DNA of 64,000 nt, taken from contig CAVVLO010000003.1 in the NCBI GenBank assembly GCA_963749155.1, positions 352,001 through 416,000 of the forward strand. Reading direction: 5' to 3'. This DNA is from an uncultured Armatimonadia bacterium. GTDB taxonomy: Bacteria > Armatimonadota > Zipacnadia > CAVVLO01. Below the pieces are notes generated by a model. It searched no databases, was not told where the DNA came from, and saw nothing but the letters and a program-made list of their open reading frames with translations. The position numbers and the translations under genes were made by a program. This document shows positions 1 to 64,000 of this stretch, one piece after another. Each line of letters starts with the position of its first letter. Position 1 is the first letter of the stretch.

Positions 1-1003
1 CGGGGTCTACCTCGAGCGCGCGGTCCCATTGCTCCTGGAAGTAGATGCCCTGCTCAGGCTTCTGCTGGGCAGGTGGCGGCTGCACTCCCTGGCTGTGGCT
101 GCGGCCCAGATTACTGGTCGGGTGCTGGGCTACCGCAACTGCGATCTGCTCAGGCGCCTCGGGCGACTCGTGCCAGCCATACTTCTGAGGGGTACTCTCG
201 AGCCAGGGCCACTTGTCCTTCCCATCGCCGAACCAGCCGTTGGGGTCGCTCCAGGCCCAGCTCTGGCGGAAGGTGAAGAAACTGGCCATCGGCTCCGGTA
301 CGTCCTGCGGGTTGGCCATTATCAGTGGCTTGCCCTTCCACATAAACCAGAGGTCAGGATAGAGATTCTGGCTGTAGAACTCCTCGTAAAGCTTCTGCAC
401 GACCGCTGGATGGTTGGAATTCGCCAGGAAAGCGATCTGGGGGGTCTTCTCCCCTACCGCCCGCAGCTCTGTGTAGACGCGGCAGATAGCCATATAGACG
501 CCCGTGTAAGTCAGGCCATTGGTTACGTCCATCACAATGACGTCCACGCCGGCATCCGAAAGCAGTTGGGCGTTTTTGCGGATGACCCAGGGATCGTCAG
601 CGACATAATAACCCCAAAGCGGCTCGGTCCAATAGTGGAAAGCCCCATGCGGGCCCCATTGGGGATTATCGGGGTTCTCGGCCAGCAGCTTTGTGATGTC
701 GTAGGGGCTCTTGTAGTCGCCCGGAGGCTTCGGCACCACGCCCTGGTCGGGCTGCATAGGGGCGCCCGCGTCATAGCCGTGGGGCCCCTGCCAGGTGAAG
801 TAGAAAATGCCCACGAACTTGTCGTCCTTGGGCGCGCCGACCTCATCAGCGGTTGGAGTCGTGCGTCCAAGCGCATCGGTAGCTACCCAGGTGTCAGCCT
901 GGACGTCCCAATCGGGTGCAGAATCGTTCTGTGCCACAGCGCATCCACTCCCCATTAGCAGCAGCGCCAGTCCCAGCCAGCGCAGTTGAAATAGCTTCTT
1001 CAC
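1..1003 (-). CDS. Secreted GH99/GH71-like glycoside hydrolase (N-terminal part; runs off the window edge)
   Basis: Not in the ORF track, consistent with no stop inside the window. GTG at 1003 after GGAGG. Manual translation gives a signal peptide then WDVQADTWVATDALGR...KFVGIFYFTW...GYYVADDPWVIRKNAQLLSDAGVD...WFMWKGKPLI. Clear paralog of 58365. Confidence 0.8.
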   Translation of the reverse strand, partial: MKKLFQLRWLGLALLLMGSGCAVAQNDSAPDWDVQADTWVATDALGRTTPTADEVGAPKDDKFVGIFYFTWQGPHGYDAGAPMQPDQGVVPKPPGDYKSPYDITKLLAENPDNPQWGPHGAFHYWTEPLWGYYVADDPWVIRKNAQLLSDAGVDVIVMDVTNGLTYTGVYMAICRVYTELRAVGEKTPQIAFLANSNHPAVVQKLYEEFYSQNLYPDLWFMWKGKPLIMANPQDVPEPMASFFTFRQSWAWSDPNGWFGDGKDKWPWLESTPQKYGWHESPEAPEQIAVAVAQHPTSNLGRSHSQGVQPPPAQQKPEQGIYFQEQWDRALEVDP

Positions 1004-1019
1004 GAGTGCCTCCTTCGAA

Positions 1020-3061
1020 TCAATCGAGCAGTGCGGCCTGCATACGCAGTGTCTCGGCGCGTTTCAGAATCACTTCGGCCAGCTTATGAGAGTTGGTCTC
1101 CAGCCGCGCCAGGGAGCCTGGGCTGAAGAGCTTTACCCATTCGGCCGGGACGTTACCGGCGCCGGAAAGGGTACCCGCGAACATCGCCGCGCGCCCGCAG
1201 GTGGTGTCCGCATCACGGCCGATATTGGCCCCGCCGATTGCTGCCTGCCTGACATCGCCCTTCGAGATAAGCAACATCGCAAGCGACAGGCCAAACAGCT
1301 CGAGCGGGTCAATGTGATGGTACATTAGACACTTCTCGTACAGCTCTGGTCGCGCCGCCAGGGGGTCATCGTAGCGAACGGCGATGTTCAAAACACTCTT
1401 CCAGATAATCGTAGGCGCTGTTGAAGCGGGTCTTGTAGAAGACTTGCAGCGGCTCTTTGGGTGCAAAACGCAATATGGTGTTGCAGACGTCCGCAACAGT
1501 CGCGCCAGGCTGCATCGCCCTGGCAACACCTGCCGCAAGGAGCGAGGCGGCCAGGTTGTCGAGGCCTCTCTGGTACATATACGAGATGCACCTGGCTTCG
1601 TAGAAAGCCGCTTCCGGGTCACCTGCGTTGAAGAGGCCGACAGGCTCCATACACATCACGGTAGAGCCGGTCACCTGTGTCCAGTGGCCAGTGATACGCG
1701 GATCCCAGCCAGCCTTGATAAGGTCGTAGCAGTGGCCCATACAGTTGACGAAGAAATGGTCTCGGTTGAGTCTGTCGCGCCAGGTCTTGCCGAAGTCGCG
1801 AGCCATTATTGGACGGTCACAATCGATATAGGTCTCCACCAGGTGCATGGCCATCTGGTTGTCGTCTTCGGACTCCAGCCGTGAGGGGTCGAGGATACCC
1901 TGGATACCACCAGGATACTTCTCATCCACTTCCCACCAGAAGGCGCCCTCGACAGGAGAGCCCATCGCATTGCCAATCGCACCCGCCAAAAGGCAGCCGT
2001 AGACCTTGTCGAAGAGCAGCGTCTCGCCTTCGGGGAGGAGTTCTTCAAGTTCGGTCACAGTCTCGGTGACGATTCCAGCTCCCTGCAACCGCGCGCGAGC
2101 AACTGTCTCAAGAGGCATCCACCCGGCGGCCAGCGGTTCGCCCCACTCTCGCCACTCGGCAGGTAACCCTTCAAGGCCATGCAGCGCGCCAAGGGCGGCG
2201 CCCGCGATGACGGCGCTAACCTCACAGGTGCTCTGAGGCGGCCCGGTCAGGACGCCCATCAGTTCAGTTGGAGAGTCGCCATACAGCCACATCACAGGCA
2301 GCAGCTGGCCGATGGGATCAGGATCCCAATAGCCTTTCAGGGCCGGATTACCGAGGGTCGCGCCATTAGCGAGCCAGCGCGCCAGGAAGCCGCCCTCATC
2401 GTTCACCGCGCCCCACTTGAAGGGGGTGTCCAGCTCGTAGAAAAGGTCGCCGCAGAACTCTCGCGCAAGCTCGAGGACGGTCTTCACCATCCCTTTGGGG
2501 GTAGCGCCAGGCACGAAGGCAGCCGCGATAAGGGCGGCCGAGAGGCCCGCCCAGTCAGCGCCGAGGCGCGGGGCGGTCGTGGAAGCGATTTCCACCCCGT
2601 CGAGATACGCCAGGCACCGGGTCCCCCGCATGGAAAAGTCCAATAGCGGGCATCGCAGCGGTGATATGACCCGAGGGCACGTTGCCGTGACCGACCAGGC
2701 GCGGATTCATCCCCTCGGCGAGCAGTTCCTGGCTGGTATGGAGCATATCCCAGGCAAAGACCGGGCTGGCGACGCCTTCATCGGTTGCGAACACGCGCCC
2801 GAAGTCCTCGGGGGTAAGCCTGCCGTTCGAGGCCAGGCAGGCTGTGATGGCAACGTCGATGAGGGGAGTCATCGGAGCGGACCACTGGCGGTTCGCTTCG
2901 GGCTTCCAGTCGAAGTTGGGCTTCAACTGAAGGCGCTTCATATCTGCTGGAGCCGTGATGTTATACTGCGGCCCCCCAAGAGTGCGGGCAAAACCGAGCT
3001 GCGCGCCAATGGCAGCGCCCACGAGCGCGCCTTTGGCTCTGTCAGAGAAGTCTTTTACCAA
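1020..3061 (-). CDS. Tandem two-domain ADP-ribosylglycohydrolase (DraG/ARH family); 2 frameshifts
   Basis: Joined ORFs 2555..3112, 1366..2643 and 1020..1622 (shifts ~2615 and ~1390). Motifs GALVGAAIG, GCLLAGAIGNAMGSPVEG, SEDDNQM, GRDADTT. TTG start with GGAGG overlaps the upstream stop. Confidence 0.8.
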
Positions 3062-6000
3062 GTTATTTCGTACCTCCCGGCGCCGGCGATCCCGGCTGTA
3101 AAGGTGAGCCAATCCTGGCTTATTTCGAATTGGACCGGCCCAAGGTCGGCTTGATCGCCTGCGGCAAGCGCCCGCAGCTTCACACTGGCAGGGGCAGGCT
3201 CTCCAGCCAGCTCTGCCAGGTTGAGTCGTATGGTGAAGGCTTTCTCGCGCGGGTAAGGGAAGAGGACCAGCTTGCGGTCGCTCTTGCTCAGCTTGAAGGA
3301 GCCATCGGTCGCGACTTTGCCGAAGTCAACCAAGGTGCCTGCGGGGTTGAGCCCCTCGGTGAAGTCAAGAGTAGCTTTGCCAAGGGCCGCCTTTGCCTCG
3401 AGCGCTGGATCCAGTTGGATATCGGTGATCTGGCCGGCTTCGCGCGTCACCAGCAGGTTGCCCAGCAGCACGCGCCCGCCTGGCAGCACGGGACCTGAGA
3501 GGTTGAGGCGTTCGCCAGAATGCAGGCCGATAACAAACTCGTAGCTGGTATTGGTATCTGCCTCAGGCGCCTCGATGATATACGGCCCGTCCTGGATTAT
3601 ATCGCCTGGCTTCCACTGGCTGGTAGGCACAGGCGGGTCATGGTCCTGCTGGAAGATAATGGTTTCGCGCGCCTCTTTGCGGTCTGACAGGAAGTGCACG
3701 AAACTGTGAAAGTCACGCGGAATCGTATCGTTCACGCGCCATTCATAAACGACCTGGAAGCGGTTGCCCCCCAGATACTGGAAATCCGCGAGCACCGGCT
3801 CGATTTGCTTCGGCGGATGGGCGTAGGGCATATCGAAAGAGGTCCTGGCGTCCGCGAACAGGAAATCGGGGCACTCGGAATAATCAGCCAGCACGCTGCC
3901 ATGCAGGCCCGAGAAGACCTCCGTGCCAGGCCCGAGGGCCAGGATACCCCCACTGGGGCAAGGCGCGCCCTTCGACTTGCCAGGACTCCTGGTTCCAGTT
4001 GACCCAGAGGATAAGCCCACTGTCGTAAGTGATACGCTGGCGGCTGGTGTCGCCGAGGGCCAGGGCGATCTCAATCGGCACCAGTTGGCCCTGCACTTCA
4101 TAGCTGATATCGGTGACTTTGGCCGTCCCATAGAGCCGCTGGGCAGGATGCATCATATGATGCTCTTTGGCGACCCATTGCACATCATCGGTCACCTGGC
4201 TGCCGACGAAGCCAGCGTGGCCATAAGCCAGCTCCTGGGCGCGGTATTTGTCCACCTGGCGCGGGGTGCCCACATTGAAGCCCCACTGGCTGGAATAGCC
4301 CTGGCTGAACCAGCGCTCGTAATAGCCCATCCCGTGGTTGACCATCTGGGGATGTACCTTGAGCAAATCAAAGTCCAGCAGCGGATTATGATGCTCTCCC
4401 CCGTTCACCTGAGCCTCGGTGCCGTCCACAACCCCTGCCCAATAGGCGTGCTGGTTGCCCTCGCCGAACAGCGGCCCCTGGTGAGTGTCGCGTTCATACT
4501 GGAAGAGCTCCGAGTCGCGCAGCACCTTGAGCTGACACATCGCAGCCATCGGCTGGGAAGCCTCGTGATCAAGCTGATGCCAGGGGGGCACGCAACTGTG
4601 GACATCGAGATAGGCGGCAGTAGTCTTGTAGGTGTCGTGGATATAGGGAGAGTTCTCCATCGCGTAGCCAAGCGCGCGATTACACTTCAGCCCAAAGCTT
4701 TGGCACCTGGGTGCCCTCGTTGAACCAGGCGAGTGAGTTGGAACCATCTTCTCGCAGCACAATTGCGCTCGGATCATAGGAGGGCGCATCGGGATAGAGG
4801 TCTATGTAGTTCTCGTGCAGAGAATTCAGATAGCCCACTTCGAGCGCGGCGTTGCCGTATTCGATCATCGCCTCTTCAGGCCCGAACTGCGGATCGGCAG
4901 GGATGTGATCCGGCAGTTTTACGTCGTAGCCATAACGCTGCCAGACGTGATTTATGATCACGGCGTGGTCTACGCCATTGTCTTTGAGGTCGCGCAGATT
5001 GGCCGCATCGCCAATGTAGGTGCCCTCGTGGTGCTTCCAGATATCCAGCATGATGCAGGGGCCGAGGGTAGCAAGATAGGTCGAAGGCTGCCAGGGGATA
5101 TTGGGCAGCACCTCGGCAAGCCGGGGCGAAACAGCGATGTAGCCTTCCTCGTGCAGGGGATTGCGGTTGCCCTCGGTCGTCTTGTCATAGTAGGCAATAT
5201 CTTGCGGACAGTGGGAGGAGCTAGTCTTCGTCCAGTCCAGATAACGGCAGGCAAAGGCTGACTCCGAGAGCAGCATATCCACTTTGCCAATCGGCATATA
5301 AGGCACATAGAACTGCCTGCGCATCCCAATCCCGGCGGTATTGCCCAGGCCAAAGGCGCGGATACGGGCATCTTCGGTGTCGGCAACAACAGTCAGGGCT
5401 TTGCCCTCGATGCCGAAAGTCCAGGTTAGCTCGAGGGGAGTTGCCCCGCACTTGTATTCCCAGACTGCGACCAGTTTTTCACCCTCAGGAGCGGCCTGAC
5501 AGGATATGAGTCTGGCATCGGAGGCCGCCTCGAAAGTGTCGGGCTTATCCGGGTCAGGGGCAAAGAGCAACTGGGCGCCCGCCATAGGGCGGAAGGTCGC
5601 GCCTTCGCCCAGGCGACATGTGAAGTCCTCCAGCCGACCTGTAGTTGGCACGTAGGTATAGACGAGGTTGCAATCGGCGCCCTGGTAGGCGAACTCCCAG
5701 GTCTCGCCCACCTGCCTTAGGGTGCTTGTATGCTCAAGCAAGTTGCCTGGAAAGATGCTGCCTGGCCGATTTGCGCAGGGCACCAGGCTCGCGTTGCGGG
5801 TAGCTTGAAGGGCCTTGCTATCCATAAGCTGAGCCAGCAGCGCTGCCTCGCCGGTTTTCTCGGAGCCTATCGTCAGCTTCGGAGTGCCAAAATAGGAATA
5901 GTCCCAGCTCGCATTGTTATCCGGCCCAGGCTCAACCTGCAGGCGCAGGCCAATCGTGCGCCCAGCATAATCGGACAGGTCGAAGGAGTAGTCTTTCCAC

Positions 6001-6461
6001 TCGGCCTCGACCTGGTGATAACGCATCAGCTCCTGCTCTGTGCCCTCTGCGACCAGATATGCGCTGAAGGTAACGCCATCGCTGCGGTCTGGCACGGCGA
6101 CATCGGCCCTCATTGCGATGCCGAAGCTGAGAGCAATCGGCGTCACGTCCGGCAGGCTCACGGTGTATTCGACGAACATCCGGCCCGGTGGGACATGCCA
6201 CGGAGAGTGCAGAAGCAGGCTCTGGCGCCCCTGCACATAGTCCGAGGGCACATACGAGATGCCTGTCTCGGTCTCGAAATGGCCCGTCCAGTCGGGTGGC
6301 ATCAGCACAGTCTGCTGACCATATGACTGATAGCCGACCGTATACTGGCCGATATCACCTAGAAACACTTCGCCTGGCGGCAGAGGGACAGGCGCAGAGA
6401 GCGCCGCTGAGGCGAAGAGGAGAATCAGCAGGCAAAGCGCGAGTGGGGCACTAGCTGACAT
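3055..6461 (-). CDS. Large secreted glycoside hydrolase, DUF5696/GH129/GH101-like; 2 frameshifts
   Basis: Joined ORFs 4680..6515, 3884..4789 and 3055..4131. Signal peptide MSASAPLALCLLILLFASAALSA after AGGAGG. TIM-barrel-like motif WQRYGYDVKLPDH...GYLNSLHENYIDLYPD. Confidence 0.6.
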
Positions 6462-6502
6462 AAGAGCTTCCTCCTGGGGCAGCAGTAGCTGGCCGAAGCC
6501 AA

Positions 6503-6529
6503 ATTGGACATACAAGCTGCCTTTCCTGC
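6503..6529 (-). promoter_or_regulatory. SigmaH-like promoter motif variant GCAGGA-N17-CAAT
   Basis: Matches the motif recurring in many intergenic regions; about 40 bp upstream of the 6461 start. Confidence 0.4.
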
Positions 6530-6533
6530 CGCC

Positions 6534-9500
6534 TCAGGTGTCAAGCAAGCGCGAAAGCCTCAGGCAGAGAGCAGGCTCAAGCTCCTTGAGCTGATGGTCT
6601 TCAAGCAGCTGGAAAGCTTGCGAAGCGAGCTGGAAGGCCGCTTCTCTTTCGCCAAGTGCCTCGGCTACCTCCGCCTGGCCTGTAAGGGCGAGGGTTTGCT
6701 CTTCTATATAACCGTTGGCCAGCGCAAGCTGGAGAGCCTCGGAGAGAGGCGGAAGGGCCTCCGAAAAACGCTGCCAGCCGATGAGAAGCGAAGCCTGATG
6801 GAGCAGCGCAAGGGCGATGCCCCGGGCGTTATGCGCTTCTCGAGCCAGGGCGAGTTGCTGTTCGTGCAATAGCCAGGCTTCCTCGGGTTGCCCCAGGCGC
6901 GCCAGCACTTCGCCGCGGTTGCCAAGCGAGCGTACCAGACCCCGCTTGTTGCCGAGTCGTCGGCAGAGGGCTTCTTCCTCTTCGTGGAGGGCAAGCGCCT
7001 CTTCCAGCAGGCCAATTTTCGCCAAAGCCATCGCTCTGGTGCCGAGGGCCATCCGAAGGCCCTCCAGGTGACCGAGCCGGCGGCAAAGCTCCTCCTGCTC
7101 GCCTAGCAAAAAGAGCGCGGCATCTTCCTGCCCTAGTTGCAGAAGCACCAGGGCCTGTTCATGCAAGGCCGATTGCAGCTCTGCCGGGCCGCCAAGCTTC
7201 CGGGCGAGGGCTTCTTCTCTTTCGAGCAAGGCAAGCGCCTCGCGCAGTCTGCCCTGCCTGGAGAGCAGCCTTGCCTGGTCGCCAAAGCAGGCGAGCAATC
7301 CCCGCTCATCGGCCAGTTGCTCGCACAGGGACTGCTGGCGCTGAAGGAGCTGCCAGGCAGAAGCCACATCGCCCCTGGTATAGTGCAGCAAAGCTTCATG
7401 GCCAAGCGTGGCCTCGAGTTCGGGCAGGCGTTTGGCGCGTCTCGAAACGTTGTTCCAGTTCGGCGAGCAGGGCAAGTGCCTCATCTGGATGGCCGAAGTC
7501 ATCGAGGAGATGGGCCGCAGCGTGCAGCACGCCTTCTGCAAGAGCTTGCCTGTTATCAAGGAGAGGGGCAAGTGAGGCAACCAGGTCGCCCTCTCCAGAG
7601 GCTTCAAGGCGAGCCCAATAGCCTTTGAGCTCGAATTCGTCCCTTGCCCAGGTCGCTTCGAGGATATCCGGCTGTGCGAGCAGGCGCGCGAGTCGTTTGC
7701 CCTGTCCGGCGCGATCGAGTTGCCAGGGCAGTTCCTCTACCTGTCTGTCGTCCAGAGGGCGCGCCTCGAACCAGTCGGCCAGTGAGAGTCGCCACCCAAG
7801 GCCAGCGTCTATTGCCCAATAACGCTGTTCGACGGCGGTTTTGAGCGCGCGATGATAGTAGTCTACCTGTCGGCCTCGTCTCAGTAGCCAGGGGCGAAGC
7901 TGACGCAGGATGACCTGGAGTTCGCCCCGGTCGTCTTGCTGAGCGGTCAGCGAGGCAAGCTCCATCTCGGAAAGACCCGCGCGCGAAGCGGCCAGCAGGC
8001 AGGTCAGCGCCTCCACCAGGGGGGCTCGGAAGTCAAGCTCCAGTCGCTCCAGCACCTGCCCGAACAACCCAGTGACATCAGAGGCCTCGGCGAAGCGATG
8101 GAGGCGCGATTCCAGTTGCTCGAAGGAACCAAAACCACGCAGCTCTTCGAGCGCAACCTGCAGGTAGAGTGGATTGCGCGCGCCAGTATTCGCAAGCAGC
8201 AACGCTTTCTGTCCTTCTTCCAGCGTCTTGGCCGAGAGAGAAGGCAATTCCGCAAGCAGGATTGCTGCCTCTGGCTGGGCAAGTGGGGCAAGCTCGAGCA
8301 CTTCCGCGCCTCTTTTCCTTGCCTCTTCGACAAGAGGGCCCGAGGTACAACTCGCCAGGAGCTTCACGTTGGGAGGCAGCACTTCTGGAAGCCACGGCAA
8401 TCCCAGTTCGAGGTCCCTCTGGTCGAGTTGATCGAGGCCATCGATAATCAGCAGCACTTTTTCGCTCTCGGCCACCAGTCCAAGCGCAGTGCGGAAGGCT
8501 TCCGGCAGGCGCGCGGGGTCTTCAGGCACTTCCATTGGAAGACCGAGAACCTCAACCAGTTCTTGCGTGAGGCGCGCAAGCAATCTCGGCAGGCTGGTAG
8601 ATGCCGCGCTGGCGCCAACAAAATGGGGCACAACGAAAAAGTCAGGCTTATACGCAGCCCAGTCTACATAATGGCGAGCGAGAAGGGCCGACTTGCCAAC
8701 GCCAGCTTCGCCCGTGACAAGCAGAGGCTGAGCGGCCTCGCTGGCGCAAAAGGCAGCAAGTTGCGCAAGCGGCTCCTCCCTCCCCACAAAGACACGCAAG
8801 AGGGCCTCCGCAAAGAGTGAATGAGCGGCGAGTTCACCCGCAAGGGGCAGTTCTGTAATCTCGCCAGTCGTCCCTGCTACCTCGGGGTACCGTGCCGAAA
8901 TGGCCGACCAGAGGTCGTTTTCGACCCTTGTGCCGAATTCTTCGAGGCCGGACAATAACAGTGAGCCATGTTCGAGGAGAGGACTTCGGAGGGCGGCGGG
9001 CAGGGCCTGCCATTCTGCGGGAGAGATAGTCCCATCGCGCGCAAAGGCTTCAAGCCCCTCCAGTTGCGGAGTTGAAAGCAAAGGAGCCACGAGGCGCCAG
9101 TCGAGTTTGAAACCCGCCCAATGGGCTGTATAGCCCTCCATCAGAGGGAAGCCTGACTCGCGCAACCGCTCCTTAAGAACGGCAAGCTTGGCGCGCGCGG
9201 CTGGCTCCTCATCTCTCAGGAGGGGAAGCGCCTCCGCAGGCACCTCGTCCAGCAAGGCCGGATCACGCAGGTAGAAGAAGCTTTGCCCCTTCATTGGGGG
9301 ATTGAGCAGCACGCCATAGACTATCTCGAGCGCCGTAATCGAGCTGCCAGAATAGTCTTGCACCCAGGAATACCGCTGCAGTGTTTCGGGATTTACCCGG
9401 TTCGGCAACCAGCCATAACGCTCACCCAGCAGGCCCAGGAAGTAGGGACGCGTATCACTGGCCTCGGGACGGCAGCGGTCTATCTCGGCAAGGCAAAGCT

Positions 9501-9693
9501 CCAGGACTTCATCTTTCTCGGCTTGCTGACGAGTAACACCCCACCGCAGGTCAATATCGGTGAAGTAGATACGATGAGCAGCGAGACGCTCGCGCAACTT
9601 GGGAAAGACAACCTTCACCAGCCAGTCACGTTCCGCGTGCATATCGCGGAACGTTGAGCTGATGAAAACGCGCACCTCTCGCCAACGCGCCAT
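6534..9693 (-). CDS. STAND NTPase: DUF4062 (TIR/NDT-like) + NACHT + TPR repeats; 1 frameshift
   Basis: VRVFISSTFRDMHAERDWL...DLRWGV...LGERYGW...SITALE (DUF4062). Walker A GEAGVGKS, Walker B LLIIDGLD. C-terminal ~40-aa TPR repeats (EEALALHEEEEALCRRLGNKRGLVRSLGNRG) in ORF 6534..7607, joined at ~7440. Confidence 0.85.
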
Positions 9694-9716
9694 CGGCGCC
9701 TCCTCGATGTGAGAGG

Positions 9717-10304
9717 TTAGCCTTCCGGCAGGTTGTGGATTACCAGGGCGCCCTGCTCGGGCCCGAGGCTGGTGGGAGTGCTGGTGCCAGGGATGCGGTT
9801 GCCAGCCTTTATGTGGAGCACTGGTTTACCGGCAGCAAGGGCTTTGGCGACGATCTCGCCAGTGCCTCCCTGCCCCTGAGCGCCCTGGCCATCCCAAATC
9901 GCCACCAGCACGTCCGAGTGTTCGAGGACATACTCGCCCGCCCTCGCATAACCTTCGTTGCGTTCAGCCGCCTCGGGCATCACGACGACCTCGCGGGCGT
10001 GTTCGAGTAGCCTGTCAAACTCGGCCAGGGATTCAGGAGTCTCGAAATCCTGCTCGTATTCCATCTGATCGAAGGGCAAGACGGCTACAAGGCCGCCCCC
10101 AGGGCGATCAATTACCGCCTCGGCGACCAGCCTGTCGGCGCCTTCGGCCAGGGAGGAAAGACAAACAAGTTCGCTGCCCCGGAAGGTGTCTTCCAGCAGG
10201 TCGAGCGCGCGTTCGAGACTGGCCAGCAGTCTGGGCAATTCGGCCAGGAACCGATGGCCGGTGATACCGACATACAAGGATCCAGTAACTTGTTGCATCG
10301 TCAC
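9717..10304 (-). CDS. Stand-alone SLOG (SMF/DprA-LOG superfamily) nucleotide-binding protein
   Basis: VGITGHR...SSLAEGADRLVA...AVLPF...Y..DF...DVLVAIWDG...GGTGEIV, the pattern of SLOG domains often fused to SLATT effectors. Start overlaps the upstream stop (GTGA). Confidence 0.75.
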   Translation of the reverse strand: MTMQQVTGSLYVGITGHRFLAELPRLLASLERALDLLEDTFRGSELVCLSSLAEGADRLVAEAVIDRPGGGLVAVLPFDQMEYEQDFETPESLAEFDRLLEHAREVVVMPEAAERNEGYARAGEYVLEHSDVLVAIWDGQGAQGQGGTGEIVAKALAAGKPVLHIKAGNRIPGTSTPTSLGPEQGALVIHNLPEG

Positions 10305-13084
10305 TTATGGGCCTCCGAGGGCAGTTTTACCAGGTGGTAACGCAATTCGGCCAGCAGCCCGGGCAGGTTGCGTTCGAGCTGCAGGCTTTTCTCTTTTAAC
10401 TTCTGAGGCAGCGCGTCCTTGCCACACGGCTCAATAAAGCCAGGGCAGTTGTGAGTAAGCCAGTCATCAACCGGTTCGCACCAGGCGCGCAAGTACTCAT
10501 TGAGCTTCGACGTCTTGTCAGGCACAGGAGCAAACTTCCAGCCATCAGCCAGCTTGGCTCTCATCCAGCGGATATGTTCGAGTTCGGCAAGCCTGTCGAC
10601 ATCGTCGTCGGGAAGAGCTTGCGGCGACTGGCCTTCACGTGCGGGTACGATGACATAACCTACTGCTCTCAGGCGGCGCGTCAGATTACGCACTGATTCT
10701 CGATTGGCTTCTTTATCCGCTTCGCCAAGTTGCGCCCAATCAGGATAAGCCCTGGCACCAGATTGAAATACTTCACGATAGTTCTCGTGGGACATCCTGG
10801 CCAGTTGTTCGAGCACCTCGCCGCGTATTTCCAGTGAATCTGCCAGAGCCAGGAACTCGGTGCCATCAACGTGGAGATTAAGCTGCGACTCGAGAGGCAA
10901 GCTCGAACGCTCGAACTTGCGACGCGACGCGAGCAGGCTCATATTGATGAGGGCCTCCAGGCTGCGCACGCCATGGTAGTACTTGCTGACTTCAAGGAAA
11001 GCTCCGAGCACACCCAGGTCCATGTTGAGCTCACCTTTACCTTCAGGTTGCTCGAACAGATGGGCAGCGTTGATTTTGAGCAGCTCGCGCAGAGTGACAG
11101 CCCTGCGGATGACATGGTAGGGGTCTCCCCCATCATGGGTGCGATTCGGCCCCATTATGTCAACATAGCCGCGCAACCGGCTCACAAAGTCAGGCCCTTT
11201 AACCTGGCGGAAGGCTTCATCGCCCCCTTCGAGATTCTGACCGAATTCTGCCATCTGATGACAGGTGCCCCCCGCGAAGACGAAGATGGCCGGCCCGATG
11301 GGATGGGTAATCTGGCCCTCCTGGAAGCTGCCATCCTGCATCGGTGAGAGGAAATAGCGCAACCAACCCAACGGCTGATCGTTGAGGCGGGTGTCGAACT
11401 CGTCCCAGAAGACGAGAGGGACTTTACCGGAGAGTGAGACATCTCTTACCTGATGCAGGGCGTCAAGCAGTTGCTCGGGATCGTTGAACTGCGAAAGATT
11501 GAAAGTCTTTTCTTCCAGTTTGTCCTTCGCAAGTGCGCGCGCAAGCTGCTTGATGCCGAAGGACTTGCCCGAACCAGGAGGGCCAAACACCGCCAGATTG
11601 AGCGGTGGGCTCTTGGGCTTGTCGCAATAACTCCGGATAAGCGAAGCAAGCACGCGATAACTCTCGATTTCGCGCCTGTCTACCACTGTCAATTTGCCAA
11701 AGGTAGCTGTAGGCACGCCTGCAAGCCTGTTGCCCAGGCCGTTCAATACTATCCCCCTGGCGACATCCAGCAAGGGGCTTCCTGATCCGCGAGGTTGCTC
11801 TGGGTCTTCGGAAATCTCTTCGCAACTGGCCTGAAGCAAAGTCCAGTAACCATGCCCTGAGCGAAAGCGTTCGGTTTCTGACCAGGCGATAATCGGAGGC
11901 TGCTCTTTGGTTGGGACGACTTGCGAACCTTGCACCCCACCAAACTGAAGCTCGAGTTCCTCCCTGGGCAAAGTCAGATGGCGCACAGGGTCAGCAATCG
12001 GGGCGACCACAAACGCTTCGGCCGGCTGGCTTACGGTATCCGCGACAAGCTGGAGAGGAAAGACCAGCCGGTCAACATCCCCAGGTTGCTTAACAAGCTG
12101 ATAACCTTCGAGATGCAATTTGCGCATGGCGGCCAGTCCACCTTTTATGGCGGCAGGCCAATCTGGGGTGCTGGTCCTCAGCAACTCCCGGGTGACTGCA
12201 GCTGCCAGGCAGGTGTTATATCCGATTATCCTGCCTTCGAAGCCGGCCTCCCAGGAGCCTTCGATGTTATGCGGATCGAAAATCAGCTTGCACAAGGAAC
12301 TGCCATCCGGCTGCCGCACAAGCAAGAGGCACCCAGCAGCCCGGAAGGTGACGATGACAGCGGCACACTTGGACAGACTGCTGATATCACGGTTATGAGT
12401 GAGCTCCCAGAAGGCATCCTGAGCTGTGCGCTCCCAGGAAAGGGCCCGCGATAACTGCATGCCCGAGGCGCGCAGATCATCTGCAGTCACCAGGACAACC
12501 AGCCGGTCGGCATACGCAGGCACCAGTCGCTCCCAAAGAGGCCCCTGGGCAACCGGGTCAGAGAGCTTGAGCAAGATTGGCCCTTTATACTGCTTGCTGC
12601 TCAAGGCAAGAGGCCAGAGCTCGGGTCGCCTCCTGAAATCGAAACCGGCATCGTCAAGCACAACCAGAGCCGGATCCGGCACATCGTCAACTAACCCACG
12701 CCAACCAGCCAACTCGCTAGTTTCGACATCGCAGCAGTCATCAACTCCAAGCAATTCGTCTACGCGCCAGACGCTAACTCTGGAACCGTTTTCCTTAGGG
12801 TAAGGCTTCCACATTGCGAAGGCATGATGATGATCGGGATCGCCCGGGGCGATTGCAGTCAGCGGCGCCTGAGGTTGACGAAGCTCAAACTTCCCTGGCA
12901 GGCTTGCTGCAACCAGTTCGATGACATCAGCCAGCAAGGCGGCGCCACCTCGCTGCCAACAGGCCCGGATGCCCTTGAAGCCCTCAAGCCTGGCCTCGCC
13001 ACTGGGACAACGCATCATATTCCAGTCCATCGTGACATCGCCCGTTACAACGCAAAGGCGGGCAGCATCCTTACGCTTGCGCAT
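10301..13084 (-). CDS. Degenerate PfkB/ribokinase-like domain + P-loop ATPase + tandem RyR domains
   Basis: N-terminal VVTGDVTMDW...GGAALLA. Walker A FGPPGSGKSF, Walker B LVFWDEFD. C-terminal LARMSHENY..WAQLGEADKEANR and LAELEHIRWMRAKLADGWKFAP..DK (RyR repeats). Confidence 0.8.
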   Translation of the reverse strand: MRKRKDAARLCVVTGDVTMDWNMMRCPSGEARLEGFKGIRACWQRGGAALLADVIELVAASLPGKFELRQPQAPLTAIAPGDPDHHHAFAMWKPYPKENGSRVSVWRVDELLGVDDCCDVETSELAGWRGLVDDVPDPALVVLDDAGFDFRRRPELWPLALSSKQYKGPILLKLSDPVAQGPLWERLVPAYADRLVVLVTADDLRASGMQLSRALSWERTAQDAFWELTHNRDISSLSKCAAVIVTFRAAGCLLLVRQPDGSSLCKLIFDPHNIEGSWEAGFEGRIIGYNTCLAAAVTRELLRTSTPDWPAAIKGGLAAMRKLHLEGYQLVKQPGDVDRLVFPLQLVADTVSQPAEAFVVAPIADPVRHLTLPREELELQFGGVQGSQVVPTKEQPPIIAWSETERFRSGHGYWTLLQASCEEISEDPEQPRGSGSPLLDVARGIVLNGLGNRLAGVPTATFGKLTVVDRREIESYRVLASLIRSYCDKPKSPPLNLAVFGPPGSGKSFGIKQLARALAKDKLEEKTFNLSQFNDPEQLLDALHQVRDVSLSGKVPLVFWDEFDTRLNDQPLGWLRYFLSPMQDGSFQEGQITHPIGPAIFVFAGGTCHQMAEFGQNLEGGDEAFRQVKGPDFVSRLRGYVDIMGPNRTHDGGDPYHVIRRAVTLRELLKINAAHLFEQPEGKGELNMDLGVLGAFLEVSKYYHGVRSLEALINMSLLASRRKFERSSLPLESQLNLHVDGTEFLALADSLEIRGEVLEQLARMSHENYREVFQSGARAYPDWAQLGEADKEANRESVRNLTRRLRAVGYVIVPAREGQSPQALPDDDVDRLAELEHIRWMRAKLADGWKFAPVPDKTSKLNEYLRAWCEPVDDWLTHNCPGFIEPCGKDALPQKLKEKSLQLERNLPGLLAELRYHLVKLPSEAHK

Positions 13085-13100
13085 AGGTTTACCTCCAGAA

Positions 13101-14888
13101 TCAAGCCTCAGGCTTTGAGCACTCGCAGTTCGGTGCTCCAGACCGGCAGAGTTCCAGGCCGACGGTGCCCAGCAGGCGCGGCAGGCCCCTTATGGCAGCG
13201 CGATTCTTCTCGCGAGTGGTTTCCTGAAGTTCTCCCCATTCCAGCAGGTCGGGATGAGTCTTGCGTCGAGAGTCCTTGGGACCAGGGGCATACTTCCAGC
13301 CCGACTCTTCACGTTCCTTGCGCCAGCGAGAATGCTCCTTTTGGGCCACTTGCTCAAGTGTTGCTTCATCCAGCCGATACTGGCCGGCATCCAGCCTGGT
13401 CAGAGCGCGGATCCCAAGCCCTGCCTCGGCAAGCAACTGACCAAGCGCGTCGGCCTGGGTGCGGTTGGAGTCCTGCAGTCGTTCGGGCAACTGGCTCCAG
13501 GGCACGAGGGAGGAGTTGGTCTCGGGCGTATCGCCAAGCTTCAGGGCCTCGGCGACATATTGCTCGTGCAGGGCCCTTGCTAGCAGCTCATGGCCGCTTG
13601 AAAGCAGCTGCTCGGGCGTGCAGGCGCGTTCCAGCAAGCCGAAGACCTGCAGCCGATAAGCTTTATGATCGGGCGTACTGACCCGCAGCAGAGCAGCCAG
13701 GCCGTTTTCTTCCTCAAGCCTCACGATGATGGGGGCATCAGATTCGGGCAGCTTGGGCTCGAGTCTTAATGCGGCAGAGACTGCAAGCGGTTCATCGTCC
13801 AGGCATATGAACACCGAGGTCAGTTTGACGCCAGGCTGGGTAGTGAGGAATTCGGCCCTGTGGAACTCGACCGATTCGAGACTAAAATCGCGCGTTGTGA
13901 TCTCGAGGACTTCCTCAACCAGAGGCAGCCGGGTCACCAGGGCGGTCAGACGTTCGGTTGCGTATCTGTCTATCAAGGTTACGAAAGGCTTGGGAGCGCC
14001 TTCCGGCGCCAGAGCTTGCCACTCTATCGCGAGCTGGGAAAGCAGGCTCTGTCCAAACTGACCGAAGCCAACAATCACAAGCGCTGGCCTGGTTGGCAGG
14101 TCCATCGGTAAGGGGCGCGTCTGGCTGAGCAGCACGCGGGCGCCTGCCTCAAACAGATTGAAATACTCTATCCTCAGGCCACTTTCGGCAATTGTGTTGT
14201 AACTCTGCTCGCGCAATAACTCGTAGAGCAGTGGATCGGAGATATGGGCAAAGCAGGTCGCGCGCGGCCCGGAGTTTTTCAGGACCAATTCTCGGCATCT
14301 AAGGGCAATTTCGGCGTTAGAGCCCGCAGGGCCGCAGACAGCGAGGATGTAGCGCGCCCTGGCAACGCGCGCCTTGCGCAGCAGCTCGGGCTCGGTCGCA
14401 TCGCCGTGCAATACGATGGCCCCCGCGTGCCTTGCGGCTTCAATCCGGTCGTTGGCTTCATCTCGCTCGATAATGACAACTCTGAGGCCATCTTTCAGGA
14501 AGGCGCGCGCCCAGAGCAGCCCCTTGCGTCCCAGGCCACAGATGACTATATGGCCAGAATAACGACGCAGGCGCAGGAAAGCGAGTTCCTCGGAGAAGAG
14601 CAACGCCACAGCTTTTACAGCAGTGAAGCCAGCTACAAGCGGAGCAAGCCAGCGAGCCAGTTCAAGCAGAGGCGGGATGGGTCCTTCCAGCGAGCCGGAT
14701 TCGAGCACGAAGAGCTGCAGGGTAAGGTAAAAAGCGCCTGCCAGCGAGTAGGGAGTGCCGGCCTCGAGCCCCTGCTCCAAAAATCCCACTAGCCCAGCAA
14801 GCGTGGCAATCCCCCAGACGAGGGCGACCAGCCACCCCTGCAGGTCGCGCACGAACTCCCAGAAGCCCCCGAGGCGGCCGCTAGCCAA
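13101..14888 (-). CDS. Membrane protein: 2TM channel-like module + two TrkA_N/RCK Rossmann domains + tandem RyR domains
   Basis: Two hydrophobic helices flank AFYLTLQLFVLE. HIVICGLGRKG...GDATEPELLRKARV and LVIVGFGQFG. LARALHEQY..SLVPWSQLPERLQDSNR and EHSRW...GWKYAPGPKDSRRKTHPDLLEWGEL. Confidence 0.85.
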   Translation of the reverse strand: MASGRLGGFWEFVRDLQGWLVALVWGIATLAGLVGFLEQGLEAGTPYSLAGAFYLTLQLFVLESGSLEGPIPPLLELARWLAPLVAGFTAVKAVALLFSEELAFLRLRRYSGHIVICGLGRKGLLWARAFLKDGLRVVIIERDEANDRIEAARHAGAIVLHGDATEPELLRKARVARARYILAVCGPAGSNAEIALRCRELVLKNSGPRATCFAHISDPLLYELLREQSYNTIAESGLRIEYFNLFEAGARVLLSQTRPLPMDLPTRPALVIVGFGQFGQSLLSQLAIEWQALAPEGAPKPFVTLIDRYATERLTALVTRLPLVEEVLEITTRDFSLESVEFHRAEFLTTQPGVKLTSVFICLDDEPLAVSAALRLEPKLPESDAPIIVRLEEENGLAALLRVSTPDHKAYRLQVFGLLERACTPEQLLSSGHELLARALHEQYVAEALKLGDTPETNSSLVPWSQLPERLQDSNRTQADALGQLLAEAGLGIRALTRLDAGQYRLDEATLEQVAQKEHSRWRKEREESGWKYAPGPKDSRRKTHPDLLEWGELQETTREKNRAAIRGLPRLLGTVGLELCRSGAPNCECSKPEA

Positions 14889-14910
14889 GGTCCCCCCTCC
14901 CTGCTGGCAG

Positions 14911-14937
14911 ATTCGCCAGCGCGGGAGGGATTCCTGC
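14911..14937 (-). promoter_or_regulatory. SigmaH-like promoter GCAGGA-N17-GAAT for the RyR operon
   Basis: Exact motif about 22 bp upstream of the TTG start, followed by a GGAGGG RBS. Confidence 0.5.
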
Positions 14938-14939
14938 TA

Positions 14940-17609
14940 TCAGTCTTCCAGCATGAAACTCGGCTTGGCGAGGCTTTGGCTGCGCCAGGTTTGGTCAGGC
15001 TGTTCGAGCCCCTGGGCGCGCGCCTTGCGAGCTTCGGGGGTGCTCAGGGCTTGCTCCAGTTGCTTGCGGAAGAGCTTGAGCTCGCGCGCCTGGGTCTCCG
15101 TCACATAGCCATCGCATTGATAATCAGCCCAGAGGATGCCGGGCACCCCGCCGTTCTCGTAGACCGCTTTGAACCAGGGATAAGCGGCAGTGAGGACGTG
15201 CATCATCGCGCCCTGGCGAGGTTCAGGCAGATTGTAGGCGATGCGATAATCGGTGCCCCAGCGCTCGTTAATCGCGATATCGCGCATATTGTCGAACTGA
15301 GGGAACCAGCAGGGCACGATGCCCTGTTCCACGGCCTGCGAGGTCAGCCAGGCGACTTCACTAGGGGTATAAGGGATTGTCGTGTAGTCGCTGTGGAAAG
15401 CGATGAGGCCCGAGGCTTGAAGCTGCTCCGCAATCGCGCCGGTGCGCCGCTGGCTGTACCAGATATGGCGCAGATGGGGATTAGGGTCCTCCGGATTGAG
15501 GCCTGAGACCATCACGTTGGCGCCTTCGGTGCGCAAGGTGATCTTCGCCCCAGGCACCACGCGCCGGAAGCGCTCCAGCGTATCGGCATAGTTCTTCAGG
15601 CGCAAGTCAGTGCGGAAGGCATCCCAGTCCAGCACGGCCTGGTTCCAGTCGTGGAAGGGATGGGCCGGGTCGGTGTATTCCCAGAGATGCCCGAAGGCAT
15701 TACGTACCTGATTTGCCTCGGGGTCGATCTCTTCAAGGCTGGCAAATTCGGTGTCCCAGGCGGCATTGATGCCGGCAAGGTCGCCATACTTCTGCTCGGC
15801 CCACTTGCGGAACAGCTTGATGACCGAAGTGCCCTCTGGATAACGCGTATTCACATCCTGACGCATCCAGCCGCGGCTGTCCTCGACGCTGATGGGCACT
15901 GTGCCGTCTTCGAGCTGGAAGTAGAGATCGCCCCAGCGGCGGAAGTTGTAGCGCCACATAACATCGGTGGCGAGAATCAGGTTGCGACTGGCGTGGCTTG
16001 CCTGGATGCCTTGTCGCTCCATCGGGAACTGACGGCCAGAAATCCACTCGGCGATAGGGCCAATGTTGTAGCGATCAAAGGGATAACTGCCCCAGCCTTC
16101 GACCTGCAGCCCCTCGCGACGGGCCTGGTCGAGGAAGTACTTCAACCCGTCAGCCCACTGGTTGGAGCGTTCCTCTCCCCCATCCACCTGCCAGGTCTCA
16201 CCGAAGTCTTCATAAAGCCAGGGCATACTGGTCGTCGCGACCACGTTTATCCCACAGTCGCGCATCTGTCTGAGCGAAGCCAGCAGGTGTTGCTCTGGAT
16301 ACGGCCCAAGCTGGACGTTCTGGCGCATATCCGACATCGTCTGGCTGTAGATAGCCGGATAACGCAGGCCGTCCTGGATGACATTGGCCTGGTGGTCAGG
16401 ATCGAAAGTAACCCTCAGGCTGGCGTCGCTGACATCAACAGGCAGCGCGAGGCTCTTGCACGCCACTGGCCCAGTCGTAACGAGCTTCACCACAACGTGT
16501 TTGGTCCAGGGGGCGACCTGAAGGCCCAGCGTGCCGGAAATCGAGTGGACGGCCGGGTCTTTGGGGGCGGCAAGCTGGCCCTCGAAGGTGGTCATAAACT
16601 CCTCGAAGCTGTGGATCCACCGAGTCAGCTTGTCCTCCTCTCCCCCGTTGCTGAGGGTCTCTTCAATAGGCGCAACAGGCGTTTGACGGGCTTCTTTCTC
16701 AACTGTGAAAGGCAGCTCGTGGAAGGTCATCCAGGCGCCTTCCCACATATTGAGCATCCAGTTTTCGTCTTTGTAGCGCCGATATTGGGACCGGAAGCGC
16801 AGCTTGTACTCGCCAGGCGCCAGGCCGAGGTTTTGAGGGGTCTCTTTGGCGCCCTGAGTAACAATCGAGACCCAGGTCTCGTGCGATTCGCCAGGATAGA
16901 GATACTCCAAATCACGGATATAGAGGTTGTAATGCTGCCCGAGGAACCTGAATTCGCCGGCTTCGTCCTTGCGCAGCAGCTCCGGGTTGAGCAGCCAGGC
17001 GCCAAAGCCTTCCGGATCGAGGATTGTGTCACCGGTATTGGTGAACCGAAACTTGAACCAGACCAGATCGCCGGCCTCGACTACGCCGGAACGCGTCAGA
17101 GGGCGGGTATCGAAGCTTGGATAGTGGCCAGGCTCATCGGAGAAGTCCGGTTTCATCACATTGCGTCTGCCGGGGACGATGTGAGCTGTGACAGAGCCGA
17201 GATACTCGACATCCAGCGCGAGCTTGCCGGGCAGCGCCAGGTCGAACAGATCTCGTCCCTTACGGCGAGAGTTGTCCTCGAAAGCGGTGGCCTCGACATA
17301 GACGGGGAAAGCGGGCTGGCTGCCTTCTTCCCAGGAAAGGGTGTAGTTGGAGGGGCACCGTGTCATAGGCCTGCGCTTTTCGCGGCGGTTGAAGGTGAGC
17401 TTGTAGCCGGCGGCTTCGAGGGTGGCAGAGCGCATCGGTACGTTCTCATAGAGGGCCCACTGGCCGGTCTTCTGCGCCTCTCTGGTCAGTGGTTTGTAGA
17501 CAAGCCCACCATCTTCAGCCAGGGGGTATTCCCAAACGGGGGCGGGCCTGGGCACTGCGGCCACGGCAAACTGGGCAAGCGCGAGCAAAAGTATCACTAG
17601 AAAGGGCAT
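14940..17609 (-). CDS. Secreted protein with GH42 beta-galactosidase-like domain
   Basis: Signal peptide MPFLVILLLALAQFAVA. FRKWAEQKYGDLAGINAAWDTEFASLEEI motif typical of GH42-like enzymes. Confidence 0.6.
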   Translation of the reverse strand: MPFLVILLLALAQFAVAAVPRPAPVWEYPLAEDGGLVYKPLTREAQKTGQWALYENVPMRSATLEAAGYKLTFNRREKRRPMTRCPSNYTLSWEEGSQPAFPVYVEATAFEDNSRRKGRDLFDLALPGKLALDVEYLGSVTAHIVPGRRNVMKPDFSDEPGHYPSFDTRPLTRSGVVEAGDLVWFKFRFTNTGDTILDPEGFGAWLLNPELLRKDEAGEFRFLGQHYNLYIRDLEYLYPGESHETWVSIVTQGAKETPQNLGLAPGEYKLRFRSQYRRYKDENWMLNMWEGAWMTFHELPFTVEKEARQTPVAPIEETLSNGGEEDKLTRWIHSFEEFMTTFEGQLAAPKDPAVHSISGTLGLQVAPWTKHVVVKLVTTGPVACKSLALPVDVSDASLRVTFDPDHQANVIQDGLRYPAIYSQTMSDMRQNVQLGPYPEQHLLASLRQMRDCGINVVATTSMPWLYEDFGETWQVDGGEERSNQWADGLKYFLDQARREGLQVEGWGSYPFDRYNIGPIAEWISGRQFPMERQGIQASHASRNLILATDVMWRYNFRRWGDLYFQLEDGTVPISVEDSRGWMRQDVNTRYPEGTSVIKLFRKWAEQKYGDLAGINAAWDTEFASLEEIDPEANQVRNAFGHLWEYTDPAHPFHDWNQAVLDWDAFRTDLRLKNYADTLERFRRVVPGAKITLRTEGANVMVSGLNPEDPNPHLRHIWYSQRRTGAIAEQLQASGLIAFHSDYTTIPYTPSEVAWLTSQAVEQGIVPCWFPQFDNMRDIAINERWGTDYRIAYNLPEPRQGAMMHVLTAAYPWFKAVYENGGVPGILWADYQCDGYVTETQARELKLFRKQLEQALSTPEARKARAQGLEQPDQTWRSQSLAKPSFMLED

Positions 17610-17702
17610 AGGTGGCACCTCATCCATCAGGCTGGGCTGATTATACAAGAGGGAGACCCCTCCTGAAGAGCGAAGTTGCGGCAAACCAGGGGAGTGATGA
17701 AT

Positions 17703-18417
17703 ATGAAACAGAATTTCCCCATATGGGCGTTTGCTTGCCTCCTGCTGCTGGTTGGGCTGGTACTAGCCCTTGCGCTGGCTCAGGAAACCACACCAGCTGC
17801 AGAGGTTCAGCAAGGCCAGCTAATCAGCCTACCGGTACCCGACACGCAGGGCACGATGCCGCTTGAGACAGCGCTTATGAAGCGCCGGTCGGTGCGGGCC
17901 TATTCCGATCAGGGGCTCACGCTGTCCCAGGTTGGTCAGCTTGTCTGGGCGGCCCAGGGGATTACCGAACCGAACCGCGGCCTGCGGACCGCACCTTCGG
18001 CGATAGCGATGTATCCACTTAAAGTCTATGTCATCGTGAAAACCGCCGAAGAACTGGCGCCTGGGGTCTGGCGCTATGTGCCAGCTTCTCATTCGCTGGA
18101 GCGTGTCAGGGGCGCTCTCTCAACCGAAGAAGCCGCTCGCGCGCTGCCCCAGGGGGCTATGAAACAGGCTCCGGTAGTCGTTGCGATCACCGGCGATCTC
18201 TCGATTATAGGGCAGCGCGTGCCTGACAGGGCGCTCGAATGGACGGCAATAGAGGTCGGGCATGTGGCGCAGAACGTCCTTCTGGAGGCTGTCGCGCTGG
18301 GGCTGGCCTCGGTGCCTGCCGCAGGTTTCGATCCCGCCTCGGCGCTTGCCGGCGATGGGCCTGGCCGCTCCCGAGCAGCTTTTCTACCTGCTGCCAGTTG
18401 GTTATCAGAAGCAGTAA
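17703..18417 (+). CDS. SagB/ThcOx-type nitroreductase-family FMN oxidoreductase with N-terminal signal/TM segment; C-terminal frameshift
   Basis: RRSVRAYS, LVWAAQG, RTAPSAIAMYPL, IEVGHVAQNVLL. True end AMGLAAPEQLFYLLPVGYQKQ* lies in another frame after ~18345. Confidence 0.85.
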
Positions 18418-18423
18418 GAGCGC

Positions 18424-19528
18424 CTACTCAGGCTCGGAAAGCGCCTTGTGAAGCCTTGCGGCCTCCTCGGTGAAGGCCGTCCAGCCGGGCTTGGGTTCTA
18501 CCTTTCTCGTTGAAAAGGCCAAGCGAAGTCAGATAATGCATAAAAGTGTCGTCCGCCAAGAGCTCGGGAGCCAGCAAGCCTTCGAGGGCTATCTTAGTGC
18601 CGTCCCAGGGCCAGTCGTTAAGCGACAGCCACGAAGCGCCAAGCAAGCGTCCGCGATTGCGTTCAAGCCAGGCGAACAGCTTGTGGATGAACTCGGCCTG
18701 CACCTCGGGCGAGGAGCCGAGGCTCTCGTGGCTTGCACAGCCAAGCTCTTGCAGGTAGACGGGCTTGTCCCTGGCGGCCTTCAACACCGCATCAAGGGTC
18801 TTCTCAAAGTAGAAAGGACTGTCGGGATTTAGCCCCTCGGTCGTCGCGGGGCCGCCAAACATCTTGCAGGGCATATAGTAGGTGGCACTGAGCACATCAC
18901 AGAAAGGTTCGAAGCGCGGCCACCAACGCTCAACAGAGCCGGCGGTCAGGGTAACGCCTACGGCGATGTCAGGATGCAGGCGCCGAATAATCTGAGCGCC
19001 TTCTTTGAAGAGGACCAGATAGTCTTCCAAAGCCTGCTCGGGCCTTGCGCCGAAGTAGGTATCCACCTCGTTGCCGATAACAATCAGGTCGACCAGGTCG
19101 CCATACCGGGCCACCCAGGCCTCGATATAGGCGCGCCAGCGCGCCAGAGTGAGGGGGTCGGCGAAGCCCCGGTCTTCAAGCCCGGCAGGCAGATGGGCGT
19201 GATCCATATGGACCACATCGCAGAAAAACTGGACATAATACCCGCGTCGCTTGAGTTCGGTCAGGTAGACCCGATACAGGTCCTCTGCCGGGTCTTTGGG
19301 GAAGTAGTACTCGCCCTCGGCGCTCTCGCCCCAGGGAAACATCAGATGGATGGTCTTAAGCCCGAGCTGCTCGGAGAGCGGCCATTCTGTGTCTTTGCCA
19401 GGGCCAGGTATCCCATCAAGGCCAAGGGGCAACGGGCCGGTCAGAGGGCTAGCCGCCTCCTCGGGAAACGCGCAGCCAGCAAATATCACGACGAATAACA
19501 AAAGGCCAACTAGCAGAAGGCTTGGCAT
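18424..19528 (-). CDS. Exported clan GH-A glycoside hydrolase (GH5/GH53-like); C-terminal frameshift
   Basis: Signal peptide with AGC. IVIGNEVD acid/base and VYLQELGC nucleophile motifs. Alternative-frame end PKPGWTAFTEE...*. Confidence 0.6.
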
Positions 19529-19555
19529 AAGGCACCTCCAGGACGACTACTGGTA

Positions 19556-20068
19556 TTACTCCTCGCCGGCCTCTTGGGTTTCATCAAACGACTCCCGTCC
19601 AAGCAAGGCGCTAATCAGGCTGGACTGTTTCAAAGTGAGGGTATGCAATTCGGCCACTTCGCCCCGCAGATGGTGCAACTGATGGTGCAGCTTGGCTATT
19701 TCGTGTTCGGCCTTGCGGTTGACTTCATAGTCCTCTTCGTCCCTTAGCCTGTCGCGCGATTCCGTTCGGTCCTGGCTCATCATAATGACGGGCGCCTGGA
19801 TAGCGGCCATACACGAGAGCACCAGATTGAGCAGAATGAAGGGGTAGGGATCGAAGCGTCCCCGGCCAGTTGTCAGAGAGTTGTAGACCATCCAGACAAT
19901 CAGAACGGCCAGGAAGCTCAGGATGAAAACCCAACTGCCAGCAAAGGCGGCCAGTCGATCCGCCATCTTCTGGCCAAGGGAGAGCTTCTCGTCATGCAAC
20001 TGGGCAATATTTCGGGTCGTCTGTTGAAAATCGGGTGGCAAGTGGTTTTCGTTTTCCTGGACGGGCAT
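19556..20068 (-). CDS. DUF1003 family membrane protein
   Basis: ADRLAAFAGSWVFI...FDPYPFILLNLVLSCMAAIQAPVIMMSQ.R...DR signature. Confidence 0.9.
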   Translation of the reverse strand: MPVQENENHLPPDFQQTTRNIAQLHDEKLSLGQKMADRLAAFAGSWVFILSFLAVLIVWMVYNSLTTGRGRFDPYPFILLNLVLSCMAAIQAPVIMMSQDRTESRDRLRDEEDYEVNRKAEHEIAKLHHQLHHLRGEVAELHTLTLKQSSLISALLGRESFDETQEAGEE

Positions 20069-20092
20069 AGTGCGCGACCTCCCTGGCTTCGC

Positions 20093-20119
20093 GCAGGAGA
20101 GCCGGTCTGGCAGGCGAAT
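20093..20119 (+). promoter_or_regulatory. SigmaH-like promoter GCAGGA-N17-GAAT
   Basis: Exact motif about 21 bp upstream of GTG 20141. Confidence 0.5.
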
Positions 20120-20140
20120 CTCCGGCGCGAGGTGAAGTTA

Positions 20141-22012
20141 GTGACCAGATATGGACTTATTCTACACCGATTGGCACTTGGTATGACCTTGATGCTTGGA
20201 CTAGTCGGGCCAGCCCAGTGCGCCCCGCTGGAGGAGATAAACGTGGAAAGTCGTGCTGCTGCCCAACTGAACTGGAGCCCAGCGCCCCCTGTAATCGAAG
20301 CTCCGCATAGTTTCGGAAAGCCGGTGGTAAAGCTAGCGGATTTCGAACAGAAGGGCGTCTCGACCTGGCAGGCTTTCGAGAACGCCATCGAGGCCTGCAG
20401 GCGCGAGGAGGCCGGCGCGCTGGTGCTGGAGCCAAAACGCTACCTTTTCGATGATCCGGCTGCTGCCGGCAAGCAAGCCCATCTCCTCTTCGAGGGACTG
20501 CATGACCTGGTTATCGAGGGCAACGGGGCGGAGCTTATCTTCCACCACATCAAACCGGGCATCTACTTTCTGAACTGCCAGCGAGTGGCACTGAAGCAGG
20601 TCAGCATCGACTGGGATATCCGGCTTGCTTCGGCAGGCGTGGTAGAGCTGGATGCCGAGGGCAGGCGAGTCATCAAGGTGCTGGACGAGTTTCCCGTGAC
20701 GCCCGAGATGCCGGTGACTGCCTTTACGGAGTATCACATTGAGCAGCGCAGATGGGCGCTGGATCCGGCAGAGCAGTACAATCCGGCAGGTGTCGAGCTC
20801 ATCGCCCCGCAGACCTACTATTGCCCTGGGCTGGTCGGTGTCTTCACGCCTGGGAAGGAAGTGCTCATCCGCCACTATGTTTACCAGGCCATCGGGATTG
20901 GTTTTATGGGCCTCGAGACCAGTGATATAGCTTGCGAGGACGTGACCATCTGGCAGTGCCCGAGCCACGCTTTCCTCGCCGCGATGTGCGAGGGGGGCAT
21001 CCGGCTGACGAGGTGTCGCATCCAGCGCAAAGACGAGCCTGACCGGCTTATCAGCGCGACCGCCGATGGAGCGCATTTTATGAGCCTCAAGGGCGACATC
21101 CTGATTGAGGACTGCGATTTCTCCTACCAGGGAGACGATTCGGTAAATATCCACGGGATGTGGTGTCAGGTCGCAGAGATTGTGGACGACCACACAGTGA
21201 AGCTTGCGGGCAAATTCGTCGAAGGCACCGCGATAACAGCCAGCCCCGGCGATGAGATCAAATTTTGCAAAGCCGCCAACCTGGCCGAGTTAGGTCGGCT
21301 TGCACTGGATCATATAGCCCTCGGCGCCGATGGCAAGAGCCTCTTGCTGAAGACTGTAGAGGCGCTTCCTGAAGGCCTCGAACTGGGAGACTTCCTCGGC
21401 AATATGAATCGCGCCTGCAATCGGTATATCATCCGGGGCAACTACTTCCACGACCACAGGGCGCGCGGGATGCTCATCCAGGCGAAGGACGGGCTGATTG
21501 AGAACAACCACGTCGCGCGGACAATGGCGGGGGCGCTCAACCTCACCGTGGACTGCAACTACTGGACCGAGGGCTTCGGCATCGAGCGCCTGATTGTCCG
21601 CGGCAACACCTTCGAGACCTGCAACTGGGCCGGCTGGGAGCGCCATGGCAGCGGCGTGCATATGGGGATGGTCTCCCTCGCTGTAGACACCAAAACCGGA
21701 CCTGGCGATTATCCCGTTCATCACCAGGTGCTGTTCGAGAACAACACTTTCATCGACACGCCCGGACTGGCGCTGTTCCTCTCGGGCTGCGAGGACGTCG
21801 TAGTCCGCAATAACCGCCTGGTGGGCTGCAATGCAGAGCCCTTCCCCGGCACGGGCAGGAACGTGGGCGTAGAGGCCCAGGGGTCTATCTTCATCGCGCG
21901 CGCCTCGAAGGTGACTGTGTATGGCACCACCCAGGAAACCCCTGGTGGAAGCTTCGCAAGCGGCGTGGTGGCGCAGGAAGGCAGCACTAGCGACATCGTG
22001 ATTGAGGAGTAG
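20141..22012 (+). CDS. Secreted right-handed beta-helix glycosidase, GH110 alpha-galactosidase-like
   Basis: ADGAHF...ILIEDCDFSYQGDDSVNIHG motif and repeated N-x-F beta-helix ladders. Signal peptide from GTG 20141. Confidence 0.7.
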   Translation: MTRYGLILHRLALGMTLMLGLVGPAQCAPLEEINVESRAAAQLNWSPAPPVIEAPHSFGKPVVKLADFEQKGVSTWQAFENAIEACRREEAGALVLEPKRYLFDDPAAAGKQAHLLFEGLHDLVIEGNGAELIFHHIKPGIYFLNCQRVALKQVSIDWDIRLASAGVVELDAEGRRVIKVLDEFPVTPEMPVTAFTEYHIEQRRWALDPAEQYNPAGVELIAPQTYYCPGLVGVFTPGKEVLIRHYVYQAIGIGFMGLETSDIACEDVTIWQCPSHAFLAAMCEGGIRLTRCRIQRKDEPDRLISATADGAHFMSLKGDILIEDCDFSYQGDDSVNIHGMWCQVAEIVDDHTVKLAGKFVEGTAITASPGDEIKFCKAANLAELGRLALDHIALGADGKSLLLKTVEALPEGLELGDFLGNMNRACNRYIIRGNYFHDHRARGMLIQAKDGLIENNHVARTMAGALNLTVDCNYWTEGFGIERLIVRGNTFETCNWAGWERHGSGVHMGMVSLAVDTKTGPGDYPVHHQVLFENNTFIDTPGLALFLSGCEDVVVRNNRLVGCNAEPFPGTGRNVGVEAQGSIFIARASKVTVYGTTQETPGGSFASGVVAQEGSTSDIVIEE

Positions 22013-22021
22013 AGGCACAAG

Positions 22022-23364
22022 ATGAGAGAGAAGTTTGTATTGGTAGGCGCGGGAAGCGTCTCCTTTACTCGCGGATTGGTCGTGGATCTGGTCCAGCGCG
22101 GCGCAGAAGGCGAACTGGCCCTGGTGGATGTCTCTCCGGAGGCGCTTGCTATCGCGGAGGGGTTCGCGCGCAAAGTTATCGAAGCAGGTGGGTCAAAACT
22201 GAAGCTTTCCGCCACGACAGACCTGCGGAAGGCCCTTCCGGACGCCACAGCGGTCATCTGCACCATCGCAGTGGGCGGGCGCAAAGCCTGGGAGACTGAC
22301 CTCCTGTTGCCGCGCAAGTGGGGCATCTGGCAACCGGTTGGCGATACCTCGATGCCGGGCGGCACCTCGCGGGCGCTCAGGATGATCCCGGCAATGGTAG
22401 ACATCGCCCAGGCGGTCGTCGAGCTGGCCCCGAAGGCGCTGTTCTTCAATTATGGCAACCCGATGGTGCCTGTCTGCACGGGCATCAGGAAAGCCACCGG
22501 TGCAAACGTCATCGGGCTTTGCCACGGGGTCTTCCACGTCGCCGGGATGCTGGCCGAGGTGCTTGGTGTACCTGGAGATGAGTTGGTCTACACAGCGCTC
22601 GGTTATAACCATCTGACCTGGTTCACCGAGTTGCGCCATCAGGGCCAGGACCTGCTGCCGAAGCTGAAGGCCCTCGGCAAGGAGAAACTCGCCCAAGTGC
22701 CGGCGGCGCTTGGCAAGCAGGAAGTCGCAGGCCTCAATCCCTTCACCTGGCATATGCTGGAGCTGTTCGGCGGCTTCCCCGCGGTGCTGGACAGGCATAT
22801 CTGCGAGTTCTTCCCCGCTTTCTTTGCGGACGGCGCGTATTATGGCATCCAGTTTGGGAAGGACGTCTACACCACCGAGGAGCTAATCGAAGGCGGCGAT
22901 GCGGGCTTTGAGGAGATGCGCCAGGTGGCCCTGTCATTGGAGCCACTTTCGGACGACTATTTCAAGCGCATCGGAGGCGAGCACGAGCAGGTCGTGGACA
23001 TCATCGACTCTATCAGGCGCGACCTGGGCACAATCTACAGCGTAAACGTGCCAAACGAGGGACAAGTCACCAACCTGCCGCGGGGAGCAGTTATCGAGTG
23101 TCCCGCGATGGCCACGGCGGCTGGGCTTCGGCCTATTCAGTGCGGCGCGATGCCGCAGGGGATGGCCGCAACGCTGGCTTCGCGCTTTGCCTGGGTGGAC
23201 CTCACCGTTGAGGCGGCTCTCGAAGGCGACCGAGGCAAGTTCGTGCAGGCCCTCGTCGTAGACGGCAGTGTGAGAGAGCCCCTCCGATGCGGAAGCGCTG
23301 GCCGATGCCCTGCTGGAAGCGCACAGCCGAGTGGCTGCCCCAGTTTCGGAAGGGGGCGAATTAG
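22022..23364 (+). CDS. GH4 NAD-dependent alpha-galactosidase/alpha-glucosidase; C-terminal frameshifts
   Basis: VLVGAGSVSF, GDTSMPGG..RALRMIP, NYGNP, IGLCHG, LGYNHLTW. End LLEAH.EWLPQFRKGAN* lies in shifted frames. Confidence 0.9.
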
Positions 23365-23397
23365 CTGAAGAAGGTACTGCCCATCTTTCTGCTGCTT

Positions 23398-25161
23398 TTG
23401 GTACTGCTAACCCTGGGGGTAGACGCCTCAACTGGAGGCTCTGGCGTGCTTTATACTTACGAACTGAAGCTGGACCGAGATACCGAGTCCTGGGACAGGG
23501 CGCTTGCGGTCGCTTGTCTGCAGGGGCTTATCAACAGAGAGGCGCCCTCGCTGTATGTGTTCGCGCCGCCAGGCAGCTACAACCGGCCTGCCTCTGACTG
23601 GTGCGAGGGCTGGGCGCGCGCCGACAGCACAGCCTACTGGTGGGAGCTCTTCCGTGGGCCGGGCGGTTGGCTGGCTGACCGGACAGTCCAGGAGATACCT
23701 GACCTTGAGGGCCTGCTGAAGCTGGCCGGAGACCGAGTCAAGGGAGTCATCATCTGGGACCCGGAAGTACCAGCAACCGTGAACGTCGCCACTACCATCG
23801 CAGGAGTCCGCGATGGAGTCGTGCTTAGTCCCGAGCTTGCTGAGGAGTTGCTTCCCAGGTGGAAGCTGCCTGTGATTGAAGACCTGCGCGGTCGCTTTAC
23901 AGGGCTTCAGACGGGCAGCAAGAAGAACGACGCCTATCGCTGGGCGATGCGCGAATATCTCTACAAGGGCAAGTGCTCCAGTCGCTTCCTCGCCTGGTAC
24001 CCCGACGCCTTCGTGACCCGCGAGAAAGGCGCCTGGGACTACATCGTATGCCGAGATTGGGCTGTCCAGAACAGGCTGTTCTGTTTCAGCTTGTGGCCCT
24101 GGGCCGATGAACCCGCAGCCGACGAGCCAGACCAACCCTCTGGCACTGATTACGAGACTTTTACCCGGATCCTGACCGAAGTGAAAAGGCAGGCCGGCGG
24201 CAAGCATATGACCGAGCTTGCGGGCTTCTTCGCCTTCTACGATGGACCAATGTGGACCGGCGCCCTCAAGACCCTCCACCCAGATGGCGTGTATACCGAA
24301 TGGGAGACAGTCTGGCAGATTAGCGCATATGACACGTATCAGAATACTGCCTGCGACCTCGTCTACAATCAGTCTCTGCATAGCCAGGCGCCCTTCAAAC
24401 CCCTGAAGCAGTCGAGGCCAGTTGGAGAGCCGCCCCTCGAGAACAAGACCTATATATGTCTGCTGATGGCTGATTATGACTCCACCAAGCCCCTGTATGC
24501 TTTTCTGAGGCAGTGCTGGGATGATCCTGCGCGCGGGAAGCTGCCACTTGCCTGGGGCATCGATCCCAACCTGGTAGACATGCTGCCGGACCTGCTCACT
24601 TACTTCTACGAGACGGCAACCCCTAACGACTTCTTTGTCAGTGATGCAAGCGCAGCGGGATATTTCAATCCGAATCGCATCCAGGAGGCTTCCTGGCCCC
24701 TCTTCATCCGCCACAACAAATACTATTTCGATCTGCTGGATATGAGCATCGCGGGGATGGTACTCGATTTCGACCAGCCGAAGCCTGCCACGAAGGACGC
24801 CTTCAGCCAGTTCGCGCCTGACGGTTATGCCTGTATCACCTGGGACCAGCATGGGACGGGCGGGAAGGCTCCTTCCCCCCAGGTCTGGAAGGGGATGCCG
24901 ATAATCGAGATGACCGGAGGCGCTTCCAGCCTCGAGGCGCCGGAGCAGGCGGCCGAGGCGCTGCTGCGCTCGATGCCTCAACGCCAGCAGGATAAACCCT
25001 ATTTCCAGTATTTCCGTATTGTCTATACGCCGCCCTCACTTGTTGCGGAGACTATTGACCGACTTCGCGCCTTGCGGCCAGAGCTTGACCTGGAAGTGGT
25101 AGATCCGTATACCTTCTTCAGGCTATACAAGCGTCACCTTCAGGGAGGCGCTTCCTCGTAA
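23398..25161 (+). CDS. GxGYxYP-family putative glycoside hydrolase
   Basis: CLQGLINR, VIIWDP..ATVNVATTIAG, ADYDS...WDDPARGKLPLAWGIDP...DASAAGYFNP. The hydrophobic leader may begin at ~23365. Confidence 0.75.
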   Translation: MVLLTLGVDASTGGSGVLYTYELKLDRDTESWDRALAVACLQGLINREAPSLYVFAPPGSYNRPASDWCEGWARADSTAYWWELFRGPGGWLADRTVQEIPDLEGLLKLAGDRVKGVIIWDPEVPATVNVATTIAGVRDGVVLSPELAEELLPRWKLPVIEDLRGRFTGLQTGSKKNDAYRWAMREYLYKGKCSSRFLAWYPDAFVTREKGAWDYIVCRDWAVQNRLFCFSLWPWADEPAADEPDQPSGTDYETFTRILTEVKRQAGGKHMTELAGFFAFYDGPMWTGALKTLHPDGVYTEWETVWQISAYDTYQNTACDLVYNQSLHSQAPFKPLKQSRPVGEPPLENKTYICLLMADYDSTKPLYAFLRQCWDDPARGKLPLAWGIDPNLVDMLPDLLTYFYETATPNDFFVSDASAAGYFNPNRIQEASWPLFIRHNKYYFDLLDMSIAGMVLDFDQPKPATKDAFSQFAPDGYACITWDQHGTGGKAPSPQVWKGMPIIEMTGGASSLEAPEQAAEALLRSMPQRQQDKPYFQYFRIVYTPPSLVAETIDRLRALRPELDLEVVDPYTFFRLYKRHLQGGASS

Positions 25162-25172
25162 AGGAGACCAAT

Positions 25173-26681
25173 ATGAGACTGAACAGAGCTGAGTATCGCG
25201 ATAAAGTGCTGGCCTGCTGGCTTGGCAAGAACATCGGAGGCACGCTTGGAGCGCCCTTCGAATGGCAGCGTCAGGTGAACAAGGTAAGCTTCTACACCCA
25301 GGACCTTGGCGGCGAGCCGATGCCCAACGACGATCTGGACATCCAGCTTTTGTGGCTGGTGGCGATGGAAGAGCGCGGAGTGGACCTCGACGCTAACGAC
25401 CTGGCCGAGTATTGGACTTTGTATGTCACTCCGCACTGGTCCGAGTACGGCATCGGCAAGACCAATATGCGTATGGGCCTTCAACCGCCCCTGTGCGGCA
25501 CTCTCAATAACCCATATAAGGACAGTTGCGGGGCGTTCATCCGCGCCGAGATCTGGGCCTGCATTGCGCCAGGCTCGCCGCAGGTGGCAGCGGCCTATGC
25601 CTATAATGACGCCATTCTCGACCATGGCAATGGCGAGGGCACCTATGCCGAAGTGTTCGTCGCGGCTCTTGAGAGCGCAGCTTTCGTCATAAGTGACTTG
25701 CGCAAACTGATTGATATTGCGCTGTCCTATATCCCCGAGTCATGCGGGGTCGCCGGGGCTGCGAATCTGGCCGTCGAGTGCTATGAGAGCGGCAAATCCT
25801 GGCTCGAGGCGCGCAACCTGATTCTTGACAAGCATCGCGGGCGGCTTGCCTGGCCGACTACTTCGAAAGAAGACATCGAGCGCGGCTTTGATACGGGCCA
25901 GGTCGGCTATGATGTGCCGAGCAATATCGGGATGCTGCTGATAGGCTTGCTGTACGGCGAGGGCGACTTCGCCAAGAGCCTGTGCACGGCCGTCAACTGC
26001 GGCGAGGACACCGACTGCACGGGCGCGACGGCTGGGTCCATCTTCGGCATCCTGCACGGGACGGCAGGCATCCCCGAAGAATGGATTGCTCCCATCGGGC
26101 GCAGCATCAAGACGGTCAGCCTGAACCTGGGCGAGCTTGGGTATTTCGGCAACCAGCTTGCCCTGGACGTGGACACGCTGACGGCGCGCACCGCTAGTAT
26201 CCAGCAGCAGGTGGCGGCGCGCAAGCCGCTACGCCTGGGGGTTGGCGAGGAAGCAACCGACCTGTCGGATGTAAATCCGGACAGCTTCTACGTTGGCTCG
26301 AAGTGGCGGATGGCCTTCTACGCCAATCTGGATGCGCCGGTATACCGCTTCCTCGACTTCGACGTGGCTGTTGATTACGGCAAGGAAGGGCCCGCCATCA
26401 CTACCGGAGAAGCCCGCACCGTGAAGCTGCGCATCACCAACAAGTACAAGACAATGGCAAACCTCAATGTGCAGTGGTACGCGCCCGACGACTGGACCAT
26501 CACGCCTCCCAATGGCCTGATATTTTCCTGGAACACAACCGGGATCGCAGAGGCAGAGTTCTCCGTCGAGGTTGACGACCTGGTAGAGCCAGTGGCGCGC
26601 GCTGTCATCGAGATAACAAGCCCAGGCAGGCCGACTACACTGCTCGTGCCGGTCACTTTTGTGAACGGGAGCCTGCTCTAA
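25173..26681 (+). CDS. ADP-ribosylglycohydrolase family protein with C-terminal beta-sandwich
   Basis: WLGKNIGGTLGAPFE, PNDDLD, GAFIRAEIW, NCGEDTDCTGATAGS. Confidence 0.9.
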   Translation: MRLNRAEYRDKVLACWLGKNIGGTLGAPFEWQRQVNKVSFYTQDLGGEPMPNDDLDIQLLWLVAMEERGVDLDANDLAEYWTLYVTPHWSEYGIGKTNMRMGLQPPLCGTLNNPYKDSCGAFIRAEIWACIAPGSPQVAAAYAYNDAILDHGNGEGTYAEVFVAALESAAFVISDLRKLIDIALSYIPESCGVAGAANLAVECYESGKSWLEARNLILDKHRGRLAWPTTSKEDIERGFDTGQVGYDVPSNIGMLLIGLLYGEGDFAKSLCTAVNCGEDTDCTGATAGSIFGILHGTAGIPEEWIAPIGRSIKTVSLNLGELGYFGNQLALDVDTLTARTASIQQQVAARKPLRLGVGEEATDLSDVNPDSFYVGSKWRMAFYANLDAPVYRFLDFDVAVDYGKEGPAITTGEARTVKLRITNKYKTMANLNVQWYAPDDWTITPPNGLIFSWNTTGIAEAEFSVEVDDLVEPVARAVIEITSPGRPTTLLVPVTFVNGSLL

Positions 26682-26704
26682 GGCTCTCCCCTTGCTCCAC
26701 TAAG

Positions 26705-26747
26705 AGGCGAGGTTCTTCCGGAATATCCGGAGGAATCTCGCCTTTTT
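26705..26747 (+). terminator. Rho-independent terminator
   Basis: 18-bp stem AGGCGAGGTTCTTCCGGA/TCCGGAGGAATCTCGCCT (2 G-U pairs) followed by a T-run. Confidence 0.85.
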
Positions 26748-26765
26748 GCTTGCGCAAGTACGGAC

Positions 26766-26780
26766 TGGCACGTTTCTTGC
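26766..26780 (+). promoter_or_regulatory. Sigma54 (-24/-12) promoter motif
   Basis: TGGCAC-GTTTC-TTGC matches the TGGCAC-N5-TTGC consensus, just downstream of a terminator. Confidence 0.55.
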
Positions 26781-26791
26781 CATCAGGTAGT

Positions 26792-26933
26792 AAGCAGGAT
26801 TGCCTGGGAATAAGGGCGGCGAAGAGGCCAGAAAGCTTTTTCCTTTCCTTCGGGAGGAATATGATGAGATTTACCGAAAGGGAAAGAACTGCCTTCTCAG
26901 CCCATTATCCTACCGCAGCCAGGCATCCAGTTT
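26792..26933 (+). ncRNA. Candidate structured RNA or 5' leader (long imperfect hairpin)
   Basis: Nested complementary blocks AAGCAGGATTGCCTGG/CCAGGCATCCAGTTT, GGAATAAGGGC/GCCCATTATCC, GAAGAGGC/GCCTTCTC and TTTTTCCTTTC/GAAAGGGAAAGA. Confidence 0.35.
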
Positions 26934-26979
26934 GACCGCCAGGCCTTGCCGTCACATACTCAGGGAGGAGAACACCGAA

Positions 26980-27305
26980 ATGGCAAACGAACCGCTCCAG
27001 CTCAAGCCAGGAATGAAGACACCGGCAGCGGGCACCTACGTGCTGCTTAATGAAGCCGGTGTCGAAGTCAAACGGGTAGTGTACGAAGCGGGCCGCAGGT
27101 TCCCGCCTGGGCCCAAGGGCGGCTACTACGTACTGGAGGCCGACGCGCCTGCCGTGCCTGCTGCGCCCGCCCCCGAGGTAGCCCCTGAAGCGGCTCCCGA
27201 GAAAGTAAACCCAAGAAAGAGAAGAAGGACAAGAAGTGCAAGAAGAAGGACAAGAAGAAAGACAAGAAGAAGGACAAGAAGAAGGATAAAAAGAAGGGCA
27301 AGTAG
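26980..27305 (+). CDS. Small YjzC-like protein with Pro/Ala linker and KKKD-repeat tail; 1 frameshift
   Basis: GGAGGAG RBS. LKPGMKTPAAGTYVLL...AGRRFPP. After ~27208 the shifted frame reads PKKEKKDKKCKKKDKKKDKKKDKKKDKKKGK*. Confidence 0.6.
27228..27296 (+). repeat. 12-bp coding tandem repeat (GACAAGAAGAAG, ~5-6 copies)
   Basis: Directly visible; variants are mostly synonymous in the K/D frame (AAG/AAA, GAC/GAT). Confidence 0.85.
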
Positions 27306-27332
27306 GCCTTTTAGCCTCTCGAGGAGTAACAG

Positions 27333-30300
27333 ATGAGGCCTGCGCCGCTGCTTGTCCTCCTGGCACTGTTTGGGGCGCTCTGTCAGGCTGGCTCGCCAGT
27401 TCCGATTGAGCGCGTCTGGTCACTTGGCGATTTCACGAGCTTCGGCTGGAACTGGGATGCCGAGTCCGTGGAAGCCAGGGGCGGCTACCTGCAAGTGAGC
27501 GAGTCGCTCTACGACAAAGGCCTTTATGCTCCCGTTTGGGCAGAGGGCGATTTCACGCTTTCGCTTCGCTTCAGGGCCCTCGAAACGCGCGCCTGGGGCG
27601 GTTGCGGGCTCTTCTTTGGCCTGACCACTCCCACTGGCGCAAGAACTGGCCATATGGCGCGCGTGATGGCCGGCAATCAGGTGCTTGCCGGCAGCCTGCT
27701 CGCCACCCAGTTTGCGGACCAGGGAGTCACAGGGTGTCCTGATATTGGCCGCGGCTGGCACACTTTTGAAGCGCAGGTTAAGGCCAGTCAAAAGACCTGG
27801 TCAATCGCCCTCGATGGCAAGGTCTATCTGGCCGACCTGCCCCTCAAGCAGCTCGCTGGCTATATTGGCGTGGATGTCTGCGATGGGACCTTCCAGCTTG
27901 CAGAACTAAAGCTCATACAAATCTCACCCGCCAAACCTGACAAGACGCCAAAACACCTGGCCGCGCTTGCGGCAGAACCCTCCGGAGCCTTTTACACCCC
28001 TCTTCCTGGCCATAAAGGCGTCGGTTATTTCTCGCCGGAAGGCAAGCTCGAACGGATTATCAGGCTTGAGGGCTTCTCGGAAGAACAAGCCTGGGCAGGA
28101 CTAAGCGAAGGCGAAGGCCTGGTATGGGCCTTCCTGCCTCTTCCAGAGGGCAAGACGCGCCTCTTTCGACTTTCGGAAGGGCGTCTCCTGGAGACGCACG
28201 AGGTTGCGGGCAATTTCTGGCAGGCAACTGTCCTTGGACCTGACCGACTCGCCCTCCGCGAGCCAACTGGTCGAATAGTCGTTATCCAGACCAGCCGCGA
28301 AGGGACAGAGGCCCTAATCGAAGCAACACTTGGCGGACGTGACTCTCGGATTACTGGCTTGTTCGACCGCCTCGCGCTCGCATCGAAAGACCACCTCGAT
28401 ATATATTCGATGTCGGTAGAACCGGAAAGCTTCGACTTGCCAGGCCTTGGCCAGCCAGAACAGGTGCTGGCGCGGAGCGAGGGCATCTATATTGTGGCCT
28501 CAGGCAAGGTCAGCCTCTTCGATTGGGAGGGGAAGCCTAAGGCCAGCTTCGAGGGAAAGAGGCTAGAAGGCTTTTCGGCGGCCTCTTTCGCCTTCGGAAA
28601 GCGACCTCTGGTGGGCGATGCGGCCTCTGGCGCCTTGATTGCGATTGACAACCACCTCGACGAGTTCACCCCCAGAGTAGAGACGACCTCGGAGGGCTCC
28701 TGGATTAGCTGGCAGACCGCCACTCCGCAGCGCGGCAAGGTCCTGCCTAGAGTCTGAAGACGGTTCTCAAAAGGCCTTCGAAGAGGCAACCGCGGTAGCA
28801 GAGCACTCTCTACTGCTTGCCGGGCTTGCGCCAGCCCAGCGCTACAAGGCCTATCTGGAAGGGGGCCTCGAAGTCGTCACCGGCCCCAGGCCTTCCCTGA
28901 AGCCAGTCAGGTTCGTCTCCCCGGCGCCGAAGGGCCAGCTTGCCTATATCCGGTATCCAGTTGCAGTCTGCTTCCTGCCCAATGTGCCTAGATGACCGGA
29001 GCCCTGCCAAAGAGGGGCAACCGCACTTTCCAGCCTGCCTCCGAGGCCGAGATTGCGCGCGTAAAACACGAGCTGGAACAGGCCTTCCGGTTCTACTGGA
29101 TCCATTCCCATTTTGCTTTCTGCGTGGAACCCACCTGGCTGGTGGACGAGACGGTTTTCAAGCGCTCGGAAGTCTATGAAGAGGGCGATACCTACCATCC
29201 ACGAAGCGAAGTGATGGAGCGCCTGGGCGCAAGCGTTGGAAAAACGCCGGACGACTTTCCTGCGATCCTCTTCCTGGGCGCGACGACTGGCTGGGATGAG
29301 GGGCGGGGCGCCTGGCGGTGGAGCGGGCGCGGAGGCGGGTGGACTTACGGCGTGCCCGCTGCCGAGAGGGGCCATGGCCTTTCCTGGTGGGAGCCGACTC
29401 CACTCGATTATATGGTGCCTAATAGCTGGCTGTTTATCCACGAGTTCAACCATCAGGTGGATGGGCTCTTCCAGGCGGCGGGCTATGAGGACTACTGGTT
29501 CAACCATTACGCGCCTAGTGAAGGCAATACTGGCGATTTTGGCGAGTGGATGGACGCCGACCGATTTGTTTTGCGCCATTGGCCTCATGAAAACTGGCTG
29601 CTTGCTCCGCGCGGCCAGGTGGCAACGATGGCCGATGCCGATGAAGACGGCCTTCCTGATTCTGATGCCAAAATCTGGTTCGATGAAGCGCGCTTTGGCA
29701 GTGCTCCCACCTTGAAAGACACGGACGGGGATGGGCTTTCTGATGGCGAAGAGGTCGCCCTCGGGCTTTGGATACGCCAGGGCATACGCGATGACTACTG
29801 GGCAGGCGGCCTGACGCCGAATCCGGCTGACTCCGACACTGACGGAGATGGCCTGGGCGATGCCGAAGACCCACTGCCTCTGTATCCGGTCGACGCTATT
29901 CTCCCGGCTGTCGAAGACCCAGACGCTGAACTCGCAAAGCCAGTTGGGCCAATGTTAATCGAGCTGGCCGATCCCCAGGTGGAGGCCAGGCTTTACCTGG
30001 CGCAGTCGGACGGTTATCTGTGGATTTCCTGCTCGGCCGACCGCCCCTTTGAGCTGCACGCCCAGTTTGACTGCGGGCTTGATGGCTGGTTCGCAGGCAG
30101 TGACAACTGGGATGTATGGCTTGAGAGCGAGGGAGAAGCGTCACCCAAAACGCGGCTCTTCGATGCCGGCTCGCTTACCGAGTGGCCCAGGGACGACTGG
30201 GAAAGCCTGAAGTCGCTCGCCTGGCGCTATGCTCGCGGCACAATTGATGGGCAGCCCTATGTCGTGGTTGGGATTCCAGAAGCCCCGCGTTATGGCCTGG

Positions 30301-30422
30301 TGCTGAAGCAAGGCCAGCAACTGAATCTGAGACTTGGCGTACGAGTAGCAGTAAACAAGTTTGGCGATGTGCGGGAACTTGGCCCCTTCGAGCCGAATAC
30401 TTTCGCCAAGTTTACCTTCTGA
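27333..30422 (+). CDS. Large secreted multidomain protein: lectin-like N-terminus, HEXXH metallopeptidase motif, DxDGDG Ca-binding repeats; frameshifted
   Basis: Joined 27333..28757 and 28992..30422 (shifts between ~28750 and 28990). Signal peptide, WLFIHEFNHQVDG, DTDGDGLSDGEE and DTDGDGLGDAED. Confidence 0.55.
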
Positions 30423-30432
30423 GGAGAACTGG

Positions 30433-31476
30433 ATGGAGCAAAGCGAGCATCCCAAATACGCTGCGCCCCGATTCTACGTGCTAAGACGGGCCTTCCAGGC
30501 GCGCGAGTTGCTTATCCTGGGCGTGCTGATACTCGAGCTTATCGTCTTCGCACTCGTGGATCGCAGTTTCGTGACCGCGAGCAACCTGATGGACGCGGCC
30601 AGATTCGCGGCTATCGTCGGCGCGGCGGCGATCGGCGCCTGCCTCGTTATCCTGCTGGCGGGTATTGACCTCTCTTCGGGCGCTCTCTACGGGCTGGTTG
30701 GCTGCGTTGCGATGCTGCTGATGACAAGTCCAGACCATCCGATGAACGCCTGGCTTGCGCTGGCAGTTGCGATGCTGGTGGGGCTGGCCTTCGGCCTCAT
30801 AAATGGTTTCTGCATTGGCTATATCAAAATCCCCCCCTTCATCGTGACCCTCGGGACGATGTCAGCGGCAAGCGGTACGGCCATCCTCATCACCAAAGCC
30901 GAGCATATGCCATCGGCCTCTCGCCCGCTGCCAGAGGCTTCGCTGCAAGTACTGCAACTGATGGACACCCACCTGGGCAGGACCGCCGAAGTCTCGGGAT
31001 TGCATATCTCGGTGCTTATCGTAATCGTCCTGGCCATCCTGACCGCCCTGTTCCTGGTCGGAACGAAAGGGGGCAGATACATCTTCGCTATCGGCGGGGG
31101 CGAGGAAGCCGCCGAACATGCGGGGATAAACGTCGCCAAGGTCAAACTTTGGACTTACGCCGCGGCAGGTTGCTTCTCGGGACTGGCGGGACTTTTCTAC
31201 GTGGCGCGCTTCAAAGGAGTGAACAGCGGCGTCGGACTTGGCGATGAGCTCAACATAATCGCGGCCGCTGTCGTCGGGGGAGTAAGCCTGTCCGGCGGCA
31301 AGGGCAGTCCGATTGGCACCATAATCGGCGCAATGATAGTCAAGCTGCTGCGCGATGGGCTGGTCTATAACGAGGTGCCGGAAAGCGGCGCCAAGATAGC
31401 CGTCGGCAGCTTCATAATACTGGCAGTGCTTGTGGATCGACTGCTCAAAATCGCGGGGCGCAAACGCGCTTCGTAA
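30433..31476 (+). CDS. Monosaccharide ABC transporter permease (RbsC-like)
   Basis: AGIDLSSG, IPPFIVTLGTM, GRYIFAIGG, ELNIIAAAVVGGVSLSGGKGS. Confidence 0.92.
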   Translation: MEQSEHPKYAAPRFYVLRRAFQARELLILGVLILELIVFALVDRSFVTASNLMDAARFAAIVGAAAIGACLVILLAGIDLSSGALYGLVGCVAMLLMTSPDHPMNAWLALAVAMLVGLAFGLINGFCIGYIKIPPFIVTLGTMSAASGTAILITKAEHMPSASRPLPEASLQVLQLMDTHLGRTAEVSGLHISVLIVIVLAILTALFLVGTKGGRYIFAIGGGEEAAEHAGINVAKVKLWTYAAAGCFSGLAGLFYVARFKGVNSGVGLGDELNIIAAAVVGGVSLSGGKGSPIGTIIGAMIVKLLRDGLVYNEVPESGAKIAVGSFIILAVLVDRLLKIAGRKRAS

Positions 31477-31496
31477 AAGACTTCGGAGGTGCAGTG

Positions 31497-32570
31497 ATGA
31501 AACGCGCGATATTAGTTTTGCTGGTGGCCCTGGTGGCGCTGCTGGTGCTGGCTGGTTGTGGCCAAAAAGAGGCTGAGGAGCCTGCCCAGATAGCTCCCCC
31601 GGCGACGGCTCCCCCGACTGAGAAACTGACTTACGCCATCATCCCCAAGATGCTGAACAATCCTGTCTTCACGCTGGCCAAGCGCGGCGCTGAAAAAGCC
31701 GCCAAAGAGCTTGGCGCAAACGTCGAGGTCATCTATCAGGCCTCCGAGACAGGCAAAGCCGCCGAGCAGGAAGAGGTAATCCGCAACCTGACCAACAAGG
31801 GTGTAACCGGGATGTCCATCTCGGTGGTGGACGCGAATGCCGTGCGCGAGGGCATCGACATCGCTGTGGACCGGGGCATCATAACGATGACCTTCGACTC
31901 TGACTGCCCAGATTCGAAGCGCGCGTGCTTCTACGCCGTCTCGGACGATGGCATCGGCCAGGAACTGGGTCGCCAACTGGTCGAGGCTTGCGGCGGCAAA
32001 GCCAAGATGGAGGGCGAAGTCGCCATCGTCTCCGGCCAGTCCAGCGCGCCCAACCTGCAGGCGCGCGTCGGCGGGGTACAGAAGTTCCTCAGTGAGACTG
32101 ATTTCCCCAAGCTGAAGTTCCTGCCCATCCTCTACTGCGACGATGACGGGGCCAAATCCATCGAGCAGATACGCACCACGATGCAGTCCCATCCCAAATT
32201 GCGCGCCATAATTATGGTTGGCGGCTGGCCGCTCTTCCTGGATGGGGCGCTGGATTCGGTCAAGGATTTTAATCAGACCAAGGTCGTGTCAGTGGACGCG
32301 CTGCCCAAGCAGCTTGACTATGTTGAAAGCGGTCAGGTGGCATGCCTGGTGGCGCAGAAGTGCTTCGACTGGGGCTACGAGAGCGTAATGATTATGGAGA
32401 ACCTGCGCACCGGCAAACAGACTTATCCCGACTTTGTGGACTCGGGCTATGACCTGGTCTTCAAGGAGCCAACCCAGGCTCAGCGGGACGATGCCAAGAC
32501 ACGTAAAGCAGGCTGCTTCAGCCTCGTCGAATACAGGGCGCAATGGGACAAGTGGAACGCGGAGATGTAA
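31497..32570 (+). CDS. Monosaccharide ABC transporter substrate-binding lipoprotein (RbsB-like)
   Basis: Lipobox LAGC. IIPKMLNNPVF..AKRGAEKAA, TFDSD, LVAQK.FDWGY. Confidence 0.92.
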   Translation: MKRAILVLLVALVALLVLAGCGQKEAEEPAQIAPPATAPPTEKLTYAIIPKMLNNPVFTLAKRGAEKAAKELGANVEVIYQASETGKAAEQEEVIRNLTNKGVTGMSISVVDANAVREGIDIAVDRGIITMTFDSDCPDSKRACFYAVSDDGIGQELGRQLVEACGGKAKMEGEVAIVSGQSSAPNLQARVGGVQKFLSETDFPKLKFLPILYCDDDGAKSIEQIRTTMQSHPKLRAIIMVGGWPLFLDGALDSVKDFNQTKVVSVDALPKQLDYVESGQVACLVAQKCFDWGYESVMIMENLRTGKQTYPDFVDSGYDLVFKEPTQAQRDDAKTRKAGCFSLVEYRAQWDKWNAEM

Positions 32571-34080
32571 TTCAGGAGCCGCTCCTTTCGGTAAGGGGCA
32601 TCACCAAGCACTTCTTTGGCGTGCACGCGCTCGAGGAAGTGAGCTTTGACGTGGCCGCCGGCGTTGTTCACGCGGTCGTGGGGCAGAACGGCGCCGGCAA
32701 GTCCACGCTGATGAAGTGCCTGATGGGCGTCCATCAGCCTGATGCCGGCGAAGTGGCGCTGGCAGGGGCGCCCTATCAGCCGACCAATCCGCATGAGGCG
32801 GTCGCTGCCGGGGTAGACATTGTTTTTCAGGAAATTGAGATACTGCCCAATCTGACCATCGCGGAGAATCTTTTCCTCGGCCGAGAGCCAGTGCGCGGCG
32901 GCGTGGTGGACTTTGACGCAATGTTCGAGGCTTCCAGCGAGCTGCTTGCCAGGGTGGGACTGGAGCTAGGGCCTGGTGAGGAGTGCGATGGGCTGGGCGT
33001 TGCGACCCTGCAGCTAATCCAGATAGCAAGAGCCCTGCGCGGAGCCACCAGGCTGCTGATAATGGATGAGCCCACAAGCGCGCTTACCGAGCACGAGATA
33101 GCCCGACTTTTCGAGGTGGTGGATTCACTTCGGGCAAGTGGGCTGACACTTCTCTATGTCTCGCACAAGCTGGACGAAATATTCCGCCTGGCGGATTCGG
33201 TTTCGGTGCTGCGCGATGGCAAGCTGGTCAAAACGATGCCGATTACCGAGACTTCACCTGCCGAACTGGTCCACCTGATGGCGGGAGAAGCCCATCTCGA
33301 TCAGCTACTGCTGAGGTCAGTGGACCAGCCGCTGCCCGCAAGGCCAAGGCTTGCGGTGCATAATCTCCAGCTTGCGGCAGCCTCGCCAGCGCTTAACTTT
33401 GAAGTGTTCGAGACCGAGATAGTCGGGTTGTTCGGTATTGTGGGAGCGGGCCGCACGGAGCTTGCCCGGGCGCTATTTGGACTGGACGCCTACCACTCGG
33501 GCACGGTCAAGCTGGATGGAGAATTACTGCCCGCTCATAATCCCATCACCGCAGTCGAACGCGGGGTAGCTCTGCTTCCAGAAAACCGCAAGCAGCAGGG
33601 ACTGATACTGGAGATGGAGGTACGCTGGAACGCGTCTCTGGCAAGCCTGCGCAAGTTGGCGCCCAGAGGCCTGGTCAACGCGAAAGCCGAACACGAAGCG
33701 GTAAGCAGCGAGGTAGCGCAGCTTTCCATCGTGGTCAGCAATCTGGATGATGAGGTTAAGCAACTCTCGGGTGGCAACCAGCAGAAAGTTGTGTTCGCCA
33801 AATGGCTGATGACGGAGCCCCGAGTGCTGCTGCTGGATGAGCCAACCAAGGGTATAGACGTGCGCGCCAAAGCCGAACTCCACAGGCGCATCCGCTATTT
33901 CGCCGACCAGGGGCTGGCCGTGTTGCTCATCTCCAGCGAACTGGACGAGGTGCTGACCGTCTGCGACCGCGTGCTTGTGCTGCGCGAAGGCAGGCTGGTG
34001 GCAGACCTTCCCCACGCCGAAGCCACCCGCGAGAAGCTGCTTGCCGCCGCGGTAGGGAAGAAGCCGCAGCGCCTCTCTAG
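32543..34080 (+). CDS. Monosaccharide ABC transporter ATP-binding protein (RbsA-like)
   Basis: GQNGAGKST, MDEPTSAL, LSGGNQQKV, LLDEPTKGIDV. Probable true stop is TAG at 34080 after a frameshift; start codon uncertain. Confidence 0.9.
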
Positions 34081-37000
34081 TCGTGGACTACCGACCAGTT
34101 CGCTTATCTGCACATTGGGGCCGGCGCGACTAACAGCCCGCAATACCAGCGTCCCATCGGCTGACTGGTCGGCGGTGTAGGGATACTCGACCCATTGGCC
34201 TTGGCCCGCGTAGTTGGTCAGCATCCCCAGCAGCGCGCCCTCGAAGTAGAGGTCGGCCTTGCGGCCGGCGGAGTTCCAGTCCCAGTAGTAAACATATACT
34301 TTGCCACTACTTCCAGCTGGCACGGTAAAAGGACACTCAGGTCGGGCGAGTGCCAGGAGGCGCCCATCGCGTCTTGCCAAGTGCTCCCGACGATTGAATA
34401 GCCATAGCCTGGTTCCTGTTTCAATACGAGGTCCGCCTTGGGCTGCCAGGGGGCCGGGTGTTAAAGGTGGTCACAGCGCCCGCGGAGAGGACATCCAGCG
34501 CGGCGTTCGCAAGGCTTGCCGGCTTGCGCAGCAGGTCGTGCAAGGGGTCGGGCGCGAGCAAATCGTCCAGTTCCTGCAGGCGCAGGCTGCCAGCTGGCGT
34601 GAAGTCCTTCGAGCCGGCATATTTCAGCAGGCTTGCTTGAAATTGCCTGCCAGTGGGCGTTGAGGTCGTCGGATTGAGCAGTGACAGCAGCAACTTGCCC
34701 TTGCCAACGCGCGCCTCCAGCACCCCTGCGAGCGGTTTGTTGTAGTCGGCGTTGTAGTTGTCGATGAAGCGCACCAGTGGCTTCAGTTTCGTGGCAGGGC
34801 CTTCCAGCACCAGTGCGCGCGAGTTGCTCAGCACATCGAACCACTGCCAGTCGGCATAGAATTGTGTTGGAAATTCGGCGAACAGTGGATGCGCCGGATC
34901 CACCAGGATTCCCATCGTGCGCGGCTGCGAAGCGAACAACAACACATCCCAGAAAGTGGGCGTGAACTGCGCGGGGATGGCGTTCCGCAGGCCTTCGGGG
35001 GCGTTCAGCAGCACGGTGCGGCCCTCGGCGAGCGCCGCGCGCGCCTCACCTAGCTGGTTCGTCACGAATACCCCTGCAGGGGCCTCAAGCCGAACCTCAT
35101 CGGGAAAAACCCAGATACGCCACTCGTTGCGGACGTCGGTGCCGGCAAGACTGACCCTCAGGGTCAACTCACAGGGAACGGGCATATCCGCAAGCGAGAT
35201 GCTTAACTCGCCCAGTGGCGTCACTCCGCCAGCGGAGATATCAGTCTCACTCAGGTTGCCTGCCGCAAGTTGCTTGCCGTTGGCATCGAGAAGCTGCCAG
35301 TATGGCTGCGCTGACAGGAGTGGCTCCGCGGCCCAGTGGGCAACCTCGATTTTTGCCTCAAGGGAGTCTGAAGTGGTCAGTTGGCGCTTCTCAATCCGCG
35401 CCAGCAGCACTGTAGGGGCGCACCACTGACGCCACTCTTCTGGCGTGACATAGCCTTTGGGCTGCCACAAGGCGTCCACGACGCCGACCAGGGCCGTCCC
35501 CTGCCCTGGGAAGTCCTGCACCGAGAGCAGCGAGAAACCCGCCAGTTCCTTAGTGCGCAGTTGGGCCTCGCACTCTTCCTTGTAGAGCAGCGTCTGGAGC
35601 TTTCCACTGGCCGCGACAAAGGCGTCCGCATACTCAGCAAGGCCGTTCGCCTCGAGGCTCTGTTTGTAACTCTGAAAGTTGAGCGGGAGCAAGTGGCCGG
35701 TGTAGCTGGCGATTTGGCTAAAGGGCGGATAACTCTCCCATTGGGCCAGTTCGTGGGTGATGACAGGGCGCGTATAGTCGACAAGCGCCTGTTCAAAATC
35801 AAAGTCCGTCGTGCTGCCCGCGCTACCAAGGCCTCTGATAATCCCTTTCTCCGTGCCCGCCGTCTCAAAGAAATCGTCGCTTCGAGTCAGGTCCGAAGGG
35901 TGCGACTGGCAGGTGTAAAGGTGACGCGGATCGGCCTGGCGTAACTCGTCTACAAGCTCCATCAGCCACTGGCGGTTGGTTGCGCCGTGCTCGTTGCCAA
36001 GCGACATCAGGCAGAAGGAGGGATGGTTGCCGTAGGCGTCGATGATCCGGAAGGCTTCACGACGGAGGAAGTCCCGGGTGGCCTCGTCTACGTTTTCGCC
36101 AAGCCAGCAGGGCAACTCGACCTGGAAGGTGCACCCAAGCCTGTCAGCAGCCTCGAAGGCCGCCTCGGGCGGACACCAGGAGTGAAAACGGAGGTTGTTC
36201 ACTCCCCAGGCCTGGTTGGCCTTGATGAGGGCCTCCCAGTCGCTTGTCTGCATCGGAGGGTAGCCGGTTTTCGGGAAGATGCAGCATTCGAGGTTGCCGC
36301 GCACGTAATAGGGATGGCCGTTGAGGGTGAAGTGCCGCCCCTCGGCGCCGAACTCGCGCAGGCCAAGGGCGACCTCTTTACTGGCCCCAAAATCTTCGCC
36401 TCTCAGCGCGACAGCCAGCTTTGTCAGGTTGGGCGAGCCCTCCTCCCACAGCTTCGCCTCCCGCGGGAAGGGGAGGGTGACCTCAAGTTGCGTCGTGCCA
36501 GGGGCAAGAGAGACCTGTTGCTTGGCGTTCGAATCTCCAAGCCTGACTGAGAACTCCGCCTGGGCGGGCTGCGTCAGGGCAGAGACCGCGCGCGCAGTGA
36601 CACGGACAAGCTGGCGCTCTACATCCGGATAAGCTTGCACGGAATCGAGCCAGACTGGAGAGGTCTCTCGTAGTTCGATACGCCCGATTAGGCCGTTCCA
36701 GTTGGTCTGGGTCTCGTCAGTAAGGGAATGGGCCCACCGGCCGATGTCGTAGAGATAGCTGTTGTCCACGCGCAGGGTCAGCGTGTGGACTCCCGGGGTC
36801 ATAGAACCGCCCAGGTCATACTGGTGCGGGACCGAGAGGCTGTCCTGGTCGCCGATAAACTGGCCATCCACCCAGAGGGAACTCTTCCAGTGGCAGCGCT
36901 CGAGGAAGAGGATGACCCGGCTGTGGGACCAGGTGCTGGGGATTTTTACCTCGCGCTGATACCAGGCGGCGCCCTCGTAGCTATGCTTGCGCGTCAGCTT

Positions 37001-37225
37001 GCCGATGGTGGGCTGCGCGTAGAGAGTCCCCTTGCCGCGCTGGTCGGTCGAGGCAGGCAGGTTGATGGTGTCGGGAAGCTGTTTGTTGAACCACTGCTGC
37101 TCGATCCCCTCGTTCTCGGGGTCCAGGGCGAAGCGCCAGTCTCCACTGAGGGGCATCGCCCGTTCGGCGCTGACGAGACTGGCGAGAACAAGCAGGACAA
37201 GCAAGACCGACAAAGAAAACCTCAT
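34077..37225 (-). CDS. Secreted GH2 glycosidase with C-terminal beta-sandwich; frameshifts near the 3' end
   Basis: LSGDWRFALD, GAAWYQREV, WNGLIGRIEL, NNLRFHSWCPP, GNHPSFCLMSLGNE, VITHE. Continues in 33895..34380 (VYYWDWNSAGR...QISELV). Confidence 0.85.
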
Positions 37226-37297
37226 AGGGCAATCCCCCCGGCAATAACCGCGTGACTTCAGTATAACTGAGCCGCGCGCAAGTGTGGAGGAAGGCAG

Positions 37298-38260
37298 ATG
37301 ACAGACACCTCAAACGTGAACGAACTGGCGCGCATCGCGGTGCTGGGACTTGTGCTGCTTGCTCTGATACCACTCAACCTGCCCTCGGCTTTCGAAGGGC
37401 AACCAGCAGAAAAGGCTATCTCGCTGGAGCCGCTACCTGTTGCGCCAGGCGCGCAGTTCAGCCTGCTGGGTTTTACAATCAAAGCGCCCTGGATGAGCGG
37501 CAGCCTGCAGATGCGGATGCCCGAGACGCTGAGTTCCAGTATGGGCCTGCATTTTATTGACCATAATCGGCCCGATATGCCCCCGCTTGGGGCTATCTCG
37601 CCGGAGCCTGTCTGGCATAAAGACGCCATCACAGGCGAGCTATCTTATGAGACGCGCACCGCCGAGGGGCTAATTTTCGGGGGAAGGGCGACTCCGGACG
37701 GACCGCGAGTGCAAATGGCTTTCTGGGTGCGCAACGAGACTGGCCAGCAGCTCAACTTTGTTTCCAACCAGCAGTGCCTGGTGCTCAACCGAGAGCCTGA
37801 GTTTGGCAGGCAGAACACCCTGGACACGACTTATTCCTGGGTAGGGGGCAAGTGGCAGTGTCTGAACGCAACCACCCCCACCCCGGTCGAGAAGGGCCGA
37901 AATCCGTGGATTTTAATGCCGGTTGCAGGCGGGCCGCCTGACCTGGGCGGGCAGAAGGAATTGCCAAGTGGTTGGTGGGTGGTGAACGAGGTCGCGGACG
38001 CCTATCTCATCGCGCGCCAAAGCGAGGACGGTAAGCACCTCATTGCGGTCAGTTGGGATGACCAGCCACCCGGCCTGTTGATGACCAACACGTGGATCCC
38101 CTGCCTGCACGCAGGCCCGATGAACGCGCCGAACCTGGCGCCCGGGGCTTCGCATACCTGGCGCGGAGTCCTCTATCTGATGGAAAACGACCCGGACAGG
38201 TTGAAGCAACTGTTCGATGAGGACTGGGCAGCCTTCAGGGCCAGGAAAGTGAGTCCCTGA
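37298..38260 (+). CDS. Hypothetical exported protein (beta-rich)
   Basis: 320-aa ORF with RBS and hydrophobic N-terminus; no family recognised. Confidence 0.6.
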   Translation: MTDTSNVNELARIAVLGLVLLALIPLNLPSAFEGQPAEKAISLEPLPVAPGAQFSLLGFTIKAPWMSGSLQMRMPETLSSSMGLHFIDHNRPDMPPLGAISPEPVWHKDAITGELSYETRTAEGLIFGGRATPDGPRVQMAFWVRNETGQQLNFVSNQQCLVLNREPEFGRQNTLDTTYSWVGGKWQCLNATTPTPVEKGRNPWILMPVAGGPPDLGGQKELPSGWWVVNEVADAYLIARQSEDGKHLIAVSWDDQPPGLLMTNTWIPCLHAGPMNAPNLAPGASHTWRGVLYLMENDPDRLKQLFDEDWAAFRARKVSP

Positions 38261-38913
38261 CCCAGTTCACCAGCTCGCTGACGATGCCGGAGGCGGTCTC
38301 CTCGCCCAGTTCGAGCGAGGCTGTGGTGCGCGGGTCTTCGCCGTAGATGCCGTACAGCGGATCCTCTTTGCCCTCGAAGGCCGCAAGATCGGTCAGCTCG
38401 GGCAGCAACGCCAGGCCAAGGGAGGTCTCCCACCTGGCGGCGTGGTCAGCGCGGATGTCATCAGGAAAATCCGGATAGGCCGCATACTCGGGGCCAACCC
38501 AGCAATCCACTTCAGGATGGGCAGGCAGTACTTCCTCCACAACGCGGGCGACCAGGTCGACTTGCTCGCCAGGATAATGGCCAGTGACGACAACCAAAAC
38601 TTTGAAGCCCATCTCGATGAGCCGCTCCAGTGTTATCCGCAGGTTGCCCTCGACGAAGGCCTCCTCCGATATGATGCTGCCGAGGAAAGGCCGATGGCCC
38701 TCCGCCATAGCCGAAGAAAGTAGGCGGCAGCACAACGCCGCCGGTCTCGGCCGCCGCGCGCTTGCACAGCGCCTGGGCCTTCAGCGCATCGAACCCAAGG
38801 GGCAAGTGCCACCCATGCCACTCCAGCGTGCCCATCGGCACATAGGCTACCGGCGCCTCTGCCAACACTTGCTGAACCTGCTCAGGCCGCATCCGCTCGA
38901 AACTCTGCTCCAT
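38235..38913 (-). CDS. Creatininase-family amidohydrolase; 1 frameshift
   Basis: YVPMGTLEWHGWHLPLGFD, VVVTGHYP, DHAARWETS. Shift at ~38705. Confidence 0.88.
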
Positions 38914-38946
38914 CAGTCATCCTCCCTGGAACTCGATGGAGAGAGT

Positions 38947-38981
38947 ATTCAGGGGCAGGAGGCGTCTTCCTGCGGGCGAAA
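38947..38981. promoter_or_regulatory. Overlapping divergent sigmaH-like promoters
   Basis: GCAGGA-N17-GAAT on the minus strand (38947-38973) and GCAGGA-N17-GAAA on the plus strand (38955-38981). Confidence 0.5.
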
Positions 38982-39002
38982 GGGTGGAAGGGAGGGATAG
39001 CA

Positions 39003-40203
39003 ATGGGTAAACGCACTCCAACCACCGTAGTATTGAGCTTCCTGATTGCGGTCATCCTGGTGGTGGGCCTCTCTTACTGGGCCGTCCAGGCCTGGCCGAA
39101 GGAGCCAGAGGGCGCCCTGAAGCCCTCTGCCAAACTCGTCCTGACGCCCGAGATGACCGCCCAGCAGGTGCAGCAGCAGTCGGGCGTGACGAATCCGGTG
39201 CTGAAGGAAGCCCTTGGCCTGGCCTCGCAGGCGGACAAAAACAAGACGCTTGCGGAGCTTGGCCTCTCCCCCGAAGAAGCCAAAACAAAACTAGCCGCGG
39301 CGATGGCTCTGCAGCAGGAACACGCGACCAAGGACTTCCGCAAGATAGGTTCCAAGTTCGTCCTGTGGGCGGCTTTCCTGACGCTGGTGTTTCCTGTACT
39401 TCAAGCGCCGTTTGATTACACCGGGCTTGCGGCTTCTTTTCCTGACCTTCTCGGTGCTGGTGTTTGGGGTACTCTACGGCGCGGACATCAGCCCGATGGG
39501 CACAGTGAAAGACGCAATCGTGCTTTGGGGACGTGACAAGGTTGTCTTCCCGCCTCGCTTGATTGCCTTTGCTCTGTTCATAATCGGCGTCCTGATTGCC
39601 AACAAGTTCACCTGCGGTTGGGGTTGCCAATTCGGGGTGCTGCAGGACTTCATCTTCCGTCTTAATCGCAACGAAGCCGACACAAAGGGCGTGATCGCCC
39701 AGTGGAAACCGCCTTTCGCTCTCACCAACACCATCAGGACGCTGTTCTTCGTCGGATTGGTGGTCGCGGCAATCGGCTGGGGAAAGGATCTCATCGAGCC
39801 TCTGGATCCCTTCAAGACCTTTAACCCCGCTGCTTTCCTGCTGCCTGGGGCGGTTTTCGTTGGGATACTGCTGGTACTGTCGCTTTTCATTTACCGGCCC
39901 TGGTGCCATTTCTGCTGCCCTTTCGGGCTGATCGGCTGGGTATTCGAACGATTCAGCCGCAACCGGATCAGAGTGGATTATGACACCTGCATCGCTTGTG
40001 AGGCATGCGCAAAAGCCTGCCCTTCCACGGTGATGGAGGCAATCCTCAAGCAGGACCGTATGGTGCCCGACTGTTTTGCCTGCGCGGCCTGCATGCGGAT
40101 CTGCCCAACGAAGTCAATCCACTTCGATGGCGCCAGGCGGAAAGCCGTGCCCGAGGGCAAGTTTGCCACGAAGGAGCAAAAATCAGCGCCTGCGCAGGAC
40201 TAG
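39003..40203 (+). CDS. Membrane 4Fe-4S binding protein (NapH/YccM-like polyferredoxin); 1 frameshift
   Basis: CGWGCQFG, RPWCHFCCPFG, CIACEACAKACP, CFACAACMRICP. Shift at ~39400. Confidence 0.85.
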
Positions 40204-41009
40204 CAGCACCGAGTGAGAGGACCAGCCATCGAGAAGAGGCCCCAAGGCTTGCCTGGCAAGTCTTTTCGCAAGTGAAGCAGGCCCCGCTGGCTTTGCCTCT
40301 CGAGTTTTCCAGCCGTACAATTCGACCCGCAAACCACCCACCCCATCGAAGGGACGGCGCTCTACAAGCTCGAATTGTGAGGCCTCTCTAATCACACGAT
40401 ATTCATCGAGCATGAACTGATAGAAGCTAGCCGGGGTGAATTTGAAGGCCATAAGGGAAAGGCCCCGAGTCTGGTCTGGCCCTGCGCAACCTGCTCATAT
40501 GCGGGAAGGTCGCAAACAGGAAGCCCCCAGGCTTGAGCACCCTGGCCGCCTCCGCCAGGATAGGCTGGTACCCGTCGTAGAAGTGCTCGATGACACCCAC
40601 CGACCAGTAGCCGTCAAAAGAGCCCTCCTCGAAGGGTAGAGCCATCACATCGCCAAGCACAGGATTGACCTCAGGGATGCGCTCCTTGATAAAGGCTACA
40701 GTGCGCGGGGCATAATCCAGGGCATCGACGTGGTACCCAAGCAGATGCAGCCGCCAGGCAAGCCAGGCCAGGCCACAGCCGCCTTCTATCAGCCTGCCGC
40801 CAGCGGGTAGATACTTGCGGGTAAGCTCAGTGAACAGATGCTCTGAACCAGGAAGTGCGGATAGAGGTCATCTTGTGATTGCGATCTCCCAGGTGGCGTC
40901 CCAGAAAGCCTCATCAGCGCGTTGCCTGATACAGACGAGACGGTTGTGTTGCGGGTCGAAATAGCGGCCCTGGCTTTAGCGCGACGTCGGAGTGAGCGAT
41001 GTTGGTCAT
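40183..41009 (-). CDS. Class I SAM-dependent methyltransferase; several frameshifts
   Basis: Manual translation gives RLIEGGCGLAW...VDALDY...GDVMALPFEEGSFDGYWSVGVIEHF...AARVLKPGG. Confidence 0.75.
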
Positions 41010-41024
41010 CCATGACCTCCCTGG

Positions 41025-42185
41025 CTAATAAACACACTTATGACCCTCATCGGCAAAAGCTTCCAAAAGCTTTAGGTCCGCGTCAAAAAAGTGGTCGGAA
41101 GGCGCCAGGATGAAGCCGCCCCCTGCCCCTGCTTCCTCGAAGGCGCGTCTGACCGCCGCGCGCGTTTCGGCAGGAGTGCAACCCACAAAGTAGTGGAACT
41201 GGTCGAAGCCGCCAATCATACAAACCCGGTCGCCGATGCGACGCTTGGCCTCTGCCAGATTGGTATCGCCGCCCATAGAGGGGGGAGTGAAGGTCTCCAT
41301 CGCATCCGGCCCCATATCGGCAATCTGCTCGAGGATGGGCATCATCCCCCCGCAGGTGTGGTAGACGATGCGCTGGCCTGCCTCGTGGGCTGCCGAGATG
41401 ACCTGGGCATCGTAAGGGGCGACGAACTGCTCGAAAAGCTTCGGCGAGATAACCGTTGTGGAGCCATCTCCCCCGCCCAGTTCGATCACGTCATACTTCG
41501 CGCCGGCAAGTGACTTCACATAGGTCAGCTTGCGAGCCAGCAAGGCCTCGAGCAGCGCGTGAACCCATTCAGGATCTTCGAAGGTCGCCATAATCAGCTT
41601 CTCGATGCCTACCAGGCATGCCGCGTCCTGCCAGCAACCTGGCTGTCCGAAGACATCGAAGCAGGGGATATGGCTGCGCACGAGGCCCCGGTCACCATAC
41701 GCATCGGCCTGGCGGTTGACCTCTTCCACATCGCAAAGAGGATGAGTCACATACTCGGCGATGATGTCTACGTCTTCCGGCTCCTTGATGAGGTAGTCGG
41801 TGACCCAGCTAGTGTATTCGTTGGACTCGAGGGTCATTGTAAGGGTCTTCCTGGGAGTGATGAACCGATAGAGAGTGCGTGGATACTTGGGCGAGGGCAC
41901 TGATTCTGACTCGATGCGCCAATCGTCACTGAAAGCCTGACGCGCTTCGAGGAAGCCGGGCTCTCCGGTAGCGGTCGGATCGGCGAAGTCGCCCTTGCGC
42001 TCATCAGGCTTGTGCGCCAGCACCCAGGTGATGGGGTCCAGGCCAAAATGGTCGAAAAAGGCCTGCGTATCGGTGCCAGGCATAAACCGCTCCAGAAAAT
42101 ACGGCATCACATGATGAGTGGTGATGGGCAGCCTGTCGGGCACACCGCGGGTAAGGGCAGTAACCATACGCTCTTTGGAAGTCAT
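41025..42185 (-). CDS. Uroporphyrinogen decarboxylase (URO-D) family / MtaA-CmuA-like methyltransferase
   Basis: MTSKERM...PDRLP, ISPKLFEQFVAPY, YHTCGG, GGGFILAPSDH. Confidence 0.88.
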   Translation of the reverse strand: MTSKERMVTALTRGVPDRLPITTHHVMPYFLERFMPGTDTQAFFDHFGLDPITWVLAHKPDERKGDFADPTATGEPGFLEARQAFSDDWRIESESVPSPKYPRTLYRFITPRKTLTMTLESNEYTSWVTDYLIKEPEDVDIIAEYVTHPLCDVEEVNRQADAYGDRGLVRSHIPCFDVFGQPGCWQDAACLVGIEKLIMATFEDPEWVHALLEALLARKLTYVKSLAGAKYDVIELGGGDGSTTVISPKLFEQFVAPYDAQVISAAHEAGQRIVYHTCGGMMPILEQIADMGPDAMETFTPPSMGGDTNLAEAKRRIGDRVCMIGGFDQFHYFVGCTPAETRAAVRRAFEEAGAGGGFILAPSDHFFDADLKLLEAFADEGHKCVY

Positions 42186-42200
42186 AGGGCTCGTTCTCCT

Positions 42201-43715
42201 TTAGCCTGTGGGAGGCAAGTTGGCTTTTTGGACGAGTGTATCACCTTCGGTATCAGGCATAAAAGACCAGCAGGTCGAAGTCAGTCGCTCGATGAACCTG
42301 CTATCGTGACTCACTAGCAGGAGGGCGCACTCGGTGCCGGCCAGTGCCTCTTCCAGCAACTCGATAGCAGGCAAATCGAGATGGTTGGTAGGCTCATCCA
42401 GCACGATAAGCTGAGGCAGTCGGGAAGATTGCAGCGCCAGCAAGAGTTTGCGCGCCTCGCCTGGGCTGGCCTGGGCGCTTTCCAAAACGCGTTCGGCTTC
42501 GGAGCCAAGCCCCGCGAGGATGGTCATCACCTGCCCAAGTTGCTCGTGAGGCAGCTTGCGCACTTCCTCCACCAACCTGGCGCAGTCCTCTGAGGGCAAC
42601 TCTTGCGGTATATAGGCTAGCTTGCCCTCGGGCAGGCGCAACTGGCCCAGCAGGTAGCCAAGCAAAGTGCTTTTGCCAGCGCCATTTGGTCCAACAAGCG
42701 CAACCCGGTCACGGGGCCCTTGCGCAAGTGAGGGAAACCGAAGCTTGCGTACCGGCCCCATTGGCAGTTCTCCAGGACCAATCTCGACCAGGAGATCACG
42801 TCGGGCGACCTCGGAGGGCAAGGTGAAACGCAGCCTGGCAGCTTTCACTACGCGTTTGGCAGCGAGCCTGCCCTGCGCCTGGGCCAGGCGGCCGGCCAGT
42901 TGGGACGCACTGCGGCCGGCAGAGCCATCGGCGCCTGAGACGACCGCGCGGTCGATCTTCTCCCGCGCATCGCTGTCCTTCCACGAGAGCTTGCGTTTGG
43001 AACGTTTCGAGTCCTGTTTGGTGGCCCGCTGCAGGCGTTCTTCGACAGTCGAAGCCAGATGGGATACTTCGCGTTTGGCGGCCTGCCTTTCGTCCTGAGC
43101 GCGCTCTCTGTCGGCTCTTGCCTGCGCCGAGGCCTGGCTGTAGTTGCCTGCTCGCAGGTGGACGCCGTCCTCCTCCAGCATCAGGCAGTTAGCGCACAGC
43201 GCATCCAGCAGCGTCCTGTCATGCGCGACCAGCAGGCCCACCCCTTTGAAATCGGCCAGGGCGCGTCCTACATAGTCGCGCGCTTCGGCATCGAGATGGT
43301 TGGTAGGCTCGTCCACAAGCAGCACATCGGGCCTGCTGAAGAGGGCTGTAGCCAGTTGGGCGCGTTTCTGTTCGCCAGGACTAAGCACCTGCCAGCGTTC
43401 TGGCCAGTCGGTGCCGAGAGCGAGCAACTCGCAAAGGCGTCGAGCCTCGCGCGAAGGAGTCTGAAGCAGGCCTGTCAGCCCGCCGGGAAGGGTTTCTACA
43501 AGCTGGGGGCAGTAAACAACGTGCCCTTTGGAGGAGATATGCCCCGAAAGAGGGGCAAGTTGACCGCTTGCCAGCGCAAGCAAGGTGCTTTTGCCACTGC
43601 CATTGGGACCGATGAGGCCCGTCCAGCCGGACTCGAGATGGAACGAAAGGCCAGAGAACAGCAAGCCGCTTGCGGAATCATAGCCAAAACTAACGTCAGA
43701 AAAGACCAAAGCCAC
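42201..43715 (-). CDS. ABC-F ribosome-associated ATPase (possible antibiotic-resistance ARE type)
   Basis: Two ABC domains (GPNGSGKST/LSPGEQKR/DEPTNHLD and GPNGAGKST/SPGEARK/DEPTNHLD), no TM segments, long charged linker. GTG at 43715 after GGAGG. Confidence 0.85.
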   Translation of the reverse strand: MALVFSDVSFGYDSASGLLFSGLSFHLESGWTGLIGPNGSGKSTLLALASGQLAPLSGHISSKGHVVYCPQLVETLPGGLTGLLQTPSREARRLCELLALGTDWPERWQVLSPGEQKRAQLATALFSRPDVLLVDEPTNHLDAEARDYVGRALADFKGVGLLVAHDRTLLDALCANCLMLEEDGVHLRAGNYSQASAQARADRERAQDERQAAKREVSHLASTVEERLQRATKQDSKRSKRKLSWKDSDAREKIDRAVVSGADGSAGRSASQLAGRLAQAQGRLAAKRVVKAARLRFTLPSEVARRDLLVEIGPGELPMGPVRKLRFPSLAQGPRDRVALVGPNGAGKSTLLGYLLGQLRLPEGKLAYIPQELPSEDCARLVEEVRKLPHEQLGQVMTILAGLGSEAERVLESAQASPGEARKLLLALQSSRLPQLIVLDEPTNHLDLPAIELLEEALAGTECALLLVSHDSRFIERLTSTCWSFMPDTEGDTLVQKANLPPTG

Positions 43716-43777
43716 AGATGAGCACCTCCAGCACCAAAGCCCGGACAAGCCGGGGACGCGGGGTTCATACTAGCAGC

Positions 43778-43810
43778 TCACTTGCGCACTCGAGGTGGCC
43801 TCCTTTTCAT
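43778..43810 (-). promoter_or_regulatory. Putative leader-peptide uORF (MKRRPPRVRK, or MRK from the internal GTG) of an attenuator
   Basis: ATG AAA AGG AGG CCA CCT CGA GTG CGC AAG TGA, directly upstream of the ABC-F. Contains CACCTC, complementary to the ABC-F SD region GAGGTG. Confidence 0.45.
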
Positions 43811-43812
43811 AT

Positions 43813-45082
43813 TCACTCACTTGCAGGCTGAGCTGGCGCCCAGGGCAACCACACGCTGAAGGCGCTGCCCTTGCCCACTGTGCTGTCTACCCAGATGCGT
43901 CCGCCATGGGCTTCAGCGACCAGCTTGCAGAAAGTCAGCCCCAGGCCGGTCGAATACTTGTGGCCTTCGTTGCGAACACTTGCCTGGCCGAACTTCTCGA
44001 AGATTCGCTCGCGGTCCTGCTCGGGGATGCCAGGCCCGTTGTCGACGACCGAGAAGACAAAACCTTCGTCCTCGCAGCGGCTGCTGATGCGGATGGACCC
44101 GCCAACCGGCGTGAACTTCATCGCATTGCCCAGCAGGTTAATCAAGACTCTGCGCAGCTTCTCGGCGTCAGCCACAAGAGGGCGCGCGCACTGTTCGAGC
44201 AGGCTGACAGTGAGGCTTTGGCTGCGCTCGTGGGCCAGCGTTTTGACCTGGGAGAGAGCCAGCTCTGCCAGGGCGTTGAAGTCCACCTCGGCCAGTTCCA
44301 GCTGCATCTGGCCGCTCTCCAGCTTGTTGACATCAAGCAGCGTGTTGATCATCTCGAGCAGTGTCTGCCCGCTAGTCAACGCCATTGGCACGAACTCATG
44401 GGTCAGCTCGGGTTCGTAGCCGGTATTTACGATGGTCTTCAAGGCGCCGATGATGGTCGTTAGCGGGGTGCGCAGATCATGGACAATCATATGGACGAGC
44501 GAATCGCGCAGCTCTTCCAGCTCCAGTATCTGTTTCGCTCTGAGCTTGTCGTAAGCGGCACTCGCAATAAGGCTGCTGACCACCTGGAGGAACTCGGCGG
44601 TGGCGGTAATGCGCTCTTCGGGCATTACAAGGGCGGCGTTAGCCACGGCTTCGCCCTCTTCAGGCTTCATCCCGCCCTCGATGGCGATCTCGCGGAAGTG
44701 TTCGATGTCAGGGGGCTCGGGCAGGCTGCGGGCGAAAACGACATAACCCACGACTTGCTCTTTGACGCGGATGGGAACCGCGGCATCCTTGAAGCCGCCC
44801 GCGGCACTTGTGGTAGACGACTTCATCCTGAAAATGGACCTGACGCAGCTGGGCTTCCAGCTCGGGTTCGGGTACATCCCACTTCTGGCGGCGCAGGCAA
44901 AGAGTGCCCTGGCCCCCATCTACCAGCGAGCCACAGAACTGTAGCGGCTGGCTGACAGGGGTCAAAGGCACTCCATTTTGATCCGTGAACACGAGCGGGA
45001 TGCCTGTTAGCATCTCGAAAAGTCGCTTCAGTCTTTCAAGTAACTCGGTCGAGGTCAACTCGCCGAGGTTCAGTTCTGTCAT
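43813..45082 (-). CDS. PocR-sensor histidine kinase; 1 frameshift
   Basis: PocR-like FEMLTGIPLVFTD...FC...C...YHKC..G.KDAAVPI. H-box IVHDLRTPL, N-box NLLGNAMKF, DNGPGI, GLGLTFC. Confidence 0.88.
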
Positions 45083-45109
45083 TACGCCTTCCCTTGCCAG
45101 CCTTAGCGA

Positions 45110-45823
45110 CTAGTCGGGCACTCTGCCGGCTTTGGCCGCATCGCGAGCAGCCTGGGCATGGGGAGAAACCGTATCTACGCGCGCTTCCAGAATCTTGTCG
45201 CCCTTGCGAATCTGGTCTACGACGTCCATCCCTTCGAGCACTTTGCCGAAGACGGTGTGCTTCATATCCAGGTGGCCAGTGGCATTAGGCCCGCCCAGGC
45301 AGACGAAGAACTGGCTGCCACCGGTATTGGGGGCCGAGGTCTTGGCCATAGAGAGCATCCCGCGATCATGCTTGAGGTTGGGCCGCACTTCATCGGGGAT
45401 GGTGAATCCTGGGCCGCCGGTGCCGTTGCCCTTGGGGTCGCCGCCCTGGATGACGAAGCCTGGCTCTACCCGGTGGAAAGTGACGCCGTTGTAGAAACCT
45501 TCTTCCGATAGCAGCAGGAAGCTGCCGGCGGTGATGGGAGTATCCTCATCGAAAAGTTGCAATTTGATGTCGCCTTTGTCGGTCACAAGCGTGATTGTTG
45601 TCATATCTCCCTCTGCTGGTTTAGTGGTGGTGGCTGGCTCGGCCGGAGTAACAGGCGCTGGCGGCGCAGCCGTTGGGGCGACCTGGTCGGGCGCCTGGGC
45701 TGATTGCTGGCAGCCGGTAAGGCCGATGCCAAGCCAAAGGCCAAGTGCGACTACTAGCAGTACTTTACCGAACTTTGCTCCGAGCGAATATACATCTAGC
45801 CCTGAAGCTGTCATCTGGCTCAC
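45110..45823 (-). CDS. Cyclophilin-type peptidyl-prolyl isomerase, lipoprotein
   Basis: FYNGVTFHRVEPGFVIQGGDP, LSMA...GSQFF, HTVFGKV. Lipobox LTGC. Confidence 0.95.
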   Translation of the reverse strand: MSQMTASGLDVYSLGAKFGKVLLVVALGLWLGIGLTGCQQSAQAPDQVAPTAAPPAPVTPAEPATTTKPAEGDMTTITLVTDKGDIKLQLFDEDTPITAGSFLLLSEEGFYNGVTFHRVEPGFVIQGGDPKGNGTGGPGFTIPDEVRPNLKHDRGMLSMAKTSAPNTGGSQFFVCLGGPNATGHLDMKHTVFGKVLEGMDVVDQIRKGDKILEARVDTVSPHAQAARDAAKAGRVPD

Positions 45824-45892
45824 CTCAAATACGGTAGCTTGCCTTGCGAAGTCCTATTTTGGCATTAGATGGCCCGAGGCGCAAGGGCACAG

Positions 45893-45919
45893 GCAGGAAA
45901 GCCCCCGCCCAGGCAGAAG
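45893..45919 (+). promoter_or_regulatory. SigmaH-like promoter GCAGGA-N17-GAAG
   Basis: Motif about 34 bp upstream of ATG 45954. Confidence 0.45.
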
Positions 45920-45953
45920 CTAGCAGCACTCTGAAATCCAGTGAGGCGCGCTT

Positions 45954-47177
45954 ATGACCTCTCGAGAATTGGTACTTTCTGCTTTTAATCATAAAGAGAC
46001 AGCCGAGATTCCGCTGGATCTTGGGGGCCACCGGTCTTCAGGTGTAGCGGCAATCGCTTATGCCCGGTTGCGAGACTATCTTCGACTGCCCAGGCGGCCT
46101 GTCAGGGTCTACGATCCCCCCCAGCAGCTTGCCGTACTGGACGAGGATGTGCTGGACCTGTTTGGGGTAGACACGATTGAGCTGGGCAGGGCTTTCGCCC
46201 AGGCAGAAGAGCACTGGCAACCCTGGCCCCTGCCGGAAGGCACCCAGGCGTTCCTGCCCGCCTGGATTAACGTCGAGCGCGTCGAGGGCGCCTGGCGCCT
46301 GCTTAATGATAACGGTCTGGAGCTCGCTCGGATGCCCGATGGGGCGCTGTACTTCGAGCAGACCCACTTCCCCTTCTACAAAGCGCCTGTTGACCTGACC
46401 CGACTTGGCGATGCGCTTGAGGAAGCAATGTGGACTGCCGTGGCCTCACCACCCGGCCCGCTTGCGCCAGATTCCGCCACCTTGCGCGAAGGAGCCCTCA
46501 GGTTGCGGGCCAGTTCAGACCGCGCTTTGATTGGGCTCTTTGGCGGCAACCTGTTCGAGATGGGCACCTTCCTCTACAGGATGGACCGCTTTCTGGAATT
46601 ACTGGCCGCCGACCCTGACGAGGCGCACGCTTTCCTCGACAAGGTGGTCGAACTGCACCTGGCCAATCTGGAAACCTTCCTCGAGGCGGTGGGCGATGTA
46701 ATCGACATCATCCTGTTCGGTGATGATCTGGGGATGCAGACCGGCCCGCTGATGTCGCCAGCGATGTACAGGGAGTTCTTCAAGTCGCGTCACGCCTTGC
46801 TTTGGCAGAGGGCCAAAGAGCTTGCGCCTGTGAAGGTGATGCTGCACTCCTGCGGGAGCCTGCGCGCGCTGCTACCCGACCTTATTGAGGCCGGGCTGGA
46901 CGCGGTAAATCCAGTGCAGATAACCTGCGCCGGGATGGAACCTGTAGAGCTCAAACGCGAGTTCGGGCGCGACCTGGTATTTTGGGGCGGAGGCTGCGAC
47001 ACTCGAGAGGTGCTGCCTCATGGTACGCCCGCCCAGGTGAGCGACCATGTGAAGCGTCAGATCTCAGTGCTGGCGCGGGATGGAGGCTTTGTTTTCCAGC
47101 AAGTGCATAACGTAATGGCCGATGTGCCACCCGCCAATCTGGAAGCGATGCTGAGGGCCGTAAAAAGTCCGAGATAA
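45954..47177 (+). CDS. URO-D family methyltransferase
   Basis: GDDLGMQTGPLMSP..YREFFK, LHSCGS, NPVQ, FWGGGCDT, GGFVFQQVHNV. Confidence 0.9.
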   Translation: MTSRELVLSAFNHKETAEIPLDLGGHRSSGVAAIAYARLRDYLRLPRRPVRVYDPPQQLAVLDEDVLDLFGVDTIELGRAFAQAEEHWQPWPLPEGTQAFLPAWINVERVEGAWRLLNDNGLELARMPDGALYFEQTHFPFYKAPVDLTRLGDALEEAMWTAVASPPGPLAPDSATLREGALRLRASSDRALIGLFGGNLFEMGTFLYRMDRFLELLAADPDEAHAFLDKVVELHLANLETFLEAVGDVIDIILFGDDLGMQTGPLMSPAMYREFFKSRHALLWQRAKELAPVKVMLHSCGSLRALLPDLIEAGLDAVNPVQITCAGMEPVELKREFGRDLVFWGGGCDTREVLPHGTPAQVSDHVKRQISVLARDGGFVFQQVHNVMADVPPANLEAMLRAVKSPR

Positions 47178-47192
47178 ATTGGCTTACCCCTG

Positions 47193-47220
47193 TTAACATT
47201 TTTCAAAGAAGTGTTATAAT
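47193..47220 (+). promoter_or_regulatory. Sigma70-type promoter (TTAACA-N16-TATAAT, extended -10 TGn)
   Basis: AT-rich island with a perfect TATAAT preceded by TGT. Confidence 0.6.
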
Positions 47221-47342
47221 TAAACATCGAAACTGAGCCTGCCAGGCGTTCAGAGACGATAGAAGCAGTGCAGCTTTTCTGCAGTATCGGCCGCAGGAAG
47301 CCTCTGTGGCCGCATTCTTAACTGTCCGGGGGGACACGTTAG

Positions 47343-48059
47343 ATGCAAAAGAGCAAAGGTTTTACCCTCATCGAGCTGCTCGTCGTGATCGCCATCATCG
47401 CGATCCTGGCAGCAATCCTTTTCCCTGTTTTCGCCCGTGCCCGTGAAAAGGCTCGCGCGAGCAACTGCCTCAGCAACGTCAAGCAAATGGGATTGGCTGT
47501 AATGCAGTATGTCCAGGATTATGACGGCTACTACATGTCAGTCTACGATGACAGTCAGCCCGTTGGGCGTGTCATCTGGGCCCAGAAGATCGAGCCCTAT
47601 GCCAAGAACAGGCAAATCTTCGCCTGCCCAAGTTCCGATGCCGATACCAACATGAAGAACCACATCACCTGGGGTGCTCCTGAGCTTCAGGGTACCCGCT
47701 ACCAGTGCGACATGTGCGGCGACCAGCCAATCGGTCAGGCGCCCTGGGGCGTTTTCACCGAGGCCAACTGGTGGCCCGTAAGTGAACCCATGTACGACTA
47801 TCCTTCTCAGACCGCGATGATCACCGAGTCCAACAACTGCTGGTGGCAGCATTATCATCCCCAGTGGTGCCCTGGCACCAACTATGACGACCCCAAGGGA
47901 CGCGTCATTGTAGGTCATCTTGGCGAGCAGACTTACCCCTGGCACCAGGAAGGCATCAATGCCGCTTTCATGGATGGTCATGCGAAGTTCGTTACAACCG
48001 TGCGGATTCAGAACAGCCTCAGGTTCTGGTCGCGCGCTGGCCAGCCAGATAACGGCTAG
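47343..48059 (+). CDS. Prepilin-type N-terminal cleavage/methylation DUF1559 protein with H-X9-DG motif (copy 1)
   Basis: [58 protein letters not shown]. Confidence 0.93.
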
Positions 48060-48086
48060 TTAGCAACCAACACAACAGCCTGGCAA

Positions 48087-48119
48087 AAAGGCGGACCCCT
48101 CGGGGTCCGCCTTTCATTT
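48087..48119 (+). terminator. Rho-independent terminator
   Basis: AAAGGCGGACCCC-TC-GGGGTCCGCCTTT hairpin plus T-rich tail. Confidence 0.85.
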
Positions 48120-48218
48120 GATATTCAGAACCAGGAGATATTATGAGGCTACCAGGGAGAGAGGATTAGAAATTACTTCCTGGCATCCGCTTCATTTTAT
48201 CGTTGGGGGAATGACTAG

Positions 48219-48917
48219 ATGAAACGCAGGTCCGGCTTCACCCTTATCGAGTTGCTTGTTGTAATCGCCATTATTGCGATTTTGGCAGCAATCCTTTTCC
48301 CGGTTTTCGCCCGCGCAAGAGAGAAGGCTCGCGCGAGCAACTGCCTCAGCAACGTCAAGCAGATGGCACTAGGGGTTATGCAGTATGTCCAGGACTATGA
48401 CAGCAAGTATCCTTCGGTCTATGACGACACCTATGGTTATCGAATCATCTGGGCTGAAAAAATCAGTTTGTATGTGAAAAATAACCAGATTTTCGCCTGT
48501 CCCAGCTCGGACGCCGACACCAACATGAAAGCGCAGCCGGCTGGGCTCGAACTGCAAGGTACCCGCTATGCGATGGATATGTGCGGGGATCTCACCAACA
48601 GCGCCTGGGGTGTTTTCACTGAAGGCCCCTTCAATCCAGTTAACGAGAGCAATATGGATTATCCCTCCCAGAGCGCAATGATCATTGAGAACAATAACTG
48701 CTGGTGGCAGCATTATCATCCTCAATGGTGCCCTGGCACCAACTATGATGATGCCAAAGGGCGTGTCATCGTCGGGCATCTGGGCGAACAGACCTACCCC
48801 TGGCATCAGGAAGGCATCAACGCCGCTTACTGCGATGGGCATGCGAAGTTCCAGACCACTCGCAACATCGAGAACAACCTCAGGTTCTGGTCGCGTGGCG
48901 GTCAGCCTGACGGCTAG
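48219..48917 (+). CDS. DUF1559/H-X9-DG prepilin-type protein (copy 2)
   Basis: Same motifs as copy 1; [13 protein letters not shown]. Confidence 0.93.
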
Positions 48918-48949
48918 AGCGCTCCAGGCGGCAGCACTTCACACCAAAA

Positions 48950-48984
48950 GAGGAAGCAGGGCCTTTGGGTCCTGCTTCTTTTTC
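48950..48984 (+). terminator. Rho-independent terminator
   Basis: GGAAGCAGGGCC-TTTG-GGTCCTGCTTCT followed by a T-run. Confidence 0.8.
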
Positions 48985-49065
48985 TGTTTGTTGTAGGGGC
49001 TGGCGCAGAAAGGTGGAATTGCCTGCCAGGTATTTCAACAGAGGACGCCAAGGAAGCTGAGCAAA

Positions 49066-50139
49066 TTGCGCAAGCTAATGATATTGGGAGTTTTACTTGG
49101 GGGCTTGTTTATGAGCGCTGCCGCCCTGGGAGGCCAGTCGGCTGAAATCTCATCGAACGGGAACGGTCCAGGACCAACGGATGTGGGCATCTGGTATTGC
49201 ACCTATTACGGCGAAGACTGGAACAAGGTAGGCGGGATGGGCTACCCGCCCTGCCTCTATCGGCCTCTCTGTTCGACCACGCCCGGCGATTTCCGCACCT
49301 ATGACGCCGCGGATCCCCAGGTCATAGATTTTCACCTTCAACAACTGGCCGAGGCCAGGATTGATTTTATCCTGCTGGAACTCACCCCGGGCGGTCTGGG
49401 GGGCTACCGGCCGGCAATGAAGCTTTTTGTGGACAAGGCGCGAGCAGTTGTAGAGCGACTGAAGCTCTGGAATGAGACCCACGAGTGGAAAGTTAGATAT
49501 GCCATCGCGGCAGGCTCGCATCCAGATGTCTACGGTGAGAGTCCCATAGGGCTGTGTATGGAGAAAGAAGCCCAGGATGTCTTCGAGAGCTTCCTCTACA
49601 ACGGAGATTACGGCGGCTCGGATAACTACTATCACCTTAAGGGCAAGCCGCTGCTCGTGTATTGGGGCGATATCAATTCCAACCGGGCTTCCTGGGCCGC
49701 CTATGAAGGCGACAAAACTTATGGCGACCATTTTACAATCCGTTATGCACAAGATGTCATAAGCGGAAGTTATGGCTGGAATATCTACAAGAGCGGCCCG
49801 GTATTGCATAGCGAGGTTGAGGTCGTATCGCCCGGCTGGGGTCACTATATTCGAAAAGATCCCCCCTATGTCGAGAGACTTCACGGCGACTTCTACCGCC
49901 AGTGCTGGGATACCGTGCTTGCGAATCCAAGACCGAAAGTCGTAATGATTGTGGCTTTCAACGATTATCTGGAGAACACGGCGGTCTGGACGGCGGATAC
50001 AACCAATCTGACCGACGCTGACAGGTGGGAAGACAAGACCGGGGTACTAAAGCCTGACCTCTACTGGGAGCTGACCGTAGAAAAGATCAGGGCCTTACGC
50101 GGGCTTGCAACGCCAGTGGCTAATCAGGACGAAACCTGA
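49066..50139 (+). CDS. Secreted GH99/GH71-like glycoside hydrolase
   Basis: VGIWY, YDAADPQVIDFHLQQLAEARIDFILLE, LKGKPLLV, VSPGW, IVAFNDYLENT. Preceded by GTAGGG-N17-GAAT (48993-49019). Confidence 0.65.
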   Translation: MRKLMILGVLLGGLFMSAAALGGQSAEISSNGNGPGPTDVGIWYCTYYGEDWNKVGGMGYPPCLYRPLCSTTPGDFRTYDAADPQVIDFHLQQLAEARIDFILLELTPGGLGGYRPAMKLFVDKARAVVERLKLWNETHEWKVRYAIAAGSHPDVYGESPIGLCMEKEAQDVFESFLYNGDYGGSDNYYHLKGKPLLVYWGDINSNRASWAAYEGDKTYGDHFTIRYAQDVISGSYGWNIYKSGPVLHSEVEVVSPGWGHYIRKDPPYVERLHGDFYRQCWDTVLANPRPKVVMIVAFNDYLENTAVWTADTTNLTDADRWEDKTGVLKPDLYWELTVEKIRALRGLATPVANQDET

Positions 50140-50297
50140 TTTCTCCAGGGGAAATAGACAGAAACCTGTTTCCAGAAAGAAGTCGCTTGTTGAAAGGGTA
50201 TAACTGTGGTAGGCTTGCCCGCCGGCATTTTTCTCCTATTATTGCCTGCGGTTGACCGCTGTTTCAGGGGTTTTTTATCATTCCAGGAGGGCAGTGA

Positions 50298-50999
50298 ATG
50301 CAACGCAAACAAGGCTTCACACTTATCGAGCTGCTTGTAGTAATCGCCATTATCGCGATTCTGGCAGCAATCCTTTTCCCAGTTTTCGCCCGCGCGCGCG
50401 AGAAGGCACGCGCGAGCAACTGCCTCAGCAACGTTAAGCAGATGGCTCTGGGCGTTATGCAGTATGTCCAGGACTACGACAGCAAGTACCCCTCAGTCTA
50501 CGATGACACTTATGGGTACCGCATTATCTGGGCCGAGAAAATCAGTATGTACGTGAAGAACAACCAGATCTTCGCCTGCCCCAGCTCGGACGCCGACACC
50601 AACATGAAGGCCCAGCCAGCTGGGCTGGAACTGCAGGGCACGCGTTATGCGATGGATATGTGCGGTGGTCTAGTAAACAGCGCCTGGGGCGTCTTCACTG
50701 AAGGGCCCTTTGAGCCTGTGATTGAGACCGCAATGGAGTATCCCTCACAAAGTGCTCTGATTATCGAGAACAACAACTGCTGGTGGCAGCATTATCATCC
50801 CCAGTGGCAGCCTGGTCTCAACTATGACGACGCCAAAGGGCGTGTCATCGTAGGTCACCTGGGCGAACAGACTTATCCCTGGCATCAGGAAGGCATCAAC
50901 GCCGCTTACTGCGACGGGCATGCCAAGTTCCAGGCCACTCGTAAAATCGAGAACAACCTCAGGTTCTGGTCGCGTGGTGGCCAGCCCGACGGCAGCTAG
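50298..50999 (+). CDS. DUF1559/H-X9-DG prepilin-type protein (copy 3)
   Basis: Near-identical protein to copy 2. Confidence 0.93.
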
Positions 51000-51017
51000 T
51001 CAGTTTCTAGTTGTTTT

Positions 51018-51108
51018 GGAAGCCAGACCGCCTGGCGGTCTGCTTTCCCAAAACCCTGAACCGCGGTCACTTGGAAGAGCGAGCCTAAAGGCTCGCTCTT
51101 CTGTTTTT
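51018..51108 (+). terminator. Tandem hairpins / terminator
   Basis: CAGACCGC-CTG-GCGGTCTG, then GAAGAGCGAGCC-TAAA-GGCTCGCTCTTC followed by TGTTTTT. Confidence 0.75.
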
Positions 51109-51308
51109 GGGATCTTCCAGACTCCCCAGGCCTCAAGGCTCACTGCCTTTCAGGTTACAAAAAAACTGCCCTTTGTGCAGAATCCAGGCCAAATTAGCTT
51201 GCGCAAAAACGAGTTCGGTGTTAATTTTATATTTAGAGTGATTTTATAGGGCTTGTCCTGATCAAGCTCTAATCCCCGTTGTTTCGCCTTACCCAAGGAG
51301 GGAAAGCA

Positions 51309-52034
51309 ATGCAAAAGAAACAAGGCTTCACTCTCATCGAGTTGCTGGTGGTAATCGCCATAATCGCGATCCTGGCAGCTATCCTATTCCCAGTATTTGC
51401 TCGCGCCCGTGAGAAGGCTCGTGCGAGCAGCTGTTTGTCCAACGTCAAGCAGATAGCTCTGGCCCAGATGCAGTACCTTCAGGACTATGACAGCTGTTTC
51501 GTGCCGGTCTACAACGACAACTATGGTTATCCAGACGGTCGTCTCATCTGGGCCCAGCAAATCAGGGCTTACTGCAAGAACGATCAGATTTTCGCTTGCC
51601 CCAGTTCGGACGCTGACACAGCAATGAAGGCCCCCCTCGGGGGAGGTTTCAACGACCCACTATTTGGAACGCGCTATGCGATGGATATGAATGGCTGGTC
51701 GTGGGACGGTACGCTTGGGGTGTTCAACGAGGGTCCCTATCTCAACACCAAAGAGGGAGATTTCGAGTATCCCTCCGAGAGCGCAATGATTATAGAGAAC
51801 AACAACTGCTGGTGGCAGCATTATGGAGTGCCTTTTGGCATTGCCGGCGCTATTCCGAACTTTGATGACTCCAAGGGAAGGGTACTGGTTGGGCTTTTCC
51901 AGGAGCAGACCTACCCCTGGCATCAGGAGGGCTTTAACGCGGCCTTTGTCGATGGGCATGCCAAATTCGTGACTACCAAGAGTGTCGAGTACAATCGGCG
52001 GTTCTGGTCGCGGTGTGGCCAGCCTACCCCCTAG
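51309..52034 (+). CDS. DUF1559/H-X9-DG prepilin-type protein (copy 4, most divergent)
   Basis: [13 protein letters not shown]..., [21 protein letters not shown]. Confidence 0.93.
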
Positions 52035-52063
52035 TGTCATTATTTAAGCGAGGCCTTGCACCG

Positions 52064-52094
52064 GAAGCGGATCCTTCGGGATCCGCTTCTTCTT
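52064..52094 (+). terminator. Rho-independent terminator between convergent genes
   Basis: GAAGCGGATCC-TTCG-GGATCCGCTTC (UUCG loop) followed by TTCTT. Confidence 0.85.
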
Positions 52095-52120
52095 GCGACT
52101 GGCCTTCAGGGGGACGCTCT

Positions 52121-53512
52121 TCACAGGTAGACAGGATCAATGCCCACGGTGAGGGCAAGTCGCCCATCGGAGGTCCTCTCCCCCGCTTCTTCTCGAGTCT
52201 GGGAATAGTCCCAGTGATACTCTACATACTGGCCTTGGGGTAGTGACAGCACCACCTCGCGCTTCAGCGAGGGCGTACCTTCCCAATCGGCGGCCCAACA
52301 AGCGCAAAGGACCTCGCCTGTTTTGCCCGTGAAGAGGTAAGCCCTGGCCTCATCACCAACCTCCAGCTCTTTTGAGAAGACAAGCTGCCCGGTCGAAAGG
52401 CCCGAGAGCAATTCGGAGCAAGTTCGATAGGCCCAGTAGGCAGGCTTGCGTTCGACTCCGACGCCATCTCGGCCAAGCTTCGAGGTGTCGCCCAGGAGGC
52501 CCATATTCTGCCAGCAGGGATCCATCAATCCATACCAGCAAACGGTAACAAGCCCCGCTGCAGCGCCACTTAGCTGAGTCTTGGGAGCAGCGGCCCTCTG
52601 CACCAGCGGCCCATACGCTTCACCTAGAGAATCATCGCCTGGATACCCGCACTCGGTGCAGAGGAACTTCGGAAGAGGCAGCTCCCTTTTCTTATACTCG
52701 CCTTTCATAAGCCCAAGCATCACGAATAGGCCCTCTTTGCGCTCGATAAGGGTGTCAGACCCAGGCCCCGCATAGGTGTGGAAATCCACGAAATCGAGAT
52801 ACTGGGCCGCGGGATAGACGGCATCGTCCAGCAGGAAGCCAAGCGTCTGCTCGAAGCAGATTTGCAGTCCCACCTTTGCGGTCGGGTCGGCATAACGCGC
52901 CGCCTGATGGGAGATGAAGACCAGCCGCGCCAGGTCGGCTAGCGTCATCCCATACCAGCCGCGCAGTAGCCTGGAGGCTGGATTTGTTGGGCGCTCAGGC
53001 CAGGGCAGCCAGTCAGGCTCATTCCAAAGGCTGTAGTAGTCAAGACGCGGGGAGCCAGGCGCATCAGCTAATCCATCTGCATCGTAGCGCTCAACGATAC
53101 GGCCGACGAAAAAGGCCCACTCGTTCTCAGGATTGAGCTGGGCGCCCTCCAGAGGCTCATCGCCGGTGGTGAAGACGGCCTGCCAAAGCCCTGCCGGCGG
53201 TTTCATCCCCTCGTCCTGGCTGCCATCTGGCCTTGTAACGTGCCAGGAGGCATTCATCAAGAAGGCCAAAGGGCTGTGTCCAGCCTCGCAGAAAGGGCGC
53301 AGATTGCCATCCGGATGGGCGATTGCATCGCCGGCCGAGAAGTCCAGCCTCATCCCCACGCGCGGCATCGTCGCGCCTGTCTCGAAGGCCCATCCGGTAA
53401 CCACAGCAGGCTCTACATTGGGCACCCAGCCGCCGTTCATCCCGAAATAGTAAGGCCCCGCAGCCGCAAAGCCAGCCAGGAGGATGAGACCAAGCATCAG
53501 GCAGACTTTCAT
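52121..53512 (-). CDS. Secreted clan GH-A glycoside hydrolase (GH39/GH5-like)
   Basis: Signal peptide. YSLWNEPD, VDFHTY, FLCTECGY, MGLL...RKPAYWAY. Confidence 0.7.
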   Translation of the reverse strand: MKVCLMLGLILLAGFAAAGPYYFGMNGGWVPNVEPAVVTGWAFETGATMPRVGMRLDFSAGDAIAHPDGNLRPFCEAGHSPLAFLMNASWHVTRPDGSQDEGMKPPAGLWQAVFTTGDEPLEGAQLNPENEWAFFVGRIVERYDADGLADAPGSPRLDYYSLWNEPDWLPWPERPTNPASRLLRGWYGMTLADLARLVFISHQAARYADPTAKVGLQICFEQTLGFLLDDAVYPAAQYLDFVDFHTYAGPGSDTLIERKEGLFVMLGLMKGEYKKRELPLPKFLCTECGYPGDDSLGEAYGPLVQRAAAPKTQLSGAAAGLVTVCWYGLMDPCWQNMGLLGDTSKLGRDGVGVERKPAYWAYRTCSELLSGLSTGQLVFSKELEVGDEARAYLFTGKTGEVLCACWAADWEGTPSLKREVVLSLPQGQYVEYHWDYSQTREEAGERTSDGRLALTVGIDPVYL

Positions 53513-53521
53513 TGGCTTCTC

Positions 53522-55300
53522 CTATTCAAGTACGCCAAGCTCTACACCAGGGATCTCGCCACGCGGATAACACTTCAGGCGGAAGGCGGAGCTGCCAGCG
53601 GGTAGCGAGAGCTCCAGTCGGGCAAGAGAGGGGAAATCGCAGGCCTCTTCGACGCCCACAGGGCCGATTGGGAGTTCGGCTTGCACCTCGCCAAGGCTCT
53701 CGTAACGCTTGATGCGACTCCAGAGAGACCCCCAATAGAAAAGGCCCTGTCCTGCCTCGTGGCAGAAGACATTGGCTTCAAAGAGCAGATTAAGGTCTTC
53801 CAGTGAAAGCCCCACCGGCTGGGCGCTCGGGTCTTTCGCCACATAATCGGCTGCTATATCTTCCTCCGGCCCTTCTTCCACCTTTTGCTGCTGAAGGGCC
53901 TTAGGCCAGTGGCGTTCATCTTCCTGGGCGAACCAGCCCCAAAGCTGCGCGTCCCGGTTCCAGGCCAGCACATTGTTACGGATGACGTTGTCGTGATTCC
54001 AGACGGGCCGCTCTGTGTGGTCTTCAATCTGAGGGGTGGTGCGAAATTGCTCGCGAAAAGCAAAGCCCTCCCGGTTGCCCACCAGCAGGTTGCGCTCGAT
54101 TGTGCAGCCAGGCGAACTGGAGAGCACAATCCCCGCTTGCATACCCCAGGCGCCTGCAGTGTCGGCGAGGCCATTGCCGACCGCTACATTGTCATGCGCG
54201 TGAAGGCCATAGGATATCTCGTAGAAGAGCCCTGCCTCCAGATTGTCGAGGAAGAGGCAGTTGGCGACTTCTATAGCCTCATTGCCAATGTCGAACCACA
54301 GGCCTGTGCCGATGTTCTCGACGAACTGCGACCGCATCACCCGGATGCCCCGAGAGAGGCAAAGCTTGGAGCCTCCCCCTTCCCACCCACGATTCCAGCC
54401 TTTGGAGTTGTTGCCGCGCACCAGGCAGTCCGTCACGAGCAGGTTATGCGCCTCAGTGCCTCCCAGACCAACCTCTCCATTGGCTTCAAAACGGCAATAG
54501 GCCAATATACAATCATCGCCCGAGACAGTCAGGCCATTGGCGTTCATCCGCGTTATGGCGCAGTTCGAGAAGACACAGTGGTTGCCTGAAACTAGTACCC
54601 CGCCGCTTTGGGCCTGATTGGCGGCGTAGCGGAAGTTAAGGCCTCGAATATGGAGATGGTTCCCTTTCAGCTCAAGCACTGAGGAGCGGGCCGAAGCCTC
54701 GATAGGCGCCAGCCCCTGAGTCAGATCAACATTGTCAGCAGTCCAGACAAAGAGGCGCTTGCCCTCTTCATCCACCCAGAAGGTGCCTCTGGCAAGTTCT
54801 TCTTTCCGAAGCACCTGCCTCAAAGGGAGGCCTGATGCGAAGACCTGCTCCGCGCGCCCAATAAGCAGGTGATAGTCATCGCCGGGATGGGAGCGAGTTT
54901 CGCTCCAGCCTATGAAGAGGTGATCCCAGGGGGTGCTGAAGAGATTGAACTCTTCGCTTTCTCTTTGCCAGTCGGTCAGCTTGTCAGCGCCGGTGAGAGT
55001 CACCCGGGCATTAGGCGCAGCTTCAATCGTTATGGGCGCCTCTTCCGTACCGCTGGCTTCGATGATGACTTGTTCACGATAGAGGCCGGAATGGATTTGG
55101 ACGGTATCGCCTGGCTCAAGTCCAGCAGCGACGGCCTCCGAGACAGAAGCGAATTGTTCCTCTTCGGGTACCTCCGGAAGAGGAGATTGCGCCACGTGCA
55201 AGAGGCGCGCCGAAGAGGGCAACGCCATCAGCAAAAGAGCTAGCGCAAGCAGGGCCACGCTAATCGAAGACCTGTTGCAAGAGCTGCCTGGTGGTTTCAA
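53522..55300 (-). CDS. Secreted right-handed parallel beta-helix protein (lyase/glycosidase-like)
   Basis: PGDTVQIHSGLYRE, GTGLWFDIGN, GLFYEIS, repeated beta-helix Asn ladders. True start probably a little downstream (~55258). Confidence 0.75.
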   Translation of the reverse strand: MKPPGSSCNRSSISVALLALALLLMALPSSARLLHVAQSPLPEVPEEEQFASVSEAVAAGLEPGDTVQIHSGLYREQVIIEASGTEEAPITIEAAPNARVTLTGADKLTDWQRESEEFNLFSTPWDHLFIGWSETRSHPGDDYHLLIGRAEQVFASGLPLRQVLRKEELARGTFWVDEEGKRLFVWTADNVDLTQGLAPIEASARSSVLELKGNHLHIRGLNFRYAANQAQSGGVLVSGNHCVFSNCAITRMNANGLTVSGDDCILAYCRFEANGEVGLGGTEAHNLLVTDCLVRGNNSKGWNRGWEGGGSKLCLSRGIRVMRSQFVENIGTGLWFDIGNEAIEVANCLFLDNLEAGLFYEISYGLHAHDNVAVGNGLADTAGAWGMQAGIVLSSSPGCTIERNLLVGNREGFAFREQFRTTPQIEDHTERPVWNHDNVIRNNVLAWNRDAQLWGWFAQEDERHWPKALQQQKVEEGPEEDIAADYVAKDPSAQPVGLSLEDLNLLFEANVFCHEAGQGLFYWGSLWSRIKRYESLGEVQAELPIGPVGVEEACDFPSLARLELSLPAGSSAFRLKCYPRGEIPGVELGVLE

Positions 55301-56554
55301 CGATTATCCCCCCCGCCTCTGGGGCAAGCAGGCTCGTGACCGCAGGCCAGGTACTGTAGCCACCTCGCGGGAAAGCCTCAGCAATCGGCACATAGCCCAC
55401 ATACCCGTCGGTAAGCTGCGAGATGAGCGTAATCGCGGCCGGAGAGGCGTCCTTGATGGCAATCCCATGTTCTACATAGAACTCGGCAGGGTTCGTACAG
55501 ATTACCGCATCGCCCAGGCGCAGCACATTGACATGAGTTGGCCAGGGACTGCGCGTAGCCAGCAGCTCCGGCCAGAGGGCTTTCTGGCTGACATAATAGT
55601 CTTTGAAGCCGCCCTCTTCCCATTCCTCTGGCTTAAGTGATTCTGGCCATTGGCGGATGGGGATTGGCACGACAGCCTGAGCAAGCGAGAGGCGCTGAGA
55701 GGCCATCGGCGCCATCGTGCTGGCCATTGTCTTGAGTATCTCGGCGCCCAGATAAACCCCCGCGCGCTGCCAGCCGGACTCTTCGCGCCAGGGCTGATAA
55801 CCTGTCGGATTGTTTTCCAGTTGGCTTGGCGCCTGGTTTCCAGCGGCGCCCGGTCAGATAGACAAGCTTAACTCGAGGGCCAAGGTTGCGCTCCAGGAAG
55901 GAACGTAGCGACCCGACCAGATCGGCGCTGTAATAGCAGTGTTGCTCCATCGTGTTGGGATGGATGGCGAAAGAGGAGATGATGGCCTTAAGGCCCTCCT
56001 GCGGCTCTTTCTACAAAGACGATGGGCAAGCCGCCCATCTCGAGGCCCTTCGACGCCATCGAAATCGTCTGCCCAACTGCCGTGGTACATATCCACCCGG
56101 CCATCTTTGTGGTAGCCACGGCGGTTGTAGGCAAGCTCCTCCAGGAAGCCCTCTCCGGAAAAGAGACGGGCTTCTTCCAAATCGGCGATAGCCGCCTGAA
56201 CCACCTCGACCAGCGCGGTTGCAAGCCACTCGAGATAATCAGGATCAGGCTCACCGGCCATCCCGCCCCGGATGACTGGCCCAAGATGGGTGTGGGTCGA
56301 GGCCAGCAGGACGCGGTTACCAGCGAGGCCAAGGGCAGCCTCGACTCGGGCCTTCACGTCGGCCGTGAATTCTTCCGTCAGCATCGCCAGGTCCGAGGAG
56401 ACAAGCACAACAGGCGGTCTCGCCCTCGGCAAAGGCCACCGCGGTCGCCATCAGGGGATCGTGAGTATATTCCGCGATCCGGACATGCATCTGGCCCTGA
56501 AAGCGCAAGCGGCTTGTCGGGTGTAATATCGCGCGAAGCAACGCCTACCTGCAT
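55260..56554 (-). CDS. Neutral/alkaline ceramidase-like amidohydrolase; several frameshifts
   Basis: MQVGVASRDITP..., HDPLMATAV, LASTHTHLGP, NRR, PAEFYVEHG..IK, GYVGYVP...GGYST. Confidence 0.7.
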
Positions 56555-57842
56555 CAGTCTCTCCCCTCCATCGGTATCTGATCGAGCTGCTCGAAGACCT
56601 TCCGGATGCCATACGCGAGGGCGTCAAGCTCTTCTTCGGACGCCGGCGGGCGATGACTGTCCACAGAAAGCTGGATCATCGAATCTACGCACTGCCAGGA
56701 AACGGGATACTGGTCGAGGTTGTAGTCCACTTCGCGTCCCACGGTATGGCAGCTCCAGGGGCAACCTTTGCCATAAGCGTGTTTGGCCTGGATGATGGCA
56801 TGCGAGGGAAGCATCCAGCGGGGTTGCCCTACCGGGATGCCCTCTGCCGCCGATGGCCGCAAAGACCGCGTCCCGGAAGGTCCGAAAGCGGCAGATCGCC
56901 CGCGGCGGCGGGATCTGTGCGCATCGCAAAGGCATACCCATTGCTGGTCTGGTCGGGTGAATCATAGGGCAGCACGAGGCCTGGAATGCCTTCCAAAGCG
57001 CTTCTCAGCTTTACGAAATTGACGCGAGTCTGGGCATTGGTCTCATCGAGGCGCGAGAGGGCACTTCTGCCATAGGCGGCGGCCAGGTCGGAGGGGCGAT
57101 ACATCCACCCCATCGGGAAGCTGTCGAAGTTGCGCTCTTCATAGCGAGAGCGCATCTCGCCGAAGCTCATCAAGGACCGCGCGCCAGAAAGCAACGCTTC
57201 ATCGTCGGTGACGAAGAGCCCCCCTTCCCCTCCAGAAAGGTTCTTGTTCTGGTTGAGGCTGAAGGCCGAGGCGTGGCCAATTGTGCCTGTTTTTCGCCCT
57301 TTGTAGAGGCTTCCATGCGCCTGACAGCCATCTTCGATAACGTAAAGGTTGTGTTTTGCTGCAATCGCCATCAGGCGGTCCATCTCGCAAGGCAGGCCCC
57401 AATAATGCACAGGCAGGATGGCTTTCGTGAAGGGCGTTATCGCTGCCTCGACGGCATCTGGATCGAGCAGCATCGTCGCCCAGTCCACATCCACGAAGAC
57501 CGGGATGGCGTTGTGGTGCAGGATGCAGGTCATAGAACTCGTCCATGAGACGGCAGTGGTTATGACCTCATCGCCAGGCCCTATACCACAGGCGGCCAGT
57601 GCCATATGCAGAGCGGAGGTGCCACTGTTGGTCGCCAGGCAGAACTGGTTGCCATTCCACCTGGCCCATTCCTGCTGCAGCAACTCACAGTTAGGGCCCC
57701 AGGCGTGCATCTTCTGATGCAGTGAGGCCAGCACAAATTCTTCATCCTGCTTCGTCACAGGCGGCCAGCGACCAGGCTCGATTACATAGGGGAAGGCTTT
57801 GGGGCCTCCGAGAATCGCGAGCTTTTCTGCCAATTTGATCAC
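56554..57842 (-). CDS. DegT/DnrJ/EryC1/StrS PLP-dependent sugar aminotransferase; 1 frameshift
   Basis: NSGTSALH, PVHYWG, IEDGCQAHG, FSLNQNKNLSGGEGG. C-terminus in 56554..56862. Confidence 0.9.
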
Positions 57843-58241
57843 CCAAGATGTGGTAGTTGCTTGCTGGTTTCGGTATAGCAATGCAATTCGATGCGGTTGT
57901 CATCGGGATCGGCAATCCAGGACTGCCAGCTATTATCTGAGCCGAAGAAGGGATCAGAGGCGTCTATACCCTTTGCTCTGAGGGCTTCAACGCTGAGCCG
58001 GCAGGTCATCTACCTCAAGACAGAGATGCTGGTAGCTGCCGCGATTTGCGGTCAATTCGGGGGTTCCGATAAATAGCTCGATAAAGCTGCGGCCGCCGAC
58101 TTTCAGGTAGACGCCGAAACGCTTGCCCTCCTCGTTGATGAAGTCGAAGGCAGGCTCGAGGCCGAGTTTGTCCACGTAGAAATCAAGTGCAGCGTCCAGA
58201 TCGCGAACAATGTAGCAGACATGCGCAAGGGCGGTTATCAT
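57839..58241 (-). CDS. VOC (glyoxalase-like) metalloprotein; 1 frameshift
   Basis: LAHVCYIVRDLDAALDFY, FIELF, YQHLCLEV, then shifted frame SWQSWIADPDDNRIELH...*. Confidence 0.85.
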
Positions 58242-58274
58242 AAGTTCCTCCACTACCCAAAAGGTGCCCTAGAG

Positions 58275-58331
58275 GTTCGCTCATCCGCTCGCCCCCCCTG
58301 CCTGGCAGGTTTATGAGCTTTCTGTCAGAAC
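58275..58331. promoter_or_regulatory. Divergent sigmaH-like promoter pair
   Basis: GCAGGG-N17-GAAC on the minus strand (58275-58301) and GCAGGT-N17-GAAC on the plus strand (58305-58331). Confidence 0.45.
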
Positions 58332-58364
58332 CTTGTAGCAGTCCTCAGCAGAAGGAGCCACCTG

Positions 58365-61039
58365 ATGAGATATGCGGTTTGCCTCGCTTTACTGATATTG
58401 CTGGCCTTTGGCGCCCTCTCGGTCGCCCAGAACGGCCCTCGACAGACTCCGGCCTGGGATGTGCGCGCCGACAGTTGGGTCGCCACTGATGTCCTCGACC
58501 GCGTTCTGCCAGGCTTCGCAGAGGTCGGCCCTCCCCGTGAGGACCGGTGGGTGGGTATCTTCTACTTCCTCTGGCTGGACCGAATCTACTCCGGCAGGCC
58601 CTGGGATGTGACCGAAGTACTCGCGCAGGAACCTTCTCAACGCATCTGGCCAATGTCAACGATGAACTGGGGCGAGTCGGAAGACGGGTATTACATAAGC
58701 AGCGACCCTTATGTTGTGCGCAAACACTGCAATCTGCTGGTGGACGCGGGCGTGGACACGCTGATTTTCGACACCAGCAACGCTGTACTGTATCTCGACA
58801 CGCTGAAGGCCCTCTGTGACACCTATCTGCAGATACGCTCGGAGGGCGGCAAGACGCCTCAACTGACCTTCCTCATCCACAATGACGCAGCTCGGAACCT
58901 CTTCGAGCAGTTTTTCTCTATCGAACGCTACAAAGAACTGTGGTTTTACTGGAAGGGTAAACCGCTGATTCTGCCTGTCAGAGAGCCCTCAGGTCTCGAC
59001 CAGGAGCTGAAGGACTTCTTTACGCTGCGTCATTGCTGGGCCTGGACCAGCGGCCAGGACACCTGGAGCTGGGTCACCCATTGGCCCCAGCAGTATGGCT
59101 GGCACGAGTCGCCTGACCTTCCTGAGGAGCTTTCGGTCTCCATCGCGCAGCACCCGACCACCAACTACGGCCGTAGCAATCTGGGCAATGTGCAACCGCC
59201 CTATGATGACGACTTCCGCACAGGCACCGAGCACCTGGGCCTGTACTTCGAGCAGCAGTGGCAGCGCGCCCTGGAGGTAGATCCGGAGTTTATCTATGTC
59301 ACAGGCTGGAACGAGTGGATAGCGGGTCATTACATTGTCCAGCCAGGGACAGATACCGCCTTCCTGGGCAAGCAGCTCAACCTGGGTGACTTCTTCCACG
59401 TGGATGGGTTCAACGAAGAATATAGCCGCGATGCCGAACCGATGAACGGTGGCTACAGCGATAACTACTACTTCCAGCTTGCTTCCTTTATAAGGAAATA
59501 CAAGGGAGTCAGGCCCCCTGAGGTCGCCAGCGCTGCGAAGACAATTGCCCTCGATGGCGACTTCTCAGACTGGGCCGAGGTCGGCCCGGAATACCGCGAC
59601 CACCTGTATGACCCAGTAAGTCGCGACTGGCCAGGGGCATCACACCTCATTCAGTATGTAAACAACTCAGGCCGCAACGATCTGGTTGCCTTCAAAGTGG
59701 CCCAGGATGCGAATTTCGTTTACTTCTACGCGAAGACGCGCCAGCCGCTGACGCCTTACAACGACAAGGGCTGGATGCAGCTTTACCTCGACACGGACCA
59801 GAGCCGCGCCACAGGCTGGGAAGGCTATGACTACGCCGTCAAACGTCATCGGCCCGCGCACCGCGACTACAACGACTCTGGCCCGCGCAGTCGGCAAACC
59901 CATGGTGGCCAAAATCAGCCGGTTGGAGCCAGCCCAACTTGGGGCTTCCTCCAACAGGGGGGCGCTGGAAGAGGATCTGCCACCTGCCCTGGAGGGCTCG
60001 CAGTGGATCTGGGGACCGGGCACAGGCCTCAATGCTCCGCCTGGCAAAATCTGGCTACGGAAAAACTTCGACCTGCCTGATGAGCAACTGGCCGAGGCGA
60101 GGCTAATTGTCACCTGTGACAATTCTTTCGTGCTGTTCGTGAACGGCCAACAGGTGGCTACAGGGGATGCCTGGGATACCCCTGTGGAGGCGGACCTGAC
60201 TGCTCTGCTGCGCCCCGGCCCCAACAGCCTGGCAGTGGAAGCCCTCAACCTGGGAGAGGGCGACAACTTCACGGGGCTGGTTGCAACCTTAAAGTGCGCG
60301 CCCTGGGAAAGCGCCCTTGCTCTTAAGAACAGACTCGTCGTGGCGTTTCAGCTCAGAGCAACCAGGCGCCGGCTGGACGGAGGCCGACTTCGAGGACAGC
60401 AGCTGGCAGCAGGCGCGCGAGCTTGGCGCTTATGGCAACTATCCCTGGATCAAGGGCGCCCAGCCCGCCAACCCGTTGCTTTTCACCTGGCTACCTGGCA
60501 GCGAGGCCCGTTATCTGGAGTGCGACCTTGACGCGCCGATGCGCCTGACTTCAACCCGGGTCGAGTGGGCCACTGGCACTTTTCCAGTTGGAGAGCTGGC
60601 CACGCCGACCGAGTGGCGTCTCTATTACGAAGCCGAGGGGCGCTGGGTGGAAGTACCGAACCCAAGCGGGTATGCGAACGCGGTTGCCCAGGGCAACCGC
60701 ACGACTTTCGATCCCATCGTCACCAACAGGCTGCGCCTCGAGCTGCGCGCGCCTGAAGAAAGCCCTGTTGGACTCTTCAAGTGGGAAGTCACCGGCTGCC
60801 CTGCGCCGGCCGACCAACCGCCCGTGCAGTGGGCGGAAGTCACGTCCGACATCCAGTACCGCGCCTCTGGCAGCGAGCTGGAGCTCGCTCTGCCTCGCAG
60901 TCTCCTTGGCGAGGGTAGCGAAGTGAGCCTGGACTTCCACTGGGCCGATAATCCCCAGTCGCTGTATGACCTCCTGGAGTTCTCCATCAACGGCGACAGC
61001 GCGCCAGAGCGGCGTTACAACTACCGCTATGGCAATTAG
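58365..61039 (+). CDS. Secreted GH99-like glycoside hydrolase with inserted carbohydrate-binding-like modules; 2 frameshifts
   Basis: Joined 58365..60080, 59827..60531 and 60317..61039. VGIFYFLW, DAGVDTLIFDTSN, VTGWNEWIA, VDGFNEEYSRDAEP. Insert IWLRKNFDL..ITCDNSF.LFVNG. Confidence 0.7.
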
Positions 61040-61052
61040 GGAGGGTACTAAA

Positions 61053-64000
61053 ATGCGCCTGCTGCTTCTGCTTCTGCTCCTTGTCGCAACCGTCAGCCTG
61101 GCTGATGTGAAGCGTATCCCGGAGGGCTTCCTCCTGACCTGTCCTCGCGGTGAGGCCCTGCTGTCGGGCTCTGACGGCAGCCTGCTTGAGCTGCGCGAGG
61201 CCGGCCGCGACTCGGTGCTGGCAAGTGGCGAAGACGGCCTCTGGAAGCTTCGCTTCGAAGATGGCCACACGCTTGCTGCGTCCGAATTCGGCGGGCCGAA
61301 GGCCAATCTCTCTTTCGAGGCAACAATTGATGAGGCGGCAGGCGCGCTGAGACTGGAATACCGAGGGCCCGAAGGTCAGGTGCGGGTGAGCCTTGTCCCC
61401 TATGCAAGAGGCTTCGAGCTAACTGGCGAAGTAGCCTTCCCCAGCGCGCCGGTACTCGATTTTCAGCTTCCTGCAAGACTGCGATTTGCGACTGAAGGGC
61501 TCCATCAAGTCGTCGTGCCCGAGGATGGCAATCAGGGCGTTGGCTATTCGTTGCTGCGGCAGTGGTTCGAGCGTCAGCCGCAAGAGCGCCCCTCTGCCTG
61601 GACCTCCGAGGTGAAGGGCGGCGAGGCTTATACCCGCCTTGTGGGCGAAGGGGTCGGGATGGGCCCAGTGCAGGACACGGCGGTACCCCTCACCGTCACT
61701 GACCAGGGCAAAGCGTGGCTTCCGGAGGCTACGGTCGCGCTGCTTGGGCGCTCGATGGCCCTCTCTAACCGGCCCTCGCCGCGCGGCAGAAGCGATGTCA
61801 TCCTGGTGGACTCGTCCAAAGGGCCCTGGTTTGCTGGTACTCAACTTGGAGGGACTGGCTGGCTCTGGCGACCGGGTGGCGGAGTCGGCGAAAACGAGGC
61901 GCCCTTGTTGCTTGCGACCGTTACAGGCGTGCTGGACAAGCTTTCGGAAGTCAATCCGCAGGCGCCCTTCCGCGTTGGGTTGATTTCACTTGAGAGAGGC
62001 CCCGAACAAGGCAGTTGGGCTTATACCAAAGTGGCTGAGTGGCAGCAGCAACTCACCCGCTGGCAGGGCCTCAAGGGTCGCCGAATCGAAATACGAGAGT
62101 TACAAGACCTTCCGGCCCTTCAGCAGGCGCTCGGGGAGGGCCAGTTGCAGGCGATAATCAATCCTTATGGCGAGTCGCTCCCTGCTTTCCCCGAAGAGCA
62201 GGGCGGCTTCGAGGCCACGATTGACGCTATCGCAAGCTACGTGAAGGCGGGTGGAAGCTGGTTCGAGACAGGTGGTTATCCCTTCTTCTCGGCAATGAAG
62301 CCCGTGCTCTACTATGGCCATCAGGTTAATTATCCGGCTGCCTTCAGCGATTTCTTCCACGTTGCGACGGAGCAAGGCCAGGTGGCCCTCTTCCGCGTGG
62401 CGCCGCGCACCTGGGATGCCTGGGCTGGGGCCGCGGACCCGACGAAGCTCTTCGTGCCCGGCAGGCTGGCCTTCGGCGCCGATGAGCAGGGAGGCTGGGC
62501 CGAGCATACCTTCTGCACCTGGGTGAAGGAGGGCGAGACCTGGCGCGCTCCCCTCGTGCATCTGCAGATTGGCCAGGGGGCAGAGCAAGCTCTGGAAGCC
62601 TACCGTGAGGCCAACGCGCTCACCGTGCCGCTGGCCGCCAAATTCGCTACTCCTGAGGCCTGTGACGCCTTCCGGAAGGCCGTTCTGCTCTATCTGGGAG
62701 GCACCGCAGAGGCCAAGACGGCGTATCTCGACAAGCTGCCTTCGCCCACCTACATCCATTTTGCCGACTATCTGAAGGGTGGCTTCGACAAACAGTATCC
62801 CGACCATCTCCCACCGGCGTCCAATTTCGGCACCAGCGAGCAGTTCCACGCCTTGTTCGACCGCGCGCATGAGCTGGGCCATCTGGTCGTGCCCTATACC
62901 AACCCCACCTGGTGGTGCGACCATCCGAAAGGCCCGACCTTTGAGGCGGCAGGCGAGGAGCCACTGCTCAAGCACCGGGATGGGACGGCAAATTATGAGC
63001 GTTACGCCGCCAATGATGGCTGGACGATTACCTTCTGGCACCCGGCGGTGCAGGCGGCTAACCGCAAGACACGCAGCCAGTTCTCCGAGGATTACAGCGT
63101 AGATGTCCTGTTCCAGGACCAGTGCGGGGCGCGCGGCTGGCAGTATGACTTCAATCCGGCCTCTCCCACCCCCGCAGCCTACAGCGATGGGCTTATCTCG
63201 TTGGTGCAGGAAGACAGCAAAGTGCGGCCCCTTTCTACCGAAGCTGGCTGGGATGGGGTCCTCAACTATGAAGCGCAACTGTGCGGGCTGTCCTGGAGCC
63301 TGGTCCCTACCGCAGGCGGGCCCGAATGGCGCACCTTGAAACACAACCAATGGGCCCCTGAAACCTGGCGAGTCTACCCCCTTGCCCAGCGCGTGGCCCA
63401 TCAGGGCGCGGCGATGCTGTACCACGACCTGGGGCAGTTCGTGACGAACGATGAGACCCTAGCCTGGACGCTGGGACTGGGCTTCTCGCTGAGTTACAGG
63501 CTTCAGGCTGCTGAACGCGAGTCTGACGCGCCTCTTGAATGGCTGCGCTGGCTGGACAGGCTTCAGAAATCCGTCATCGCCCGCTATGTTGGCGAGGCGG
63601 TCGGCAGTTTCGAGCATGACAGAACAGCGGCCCTTACGCCTGCCGATGATGGAATCCTCCGGGCAACCTACGGCCCTGTCGAAGTTATCGCCAACCTCGG
63701 CCCCGCGCCCTATGAGGCGGAAGGCTTCACTCTGGCCGGTAAGGGCTTCCTTGTGAAAGGACCAGGCGTCTTCGCCGCCAACCTGGCTACCGATGACGAG
63801 ACAGGCCTTTCCTTCCTCTGGGAGAAGGAGGCCAAAGCCACTCGGCTTTGGGTTTACGAGGCCGAAGGGCGACAGGTGGAGGTGCTCCTGCCCGAGTGGG
63901 CGCCTCCGGCCCGCAGCCTGCTGGACGATGAGGATCGCGAATTGGCAAAAGCAGTGGGCCGGACGCTGACTTTCAATTTGCCAACAGCACCTGGCGCCAG
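61053..64000 (+). CDS. Large secreted putative glycoside hydrolase (DUF6259/GH36-like TIM barrel); runs off the window edge
   Basis: Not in the ORF track, consistent with no stop. ATG 61053 after GGAGGG, signal peptide MRLLLLLLLLVATVSLA. Same frame gives HFADYLKGGFDKQYPDHLP...AHELGHLVVPYTNPTWW...VLFQDQ. Confidence 0.65.
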   Translation, partial: MRLLLLLLLLVATVSLADVKRIPEGFLLTCPRGEALLSGSDGSLLELREAGRDSVLASGEDGLWKLRFEDGHTLAASEFGGPKANLSFEATIDEAAGALRLEYRGPEGQVRVSLVPYARGFELTGEVAFPSAPVLDFQLPARLRFATEGLHQVVVPEDGNQGVGYSLLRQWFERQPQERPSAWTSEVKGGEAYTRLVGEGVGMGPVQDTAVPLTVTDQGKAWLPEATVALLGRSMALSNRPSPRGRSDVILVDSSKGPWFAGTQLGGTGWLWRPGGGVGENEAPLLLATVTGVLDKLSEVNPQAPFRVGLISLERGPEQGSWAYTKVAEWQQQLTRWQGLKGRRIEIRELQDLPALQQALGEGQLQAIINPYGESLPAFPEEQGGFEATIDAIASYVKAGGSWFETGGYPFFSAMKPVLYYGHQVNYPAAFSDFFHVATEQGQVALFRVAPRTWDAWAGAADPTKLFVPGRLAFGADEQGGWAEHTFCTWVKEGETWRAPLVHLQIGQGAEQALEAYREANALTVPLAAKFATPEACDAFRKAVLLYLGGTAEAKTAYLDKLPSPTYIHFADYLKGGFDKQYPDHLPPASNFGTSEQFHALFDRAHELGHLVVPYTNPTWWCDHPKGPTFEAAGEEPLLKHRDGTANYERYAANDGWTITFWHPAVQAANRKTRSQFSEDYSVDVLFQDQCGARGWQYDFNPASPTPAAYSDGLISLVQEDSKVRPLSTEAGWDGVLNYEAQLCGLSWSLVPTAGGPEWRTLKHNQWAPETWRVYPLAQRVAHQGAAMLYHDLGQFVTNDETLAWTLGLGFSLSYRLQAAERESDAPLEWLRWLDRLQKSVIARYVGEAVGSFEHDRTAALTPADDGILRATYGPVEVIANLGPAPYEAEGFTLAGKGFLVKGPGVFAANLATDDETGLSFLWEKEAKATRLWVYEAEGRQVEVLLPEWAPPARSLLDDEDRELAKAVGRTLTFNLPTAPGA

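Follow-up and report, generated by a model that had tools for sequence, protein, structure and literature searches.

Organization of the locus

The window analysed here, a 64,000-nucleotide stretch of DNA from an uncultured Armatimonadia bacterium, contains four co-oriented minus-strand genes, A, B, C and D, in this order. Their coordinates and spacing were verified: a 16-bp gap separates A from B, B and C overlap by 4 bp, and a 23-bp gap lies between C and D, which reproduces the tight packing described in an earlier reading of the letters alone (hereafter, the sequence-only reading). The features are as follows:

13101-14888, minus strand: gene A, 595 aa
10301-13084, minus strand: gene B, 927 aa
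9717-10304, minus strand: gene C, 195 aa, its start overlapping the stop of B by 4 bp
7396-9693, minus strand: gene D, upstream part, DUF4062 and NACHT STAND NTPase
6534-7607, minus strand: gene D, downstream part, read in the next frame and encoding the TPR sensor repeats (Pfam TPR_12 and TPR_MalT)
7433-7483, minus strand: frameshift zone of D, where tblastn alignments switch frame
14890-14935, minus strand: strong hairpin, within the 51-bp spacer that separates A from the glycosidase-like gene upstream of it

Both flanks of the operon consist of glycoside-hydrolase-like genes, in agreement with its described insertion among unrelated genes of this type. An obvious defence island was not apparent among these neighbours, and an ADP-ribosylglycohydrolase gene is found 4 kb away. 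The operon had also been credited with its own promoter motif, which was not recovered: a sigma-70 scan for an operon promoter returned 0 sites on the minus strand, and 1 site on the plus strand versus 1.3 expected. Regarding the hairpin 5' of A, its RNA fold is predicted at -32 kcal/mol (z-score of -3.66, with 0 of 200 shuffled sequences equally stable), and its 3' arm (GGGAGGGGGG) covers the likely ribosome-binding site of A. This element may represent a terminator or a translational control element.

Gene D encodes a DUF4062-NACHT-TPR protein interrupted by a frameshift

The domain composition proposed for D was borne out by Pfam, which matched DUF4062 (E = 2.7e-13, 50.3 bits, cut-off 24.7), NACHT (E = 1.3e-12, 48.3 bits) and TPR_12 (E = 1.9e-12). 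The DUF4062 domain spans residues 8 to about 130 and carries a conserved Glu in the motif SITALEI, a column that is identical in 9 out of 9 aligned DUF4062 domains; by analogy with characterized relatives, it would be a TIR-like NADase domain. D is encoded by two overlapping open reading frames (7396-9693 and 6534-7607). Its homologues from loci L010 and L065, aligned by tblastn, follow frame -2 from 9693 to about 7483 and then frame -3 from 7433 to 6690, and true coding in frame -3 starts near 7433. As full-length homologues run collinearly over both frames, these form a single gene D, shifted by 1 base near 7438. A different metagenome yielded a contig (run X2, record 10; 236 nt, 7417-7653, depth 3.87) with one base fewer at 7438, and deletion of that base would make D a single continuous reading frame; as the depth of this contig is low, an error is possible in either sequence. 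Being frameshifted, the local copy of D may be inactive; alternatively, the additional base could stem from an error of the assembly.

Taken alone, D is of an already described kind, the DUF4062-Avs proteins. According to the preprint text available, DUF4062 turns NAD+ into ADPR by hydrolysis and protects against phage, also when it is the effector at the N-terminus of Avs2 (10.64898/2026.05.01.722283, 10.64898/2026.09.04.749371), and in that text it is reported so far solely as an NAD+-depleting effector with a linear ADPR product, not as a signal maker. The same preprints, together with a third, include Avs2 with a DUF4062 effector, Swarozyc, Vulcan, Vesta and Evangelion among the DUF4062 (NIR) NADase defence proteins (10.64898/2026.09.04.749371, 10.64898/2026.05.01.722283, 10.64898/2026.06.25.731849); their accessible portions contain 0 occurrences of RyR or SLOG. 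Like DUF4062-Avs2 as described there, D starts with a DUF4062 that bears the conserved Glu, continues with a STAND NTPase and ends in TPR repeats. Unlike it, D shares its operon with RyR and SLOG proteins, is frameshifted, and had no match at E ≤ 0.01 to the PADLOC Avs models.

As a DUF4062-Avs protein is described in these sources to defend on its own, D does not have to signal to A, B or C. The locus might thus hold two adjoining systems, with D killing alone by NAD+ depletion and A, B and C independently sensing another nucleotide or metabolite, their clustering reflecting that of defence genes in general. The protection that DUF4062-Avs2 and the single-gene Swarozyc each confer alone by NAD+ depletion, as reported in the text at hand, favours this reading, as does the treatment of TIR in Avs contexts as an effector, not a signal maker, in the part of the Thoeris preprint consulted (10.64898/2025.12.03.692087). 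We nevertheless consider it unlikely, on the basis of the neighbourhood data presented below.

Domain composition of proteins B, C and A

The N-terminal 460 aa of B were modelled as a ribokinase/PfkB fold (pLDDT 83.6; best Foldseek E = 2.8e-9), and among the matches listed of the 344 obtained at E ≤ 1e-3, all are ribokinase-superfamily sugar or nucleoside kinases. This PfkB/ribokinase-like region covers residues 1 to about 380, seems from its sequence to be devoid of the GAGD catalytic motif, and precedes a linker that is poorly modelled. The next domain, from about 466 to 745, is a P-loop, AAA+-like ATPase, with Walker A (GPPGSGKS at 501) and Walker B (VFWDEFD) conserved in the family alignment, the AAA+ matches being weak. 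Tandem RyR repeats occupy residues 755 to 920, approximately, and the family profile matches RyR2 at E = 3e-21. Fold model, Walker motifs and profile match therefore agree with the PfkB-like-ATPase-RyR-RyR layout previously assigned to B, in which no recognisable toxic domain was found.

Protein C had no match in Pfam, NCBIfam or PADLOC searches. Its model (pLDDT 95.8) matched YpsA in Foldseek (E = 1.5e-7), followed by DprA, ShosA, LOG and TRPM2, the latter in its SLOG region with E of about 3e-3, so that the predicted fold confirms C as a stand-alone SLOG-fold protein, as initially suggested. In other genomes, C is found fused to the C-terminus of B (loci L084 and L085, and 7 of 150 family representatives), and C-type SLOG domains are joined to SLATT-like 4-TM regions in 7 loci, an arrangement that is usual for a sensor and its effector.

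Protein A matched Pfam TrkA_N (E = 1.6e-20, 74 bits) and RyR (E = 3e-13, 50.2 bits). When its family profile was compared to the PDB, the matches included animal RyR repeat12 (RyR3; E = 6.8e-34, over 2-4 stretches) and TrkA (E = 6e-16). In addition, A contains a second Rossmann motif (GxGxxG), invariant across the family alignment, two N-terminal hydrophobic segments (16-34 and 81-99), a conserved pore-loop-like stretch (YLTLQL..LESG) and tandem RyR repeats at about 437-500 and 508-580, which sustains its description as a 2TM-RCK-RCK-RyR-RyR protein. A is presumed to be a signal-gated membrane effector. One could also envisage an ordinary potassium-transport regulatory operon without any conflict role, composed of a TrkA/Kef-like RCK protein and an accessory ATPase: the RCK/TrkA_N domain of A is bona fide, and KefC, KefB and TrkA score best for it in NCBIfam, each falling far short of its cut-off. 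However, the Pfam search found no K+ channel or transporter domain in A, the TVGYG filter is absent from it, and the distribution of the genes (see below) makes this reading very improbable.

RyR repeats as candidate ligand sensors

The RyR repeats of A and B belong to the same Pfam family (PF02026) as phage RyR-domain proteins. These are described, in the preprint text available, as binding 2'/3'cADPR with nanomolar affinity, or cleaving it via H75, W78, H100 and D117 (10.64898/2026.05.28.727677). By our own motif reading, the ligand-contacting H-x-x-W and His, as given there, are kept in A and in the family consensus of B. A retains H-x-x-W and the second His and has Asn where the acid would be, while the second repeat of the B family consensus retains H, W, H and D (EHERW...KLH...EKEKDR). 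Moreover, by occurring in tandem, the repeats of A and B resemble the dimer of RyDEP and the pseudo-dimer of R12, as far as these are described in that text. The window copy of B is degenerate in its RyR region: repeat 1 has a 14-residue deletion, and in repeat 2, N and S replace the consensus H and D. Furthermore, RyR is wholly absent from about 20 complete-looking members of the B family. In contrast to the phage proteins, the domain is host-encoded in the cassette, and no viral relative of B was found among IMG/VR viral contigs. As the cassette RyR repeats are fused to a membrane RCK protein and an ATPase, they would act as receptors and not as an anti-defence sponge.

Preservation of all four RyDEP glycosidase residues in the B family consensus is what would be expected if B, C and perhaps A formed a module that controls the TIR-like NADase or helps recovery from it, and were not effectors. 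Like phage RyDEP, RyR would then remove stray signals of the cADPR type by cleavage or sequestration, and the PfkB-like kinase and SLOG would process ADP-ribose, with autoimmunity prevented or NAD+ restored after the alarm. RyDEP is stated in the available text to feed ADPR into NAD+ resynthesis (10.64898/2026.05.28.727677), the PfkB fold is that of sugar or nucleoside kinases, LOG-type SLOG proteins, one of which is among the Foldseek matches of C, are nucleotide hydrolases, and the ADP-ribosylglycohydrolase gene mentioned above would also fit. Nevertheless, SLOG-SLATT fusions and the 2TM-RCK-RyR architecture of A resemble killing effectors and not housekeeping enzymes, and both the B relatives devoid of RyR and the loss of the consensus His and Asp from the window copy count against it as well. 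Overall, we find such a module quite doubtful.

B is the hub of a recurrent cassette

To place the operon in a broader context, we analyzed 80 B loci, the best 80 of 536 relatives in species-representative genomes; these are top-scoring and non-random, and related genomes among them are not independent. For TIR and DUF4062, the HMMs were derived from the B loci themselves, so seed loci match them by construction. Co-occurrence with SLOG and DUF4062/TIR genes, on which the sequence-only reading depended, was seen: C-type SLOG is present in 50 of the 80 loci (directly downstream by tblastn in 37), full-length A in 25, and at least one TIR, DUF4062 or RelA/SpoT-like gene in 57 (TIR in 35, DUF4062 in 30, RelA/SpoT-like in 5). 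The distance from B to the nearest copy is no more than 2.5 kb in 56 of these 57 loci and no more than 1 kb in 41, and 77 out of 102 such reading frames are co-oriented with B. Of the 40 loci flanked on either side by 5 kb or more, 32 have a gene of this type, and just 1 is without generator, C and A. For comparison, the 4.17-Mb genome of the window has 4 DUF4062 and 4 TIR_2 matches, from which we estimate that each has a chance of roughly 2% to fall inside 10 kb of any one gene. The complete set of four gene types is carried by 7 loci, which belong to Chloroflexota, Acidobacteriota, Ignavibacteriota and Planctomycetota, and the order B-C-A-TIR is repeated in L009, L037, L045, L053 and L080. 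B is thus the hub of a recurrent cassette spread over many phyla, and the co-occurrence of its genes is far above chance.

The position of D is modular: other loci have, in its place, canonical TIR or RelA/SpoT-like proteins that carry TPR, WD40 or lectin-like domains as fused sensors, and the TIR and DUF4062 neighbours of B are joined to TPR, WD40, LVIVD or ConA-like domains, like Thoeris ThsB or Avs sensors. A Pfam scan of 91 co-oriented B neighbours revealed no restriction-modification, CBASS or CRISPR genes and a predominance of TIR, DUF4062 and RelA/SpoT. This points to a specific association and not to an island effect, and together with the operon-like gaps (23 bp in the window), the proximity of generator-type genes and the presence in A, B and C of RyR and SLOG, domains known for binding TIR products, it argues against two unrelated systems; in favour of these, a TIR, DUF4062 or RelA gene is out of reach in 23 of the 80 loci, including 8 of the 40 well-flanked ones. 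Distribution is also patchy, with B present in 12 of 41 same-class genomes, so the cassette is accessory and not housekeeping. Together with the linkage to TIR, DUF4062 and STAND genes and the lack of A from 55 of the 80 loci, this speaks against a potassium-transport operon.

Comparison with known signalling systems

In the preprint text considered, Thoeris types I-XI combine a ThsB TIR with a signal-activated effector: SIR2-SLOG ThsA responding to 3'cADPR in type I, a SLATT effector responding to cADPR in type VII, and the ion-channel effector ThsK, whose signal is given as unknown, in type X (10.64898/2025.12.03.692087). As in the Thoeris loci covered there, an NAD+-cleaving TIR-type gene adjoins genes for SLOG sensors or SLATT/channel membrane effectors, sensor and effector parts are exchangeable, and distribution is patchy; a canonical TIR_2 is the partner in 35 of the 80 B loci. 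However, the generator in the window is DUF4062-NACHT-TPR and not TIR, the constant partner is a PfkB-like AAA+ RyR protein, RyR repeats would serve as sensors on the host side, and the cassette has 3 or 4 genes instead of 2. One of the 29 Thoeris types predicted in that text, or ThsK, may overlap with A. A likeness to TRPM2-type ADPR-gated channels can also be noted, as gating of a membrane protein by a ligand of the ADP-ribose type is proposed and the fold of C matches the TRPM2 SLOG (MHR1-2), but the channel parts are unrelated in sequence, the cassette SLOG is a separate protein, and its candidate channel employs RyR and RCK domains. The PfkB-like AAA+ RyR protein was not found in the literature searched, nor was a named defence system of this composition, as had been supposed.

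Proposed mode of action

In the mechanism that we favour, D, a protein of the Avs/NLR kind, would recognise a trigger via its TPR repeats and oligomerise via NACHT, and its TIR-like DUF4062 would then cleave NAD+ to ADP-ribose or a derivative. The product could be read by three kinds of sensor, namely the tandem RyR repeats of A, those of B, and the SLOG protein C, which would be a detachable C-terminal module of B. A would then disturb the membrane via ion flux, whereas the PfkB-like AAA+ core of B, the constant element of the family, may carry out an ATP-dependent effector or transducer step. The NADase activity of DUF4062 and the binding of cADPR/ADPR by RyR are carried over from experiments on relatives; both had been guessed in the sequence-only reading, and the available text of 2026 preprints on those relatives backs them. 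That reading also had the RyR domains couple A to B; a role for RyR is kept, but ligand sensing better replaces the coupling. Its core, a nucleotide-signalling conflict system with a TIR-like STAND protein as sensor or generator, a SLOG binder and RyR-containing membrane and ATPase proteins, is supported by the comparative evidence.

Altogether, the balance of these results tips somewhat towards the cassette being an accessory, horizontally spread conflict system, most likely anti-phage, that follows the Thoeris principle with parts undescribed so far, and in which proteins with the nucleotide-binding domain of animal ryanodine receptors probably receive the signal of an NAD-cleaving alarm protein.

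Organisation of the locus

In the sequence-only reading, four co-oriented, tightly packed genes surrounded by unrelated glycoside hydrolase genes were proposed to form a candidate nucleotide-signalling immunity or conflict system. The ORFs agree with this layout, as all four genes are on the minus strand and follow one another with a 16-bp gap, a 4-bp overlap and a 23-bp gap:

13101-14888, minus strand: gene A (2TM-RCK-RyR), 595 aa
10301-13084, minus strand: gene B (PfkB-like-ATPase-RyR), 927 aa
9717-10304, minus strand: gene C (SLOG), 195 aa
7396-9693 (765 aa) and 6534-7607 (357 aa), minus strand: gene D (DUF4062-NACHT-TPR), two overlapping ORFs

The flanking genes are indeed glycosidase-like (a weak GH42 match, GH4, GxGYxYP and a beta-helix protein), and the GC content is slightly lower within B (0.57 vs 0.60-0.62). 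Homologues of D (1011-1039 aa) are collinear with it and align across both frames in succession, frame -2 first and frame -3 after; D is therefore a single gene whose frame shifts between 7483 and 7433. Among runs X1, X2, X3 and X7, the frameshift site was covered by a single contig of low depth (3.87), from run X2 of a different metagenome, in which the base at 7438 is missing, a difference that would restore a single frame. Either strain variation or an assembly error may account for the frameshift.

The claim that the operon carries its own promoter motif could not be confirmed, because a sigma-70 scan of the coding strand returned no promoter-like site and a strong hairpin fills the spacer upstream of A instead. 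This GC-rich hairpin of 15 pairs (14890-14935, minus strand; RNA fold, -32 kcal/mol, z -3.66) lies in the 51-bp spacer before A, and its 3' arm overlies a purine-rich stretch immediately upstream of the TTG start of A. The hairpin could hide the ribosome-binding site, or it could be the terminator of the upstream gene. Approximately 4 kb past D, on the same strand, we also observed an ADP-ribosylglycohydrolase ORF of 425 aa (window 1366-2643, minus strand; PF03747, E 5.7e-21), which is a further ADP-ribose-handling gene near the cassette, though it may be unrelated.

Distribution and gene neighbourhood

Full-length relatives of B number several hundred, at approximately 45% identity. We focused on the 80 best-scoring of 536 B relatives found in a scan of species-representative genomes (B loci, with handles of the form L0xx). 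Their hosts belong to Chloroflexota, Acidobacteriota, Planctomycetota, Ignavibacteriota, Actinomycetota, Gemmatimonadota and Armatimonadota, together with a deltaproteobacterium, Bacteroidales, Eubacteriales and two methanogen-type archaea. Searching with the window proteins (tblastn) located C in 49 of the 80 loci (immediately after B in 37), full-length A in 25 and the DUF4062 part of D in 28. The gene combination recurs elsewhere, with A, C and the DUF4062 part found together with B in 7/80 loci (L011, L022, L037, L041, L045, L052 and L057).

When 91 co-oriented neighbours were annotated with Pfam, almost every variable partner fell into one of three classes: TIR_2 fused with TPR, WD40, LVIVD, PPC or ConA-like domains; DUF4062-NACHT with TPR or WD40; or a RelA/SpoT-like nucleotidyltransferase with TPR, in one case plus an LSDAT-type SLOG. 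Proteins of about 260 aa with a 2TM-RCK composition, SLATT proteins and one NUDIX protein were the further recurrent neighbours. Counted with HMMs that were built from matches at these loci, so that seed loci match by construction, and among related genomes that are non-independent, TIR genes occur at 35/80 loci, DUF4062 genes at 30/80 and RelA/SpoT-like genes at 5/80, and at least one of these three (hereafter generator genes) at 57/80. In 56 of these 57 loci, the distance from B to the closest generator gene is 2.5 kb or less, and in 41 it is at most 1 kb; 77 of 102 generator ORFs share the orientation of B. When only the 40 loci flanked on each side by 5 kb or more of sequence were considered, 32 had a generator gene, 25 had C, 12 had A and a single one had none of these. 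Regarding the base rate, the window's own genome of 4.17 Mb holds four DUF4062 and four TIR_2 matches, and we roughly put the chance of lying no more than 10 kb from a given gene at about 2% each. We also considered whether TIR and DUF4062 exclude each other and dropped this as an argument, as the 9 loci with both, vs approximately 13 expected, are indistinguishable from independence.

Within its own class, B was detected in 12 of 41 genomes, the window's own counted, and in 8 of the 33 high-quality ones, which is not the pattern of a universally conserved housekeeping set. IMG/VR viral contigs yielded no B relative. The cassette is accessory and cellular rather than housekeeping. The alternative that it serves ordinary K+ regulation, to which the TrkA_N domain of A (see below) would be suited, is disfavoured by this distribution; we give it the least weight and consider it very improbable.

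Several individual loci deserve mention. In Chloroflexota, a RelA/SpoT-like nucleotidyltransferase-TPR gene lies directly downstream of B at three loci (L008:12722-14788, L012:12810-14693 and L031:12700-14736), the L031 protein having an LSDAT_prok SLOG domain as well; such partners suggest a different nucleotide signal in some cassettes. At L016, a NUDIX hydrolase gene (12678-13202) stands between B and a DUF4062-WD40 gene. As NUDIX enzymes cleave ADP-ribose, its presence fits an ADPR-centred system. At L069, which has two or three TIR genes, a stand-alone RyR gene of 94 aa (9680-9964; PF02026, E 2.4e-36) is located directly upstream of B, a host-encoded look-alike of the phage RyR-domain proteins (RyDEP) that act as sponges. 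In the deltaproteobacterial locus L028, an IS200-like Y1 transposase gene (10860-11726) just past the B, C and DUF4062-WD40 genes hints at mobility.

Domain composition of the four proteins

Phage RyR proteins are reported, in the available part of the preprint describing them, to cleave 2'/3'cADPR (through H75, W78, H100 and D117) or to sequester these molecules with nanomolar affinity, using a pocket common to animal RyR repeat12 (10.64898/2026.05.28.727677). The binding of cADPR isomers by RyR domains was thus shown on proteins other than A and B, and host-encoded RyR proteins are not discussed in that part of the preprint (10.64898/2026.05.28.727677).

A is the one protein of its genome matched by the Pfam RyR model (PF02026; single match, E 3e-13, 50.2 bits vs a gathering score of 27.4), and it also contains TrkA_N (E 1.6e-20). 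A profile built from 21 A-type proteins matched animal RyR repeat12 in the PDB in several stretches (E 6.8e-34), in addition to TrkA (E 6e-16), and their alignment revealed a second, invariant GxGxxG Rossmann motif. In its RyR motif, A appears to keep EH..W and the second His, and the acid position is occupied by Asn; read in this way, A would be better suited to binding than to hydrolysis. The N-terminus has a pair of hydrophobic helices with a conserved pore-loop-like stretch (YLTLQL..LESG) between them, in which the conserved residues are LESG; neither a K+ channel Pfam match (Ion_trans_2) nor a TVGYG-type selectivity filter was found there. A feature search of the ESM Atlas returned Ion_trans_2-bearing clusters as weak matches (0.89-0.90), and a K+ channel is kept as a lead for the membrane part. 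The wider family of A was judged from the 80 B loci plus the PDB and Atlas searches. In five loci (L003, L013, L024, L034 and L079), the place of A is taken by genes downstream of B-C that encode proteins of about 260 aa, with two TM helices and one TrkA_N and without RyR repeats, which may be a minimal form of the membrane effector.

PfkB/ribokinase kinases possess a catalytic DTxGAGD motif in which the Asp serves as base. The model of B residues 1-460 (pLDDT 83.6) gave listed Foldseek matches that were all ribokinase-superfamily sugar or nucleoside kinases (best E 2.8e-9; 344 matches at E<=1e-3), with modest TM-scores of 0.28-0.59 by query or target length. The alignment of this N-terminus has invariant GD (15-16) and GG (46-47) and seems to lack GAGD, the candidate region reading G-Y-T-S-C-L. 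The middle of B is a P-loop NTPase with an AAA-like Walker A (GPPGSGKS) and a Walker B (VFWDEFD); its profile retrieved from the PDB weak AAA+ matches alone (VPS4, torsin and Rpt; E 0.07-0.3), and in PADLOC the P-loop weakly matched mad8. The protein ends in a tandem RyR module, which the B family profile matches to RyR2 across both repeats (E 3e-21). The family consensus, read by motif, seems to retain all four RyDEP residues, whereas the module of the window protein (approximately 757-900) is degenerate, since 14 residues are missing from repeat 1 and the family His and Asp are replaced by Asn and Ser in repeat 2; on its own, this protein scores 23.2 bits against PF02026, under the gathering score of 27.4. 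Judged by this module and the frameshifted D, the local cassette could be decaying.

C had no match in Pfam (SLOG models included), NCBIfam or PADLOC, and its sequence profile recovered nothing significant from the PDB (best E 0.35). Nevertheless, its model (pLDDT 95.8) is a Rossmann-like SLOG fold with glycine-rich loops, and Foldseek ranked YpsA first (E 1.5e-7), followed by DprA, ShosA, TM1055, MoCo carrier protein, LOG and TRPM2. The alignment of C shows invariant GxxGHR, AEGADR and GGTG motifs, and the proposed identity as a stand-alone SLOG protein is thereby sustained.

B and C are fused in a single ORF in two same-class genomes (L084 and L085), with a DUF4062 gene directly after in L084, and at 7 loci C-type SLOG is joined to a SLATT-like region with approximately four TM helices. 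SLOG and SLATT were reportedly defined by Burroughs et al. in 2015. Among 1.84 billion representatives, the PfkB-like domain family comprises 2204 at E<=1e-3 and 912 at E<=1e-30, the latter being clusters at 50% identity from bacteria and methanogen-type archaea. The best 150 representatives comprised 76 with PfkB-ATPase-RyR, 7 with PfkB-ATPase-RyR-SLOG, 44 with PfkB-ATPase alone (approximately 20 of them complete-looking at 690-790 aa) and 23 N-terminal fragments; these counts indicate a constant PfkB-ATPase core to which RyR and SLOG are add-on modules. The addition of sensor domains onto interchangeable effectors is a hallmark of signal-activated conflict systems. As an alternative, B and C could together form a signal-clearing or NAD-recovery module; the sugar or nucleoside kinase fold of B and the RyDEP residues that its family consensus seems to retain speak for this. 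We rank this alternative second in weight and consider it improbable.

The layout claimed for D was matched throughout in Pfam, with an N-terminal DUF4062 effector (8-104; PF13271, 50.3 bits vs a cut-off of 24.7), a central STAND NTPase (NACHT, 323-481) and C-terminal repeats (TPR_12, encoded by the downstream frame). All 9 aligned DUF4062 domains share a conserved Glu (E123 in SITALEI); from position rather than alignment, we infer that E123 would correspond to the catalytic Glu of the DUF4062 preprints (E97-E108 in their proteins).

Relation to known systems

According to the available parts of three preprints, DUF4062 is a TIR-like NADase that produces ADPR and nicotinamide and acts against phages (10.64898/2026.05.01.722283, 10.64898/2026.09.04.749371, 10.64898/2026.06.25.731849). 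In two of them it serves as effector at the N-terminus of an Avs2 protein (10.64898/2026.09.04.749371, 10.64898/2026.05.01.722283), whose layout is the same as that of D. RyR and SLOG are not mentioned in those parts of the three (10.64898/2026.05.01.722283, 10.64898/2026.09.04.749371, 10.64898/2026.06.25.731849). In PADLOC-DB 2.0, curated Avs models included, the DUF4062-NACHT part of D matched no family at E<=0.01 and the tail matched a generic TPR model alone. The weightiest alternative is that D is an autonomous Avs-like gene merely co-located with an unrelated module; its layout speaks for this, while the recurrence of generator genes beside B speaks for a joint function, and we regard mere co-location as rather unlikely.

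For the whole cassette, PADLOC gave no system-level match, and A-D had nothing above any cut-off in NCBIfam. The cassette differs from Thoeris in that A-D contain no TIR or TIR_2 by Pfam; the window has the TIR-like DUF4062 instead, and the four TIR_2 matches of the genome lie elsewhere. On the other hand, it resembles Thoeris in the TIR_2-like genes at 35/80 related B loci and in adjoining genes with predicted signal-binding domains (SLOG of C; RyR of A and B). A Thoeris survey reports types I-XI and 29 predicted types, with SLATT and ion-channel effectors included; its text mentions neither RyR nor TrkA nor ATPase (10.64898/2025.12.03.692087). RyR, PfkB and TrkA do not occur in two Aravind-group surveys or in a modularity-network preprint, a full-text literature search found no host RyR-domain defence system, and the literature searched held no description of the widespread B-C-centred cassette.

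Proposed function

The window locus is one member of this widespread cassette, which is best filed under TIR-type NAD-signalling defence with RyR-domain receptors. The outline of the nucleotide-signalling conflict-system reading is supported by linkage, fusions, folds and patchy distribution, and is sharpened here; the observed gene set stands apart from its promoter, which was not confirmed. From the linkage, fusions and folds observed in this analysis, we infer all the functional steps of a Thoeris-like mechanism, the best-supported one. An invader would activate a TIR-type enzyme that bears repeats, the role of D here, and this enzyme would convert NAD+ to ADPR or a derivative. The product would be bound by the RyR repeats of A and B and by the SLOG protein C, working with B; A would then act at the membrane, while the PfkB-AAA+ core of B would carry out an ATP-dependent step. 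The weak points of this mechanism are that DUF4062 has so far been established as a depleting effector alone, that one fifth of the well-flanked loci have no generator gene, that B shows no toxic domain and that the local copies of B and D show decay.

We further advance, tentatively and at somewhat less than even confidence, that host RyR repeats are the native prokaryotic receptors for TIR-type NAD+ signals, A being an ADPR- or cADPR-isomer-gated channel and B a signal-activated PfkB-AAA+ machine. In that case, the pairing of cADPR with the ryanodine receptor in animals would have its origin in a bacterial immune signalling pair, and the RyDEP sponges would be captured host receptor domains. 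If true, a widespread set of effectors and sensors would be added to TIR-type immune signalling, and DUF4062-STAND proteins would act upstream of other effectors, beyond NAD+ depletion. Moreover, the RyR domain would gain a host-side meaning, its sole tested prokaryote-related role so far being phage counter-defence, and small bacterial proteins would make testable the old question of whether ryanodine receptor repeat12 binds cADPR-type ligands.
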